Virus record (IMG/VR): IMGVR_UViG_3300023196_002342
Length of the DNA: 11,181 nucleotides
Strand: one strand, 5' to 3'
DNA from: a virus
This document shows positions 1 through 11,181 of the stretch, one piece after another. The position numbers and the translations under genes are program-made. How positions within the stretch are numbered: the stretch's first letter is position 1; each line of letters opens with the position of its first letter. A model generated the notes under the pieces. The model made no database searches. It was not told the DNA's origin and worked only from the letters and a program-made list of their open reading frames with translations.

Positions 1-55
1 TACTTAATTAATTATAATTAATTAATTAATAAATATAATAATAAGAGATAATATG
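1..55. repeat. Left copy of an exact 55-bp direct terminal repeat (identical to 11127-11181). Indicates a circular or circularly permuted genome, most likely a k-mer-length assembly overlap.
   Basis: Base-by-base comparison: tacttaattaattataattaattaattaataaatataataataagagataatatg occurs at both ends of the window. Confidence 0.9.
4..25. repeat. Perfect 22-bp palindrome TTAATTAATTATAATTAATTAA built from TTAA units, about 30 bp upstream of the first plus-strand gene. The same element recurs at 11130-11151 inside the terminal overlap.
   Basis: The reverse complement of 4-25 equals the sequence itself. It is low-complexity and AT-only. Confidence 0.6.
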
Positions 56-469
56 AGTACCATAACCCTTAGTATACCCCAAGAAGTGAAGGATAAGCTA
101 ACAAAAGAAGCTAATTATAGTGCATTAGTAACTAGATTAGTAAAAGAACACTACTCTAAGGCAGATGACCCTGAGATATTAAAGATTAAAAGGAAACAGC
201 TAGAGGAAGAGATGAAAGAGAAGTTAAAAGATTTTGATTATAAAATTGAGATTGTTGAGAAAGAAAGGGATACGATTGATAAGGTTAAGAAACAGAATAT
301 TAAAAGAGTTAAGGATAAAAGTGAGAGTATTAAAAAGAACTTCAAGGATATAGCAAAACGAGATATAACAGATACAGAGTTAAAAGAGGCTATAAGGAGA
401 ATGAATAACCCAGAAATAGATGACTTTAACATATGGGCATTTGTTGAAGAATTAAATGAAGATTCTTAA
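53..469 (+). CDS. Ribbon-helix-helix (CopG/Arc-like) N-terminal domain followed by a long, highly charged coiled-coil-like region. Likely a DNA-binding regulator, and a speculative small-terminase candidate.
   Basis: 138-aa ORF. The N-terminus ITLSIPQEVKDKLTKEANYSALVTRLVKEHY fits a beta-strand/helix/helix RHH pattern. The remainder is K/E-rich heptad-like sequence. It is the first gene after the control region, and its 3' end overlaps the next gene by 14 nt. Confidence 0.5.
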   Translation: MSTITLSIPQEVKDKLTKEANYSALVTRLVKEHYSKADDPEILKIKRKQLEEEMKEKLKDFDYKIEIVEKERDTIDKVKKQNIKRVKDKSESIKKNFKDIAKRDITDTELKEAIRRMNNPEIDDFNIWAFVEELNEDS

Positions 470-1058
470 TTTGTATGCTGGAATAGGGGGGAATCGTAGA
501 TTATGGGGTAATCAGCATGATATAACAGCTGTTGAAATAAACCCAAAAATAGCTGAAATATATGGGAGCTTCTTTCCAAATGATACCATTATAATAGGAG
601 ACGCTCACCAATATTTATTAGAACACTTTGAGGAGTTTGATTTTATATGGAGTTCACCTCCATGCCCTAGTCATAGCAAGGTTAGAAAAGCAACTCACCA
701 ACAAAATAAACCTATCTTTCCTAACATGGAGCTATATGAAGAGATTTTGTTTTTGAAAGGTTATTTTAAAGGAAAATGGGTTATTGAGAATGTAATCCCT
801 TGGTATGAGCCTTTAATTAAAGGTAAGAAAATAGGAGGGCATTTATATTGGAGTAATTTTATAATAAATGAAATAAAAGGGTATGGAAGTAGAGAGCATG
901 ATTCTAAAGTAGAGGTCTTACAAAAAAGAAAAGGATTTGATTTATCTAAATATGAGGGTATCGATAAAAAATTAATATTAAGAAATTGCGTAGAATCTGA
1001 GTTTGGTTTGCATATTCTTGAATCATCAACCAATAAAATACAAAAAACCTTAATATAA
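456..1058 (+). CDS. Compact DNA (cytosine-5)-methyltransferase-like protein, 200 aa.
   Basis: Motif I LNLYAGIGG (FxGxG type), motif II AVEINP, motif IV SSPPCPSHS (catalytic Pro-Cys), motif VI VIENV, and a C-terminal RNCVESEFGLHIL resembling motif X (GN.V..). The motif order matches the C5-MTase family. Confidence 0.75.
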   Translation: MKILNLYAGIGGNRRLWGNQHDITAVEINPKIAEIYGSFFPNDTIIIGDAHQYLLEHFEEFDFIWSSPPCPSHSKVRKATHQQNKPIFPNMELYEEILFLKGYFKGKWVIENVIPWYEPLIKGKKIGGHLYWSNFIINEIKGYGSREHDSKVEVLQKRKGFDLSKYEGIDKKLILRNCVESEFGLHILESSTNKIQKTLI

Positions 1059-1111
1059 TATGTATACTAAAGAATAGAAAGGTTTATAAAGGTTACTTTC
1101 TAACTAACTAT

Positions 1112-1170
1112 GTAGATTAGGGATAAAGAATGATTCTAAATCACTCTCTTTTTCATCTTCCCTAGTCTAC
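1112..1170. promoter_or_regulatory. 12-bp inverted repeat GTAGATTAGGGA (1112-1123) / TCCCTAGTCTAC (1159-1170) with one G:T position. It encloses an inner AGAATGATTCT palindrome. Candidate operator or stem-loop in the 122-bp gap before the second RHH gene.
   Basis: Arms paired manually: 11 Watson-Crick pairs plus 1 G:T. Lies in the only sizeable intergenic gap of the plus-strand block, ending 10 nt before the ATG at 1181. Confidence 0.5.
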
Positions 1171-1180
1171 AAGAAATAAA

Positions 1181-1321
1181 ATGGTAAAAACATTAAATGT
1201 AGCATTTGAAGAAGAACACTTTAAGGAACTTAAAGAAATAAAAGATAATTCTAAACTTAGTGGTAAGGCTAATAGTTGGGAAGCTTTTATTTTATGGAAG
1301 TGTGGGGTTAAAATAAAATGA
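1181..1321 (+). CDS. Small ribbon-helix-helix-like protein, 46 aa (MVKTLNVAFEEEHFKELKEIKDNSKLSGKANSWEAFILWKCGVKIK).
   Basis: Translated by hand and below the ORF-track size cutoff. KTLNVAF strand plus two helices fits the RHH pattern. The stop overlaps the next ATG (ATGA at 1318-1321). Confidence 0.45.
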   Translation: MVKTLNVAFEEEHFKELKEIKDNSKLSGKANSWEAFILWKCGVKIK

Positions 1322-1461
1322 CAGACAAAAAAACCACCTTAGAAATTGCTAATAAAATTTGTTATATGCTTTTTAATAAAGAGTTCAAAGAATTAACAGA
1401 AACAGAAAAGCAAGAATTTAAAAAATTTATATTAGAATGTGAGGGTATAACAATAAAATAA
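1318..1461 (+). CDS. Hypothetical small protein, 47 aa (MTDKKTTLEIANKICYMLFNKEFKELTETEKQEFKKFILECEGITIK).
   Basis: Hand-translated ORF. Translationally coupled to the upstream ORF (ATGA), and ends 1 nt before the next ATG. A GGGGT Shine-Dalgarno-like element lies about 10 nt upstream. Confidence 0.4.
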   Translation: MTDKKTTLEIANKICYMLFNKEFKELTETEKQEFKKFILECEGITIK

Positions 1462-1462
1462 A

Positions 1463-1705
1463 ATGGGAAAATATAACCTATGTGCAACCAAAGAAGATTG
1501 GGAAAATCTATACAAAGAAGTAGAGGCTTTGGGTTTTGATGTGAAACACTTTAAGAAAAGCCAATCTTTTGATAGTGCACTAGTTCAGTTGGACATTATG
1601 AAAGATAAGAAAGAAGAAAATAAAATGACATGTGATTGCGGAAATGAAATAAAAGAATATCCAGAGGGAGATGATACTTTGGAAATATGCGAGGAATGTA
1701 GATAA
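1463..1705 (+). CDS. Hypothetical protein with a C-terminal zinc-ribbon-like motif (CDCG...x16...CEEC).
   Basis: 80-aa ORF from the track. Four Cys arranged CxC/CxxC at the C-terminus. Tightly packed within the operon. Confidence 0.55.
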   Translation: MGKYNLCATKEDWENLYKEVEALGFDVKHFKKSQSFDSALVQLDIMKDKKEENKMTCDCGNEIKEYPEGDDTLEICEECR

Positions 1706-1706
1706 A

Positions 1707-1889
1707 ATGATAGAAGATAAGAAATTAAAAATTAAAGTGGGTTCAAAAGAAGAAGCATACTGGTCTGAAGTTGTAGACAATGCTACATCACAGGTTGAAG
1801 ATATGGAAAAAGCCTTGAAATTTCAAAAAGCTGTTTTAGATATGGCTAAAGATAAATTGTTGAAAGGAGGTATTGATAATGATAATTGA
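1707..1889 (+). CDS. Hypothetical helical protein, 60 aa. Start moved to the ATG at 1707.
   Basis: The track ORF 1671-1889 would overlap the previous gene by 35 nt. The in-frame ATG at 1707 sits 1 nt after the upstream stop, with GAGGAA about 10 nt upstream. Confidence 0.5.
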   Translation: MIEDKKLKIKVGSKEEAYWSEVVDNATSQVEDMEKALKFQKAVLDMAKDKLLKGGIDNDN

Positions 1890-2331
1890 AGAAAAAACAG
1901 AAGCTCTAACAAACACTAATAAGCCTATGGTAAAATGGGTAATTAGTGGTAAAAAGTTTAATACCTTTAACGAGGATTATAATAAGTTTAAACTGGGTGA
2001 CTATGTTAAACTAACTACTGAAGTTAATGGAAAATATACCAATATTAAGACTATGGAGTTATCAACCCCAGAAGAAAGCCAAAAAGAAGCTCAAAATGGC
2101 TCTAATACGCTTACAAATGAAGCGGGTGAGATAATTAAAGGTATAATAATTAATAAAACTCAGTCTCCTAACTCCTATGAATTTGGAAAAGCTGGAAATA
2201 GGTTTAAATTATACTTTGAAGATGTTGAAGATTTAAAGCATAAGATAGAAGAATTAATTGCTGAAGGGTTATATTTACCAGATGTTAATGAATCTTTAGA
2301 GATTCAACCTAGTGAATTTGGTAAAGAATAA
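1879..2331 (+). CDS. Hypothetical protein, 150 aa. The N-terminal half is beta-rich and could be a small OB/SH3-like fold. Function unknown.
   Basis: The track starts at TTG 1873. The ATG at 1879 lies 8 nt downstream of a strong AGGAGG (1865-1870). No catalytic motif recognised. Confidence 0.6.
   Translation: MIIEEKTEALTNTNKPMVKWVISGKKFNTFNEDYNKFKLGDYVKLTTEVNGKYTNIKTMELSTPEESQKEAQNGSNTLTNEAGEIIKGIIINKTQSPNSYEFGKAGNRFKLYFEDVEDLKHKIEELIAEGLYLPDVNESLEIQPSEFGKE
2289..2306. terminator. Perfect 7-bp stem with a 4-nt loop, TGAATCT-TTAG-AGATTCA, at the point where the two convergent gene blocks meet. Candidate bidirectional transcription stop or RNA-stability element.
   Basis: Arms verified base by base. 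The hairpin covers the stop codon of the Hjc-like gene (2304-2306) and lies inside the 3' end of the 150-aa plus-strand gene. No flanking U-tract. Confidence 0.3.
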
Positions 2332-2645
2332 ATACATTTAATCTCTTTTTGAGAGGGTGAACCTGTACCTTTACGATAATATATCCACAATTCTGCCCGG
2401 GTTTTGTTTGTCATCGCAAATTGTTTTATCCTCTCAAATTGAGATTTTTCTTTTTTACTAGGATAATATTTTTTTTTAATTGTTTCTTTAACTTCTACTA
2501 ATAAAATTAATCTGCCATCTTTAATAATCATAAAGTCAGCTCCTATCTGGGCAATAGCTATTTTTAAGACAGAGTCTTTGCCGTAAATATTTTCAAGTTC
2601 TTTCTTTGCTTTATATTCACCAACATAACCGCTTCTATATGTCAT
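2304..2645 (-). CDS. hjc: Archaeal-type Holliday junction resolvase (Hjc family, PD-(D/E)xK nuclease).
   Basis: 113 aa. YRSG..GEYKAKKELE (N-terminal Glu), GADFMII (Asp) and LLVEVKET (E-x-K), followed by KKKYY...F....., are collinear with the Hjc pattern (YRKG..AEREL...VDLVA...IEVK...KK..Y) at the same length. Confidence 0.75.
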   Translation of the reverse strand: MTYRSGYVGEYKAKKELENIYGKDSVLKIAIAQIGADFMIIKDGRLILLVEVKETIKKKYYPSKKEKSQFERIKQFAMTNKTRAELWIYYRKGTGSPSQKEIKCIYSLPNSLG

Positions 2646-2761
2646 AGTCCAGATTCTTTAAATTCATTATAACAACCCCAACAAGTGTACCCCTCATCAG
2701 CATTACCATAACCCTCATCATATTCTAGGTCTGGTCTATCTCCGCATTTTCTACATTCCAT
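2642..2761 (-). CDS. Zinc-ribbon miniprotein, 39 aa (MECRKCGDRPDLEYDEGYGNADEGYTCWGCYNEFKESGL).
   Basis: Hand-translated. CxxC...x19...CxxC. The stop overlaps the hjc ATG (ATGA), and its ATG lies 2 nt after the fibre gene stop. Confidence 0.5.
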   Translation of the reverse strand: MECRKCGDRPDLEYDEGYGNADEGYTCWGCYNEFKESGL

Positions 2762-2763
2762 TT

Positions 2764-3987
2764 TTAAGCATTCTCCGCTATAATATGCCAGTTACTCCCA
2801 TCACATATTATAGTTATAAAATTAGTTCCTGAAGATAAACTTTTTGTTGTAGAACCATCTATCGTTTCACTTGAATTACCATCTAGTGTAACAACTCCTC
2901 CTGCCGCACTAATATTTTTTACGGTTAATACTCTTCCTGCTGAACCTGAGGCTGCGGGTAGTGCTATTGTTGTTACTCCCCCCATCATACTTTGTTGATT
3001 TACTAATAAAACACATTCATCAATTGCTACGGTATGGGTAGCATTTCCATTATCTGTAACAGTGTCTTGTTGTAATGCTAAACTTCCCGCTACGTGTAAA
3101 TGGTGTAATGGACTTGTCGTATTTATTCCAACATAGCCATCTTTAGTAATTCTCATTCGTGTAACTAAACTTGTACTTGACGCTGTTTGTAAACTTATTC
3201 TTCCAGGTGTTGCACTACTTGGTGTTGCATCTGCTGTAAATAATATTCTTGCTGAATTTTGGTCTGAACTCCCATCATAACCCAAACCTCTCATTTCCCA
3301 TATTGCATCGCCATGATTTATTGCCGCGGGACTTGCTAAACTTCCTCTATAAGCATAGGCATCTAGTTTAACATGACTTGATGCAGCTCTATAACTTGAC
3401 ATTGTAGTTATACAAGTTGAGCCATCATTTATTATTTGTAAATCTGTTACAGGTGTTGCTGTGTTTATTCCAACTCTACCATTTGCACCATCAACAAAGA
3501 ACGCATTTTCGTTATTGCTACTTTCTACCCTAAAATCTACATCTGAACCCTGTTCGTTAAAAACTGCTTTACCTGTTACATACAATGCTATATCAGAATT
3601 AGCCGTAGTAGTTCCTCCAACAACAACGCTGTCAACTGTTCCACTGGAATCCGTTGGGTGTAATACTGTTCCTGTGTCTGTCCATTCACTACTTCCCCCT
3701 GCTGCTGCCCATTTTATACCTGTTGCTTCTCCACTATCTGCTGTTAAAACTTGGTCATTACTTCCAACGCCTAACCTTGTTATAGTTGAACCATTATTAA
3801 CTATAACATCTCCTTTGGTGGTTGTGGGGTCAGTTAATAAAGAACCTGCTTCCGTTTTCAAAGCTCCCTCTTTTATTGCTGAAACATTAGGAAGATATAA
3901 CTCAGAATTATCAGTTTTTGCTGGTTGTCCAAAACCCATCAATTTCTTTATTGGGTCTGCTTTTCTTCCGCTACCTTGTCCGCCCAT
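2764..3987 (-). CDS. Tail fibre / receptor-binding protein-like, 407 aa, rich in G/S/T/A/N.
   Basis: The N-proximal GDVIVNNGSTITRLGVGSNDQVLTADSGEATGIKWAAAGG block is typical of phage fibre shaft/anchor regions. The rest has long beta-type low-charge composition and a C-terminal ...TLDGNSSETIDGS....ITIICDGSNWHII module. AGGAGGG lies 8 nt upstream of the ATG. The gene sits distal to the head genes. Confidence 0.6.
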   Translation of the reverse strand: MGGQGSGRKADPIKKLMGFGQPAKTDNSELYLPNVSAIKEGALKTEAGSLLTDPTTTKGDVIVNNGSTITRLGVGSNDQVLTADSGEATGIKWAAAGGSSEWTDTGTVLHPTDSSGTVDSVVVGGTTTANSDIALYVTGKAVFNEQGSDVDFRVESSNNENAFFVDGANGRVGINTATPVTDLQIINDGSTCITTMSSYRAASSHVKLDAYAYRGSLASPAAINHGDAIWEMRGLGYDGSSDQNSARILFTADATPSSATPGRISLQTASSTSLVTRMRITKDGYVGINTTSPLHHLHVAGSLALQQDTVTDNGNATHTVAIDECVLLVNQQSMMGGVTTIALPAASGSAGRVLTVKNISAAGGVVTLDGNSSETIDGSTTKSLSSGTNFITIICDGSNWHIIAENA

Positions 3988-3988
3988 T

Positions 3989-4117
3989 CTAACAGCCCTC
4001 CTGTTCTAGTGTTGGGTCTTCTGCTGTGATAGTTGTACCCGCGACTAATCCCTCAGTATTTGGATAGTCTGTTCTTATAAATCGAGTTCCTATTGAGCCA
4101 GTTCCTACATTTACCAT
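3989..4117 (-). CDS. Possible small ORF, 42 aa (MVNVGTGSIGTRFIRTDYPNTEGLVAGTTITAEDPTLEQEGC).
   Basis: Hand-translated. Fills the gap between the 60-aa ORF and the fibre gene, and its stop lies 1 nt before the fibre ATG. No clear Shine-Dalgarno element. Confidence 0.3.
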   Translation of the reverse strand: MVNVGTGSIGTRFIRTDYPNTEGLVAGTTITAEDPTLEQEGC

Positions 4118-4140
4118 AACTATGTAAAGTTCTAAAGTTT

Positions 4141-4323
4141 TTATTTCTTTTCTTTTGGTTTAGAAGTTTCAGAAGTAGATTTCTCATCTTTAGGATTAGG
4201 TTTAGCTACTGGGTCTGGTGTATCTGGATATTTTGCTTCTAAGTCTGCAACAGCCTTTAAATTATTAGTTTCTAGAAAATGAGCTTTTAACCTAGTTAAT
4301 GTTTCTTTAGTCATTTTAAGCAT
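4141..4323 (-). CDS. Hypothetical small protein with a helical N-terminus and a disordered Pro/Lys-rich tail. The alternative start at 4314 gives 57 aa.
   Basis: 60-aa ORF overlapping the capsid gene stop by 8 nt. Its position just after the capsid gene suggests a head completion or accessory role. No motif recognised. Confidence 0.45.
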   Translation of the reverse strand: MLKMTKETLTRLKAHFLETNNLKAVADLEAKYPDTPDPVAKPNPKDEKSTSETSKPKEKK

Positions 4324-5179
4324 CTGTGTTAGTAATCAAACATACAGCACGAGGGTCTGTAAGCAATGTTATTCCTAATTCATAAACCCTAAATTTAGTA
4401 CCTATACCTCTATCTTCAATAGCTACGCTAGTTGTATTAGTGTGACTCTTCCATGTTGCTGCCGCTGCTGGTATTAAAACTGGTGCTGAATCTGCTACAA
4501 CATTATTAGAGACTCTTACCTTTAATCCTAAAAACTCCATTAAAACTCCATTCTTTACCTTTTCACTTGCAAACTGTGGGATACTTGCTCCTTTAGTAGA
4601 AATAAGCCATGTTAAAAGACTTGTCTTTTGTTTTGGATTTAACCATAATTCACCTTGTGAAATATCATAATTATAATCTTCTATATCTTCGATAGCTCCT
4701 AGTATGTCTTTTATTGGGTCTTGTCCGCTTCCCGCATCCCATGCAGCAGTACTTGCAACTGTGCTTATTGTTGATGGACTTTGATTTTCTGTAATTACAT
4801 TGTAAATATCTGTATCTACTTGTTTTACTACTGCCCTTGTTAATCTTAATAGTGTTCTTGCTACTACATCAATATCGCTGCTTTTCATGTCTTCCATAGA
4901 AATAGTATCCTCAGCTGCATATTTTTGAACATAACTTGTATTTCTTGTCCATGTTGCTTCTAAAGTTGGGAATAATGATAATGGTGAAACATCACTAATA
5001 ACTGTTGGAGCTGTTGGAGTTAAATCCGCTGCGGTTTCCTGGTACCATCTTATATGGTCAGCTGTTGTTGTGCTATTAGTAATAGCCGATTTAAAAATAT
5101 AATTAACTAATGCAAAACCTTTAACTGTCTTATCTATATCCAGTCCTCTAATATCAGCCATTTCAACACTATCTGCCAT
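4316..5179 (-). CDS. Major capsid protein, HK97-fold family, with no delta domain.
   Basis: 287 aa. Blocks KYAAEDTISMEDMKSSDIDVVARTLLRLTRAVVKQVDTDIYN, DPIKDILGAIEDIEDYNYD...LWLNPKQKTSL and EFLGLKVRVSNNV match conserved HK97-type capsid signatures. GGAGGT lies 7 nt upstream. Follows the scaffold and decoration genes. Confidence 0.8.
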   Translation of the reverse strand: MADSVEMADIRGLDIDKTVKGFALVNYIFKSAITNSTTTADHIRWYQETAADLTPTAPTVISDVSPLSLFPTLEATWTRNTSYVQKYAAEDTISMEDMKSSDIDVVARTLLRLTRAVVKQVDTDIYNVITENQSPSTISTVASTAAWDAGSGQDPIKDILGAIEDIEDYNYDISQGELWLNPKQKTSLLTWLISTKGASIPQFASEKVKNGVLMEFLGLKVRVSNNVVADSAPVLIPAAAATWKSHTNTTSVAIEDRGIGTKFRVYELGITLLTDPRAVCLITNTDA

Positions 5180-5574
5180 TATGAACCTCCTACTAGAACT
5201 TCAATAACTTCTGCTGCTGATGCTGTTTCTAGTGCAATACCTACACCCTTACCCGCTGCCAATTCTGCTTCTGTTGCTGTTTTAATTGTATTAGTTCCGC
5301 CAGTGCTTACCCATGCTCCTGCTGTAATTCCTGCACCTGAATCCGTTAAATCAAAAATACCTCTTCTAAATAATGCTAATTGTGTTCTCCCGTCACTTGC
5401 TACTTTTTCCCTTGCTGCTATTCCTGCGAATACATCACCACTTCCATTATTCGCAGCTGCTGTTCTTGGGTCTGTTAGTTCGCAAATAGTTCCTTTTTCA
5501 ATACCTGCACCATCTGCCACTGTGAAATTCATTGGGTCATCAATTCGTAATTTTAAAACTGCTTCGTTAGCCAT
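5179..5574 (-). CDS. DUF2190-like head decoration / capsid cement protein.
   Basis: 131 aa, Gly/Ala-rich. GDVFAGIAAREKVASDGRTQLALFRRGIFDL...GKGVGIALETASAAEVIEVLV resembles the DUF2190 pattern. Sits immediately upstream of the capsid gene with a TAATG overlap. Confidence 0.6.
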   Translation of the reverse strand: MANEAVLKLRIDDPMNFTVADGAGIEKGTICELTDPRTAAANNGSGDVFAGIAAREKVASDGRTQLALFRRGIFDLTDSGAGITAGAWVSTGGTNTIKTATEAELAAGKGVGIALETASAAEVIEVLVGGS

Positions 5575-5594
5575 AAATATTTATAATTTCCTTT

Positions 5595-5602
5595 TATATA
5601 AA
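5595..5602 (-). promoter_or_regulatory. TTTATATA (minus strand) in the 43-bp gap upstream of the decoration and capsid genes. Candidate internal TATA-type promoter element.
   Basis: The 8-mer ends 20 nt upstream of the ATG at 5574. It lies in one of the few non-overlapping junctions in the late block. Specificity is weak in an AT-rich genome. Confidence 0.2.
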
Positions 5603-5617
5603 TCTTTCGTTAATTTA

Positions 5618-5908
5618 CTACTTTTCCTCAATTAAACCCTTTAAGGCTAATTGTGAATATTCAACAGGTGAAATATCCTTTTCATTCGTTATAGGACTTC
5701 CCTGACTTTGTCCGCCTAAAATGTTTTGTGCTACTAATTGTTCTTGTTTCTTCATTAACTCCTCTGTTTTTTTGTTCGCGGCTTCAATCCTTTCAGCTGT
5801 CTCAGTTGCTCTGTCAATAATATTATTGACTTTCGAGTCATTCCCGTTATCAGTATTCCCTCCTGTCTTAGTTGATTCTTCGTTTTCGTTTTCTTCTTCT
5901 TCACTCAT
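5618..5908 (-). CDS. Scaffolding protein-like: acidic N-terminus with a helical coiled-coil core.
   Basis: 96 aa, MSEEEENENEE... then IIDRATETAERIEAANKKTEELMKKQEQLVAQ. Located just upstream of the decoration and capsid genes, and no prohead protease is present. AGGAGGT lies upstream. Confidence 0.5.
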   Translation of the reverse strand: MSEEEENENEESTKTGGNTDNGNDSKVNNIIDRATETAERIEAANKKTEELMKKQEQLVAQNILGGQSQGSPITNEKDISPVEYSQLALKGLIEEK

Positions 5909-5918
5909 TTTTACCTCC

Positions 5919-7079
5919 TTATATAGTTTCTCTTAAAATACCCTTTTCTATTTTTTTTCTTCTTCTTTTCCCCTGTATTGCTTCCATTTCTCCAATTAAA
6001 AAAGCTATTTGTGTTGGGTCAAATTGTTGGGTTTGTTCCAATACATCTGCCCTTGCTTCTCGTATTGTGCTTCTTTGGTCTTGAATATCTGCTAAAACAT
6101 CATAATACTGCCCACTTCTTTTAACAGCTGGGTCTAAAATAGAAGCTTGTTGAAGTTGGTACTCAACTATTTCTAAATCTTTATCTAATTGGTTTAGTTC
6201 TGCTAAAGCTTTTGGTGTGGTTATTCCTCCTGCTGCATGAGTACCCATTAAGGTAGAACCCATTTGTCCAACTGTATTAACTGAGGACTGGATTTCATTA
6301 ACTTTTTTCCTATCTAAGAGTCTATCTGTAAGAGTGCTAGGGCTTATATCTCCTAAAAATGCAGAAGTTCCCACGACTCCTAAAGTGGTTGTTCCAATAC
6401 TTGTTCCTATTTTAGTTGAAATAAAAGCCATTGTTGAGGCAATAACTGGAGCCAGTGCTGCTATTAATGCCGTCCCTGAAACTGTTGCGATAGTTACTCC
6501 TAACGCCTTTCCAAAATCTGTTTCTGCCATATCAGCCGCGGTTTTATTACTTAATTCCTTTCCTGTTAATTTTTCTATACCCTCTCCTATCATAACAGAC
6601 GGAGTTAAACCTATTTCTGCAATCTTTTCAATAGCCCTTTCTTGTCTACCCTCTAATTCTTGGAATCCTCCCTCTGATTCAAATTGTTTCTCAATGGATG
6701 TCGGTTCTAATTGTGCCTCTGCCTGTTCTGCTGCCCCTATAACTCCTCGCCCTAATCTTTCAGTTCCTAACCTAGAGCCAACTTCCCTTGCACCCTCTGG
6801 AGTTTTTAATTTCTTAGTTTCTCTTTGAATTATCTCTTCTGCTTCTTCTGGACTTAAACCCATGAAAATTCTTCCGTCTGGTAATTCTACCCCTGAAACT
6901 TTTCTTGTTTTTACATCTCTAAAAACTTCTGGAGTTCCTTTAGTTGCTGGAAATTCTGGACTAGGTTGTATAGCTTGATTTCCTTGAGCATCTATTTCAA
7001 CTATATCTGTTTTATTTTCTTCAGATTTCTTCTTTTTCTTCCTGCCTCCTAAGAATGAAGCTGGGACTTGTGCTACCAT
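5919..7079 (-). CDS. Internal virion / ejection or tape-measure-like protein with a Gly/Ala/Thr-rich hydrophobic core and basic termini.
   Basis: 386 aa. N-terminal GGRKKKKKSEE, C-terminal GKRRRKKIEKG. The central stretch ALGVTIATVSGTALIAALAPVIASTMAFISTKIGTSIGTTTLGVVGTSAFLG looks like membrane-spanning glycine-zipper segments. Helical flanks. Confidence 0.45.
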   Translation of the reverse strand: MVAQVPASFLGGRKKKKKSEENKTDIVEIDAQGNQAIQPSPEFPATKGTPEVFRDVKTRKVSGVELPDGRIFMGLSPEEAEEIIQRETKKLKTPEGAREVGSRLGTERLGRGVIGAAEQAEAQLEPTSIEKQFESEGGFQELEGRQERAIEKIAEIGLTPSVMIGEGIEKLTGKELSNKTAADMAETDFGKALGVTIATVSGTALIAALAPVIASTMAFISTKIGTSIGTTTLGVVGTSAFLGDISPSTLTDRLLDRKKVNEIQSSVNTVGQMGSTLMGTHAAGGITTPKALAELNQLDKDLEIVEYQLQQASILDPAVKRSGQYYDVLADIQDQRSTIREARADVLEQTQQFDPTQIAFLIGEMEAIQGKRRRKKIEKGILRETI

Positions 7080-7273
7080 AGTTTCTTATATCTCCCTTTA
7101 TATTTAAAAAATTCTAAAAATGCTCCTAATATAATCATAAATACACCTCTAATAAATAAATTATTGCTACTTGTTGCATTTGTCATAAATATAACTCCTG
7201 TGGAAGTCATGGCTAAAGCTGCCGTATTAATTAAAGTTTCAATAATTGGTTTATGTCCGTTTCTTTTATTCAT
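7073..7273 (-). CDS. Small two-TM membrane protein (holin-like topology).
   Basis: 66 aa. Two hydrophobic stretches (IIETLINTAALAMTSTGVIFM and LFIRGVFMIILGAFLEFF) and a basic C-terminus KYKGRYKKLW. Overlaps both neighbouring genes by 7-8 nt. Confidence 0.45.
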   Translation of the reverse strand: MNKRNGHKPIIETLINTAALAMTSTGVIFMTNATSSNNLFIRGVFMIILGAFLEFFKYKGRYKKLW

Positions 7274-8351
7274 TTTCAGTTAAAGACGCTTGAACCTCAT
7301 TTTCTTGAAATCCTATTTGTCCTGTGTTCTTTTTCTCATCTGTTTGGACGTTATCCATAAGGCTAGGAGGTCTATTAAATTTAATTTTTAAAGCTGTTTG
7401 ATTTAATAAATCAGTTTCTAAATCTGTTTGTTCCCTTGTGTAAATTGGCTCAAATGTCAAATAACCAACCTTAGAGGCTGCTTCTGTAAAATTCTCACTA
7501 GTTGCAATAACTCTAGGCACTCCTACCGCTTGATAAAAGAAATTCTCTAAATATTGTATCCATGCTATTCGGTCTTGTGGTTTAACTCCACTATCTTTCA
7601 ATTCAGCTGTATCTTTAGGTAAAACTAAAACTTCTCCGTTCTTAACGGCATCTTGATACTGTGTCATAATCTTATTTCTTTTAGTTACGTTATCTGAATC
7701 AATATATAGTATGCCTAAAGCTAGTTCTCTATGTTTAATCAACCTTTCATCCTTTAGGGCTTCATTTCTTGCATCTATAACCCATTTACAAGATTCAATT
7801 ACAGAAGTTCCATGTATTTCGTTGGCTATCCTATCGTTTACTAAATGAAGTATTTGGTGAGGTCTAAAAACCTTATTAACGCCATTTTTAACATTGTTTC
7901 TCTGTTCATACCTTATAATCATACCTTGCCCGTTAACTACAACCCGCATATCACCTGTATAAAGAGGCTTTATGTTGATTAAATTGTTATTTTCATCCCT
8001 TATAATCTCAGCGTAAGCATCCCCAAAGACTTTCTTTTGAACTTGTAAATTCCAAAATATAGACTGGCTTGAGTCTTCACCCCATCCTATAAAAGAACCT
8101 AATACCAATGTAATTGGTTGAGAAGCTGTCCAACCTTTGCCCGTTGTCCAAGTTGCTAAACTATCAATAGCTTTCTTTAGTTCTGGAATAGTCTTATAAT
8201 AACCTAGATATTCATTACTATTAGGATAATCGTAATAAGTTTCTTTTTGTTGTTGTGTTGGTTGGTCTGGTTGTTGAGCATTAACAGAAAAGTCTTTAAC
8301 TGTGCCGCTTAAATCGGTTGTTGCTGATGAGTTTGCATTTAGTTCTGCCAT
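7266..8351 (-). CDS. Portal protein (HK97/Phage_portal-like).
   Basis: 361 aa. VFGDAYAEIIRDENNNLINIKPLYTGDMRVV...IIRYEQ...FRPHQILHLVNDRIANEIHGTSVIES and the later YQAVGVPRVI...FEPIY blocks follow the portal family pattern. Located in the head module near the terminase. Confidence 0.75.
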   Translation of the reverse strand: MAELNANSSATTDLSGTVKDFSVNAQQPDQPTQQQKETYYDYPNSNEYLGYYKTIPELKKAIDSLATWTTGKGWTASQPITLVLGSFIGWGEDSSQSIFWNLQVQKKVFGDAYAEIIRDENNNLINIKPLYTGDMRVVVNGQGMIIRYEQRNNVKNGVNKVFRPHQILHLVNDRIANEIHGTSVIESCKWVIDARNEALKDERLIKHRELALGILYIDSDNVTKRNKIMTQYQDAVKNGEVLVLPKDTAELKDSGVKPQDRIAWIQYLENFFYQAVGVPRVIATSENFTEAASKVGYLTFEPIYTREQTDLETDLLNQTALKIKFNRPPSLMDNVQTDEKKNTGQIGFQENEVQASLTENE

Positions 8352-8986
8352 TATAAGTCTAATTGAAAAGGTATTAAAAAAGATAGCTGAGTTGTTTCGG
8401 CATCCGTTACCGTTCTATTTGCTGGGTCGTGCATAAAACCAATAACTCCTATTCCAGAGCGAGTACTCCAACCCTCAACTGTACACCTCATTATTTCCCC
8501 TTTCTTAAAAATAACATTTGAAGCTATTGTTAATGGTACGCAATTAGTTTTATATTCCCTTGCACCACTTGAACCAGTAGTATAGGTTTTAGTTTGTGCA
8601 TCTGCTATTTCTGTTTCTGTTGAGCCATCAAATTTCCTTAATTTAATTATAAAATATTGTTGTGTACCTACTGCATTACTACTTGCAAAAGTTACAATAT
8701 TACAATAACCATTTCCCTTTATAGTTTGAGTTCTGTTAAATGTTAAATCAAAATCTATGTCTATGTCTTTGGTAAATCCTCCGGTAGTTGTTGAAACTTC
8801 TGTCTGTATATCTTGAGAGTATATGCTATCATTAGCTGTCAGAAGTGAATTTGTTGTTGTGTCGTCTATTGTTCTGAACCCATAAAACTCTATAATCCCA
8901 CTTGCCTCTATAATATCTATAAAGTTATAGGTTGCTATGGCTTGTTCGCCAGATTCTAAAAAATTATGTGGGATTTTACGAGCCAT
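8351..8986 (-). CDS. Hypothetical beta-rich protein, probably a virion or tail-hub component. No motif recognised.
   Basis: 211-aa ORF translationally coupled to the portal gene (TAATG). T/S/N/I-rich beta-strand-like composition. Lies between the connector and portal genes. Confidence 0.4.
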   Translation of the reverse strand: MARKIPHNFLESGEQAIATYNFIDIIEASGIIEFYGFRTIDDTTTNSLLTANDSIYSQDIQTEVSTTTGGFTKDIDIDFDLTFNRTQTIKGNGYCNIVTFASSNAVGTQQYFIIKLRKFDGSTETEIADAQTKTYTTGSSGAREYKTNCVPLTIASNVIFKKGEIMRCTVEGWSTRSGIGVIGFMHDPANRTVTDAETTQLSFLIPFQLDL

Positions 8987-8992
8987 TGATTA

Positions 8993-9349
8993 TCAAGTCT
9001 CCTGTATAAAGTCAGTTGTGTACTTCTCTTTTAATTGGTTAATTGCATCTGTTAGCCTTGTATAATTTACATCCAACATAGTTTGCGCTTCTGCTCTACT
9101 TGTATACCCACTCATATCAAAATTAATAGCTCCTAGAGCAGCATGACTACTTGCCGCATCTTCTAGAATCTTCTTTAAGTCTGCATCTAATGAACTATAA
9201 ACATCAACCCAATTAACTCTAGTTACTGCATTTATATAAGATTCTGCTTGGTTAATAAGCTGGGTATATTGCCCATCTGTTATAGCACTATTCACATTAG
9301 TTCCTGCTTTTAGCTGAACTGCTGCCTTATCACATAATGTTTCAGTCAT
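8993..9349 (-). CDS. Head-tail connector / adaptor-like protein (gp6-like, all-alpha).
   Basis: 118 aa. The N-terminal ...AAVQLKAGTNVNSAITDGQYTQLINQAESYINAVT resembles the start of gp6-like connector proteins. Size and helical character fit. The position directly after the terminase is atypical. Confidence 0.45.
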   Translation of the reverse strand: MTETLCDKAAVQLKAGTNVNSAITDGQYTQLINQAESYINAVTRVNWVDVYSSLDADLKKILEDAASSHAALGAINFDMSGYTSRAEAQTMLDVNYTRLTDAINQLKEKYTTDFIQET

Positions 9350-9352
9350 TTT

Positions 9353-10672
9353 TTATATTCTAATGGAGCTTAACCATACATTTAAGTTTTTCTCTTTTAC
9401 TATCCATGCCGCTCTTATTAATCCCTCAACAATATGGCTAAAATTCCCAAAGATTTTAACTTGATTAGATTCATCTTTGGTAAATTCATATTGTATACTC
9501 CTTAAAGACGCCCTTATATTATCATCATCCAGTAATCTGATTTGATTCTTTTCCATAAGCATTAGCAAATTATCATAAAGGTCTTCTTTCAATAATCTTG
9601 ATTTGCTTTTGAATCTATCCAGTGGTCTTGCCCTATTATTAATAGCAACAACTTTCCTTTTAGTTTGTTCATTATCTAGTAAATGGTCAAATATCCCAAC
9701 CCCTAAAGAGCCAGAACCTGCATCTAAATAGATATGTTGGAAATCATATAGCTTATCTAGGTTTAATATTTGTCTTTCGGTTTGAGTTGTTAAGGTCTTC
9801 CTTGTTACTACCGATTCAACATGAATTAAATGGTTGTTTTCCATTCTTCTTAATATCTCAAAAGTGCTGTCATCATCCCCCATTCTTGCAATATCTACGC
9901 CTAAACTATAAACTTGGTCTTTCTTAATGGTGTTAGGTCTTTCTAATGTACAAATCCTATTTATCAACTCATCACTAAAGTATCTCCTTAAATCATCTAT
10001 AAACAATCCTAAATATTCTTGAGAGTATCTTAACTCACTCATATCTTCCCTTTCTTCTTCTAGTATCTTAATACTTGCCTCTTTTCTTTCCTTAGTCCAA
10101 CCCTCACTAACTGGTCTATTTTTAATAACCTCTTCACTTGATATATGAAATACCTTAAACCTATTATTCTTGTTTATGAAGCATTCATAGAAATAACCCG
10201 TCTTTCCGTGTGGGGTGCTACACATCCATATCTTCCCACCTGTTGTTAATAGTGTTGGTTTGGCTGCAATCCACATAAGCTCTGGCATTCTGGACGCTTC
10301 ATCAACTATCAATATGTCACCTGTAAAACCCCTTACACTATCACCCGTATTCCCAACTGGTCTCGCTATAACCTTACTTCCATTAGTTAAGGTAATCGTA
10401 CTCTTAGTTGGCTTCTTCTTTCCTTTGTGTATTTTCCTTTTGTCCGTTCTCTCTAAGAAGTCTAAAATCATAATAATGATAAGTTGTGCTTGGTCTTCAG
10501 TTAGGGACACTACAATGATGTTAGTGTTAGGGTGTTCTATCATATATTTACCTGCTTTATGTGATAGGGTCATAGTTTTGCCTACTTGTCTACCAGTGCA
10601 TAGTAATACATTGCCGTCTTCTTCTATTATATCCTTTTGCCAGTCATCTAATACTATGGCTTTTTTTTCCAT
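9353..10672 (-). CDS. terL: Terminase large subunit (ATPase plus RNase H-like nuclease).
   Basis: 439 aa. Walker A CTGRQVGKT, Walker B GDILIVDEAS, coupling motif MCSTPHG, and nuclease-domain acidic residues in LGVDIARMGDDDSTFEI and IYLDAGSGSLG. Confidence 0.9.
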   Translation of the reverse strand: MEKKAIVLDDWQKDIIEEDGNVLLCTGRQVGKTMTLSHKAGKYMIEHPNTNIIVVSLTEDQAQLIIIMILDFLERTDKRKIHKGKKKPTKSTITLTNGSKVIARPVGNTGDSVRGFTGDILIVDEASRMPELMWIAAKPTLLTTGGKIWMCSTPHGKTGYFYECFINKNNRFKVFHISSEEVIKNRPVSEGWTKERKEASIKILEEEREDMSELRYSQEYLGLFIDDLRRYFSDELINRICTLERPNTIKKDQVYSLGVDIARMGDDDSTFEILRRMENNHLIHVESVVTRKTLTTQTERQILNLDKLYDFQHIYLDAGSGSLGVGIFDHLLDNEQTKRKVVAINNRARPLDRFKSKSRLLKEDLYDNLLMLMEKNQIRLLDDDNIRASLRSIQYEFTKDESNQVKIFGNFSHIVEGLIRAAWIVKEKNLNVWLSSIRI

Positions 10673-10742
10673 TTTTTAAAATAATTAAAAAAAATAAGAT
10701 GAGGTAGTATATATTTTTTTATATTTTAAAAAATTAAAAAAT

Positions 10743-10767
10743 ATTTCTGGGGGGATAGCCCAGGAAT
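10743..10767. repeat. Inverted repeat ATTTCTGGG / CCCAGGAAT forming a 9-bp stem (one G:T) with a 7-nt loop, at the edge of the GC-rich island and about 70-95 nt upstream of the terL ATG.
   Basis: Manual pairing of 10743-10751 with 10759-10767. Confidence 0.45.
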
Positions 10768-10801
10768 GCGAGAAATACCCCTAATCGTCGCTTACTGTCC
10801 G

Positions 10802-10841
10802 CAGGAACTTTTAAGCGTTGATAGGAAGTTATAAGCGTTTA
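10802..10841. repeat. Tandem 20-bp direct repeat (iteron-like): CAGGAACTTTTAAGCGTTGA / TAGGAAGTTATAAGCGTTTA, 16/20 identical. A degenerate third copy, GAACTTTTCACGCTT, lies at 10955-10969.
   Basis: Aligned by hand. The shared core is AGGAA-TT-TAAGCGTT with a 20-bp (two-turn) periodicity. ACGCTTAA at 10964-10971 is the inverse of TTAAGCGT. Confidence 0.55.
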
Positions 10842-10872
10842 ATACGCCCTTTAAATACTTTTTAAGCTCCCT

Positions 10873-10902
10873 AAGTCCTTATATTTAGGTAGTTAAGGAC
10901 TT
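10873..10902. repeat. Perfect 9-bp inverted repeat AAGTCCTTA / TAAGGACTT separated by 12 nt.
   Basis: Manual pairing of 10873-10881 with 10894-10902. Lies inside the ORF-free control region. Confidence 0.5.
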
Positions 10903-11126
10903 CTACTCAAATCATAGAATTAATAATTGAAAGTACATATAACGTACATTGTGCGAACTTTTCACGCTTAAACTAATGGATTTAGGCACTACTTTTTATT
11001 AAGAGACATCTATTTTAAGAACTGTAGTGGTTAAAATGCTGTATGCATTTTAAAAGCTTTTAATTTATATAAGATTATTGGCGATTTAATAAAAAGTATT
11101 CGACTATATGCAAACATTAATATACT

Positions 11127-11181
11127 TACTTAATTAATTATAATTAATTAATTAATAAATATAATAATAAGAGATAATATG
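11127..11181. repeat. Right copy of the exact 55-bp direct terminal repeat (identical to 1-55). It includes the ATG of the first plus-strand gene.
   Basis: Identical to 1-55. The unique genome length is therefore 11,126 bp. Confidence 0.9.

Follow-up and report, generated by a model that had tools for sequence, protein, structure and literature searches.

The smallest isolated tailed phages are the phi29-like phages and Salmonella phage astrithr (11,569 bp), which hold roughly 15-25 genes in about 11-12 kb and follow a short-tailed design around a portal or connector (PMC11476376). The linear astrithr genome has genes for an endolysin, a DNA polymerase, an upper collar connector and a packaging ATPase of the phi29 type. 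Among the isolated terminase-type tailed phages compared here, the smallest is Rhodococcus phage RRH1 (14,270 bp), which carries TerL, portal, capsid and connector genes, no annotated replication gene, and annotated TerS, endolysin, major tail, tape-measure and minor tail proteins of a siphovirus tail. The Streptomyces satellites MiniFlayer and MulchRoom encode their own TerL, portal, scaffold, capsid, adaptor and fibre and no replicase; MiniFlayer has a small genome (17.4 kb, 26 genes) with an annotated TerS, a physical 1,057-bp terminal repeat, no integrase and a known helper with matching GC content and codon usage (PMC10690885). Satellite phage P4 (11.6 kb), which encodes no capsid protein, and the capsid-forming cf-PICIs are elements of 10-15 kb that are packaged in small HK97 capsids, integrate into the chromosome and have their own integrases and replicases. 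The cf-PICIs encode capsid, portal, connectors and terminase (PMC10690885). Protease, TerS and HNH are present, a fibre is absent, and tails come from helper phages.

Small DTR-bearing HK97 contigs from IMG/VR, including a 'twilight zone' below 11.6 kb, have been catalogued in bulk (Aguilar et al. 2025, 10.1101/2025.06.18.659913), and the general phenomenon is thus already known. A tail gene is reported in only 4.3% of the twilight genomes, the remainder being described as heterogeneous, and the clade characterised in that study (about 8.9 kb, human gut, temperate) encodes RepA and an integrase and has no terminase, portal or tail genes.

The window analysed here, the whole 11,181-nt stretch of IMG/VR record IMGVR_UViG_3300023196_002342, is a complete genome with capsid, portal and DNA-packaging genes in about one quarter of the usual tailed-phage size. 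It resembles the catalogued IMG/VR-style contigs (up to 20 kb, closed by terminal repeats, with an HK97 capsid gene) and, at 11,126 bp, falls just below the 11.6-kb threshold. In contrast to the characterised clade, its lineage has TerL, portal, cement and fibre genes, no Rep and, with one exception, no integrase. It has none of the listed astrithr genes, carrying instead a two-domain, nuclease-bearing TerL on a circular or permuted map. RRH1 is 28% larger and differs in its TerS, endolysin and siphovirus tail genes. MiniFlayer differs in its length, physical terminal repeat, TerS and known helper. Unlike cf-PICIs and P4, the window lacks an integrase, and none of its relatives was found integrated. 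Neither RRH1 nor MiniFlayer is among the TerL and capsid BLAST matches listed. The initial annotation had placed the window at the extreme small end for terminase-packaging viruses and had held that the smallest tailed phages use a different gene set, and both statements agree with the sizes and gene contents of RRH1 and astrithr.

Genome closure and the rightward module

1-55 (no strand): left copy of the terminal overlap, an exact copy of 11127-11181 that marks closure of the assembly path
11127-11181 (no strand): right copy of the terminal overlap, an exact copy of 1-55
10673-11126 (no strand): non-coding control region, 454 bp, between divergent modules

The longest exact match between prefix and suffix of the window is 55 bp, far beyond chance, and removal of the duplicate gives the unit length of 11,126 bp. 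The junction is spanned by two relatives. L003, from another IMG sample (93-98% identity), matches the window from 3695 to 11181 and then runs unbroken into 1-469, while L074, a contig of 11,749 bp (93-95% identity), covers essentially the whole circle. L072 (11,139 bp), whose ends lie inside TerL, has the order methylase module, non-coding region, TerL, as in the window. The genome is closed, with a circular or circularly permuted map, as the initial annotation had claimed from the terminal identity. Fifty-five is a common assembler k-mer size, and the overlaps in closed relatives range from 34 to 127 bp with break points scattered over different genome positions. The most likely origin of the 55-bp repeat is a k-mer overlap left by the assembler, marking a circular or permuted map; a physical terminal repeat is improbable.

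Coding density is 92.5% and the genes form two divergent modules split by the control region. Twenty genes are well supported, or 21-22 if very short ORFs are counted, slightly below the previous estimate of about 24. The control region contains a G+C hairpin (10747-10763), a hairpin with a 9-bp stem (10873-10902) and two direct 17-nt repeats (10803-10819 and 10823-10839); no ORF, Rfam match or tRNA was found in it. Its identity to L003 and L072 is 93.5%, a level of conservation equal to that of coding DNA, and we infer that it may contain the origin, the packaging site and promoters.

53-469 (+): 138-aa protein whose gene opens the rightward module, no family match
456-1058 (+): short C5 cytosine DNA methyltransferase, 200 aa; PF00145, 2.2e-8, above cut-off, residues 1-82 only
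1181-1705 (+): three small ORFs (46, 47 and 80 aa), poorly conserved
1671-1889 (+): helical protein, 72 aa, kept in about 31 loci
1873-2331 (+): 152-aa protein, present in about 10 loci, no significant structure match
2304-2645 (-): basic protein, 113 aa, with weak similarity to Hjc/PD-(D/E)XK nucleases

By eye, the 138-aa protein has a ribbon-helix-helix-looking N-terminus followed by a long charged helix and is a candidate regulator or small terminase; the sibling L072 has other genes in its place. The methyltransferase also matches TIGR00675 (9e-6), is of equal length in L028 and L072, and probably serves in anti-restriction. In relatives, the 72-aa gene directly precedes TerL or follows the scaffold-like gene. 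The 113-aa protein gave matches below cut-off to PF01870 (0.013) and phrog_6591 (0.038), an E..D..E-V-K pattern seen by eye only, and no PDB sequence match. Judged from its sequence, it is possibly a junction resolvase debranching DNA ahead of packaging.

Packaging, head and entry proteins

9353-10672 (-): TerL with ATPase and nuclease domains, 439 aa; PF03237, 2.5e-12; phrog_2, 8e-41 (residues 5-423)
8993-9349 (-): candidate head-tail connector/adaptor, 118 aa, present in 42 loci
7266-8351 (-): portal, 361 aa; PF04860, 1.3e-12, above the curated cut-off; phrog_12, 1e-18
5618-5908 (-): scaffold candidate, acidic and helical, 96 aa, net charge -10, between portal and capsid genes
5179-5574 (-): cement/decoration protein, 131 aa; PF09956 (formerly DUF2190), 4.2e-7, above cut-off
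4316-5179 (-): major capsid protein with a compact HK97 fold, 287 aa; PF25209, 1.3e-11; phrog_1650, 6e-25

Both TerL domains resemble solved chains, the ATPase (residues 23-166) those of 4zni (8.7e-8) and the nuclease (residues 250-410) those of 5tge and 5m1f (about 1e-4). An AlphaFold model of the capsid protein (pLDDT 73) retrieved D3, HK97 gp5, NF5 and encapsulins in Foldseek (E about 1e-13, TM 0.6-0.65), and the cement gene is present in 23 of 23 large loci. Profile and structure searches thus uphold the TerL, portal, HK97 capsid and DUF2190-like cement proteins of the previously described head module. Its scaffold-like member, for which no family match was found, is a candidate by position and composition only; the protein is kept in all seven mapped closed genomes. 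The 118-aa protein has no PDB match and no phage BLAST match. One relative matches PF05135 (gp6-like connector) at 4.6e-4, and this single weak match makes it a connector-like candidate; another family member matches 'head completion protein' at 7e-3. No small terminase subunit and no maturation protease were identified in the window.

8351-8986 (-): all-beta jelly-roll protein, 211 aa, a core gene and diversification hot spot found in 40 loci
7073-7273 (-): basic membrane protein, 66 aa, hydrophobic segment 38-58, net charge +7
5919-7079 (-): fast-evolving protein, 386 aa, with a Gly/Ala/Thr-rich hydrophobic segment at about residues 191-224
4141-4323 (-): lysine-rich protein, 60 aa
3989-4117 (-): 42-aa ORF, conserved across about 30 loci; in some relatives it is joined to the N-terminus of the fibre
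2764-3987 (-): fibre/receptor-binding protein, 407 aa; phrog_9942, 7e-11; phrog_18345, 8e-8 ('tail fiber')

The fibre, the other part of the earlier assignment that held, resembles the solved trimeric fibre chains 8ol4, 8oml, 8ojn and 8ond over residues 206-358 (2.5e-5). Lectin, pentaxin or propeller domains occupy its position in relatives, and the 42-aa ORF is probably its attachment module. The 211-aa protein was modelled with a pLDDT of 86 and a pTM of 0.82, and Foldseek returned jelly-roll domains from the PDB and terminal domains of large phage fibres and spikes from BFVD (TM about 0.5). Its gene is 64.8% identical at the nucleotide level to those of L072 and L002, most other shared genes being 87-99% identical. 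On the basis of the model, it is a candidate for an exposed, receptor-contacting tail or vertex protein.

Only six database homologues were found for the 386-aa protein, and every mapped relative has a counterpart at the same position. The window's own protein has no PHROG match; the L007 counterpart resembles the glycine-zipper segment of tape-measure, tail-lysin and internal-virion PHROGs (5e-13 to 6e-4). It is a candidate internal virion protein that would be ejected and insert into a membrane. The 66-aa protein is possibly lysis/holin-like or a virion membrane-contact protein; small proteins occupy its position in relatives, the L009 copy with PF12841. The connector-like, jelly-roll, membrane-inserting and trimeric fibre assignments are less well supported than those of TerL, portal, capsid and cement.

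An uncultured family of small genomes

A search of 1.84 billion proteins places the capsid protein in a family that falls into 316 clusters when grouped at 50% identity. Of the 52 loci that are 10 kb or longer, 50 have TerL, portal, capsid and cement genes, and dozens of relatives share one gene order: TerL, 118 aa, 211 aa, portal, 300-386 aa, scaffold-like, cement, capsid, about 45 aa, fibre. Eleven distinct closed units, the window and ten relatives, span 10,681-12,535 bp with a mean of 11,779 bp. No contig exceeded 13.5 kb (120 protein clusters, 60 IMG/VR loci and 80 metagenome loci), the contigs inspected had no host flanks, and no integrated copy was found in about 200 contigs. Among 50,697 phage records there is no close deposited phage: TerL is at most 26% and the capsid protein at most 25% identical, and the portal and connector-like protein have zero matches. 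No description of the lineage was found in the literature, though small HK97 genomes have been catalogued in bulk. The window thus appears to represent a large, discrete, uncultured and apparently undescribed family, in line with the distinct lineage proposed in the initial annotation.

To our knowledge, a T=3 tailed-phage capsid has never been observed. The closed genomes of the family lie in the size range expected from modelling for such a capsid. The family mean of 11.78 kb equals the value that the model of Luque et al. 2020 gives for T=3 (11.78 kb, 42.8 nm; T=4, 17.98 kb), a T-number extrapolated from a model with wide confidence intervals (PMC7762592).

Autonomy and alternative explanations

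We interpret the window as the complete genome of a minimal terminase-packaging HK97/portal virus from an uncultured miniature lineage with host-dependent replication, with a probability of about 0.5. Neither the window nor 150 accessory families of its relatives yielded a replication protein, whether replicase, primase, helicase or Rep. The window has no endolysin or holin family match, and an endolysin is not recognisable in any member of the family. Genes for a tail tube, nozzle or baseplate could not be recognised, although we infer that a tail is present.

These absences are what a satellite virus would show, one with its own small capsid, terminase and fibre that needs a larger co-infecting helper for DNA replication and perhaps, by analogy with MiniFlayer and MulchRoom, for lysis or a tail. 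Such a lifestyle is common in short HK97 genomes (Aguilar et al. 2025). MiniFlayer (17,449 bp) shares the profile of capsid, packaging and fibre genes (TerS, TerL, portal, scaffold, capsid, adaptor, fibre) with neither replicase nor integrase, which counts against the autonomous reading. We regard a satellite as a serious possibility and favour an autonomous virus over it only narrowly. Against a satellite, no helper was identified, the lineage is highly diverse, about 200 contigs yielded no integrated copy and an integrase occurs in one relative only. The adsorption apparatus is the window's own, a fibre with variable lectin-type domains in relatives and the hypervariable jelly-roll protein; this full, fast-diversifying receptor-binding module and the ejection-protein-like gene are expected for independent entry. 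Lack of a replicase is compatible with autonomy, since the isolated RRH1 (14.3 kb) also has none annotated, and an endolysin would be unnecessary if the host were archaeal or wall-less.

An excised or packaged integrative capsid-forming island like a cf-PICI, or a defective prophage, residing in the chromosome and using helper-phage tails, is very unlikely. In its favour, cf-PICIs fit capsid, portal, connector and terminase genes into 10-15 kb (PMC10690885), and one closed relative, L005, encodes a 215-aa tyrosine recombinase (PF00589, 1e-17). However, this recombinase accounts for only one of the 150 accessory families (from 23 near-complete loci), and the window itself has no integrase or excisionase. 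The family contigs found are all at most 13.5 kb, those inspected being free of host flanks, and the window lacks the maturation protease and identifiable TerS that cf-PICIs have and carries the fibre that they lack. An assembly artefact, either a piece of some larger phage genome or a chimera whose ends met at a short repeat, is scarcely credible: the 55-bp overlap alone shows only closure of the assembly graph, but two contigs from other samples span the junction, a third has the same gene order, ten more relatives close at 10.7-12.5 kb with differing break points, no family contig in any set searched exceeds 13.5 kb, and the gene order is coherent at 92.5% coding.

For a minimal autonomous virus, the following cycle can be proposed. 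Together with the small, acidic scaffold-like protein, the capsid protein would assemble around a portal dodecamer, no protease being involved, and TerL would cut concatemeric dsDNA and pump one genome length into the small shell. Cement trimers would stabilise this shell, for which T=3 and a diameter of about 43 nm are most likely. The 118-aa adaptor would close the portal and bear a very short tail, built from the 211-aa jelly-roll protein, the fibre and the fibre's 42-aa anchor. The 386-aa hydrophobic protein would be packaged and then ejected to form a channel through the host membrane. The rightward module would provide DNA protection (methylase) and regulators, and host enzymes alone would make the DNA, starting at the 454-bp non-coding region. 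Weak hints point to an archaeal host.

Genome closure and gene layout

The window measures 11,181 bp with a G+C content of 33.8%, and 55 bp are identical at its two ends, leaving a non-redundant unit of 11,126 bp. Both 55 and 127 are common assembler k-mer sizes; the overlap might thus merely reflect a cycle closing in a de Bruijn assembler, and independent support was therefore sought. L003, a relative from a different IMG sample that is 93-98% identical, aligns from window position 3695 to 11181 and runs on unbroken into positions 1 to 469. L074 (11,749 bp, from a further sample, 93-95% identical) also spans the junction, with essentially the whole circle covered, while L072 (11,139 bp), whose break lies within the large terminase gene (TerL), shows the same order of methylase module, non-coding region and TerL. 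Closure of the genome, which the initial annotation had read from the identical ends, is real, and an assembly artefact is effectively excluded. The differing break points of these close relatives mean a circular or circularly permuted map, in which the 55-bp overlap probably does not mark physical ends. Twenty well-supported genes occupy 92.5% of the 11,126-bp unit and are arranged in two divergent blocks.

Layout of the window
53-2331, plus strand, rightward block of seven small genes
456-1058, plus strand, C5 DNA methylase of 200 aa within the rightward block; only residues 1-82 match the 324-position Pfam model
2304-10672, minus strand, leftward block with the terminase gene last
10673-11126, non-coding stretch of 454 bp between the divergent blocks

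The same short methylase length is found in two relatives (L028 and L072), and the window protein may be a minimal or split methylase. The remaining small proteins of the rightward block had no family match, and PDB sequence searches with the 113-aa (2304-2645, minus strand) and 152-aa (1873-2331, plus strand) proteins returned no credible match. The idea that the 113-aa protein is an Hjc resolvase stays a weak lead and was not supported. No polymerase, primase, helicase, Rep protein, integrase or endolysin was detected in the window using Pfam, PHROGs and NCBIfam, the NCBIfam scan adding nothing further.

Unusual conservation of the non-coding region was considered and rejected, its 93.5% identity being only at the level of coding DNA, and scanning the window for Rfam families and tRNAs yielded nothing. 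The region contains a hairpin with a 9-bp stem (10873-10902). In L003 (around 700-760), both the 3' arm of this hairpin and a stretch 9 nt further upstream are altered, yielding a different 11-bp stem in the same place, so that hairpin formation survives the two changes. Close by lie a G+C hairpin (10747-10763) and a pair of 17-nt direct repeats (10803-10819 and 10823-10839).

Packaging, head and putative adsorption genes

Four genes of the leftward block could be assigned to DNA packaging and head formation.

Packaging and head genes of the window
9353-10672, minus strand, TerL; PF03237 at 2.5e-12, phrog_2 at 8e-41, curated threshold passed
7266-8351, minus strand, portal; PF04860 at 1.3e-12, 48 bits against a cut-off of 39.1, phrog_12 at 1e-18
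5179-5574, minus strand, cement protein; PF09956 at 4e-7, curated threshold passed
4316-5179, minus strand, major capsid protein; PF25209 at 1.3e-11, phrog_1650 at 6e-25, curated threshold passed

TerL residues 23-166 resemble solved TerL ATPase domains and residues 250-410 solved TerL nuclease domains. The AlphaFold model of the capsid protein (pLDDT 73) is similar to D3, HK97 gp5, NF5 and several encapsulins (E about 1e-13, TM 0.6-0.65), and the protein is predicted to adopt a compact canonical HK97-fold. The window thus carries the Duplodnaviria and Caudoviricetes hallmarks of an HK97-fold capsid protein, a two-domain TerL and a portal. The ICTV profile of Caudoviricetes names a capsid maturation protease as fourth hallmark gene (PMC12451611). 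No match to such a family was found among the window proteins or the 150 accessory families of its relatives. The accepted tailed phages P22, T7 and phi29 have no maturation protease and use a scaffold instead, so the missing protease is no bar to Caudoviricetes membership.

A small terminase (TerS) was sought and none identified, the genes upstream of TerL varying among relatives. No support was obtained for the 138-aa product of the first plus-strand gene, which bears no genuine resemblance to the CcdA-like gene lying upstream of TerL in the closed relative L014. A helical protein of 55-72 aa (window 1671-1889; 6399-6578 in L009 and 6124-6312 in L053, two further relatives) is kept in about 31 loci with shifting position, lying directly upstream of TerL, after the scaffold-like gene or, as in the window, in the opposite-strand module. 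A small-terminase or assembly role is possible for this protein.

Candidate tail and fibre genes of the window
2764-3987, minus strand, 407-aa fibre; tail-fibre PHROGs at 7e-11, solved trimeric fibre chains at 2.5e-5
3989-4117, minus strand, 42-aa ORF directly upstream of the fibre gene, kept in about 30 loci
8993-9349, minus strand, 118-aa protein adjoining TerL, present in 42 loci

Fibre residues 206-358 form a repeat module common to the PDB entries 8ol4, 8oml, 8ojn and 8ond ('cell wall surface anchor family protein', 'bd2133'), which we take to be Bdellovibrio trimeric adhesive fibres. In four relatives (L016, L041, L048 and L052) the 42-aa ORF is joined in frame to the fibre N-terminus, and it is probably a detachable fibre-anchor module. 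The sole functional lead for the 118-aa protein is a match of one family member to the gp6-like head-tail connector family at 4.6e-4, lending weak support to a connector-like protein. Sequence-profile searches of the 118-aa and 211-aa families against the PDB gave nothing significant, and PHROG scans of every member of the 211-aa family were empty. The 211-aa protein (8351-8986) yielded a confident all-beta jelly-roll model (pLDDT 86) similar to terminal domains of large phage fibre and spike proteins (TM about 0.5). Its gene has only 64.8% nucleotide identity to L072 and L002, against 87-99% for most other shared genes, a sharp diversification hot spot that looks like cassette replacement of a host-contacting protein. 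Such divergence between near-identical strains is what an exposed protein in contact with the host would be expected to show, and it favours an adsorption device encoded by the virus itself.

The 386-aa protein encoded after the portal gene is fast-evolving and contains a Gly/Ala/Thr-rich hydrophobic segment. Its counterpart in the closed relative L007 resembles the glycine-zipper segment of tape-measure, tail-lysin and internal-virion proteins, with E-values down to 5e-13; the window's own copy gave no such match. These features suggest a virion protein that is ejected and inserts into the membrane. The window showed no gene for a tube, nozzle, tape measure or baseplate, and the candidate parts of a tail at the portal vertex would be the fibre, the weakly supported connector-like 118-aa protein and the fibre/spike-like jelly-roll protein.

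A discrete family with a narrow genome size

Searching a collection of 5.8 billion proteins with the capsid protein returned 495 clusters at 90% identity, and the longest contig among the best 120 of these measures 12,763 bp. An exhaustive HMMER search of 1.84 billion representatives found only 316 capsid clusters at 50% identity. Most full-length capsid proteins of the family are 283-301 aa long, and by these searches the family is discrete. Scans of IMG/VR and of JGI metagenomes gave 60 loci (largest contig 12,859 bp) and 80 loci (largest contig 13,524 bp), respectively; in the 13,524-bp contig the genes follow the same order, two large fibre genes are present and host flanks are missing. 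Indeed, none of the family contigs inspected contains host flanks and none is longer than 13.5 kb, which speaks against the window being a fragment of a larger prophage, as the initial annotation had considered.

TerL, portal, capsid and cement genes occur together in 50 of the 52 loci of at least 10 kb. Eleven distinct self-closing genomes (the window, L005, L007, L014, L022, L030, L036, L077, L120, L135 and L150) range from 10,681 to 12,535 bp and average 11,779 bp. After rotation, the maps of seven closed genomes share one order: TerL, 118-aa protein, 211-aa protein, portal, a 300-386-aa protein, a scaffold-like protein of 80-96 aa, a 138-152-aa protein that is absent in the window, cement protein, capsid protein, an ORF of about 45 aa, one or more fibres and variable small genes. 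The 138-152-aa gene lies between the scaffold-like and cement genes in five of the seven (for example, L005 2819-3277 and L014 7316-7723) and elsewhere in L022. When 150 accessory families drawn from 23 near-complete genomes were surveyed with Pfam and PHROG, the matches included lectin domains, a glycosyltransferase, methylases, and HNH and other nucleases, and no replication or lysis functions. The sole integrase in the survey is a 215-aa tyrosine recombinase (PF00589 at 1e-17) encoded at 8254-8901 of L005, a closed relative of 12,415 bp.

Among deposited phages, TerL finds its best matches, at 22-26% identity, in viruses of 33-144 kb, namely Meiothermus and Thermus phages and the haloarchaeal HGTV-1, and for the capsid protein the identities are 22-25%. 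A tblastn search with the portal and 118-aa proteins returned nothing from 50,697 phage records. On these comparisons no deposited phage is close to the window, and the already classified close relative that the initial annotation had allowed for did not emerge. The smallest genomes of isolated tailed phages measure 11.6 kb (astrid/astrithr, satellite P4), and phi29-like phages have been described as the smallest tailed viruses (PMC11476376). Astrithr encodes an endolysin, a collar connector, a DNA polymerase and an ATPase of phi29 type, which bears out the earlier remark that the smallest tailed phages, of about 11-12 kb, use protein-primed polymerases rather than a gene set like the window's. 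Whereas phi29-like phages and Astrithrvirus have a protein-primed family B polymerase, a linear genome and a terminal protein, the window has no detected polymerase and a circular or permuted map.

Small HK97 genomes have been catalogued in bulk. From IMG/VR, Aguilar et al. 2025 collected 4,730 DTR contigs smaller than 11.6 kb, HK97 capsid genes being present in 536, and found a tail gene in only 4.3% of the capsid-bearing contigs; the clade they describe is temperate, from the gut, 8.9 kb in size and without terminase, portal and tail genes. Their 'twilight' mini viruses combine an encapsulin-domain HK97 protein with RepA and an integrase, whereas the window has portal, TerL and fibre genes and no detected Rep or integrase. 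In its fold, the window capsid model does resemble encapsulins, besides phage capsids. Such bulk catalogues probably include the window. The literature searched contained no description of the lineage, and publications on Charybdis elements, nanohaloarchaeal viruses and COBRA do not concern it. It is a lineage of miniature terminase-packaging viruses, of family level or higher. The corresponding interpretation in the initial annotation is supported, with caveats on the tail, on autonomy and on the earlier cataloguing.

Autonomy, host and capsid size

We consider the window an autonomous virus with a probability of about 0.5. What is observed is a closed genome of about 11 kb that encodes a fibre and the complete set of terminase, portal, HK97 capsid and cement proteins, together with a strict upper size limit across a diverse family. 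Under this reading, the capsid would assemble with a scaffold and without protease, and TerL would pack one genome length of concatemeric dsDNA into a small shell, probably T=3. Adaptor, jelly-roll protein and fibre would form a minimal short tail, the hydrophobic post-portal protein would be ejected, and replication would be carried out wholly by host enzymes, initiated at the non-coding region. The fully specified version, an autonomous, possibly archaeal, small tailed virus packing about 11.8 kb of dsDNA via portal and classical terminase into a T=3 HK97 shell of about 43 nm without any virus-encoded replication protein, is considerably more doubtful. To our knowledge, a T=3 HK97 capsid has never been observed for any tailed virus.

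Dependence on a helper, as in the satellite MiniFlayer, is a serious rival, judged only narrowly less probable. MiniFlayer (17.4 kb; PMC10690885), which depends on a helper, encodes terminase, portal, scaffold, capsid, adaptor and fibre proteins of its own and neither a replicase nor an integrase; the window matches this profile of own encapsidation genes without replication genes. However, the isolated phage RRH1 (14.3 kb) has no annotated replicase either, so the profile does not discriminate, and no helper is known for the lineage. The missing endolysin would be unremarkable if the host were archaeal or wall-less, or if a single small membrane protein, for instance the 66-aa product, brought about lysis.

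We consider an integrative island improbable, since the window encodes no integrase, just one relative (L005) carries a tyrosine recombinase and integrated copies were not found. Integrative satellites such as cf-PICIs have an integrase and reside in the chromosome; cf-PICIs encode replicase, protease, TerS and HNH proteins and no adsorption genes, whereas the window has a fibre and no detected replicase, protease or TerS.

Species-representative genomes gave only three family matches, two short contigs in unclassified 'archaeon' MAGs and one in a Melioribacteraceae MAG (L069, L070 and L068). All three are whole viral contigs without host flank, and an archaeal host based on MAG binning is suggestive at best. 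Neither sigma-70-like promoters (33 against 45 expected from shuffles) nor intrinsic terminators (4 against 6 expected) are enriched in the window, and these motifs thus permit no call of host domain. TARA identifiers in some contig names hint at ocean samples.

Tailed viruses are the most abundant known viruses, and we know of none with a capsid below T=4 other than the prolate phi29 head; the smallest isolated ones lack a classical terminase. Luque et al. 2020 raise the absence of T=1 and T=3 tailed phages as an open question, and their allometric model assigns 11.78 kb and 42.8 nm to T=3 and 17.98 kb to T=4 (PMC7762592). The mean of the 11 closed genomes, 11,779 bp, coincides with the T=3 value. 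As a coherent lineage that has terminase, portal, HK97 capsid and cement proteins and whose closed genomes cluster tightly near this size, the window and its family are a sequence-defined candidate for these missing small capsids of tailed viruses. Synthesis and joint expression of the capsid, scaffold-like, portal and cement genes are feasible given their short length, and no host is needed for such a direct test of the T-number. The lineage also sets a floor for the gene content of a terminase-packaging virus, about 20 genes and no replicase, and frames a clear question: can such an entity live autonomously, or is it necessarily a satellite? The L005 recombinase offers a possible route to an integration site and hence to the host.

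What the first reader, a model, noticed from the sequence alone, without database searches (positions are those of the whole stretch)
2304..2761. Archaeal-type Hjc resolvase and zinc-ribbon miniprotein at the end of the late operon: a hint of an archaeal host
The 113-aa protein is collinear with archaeal Hjc, sharing YR.G, the N-terminal Glu, the GADF Asp, the EVK motif and the KK..Y segment. Bacterial phages more commonly use RuvC-, RusA-, endonuclease VII- or RecU-type resolvases. Multiple RHH regulators, CxxC miniproteins and the absence of any peptidoglycan hydrolase are also typical of archaeal viruses. Standard-code TGA stops argue against a Mollicute host. An AT-rich archaeon, such as a methanogen or a DPANN-type organism, is a plausible host. 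If correct, this would be far smaller than the archaeal tailed viruses I know of.
Basis: partly seen in the sequence, partly recalled or inferred. Interest (0 to 1): 0.65.

Follow-up and report, generated by a model that had tools for sequence, protein, structure and literature searches.

The report
Hjc-like resolvase, tiny probable archaeal virus
A complete 11.1-kb tailed-virus genome carries a small DNA-junction-cutting enzyme of the archaeal Hjc type, and its closest relatives and the virus's own promoter signals indicate an archaeal host, which would make this the smallest archaeal tailed virus group described.

Summary
ORF 2304-2645(-) encodes a 113-aa PD-(D/E)xK nuclease of the Hjc type. 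A 99-sequence family profile hits only archaeal Hjc/Hje in the PDB (P. furiosus Hjc E 2.7e-6). The AlphaFold model's best PDB matches are all Hjc. The catalytic E10/D37/E51/K53 are conserved. It is divergent: alone it misses the Pfam and NCBIfam Hjc cut-offs.

An Hjc-like fold is not host-diagnostic, because distant members occur in bacteriophages. Three new results nevertheless support an archaeal host:
- Homologues 45-52% identical lie in archaeal chromosomes, next to L37ae, prefoldin, Pcc1, NurA and aEF-1alpha/aEF-2.
- A 60%-identical copy lies beside a TFB-like gene in a 58.8-kb virus.
- Across this ~11-12.5-kb virus family the cement/capsid genes are preceded by RAAAG-TTTAAATA about 21 nt before an SD-less ATG. 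That is an archaeal BRE/TATA promoter with a leaderless mRNA.

Against this, some relatives are binned into CPR-bacterial MAGs, and one relative carries RusA.

The 39-aa zinc ribbon belongs to a swappable fibre cassette, not to Hjc. The host lineage is unresolved, and a DPANN host is only a guess. The resolvase probably debranches replicated DNA before packaging.

The parts
2304..2645 (-). Hjc-like PD-(D/E)xK nuclease, 113 aa. Putative Holliday-junction/branched-DNA resolvase with catalytic E10, D37, E51, K53.
2642..2761 (-). 39-aa CxxC...CxxC miniprotein. Its stop overlaps the Hjc start (ATGA), so Hjc translation is probably coupled to it. It belongs to the distal fibre cassette, not to Hjc.
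   Evidence: Conserved only in near-identical genomes. Absent from L029, where window 2645-3695 is replaced. Sequence.
2764..3987 (-). Tail-fibre-like protein, 407 aa. Its C-terminal ~300 residues form a swappable cassette.
   Evidence: PHROG tail fibre families, E 6.8e-11. Cassette swap.
1873..2331 (+). Last early-strand gene, 152 aa, unknown function. It is convergent with Hjc, and the two 3' ends overlap by 28 nt.
   Evidence: Conserved in 9 relatives. The pair is inverted in L007.
5595..5609 (-). Archaeal-type promoter: BRE-like CGAAAGA followed by TATA box TTTATATA, 20 nt upstream of the SD-less ATG of the cement gene.
   Evidence: The same element is found in 17 of 21 relatives.
4316..5574 (-). 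Cement/decoration protein (5179-5574) and HK97-type major capsid protein (4316-5179).
   Evidence: Pfam Phage_cement_2 4.2e-7 and Phage_capsid_4 1.3e-11. PHROG major head protein 5.9e-25.
7266..8351 (-). Portal protein.
   Evidence: Pfam Phage_portal 1.3e-12. PHROG 12, E 1.1e-18.
9353..10672 (-). Large terminase subunit, first gene of the structural strand.
   Evidence: Pfam Terminase_6N 2.5e-12. PHROG 2, E 8.4e-41.
10734..10762 (-). Conserved non-coding element GGGCTATCCCCCCAGAAATATTTTTTAA upstream of TerL. Candidate late promoter or pac/ori site.
   Evidence: One copy per genome in at least 12 relatives. Sequence.
11127..11181 (.). Exact repeat of bases 1-55. This is an assembly overlap, showing a circular or circularly permuted genome of 11,126 bp.
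   Evidence: Relatives have 47-127-nt overlaps, and L029 has different ends.

Best explanation
The window is the complete ~11.1-kb genome of a very small tailed (HK97/portal/TerL) virus whose host is most probably an AT-rich archaeon.

ORF 2304-2645 encodes a divergent Hjc-type nuclease. By analogy with Hjc it would act as a homodimer, bind four-way or branched DNA, and nick two opposed strands with a Mg2+ site built from E10, D37, E51 and K53.

In this genome it is made late. It is the last cistron of the structural strand and is translationally coupled (ATGA) to the preceding miniprotein. The genome encodes no recognisable polymerase and is circular or permuted, so replication presumably yields branched concatemers. 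The resolvase would debranch these so that the terminase can fill heads, as T7 endonuclease I, T4 endonuclease VII and rudivirus Hjr do.

The gene is an accessory cassette shared with archaeal chromosomes and other archaeal viruses. Relatives lack it or carry RusA instead.

Shown: gene, family, fold, conserved catalytic residues, genomic contexts, promoter motif. Inferred: dimer, junction cleavage, role in packaging, host domain.
For: Hjc type:
- A profile of 99 family members hits only Hjc/Hje in the PDB (1gef 2.7e-6, 4tkd 1e-4, 2eo0 6e-4).
- 43 of 99 members hit Pfam Hjc.
- The PHROG families hit are named Holliday junction resolvase.
- The AF2 model has pLDDT 85.8, and its top Foldseek PDB hits are all Hjc.
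- E10, D37, E51 and K53 are near-invariant and align to Pfu E9, D33, E46 and K48.

Archaeal link:
- P0274, P0264 and P0262 are 45-52% identical (BLASTP E 4e-25). They sit among L37ae, prefoldin, Pcc1, NurA, SepF, aEF-2, aEF-1alpha and S7 on contigs up to 80.8 kb, with GC 0.34-0.36, similar to the window.
- The 60%-identical copy in L008 lies about 1 kb from a TFB-core gene (PDB Pyrococcus TFB 7e-6; NCBIfam TFIIB 3.4e-13).

Promoters:
- RAAAG followed after 0-3 nt by a TATA box (TTTAAATA or a near variant), with 20-27 nt between the box and the ATG of the cement gene, occurs in 17 of 21 genomes.
- Family-wide, TATA-like 8-mers peak at -32..-29 (53 hits against ~8 per bin). The enrichment of 5.2x exceeds that of the SIRV2 control at 3.4x.
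- Genes with this TATA lack an SD: 3 of 33 have one, against 58 of 153 without the TATA (p 9e-4).
- Sigma-70-like sites and intrinsic terminators are not enriched.
- No peptidoglycan hydrolase was detected in the 24 family genomes and contigs compared.

Packaging context:
- The assemblies are circular or permuted.
- RusA in relative L059 points to the same functional need.
Against: - The window protein alone fails the Pfam Hjc cut-off (15.9 vs 21.1 bits) and gives no hit to the NCBIfam Hjc equivalog. The cellular 100-aa homologues also miss it. The family may therefore be a paralogous Hjc-like nuclease rather than the cell's main resolvase.
- Foldseek TM-scores are only ~0.5.
- There is no biochemical evidence.
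- Host: of six close TerL relatives in GTDB genomes, three are binned in Levyibacteriota or Saccharibacteria, one in Actinomycetota, one in an unclassified bacterium and one in Methanomicrobia.
- Relatives carry RusA and phage-type Dam, which are commoner in bacterial gene pools.
- Distant family members occur in a bacteriophage that has an amidase.
- No CRISPR spacer or provirus link was obtained.
- The negative promoter control was small (58 genes, 4 hits).
- No archaea-specific gene is present in the window itself.
Confidence: 0.68

Rival explanations
1. This is a bacteriophage of ultrasmall CPR/Patescibacteria that captured an archaeal Hjc-like gene from archaea in the same habitat. The enzyme works the same way but the host is bacterial.
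For: - TerL relatives at 44-61% identity lie on contigs binned into Levyibacteriota and Saccharibacteria MAGs. One has the NCBI name Candidatus Levybacteria.
- Relatives carry RusA and phage Dam.
- The Hjc gene is restricted to one subclade, as expected for a recent acquisition.
- Detection in 0.1-um size fractions fits CPR hosts as well as DPANN hosts.
Against: - All binned contigs are short, stand-alone viral contigs with no host genes, so the evidence is binning only. One is binned to Methanomicrobia.
- The Levyibacteriota-binned contig L010 has the same BRE/TATA-type promoter before its cement gene.
- The conserved element sits where a sigma-70 -35 box could not give a transcript that includes the ATG. 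No conserved -10 follows it.
- No peptidoglycan hydrolase is found in the 24 genomes and contigs compared, although CPR bacteria have murein.
- Sigma-70-like sites are fewer than in shuffles.
Confidence: 0.22
2. The 113-aa protein is a PD-(D/E)xK nuclease with a different job. It might degrade host or competitor DNA, act as an anti-defence or homing nuclease, or be a selfish passenger gene. It would not be a junction resolvase serving packaging.
For: - The PD-(D/E)xK fold is functionally promiscuous. Weak hits to NERD, TnsA-like and restriction-fold families appear among members.
- Most relatives of the virus do without the gene.
- Its position and strand vary.
- Curated Hjc thresholds are not met.
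Against: - Every significant PDB sequence hit and the best fold hits are Hjc/Hje resolvases.
- Full-length collinearity with Hjc includes the N-terminal RKG..E segment.
- The PHROG families hit by the most members are named resolvases.
- A relative carries RusA, a non-homologous resolvase, which suggests the function is the one selected.
- Housekeeping-like chromosomal copies exist in archaea.
Confidence: 0.1

Closest known systems
Archaeal Hjc/Hje Holliday junction resolvases (P. furiosus 1GEF, S. solfataricus 1HH1/4TKD/1OB8, A. fulgidus 2WCW, S. tokodaii 2EO0)
   Same: - Small alpha/beta PD-(D/E)xK protein with the same order of elements.
- N-terminal RKG..E, then D, then E-x-K catalytic residues.
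- Best sequence-profile and fold matches.
   Different: - Shorter: 100-113 aa against 120-145 aa.
- 15-20% identity.
- Below the Pfam and NCBIfam curated cut-offs for the single sequence.
- Forms its own subfamily of about 106 clusters at 50% identity.
- Dimerisation and junction cleavage are untested.
Resolvases of archaeal viruses (rudivirus SIRV2 Hjr ORF121, SSRV1; haloarchaeal tailed viruses HHTV-1, HGTV-1)
   Same: Virus-encoded Hjc-type enzymes thought to process replication intermediates. SSRV1 is the top BFVD match at E 6.9e-5, and HHTV-1 and HGTV-1 resolvases are also listed.
   Different: Those viruses have 32-144-kb genomes and their own replication genes. Here the genome is 11.1 kb with no recognisable replication protein, and the gene is accessory within the family.
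Bacteriophage debranching nucleases (T7 endonuclease I, T4 endonuclease VII, RusA, RecU, phage RuvC)
   Same: Proposed role: clearing branches from concatemers before or during terminase packaging. RusA occupies this role in relative L059. RecU (1rzn) is a weak fold match at E 0.022.
   Different: These are different families or folds. The resemblance is functional analogy from established phage biology, not membership.
Smallest known tailed viruses (Salmonella phage astrithr 11.6 kb, satellite P4) and small archaeal tailed viruses (verdandivirus VerdaV2 19.5 kb)
   Same: HK97 capsid, portal and TerL module in a minimal genome. At 11.1 kb the genome falls in the 5-11.6-kb 'twilight zone' described from metagenomes (bioRxiv 10.1101/2025.06.18.659913).
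   Different: If the host is archaeal, the genome is roughly half the size of the smallest archaeal tailed virus genome I found mentioned. No protease or tail-tube genes were recognised.

Membership tests
Hjc family (Pfam PF01870 / NCBIfam NF040854) | Catalytic E ... D ... E-x-K tetrad in Hjc order | tested here: met
   E10, D37, E51 and K53 are near-invariant in 99 sequences. They align to Pfu Hjc E9, D33, E46 and K48. That these Pfu residues are catalytic is from my own knowledge of the Hjc literature.
Hjc family (Pfam PF01870 / NCBIfam NF040854) | Single sequence reaches the curated model cut-offs | tested here: not met
   Pfam Hjc 15.9 bits against 21.1 (E 0.013). No NCBIfam NF040854 hit; relatives score 13.6-16 bits against a cut-off of 70.
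Hjc family (Pfam PF01870 / NCBIfam NF040854) | Significant profile-level homology to experimentally characterised Hjc | tested here: met
   Profile A3 against the PDB gives 1gef 2.7e-6, 4tkd 1e-4 and 2eo0 6.2e-4, and the top seven hits are all Hjc/Hje. 43 of 99 members hit Pfam Hjc, best 4.2e-7.
Hjc family (Pfam PF01870 / NCBIfam NF040854) | Hjc-like three-dimensional fold | tested here: met
   AF2 pLDDT 85.8. Apart from SSO0001 (4ic1, ranks 7, 17, 20) and a DinG chain (9kqh, rank 19), the 26 best Foldseek PDB hits are Hjc/Hje chains (E 5e-4 to 1e-2, probability ~1.0). TM-scores are only 0.45-0.59.
Hjc family (Pfam PF01870 / NCBIfam NF040854) | Homodimer that makes paired nicks in four-way junctions | not testable with these tools
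   Needs purified protein and synthetic junctions.
Archaeal virus | Archaeal BRE/TATA promoters at the correct distance from transcript starts | tested here: met
   RAAAG-TTTAAATA lies 20-27 nt before SD-less ATGs in 17 of 21 cement genes. Family-wide there is a positional peak, and TATA and SD are mutually exclusive. Transcription start sites were not mapped.
Archaeal virus | CRISPR spacer match or provirus in an archaeal genome | not tested
   No spacer database is available. The single GTDB scan found only stand-alone contigs.
Archaeal virus | Genes with closest relatives in archaeal genomes or viruses | tested here: met
   Met for the Hjc-like gene only.
Caudoviricetes (Duplodnaviria) | HK97-fold capsid protein, portal, large terminase | tested here: met
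Caudoviricetes (Duplodnaviria) | Capsid maturation protease and tail proteins | tested here: inconclusive
   No protease, tube or nozzle domain was detected by Pfam or PHROGs. Only a fibre-like protein was found. Four conserved proteins (118, 211, 386 and 96 aa) remain unassigned.

The most novel reading that the evidence does not exclude
The window represents a globally distributed, very diverse family of autonomous tailed viruses of archaea with genomes of only ~11-12.5 kb. More than 1,700 TerL variants were found, from groundwater, sediments and the ocean. The hosts are possibly ultrasmall DPANN-type cells. [quoted passage not shown] The family runs on leaderless archaeal promoters, lacks any lysin, and has been mis-binned into CPR-bacterial MAGs.
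Probability: 0.55. Interest if true: 0.78.

Novelty: new variant of a known kind. Interest (0 to 1): 0.66.

Why it matters
The enzyme itself is an ordinary kind: a divergent Hjc-type resolvase.

What matters is the host inference it points to. If the host is archaeal, this family would:
- halve the lower size limit for archaeal tailed viruses;
- show how little is needed for a tailed virion in Archaea;
- add an abundant, overlooked virus group for uncultured AT-rich, possibly ultrasmall, archaea;
- warn that short AT-rich viral contigs binned into CPR MAGs can mislead host assignment.

The conserved BRE/TATA-plus-leaderless signature is also a cheap, sequence-only criterion for telling archaeal from bacterial viruses in metagenomes.

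Tried and rejected
- Single-sequence searches of the 113-aa protein were uninformative: PDB phmmer, PHROGs and tblastn against 50,697 phage records. The narrow 21-sequence profile gave Pfu Hjc only at E 0.69.
- TerL and capsid searches against isolated phages gave only ~22-26% identity, to a mix of Thermus, Meiothermus, Arthrobacter and Bacillus phages and halovirus HGTV-1. This gives no host signal.
- I first leaned towards a CPR-bacterial host, based on MAG binning and the Levybacteria name. I rejected this as the leading explanation after the archaeal chromosomal contexts and promoter analysis.
- I could not name the archaeal lineage of contigs L109-L112 and L119. Cluster look-ups returned no names and Rfam found nothing.
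- Promoter controls on single 20-kb contigs were too small to use.
- The zinc ribbon as a functional partner of Hjc is rejected.
- Rfam and tRNA scans of the window found nothing.
- Literature searches found no description of this family. The DPANN virus paper of Wu, Liu and Ni (2024) is not held.

Full report
**What the window is.** Bases 1-55 are repeated exactly at 11127-11181. Related contigs have k-mer-sized terminal overlaps of 47-127 nt. A 93-95%-identical contig (L029) is broken at a different point. The window is therefore a complete circular or circularly permuted genome of 11,126 bp. It is 93.6% coding, has GC around 0.34, and uses TAA, TGA and TAG stops 13, 5 and 3 times.

The minus strand carries a structural block, in this order:
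- TerL (9353-10672)
- a 118-aa protein and a 211-aa protein
- portal (7266-8351)
- a 66-aa two-TM protein
- a 386-aa protein
- a 96-aa scaffold-like protein
- a cement protein (5179-5574)
- an HK97-type capsid protein (4316-5179)
- two small ORFs
- a fibre-like protein (2764-3987)
- the 39-aa CxxC ORF (2642-2761)
- the 113-aa ORF (2304-2645)

The plus strand carries small early genes, including RHH-like proteins and a 200-aa N-terminal half of a C5-methyltransferase. No polymerase, integrase, protease or lysin domain was detected.

**The observation.** The 113-aa ORF is a real, conserved gene. Twenty homologues at 55-99% identity were found, nearly all on contigs of 13 kb or less. They share invariant E51-V52-K53 and near-invariant G6, Y7, E10 and D37.

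Alone, the protein is only sub-threshold for Hjc. It scores 15.9 bits against Pfam Hjc (cut-off 21.1), gives no PDB phmmer hit, and gives no hit to the NCBIfam Hjc equivalog. An exhaustive profile search found 106 clusters of relatives.

A 99-sequence alignment of these relatives changes the picture.
- It hits P. furiosus Hjc at E 2.7e-6, aligned from the N-terminal M-RKG..E through D and E-V-K. It then hits S. solfataricus Hjc (1e-4), S. tokodaii ST1444 (6e-4), Hje and A. fulgidus Hjc. Nothing else is significant.
- 43 of the 99 members hit Pfam Hjc, best E 4.2e-7.
- The PHROG families hit by the most members are named Holliday junction resolvase.
- The AlphaFold model (pLDDT 85.8) has the alpha-beta-beta-beta-alpha-beta-beta order of Hjc. 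Its best PDB matches are Hjc chains (E about 5e-4, TM 0.47-0.59), and RecU appears only at E 0.022.

The protein belongs to a divergent Hjc-like subfamily.

**The zinc ribbon.** The 39-aa ORF has two CxxC pairs, and its stop overlaps the Hjc start (ATGA). It is conserved only in near-identical genomes. In L029, window 2645-3695 (the fibre C-terminus plus the zinc ribbon) is replaced by unrelated fibre sequence that abuts the Hjc start directly. The miniprotein therefore travels with the receptor-binding cassette, not with the resolvase.

**The virus family.**
- TerL has more than 1,729 homologues at E<=1e-20, and the best 120 lie on contigs that top out around 11-13 kb.
- A metagenome scan returned 276 relatives, with apparently complete genomes of 11.3-12.5 kb.
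- Gene order is conserved: TerL, 118 aa, 211 aa, portal, 386 aa, scaffold, (c7), cement, capsid, fibre. The remainder is variable.
- The Hjc-like gene occurs only in the window's subclade. In L005 and L007 it is on the opposite strand from the structural genes.
- Relative L059 instead carries RusA (E 4.8e-10). Other relatives carry phage Dam, CcdA-like RHH proteins, LamG lectin domains and HNH.
- No peptidoglycan hydrolase domain was found among 116 accessory proteins (>=75 aa, up to two per cluster) from the 24 genomes and near-complete contigs compared.

**Host: evidence pointing to bacteria.** In GTDB genomes, close TerL relatives (44-61% identity) lie on short stand-alone contigs. These are binned to Levyibacteriota, Saccharibacteria (two contigs), Actinomycetota, an unclassified bacterium and one Methanomicrobia MAG. 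One carries the NCBI name Candidatus Levybacteria. RusA and Dam are typical of bacterial gene pools. A distant family member (28% identity) sits in a phage contig with Amidase_3 and SLT. Bacteriophage proteins also appear among the structural matches. An Hjc-like fold alone therefore does not indicate an archaeal host.

**Host: evidence pointing to archaea.** There are three lines of evidence.

First, the closest non-viral homologues are archaeal chromosomal genes.
- They form a tight group of 100-aa proteins, 45-52% identical to the window protein over its full length (BLASTP E 4e-25).
- P0274 and P0264 lie on 54.6-80.8-kb contigs. Their neighbours include NurA, HAD hydrolases, RNase H and MetRS, and L37ae, Pcc1, prefoldin, SepF, UPF0147 and AlaRS lie within 10 kb on the P0274 contigs. 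GC is 0.34-0.36.
- P0262 lies next to aEF-2, aEF-1alpha, S7 and an IF-2B-type isomerase.
- L37ae, Pcc1, prefoldin and aEF-1alpha are archaeal or eukaryotic markers (established knowledge).

Second, the 60%-identical copy in a 58.8-kb viral contig (L008) lies about 1 kb from a 195-aa TFB-core homologue. That protein matches Pyrococcus TFB in the PDB at E 7e-6 over both cyclin repeats, and NCBIfam TFIIB at E 3.4e-13. A TFB-like factor makes sense only for an archaeal transcription system.

Third, and independently of Hjc, the family's promoters look archaeal.
- In 17 of 21 genomes the cement gene is preceded by RAAAG, 0-3 nt, then a TATA box (TTTAAATA or a near variant). Another 20-27 nt follow before an ATG with no Shine-Dalgarno. 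In the window this is CGAAAGA-TTTATATA at 5609-5595, 20 nt before the ATG at 5574.
- This matches the archaeal BRE/TATA arrangement, with the TATA box centred about 26-27 nt before the start site. It implies a leaderless mRNA (established knowledge of archaeal promoters).
- A sigma-70 -35 box at that position could not produce a transcript containing the ATG. No conserved -10 follows it.
- Across all family ORFs, TATA-like 8-mers peak sharply at -32..-29 (53 hits against ~8 per 4-nt bin).
- The enrichment is 5.2-fold. The archaeal virus SIRV2 gives 3.4-fold, and three AT-rich bacteriophage sequences give 2.3-fold from only four hits.
- Core genes with this TATA have an SD-like 4-mer in 3 of 33 cases, against 58 of 153 without it (Fisher p 9e-4).
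- The contig binned to Levyibacteriota has the same promoter, which suggests the CPR assignments are binning artefacts.
- Sigma-70-like sites (33 against 45.3+-6.7 in shuffles) and intrinsic terminators (4 against 6.1) are not enriched.

**Conclusion on host and mechanism.** I put the probability of an archaeal host at about 0.7-0.75. The host lineage is unresolved, because look-ups returned no names and Rfam found nothing. Recovery from 0.1-um groundwater and 0.1-0.22-um Tara fractions is compatible with ultrasmall DPANN-type cells, but that is a guess.

The genome lacks replication genes and is circular or permuted, so the most likely role of the nuclease is to resolve Holliday junctions and other branches in replicated or recombined concatemers before or during terminase packaging. 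In this genome it is expressed late by translational coupling. The dimeric state, junction specificity and packaging role are inferred from Hjc and from phage debranching nucleases. They are not shown here.

**Novelty.** The enzyme is a new, divergent member of a known family. The smallest isolated tailed phage genome is 11.6 kb, and small HK97 genomes of 5-11.6 kb have been catalogued from metagenomes without host assignment (bioRxiv 10.1101/2025.06.18.659913). Complete CPR and DPANN viral genomes reported from groundwater are 36-55 kb (PMC11310336). I found no description of this family, although my literature access was incomplete. An 11-kb archaeal tailed virus family would be a notable extension of a known kind.

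Noticed in passing
window 10734-10762 (minus strand); also L034, L038, L044, L045, L049, L056, L059, L097, L100, L101, L013, L060: A ~28-nt element with consensus G-N-(T)TATCCCC-N-CAGAAA-Y-TTTTT-AA occurs once per genome upstream of TerL. It is more conserved than the coding sequence among relatives whose TerL is only 52-66% identical. It could be a late promoter (AGAAA BRE-like plus a T-rich TATA) or a pac/ori site.
   Followed up: partly
window 2645-3695 vs L029 2228-3408: The distal ~300 codons of the fibre gene plus the 39-aa zinc-ribbon ORF are swapped for unrelated sequence in a strain that is otherwise 93-95% identical. This is a receptor-binding cassette exchange. A second replaced block lies in the early region (window ~1325-1695).
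   Followed up: partly
window 1873-2645 vs L007 375-1348: The convergent pair of the 152-aa gene and the Hjc-like gene is inverted relative to the structural genes in L007. In L005 the Hjc-like gene follows the methyltransferase on the early strand. The gene sits at a recombination-prone module boundary.
   Followed up: no
L008 11341-11928 (minus strand), 58.8-kb viral contig IMGVR_UViG_3300021507_000132: A 195-aa protein consists of the two cyclin repeats of archaeal TFB without the N-terminal zinc ribbon. It is encoded about 1 kb from the Hjc-like gene, in a virus that also has an RNA ligase, three DNA methyltransferases and a metallo-beta-lactamase-MTase fusion.
   Followed up: partly
L059 2102-2479 (minus strand); L071 2922-3311; L097 1205-1585: Family members carry RusA (E 4.8e-10) or phage-type Dam methyltransferase (E 1e-16) instead of the Hjc-like gene and the C5-MTase-like gene. 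These are non-orthologous replacements in the accessory region.
   Followed up: partly
window 456-1058 (+): A 200-aa protein matches only positions 1-83 of the 324-position C5 cytosine methylase model, with motif I and a PPCP motif. It lacks the rest of the enzyme, yet it is conserved in four relatives.
   Followed up: no
window 7073-7273 (minus strand) and the whole family: A 66-aa protein with two hydrophobic segments lies between the portal gene and the 386-aa gene. No lysin domain was detected in the 24 genomes and contigs compared, so the egress mechanism is unknown.
   Followed up: no
L109/L110 ~10001-10303, L111/L112, L119 10001-10303: The 100-aa Hjc-like gene occupies at least two different chromosomal neighbourhoods in uncultured AT-rich archaea: NurA-HAD-Hjc-RNase H, and aEF-2-Hjc-S7. 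It is not recognised by the NCBIfam Hjc model, and one copy is mis-named eRF1 in IMG.
   Followed up: partly
window 10745-11000: The non-coding region upstream of TerL is locally richer in G+C than the rest of the genome and contains short repeats (AAGCGTT ... AAGCGTT). There is no Rfam match and no tRNA.
   Followed up: partly
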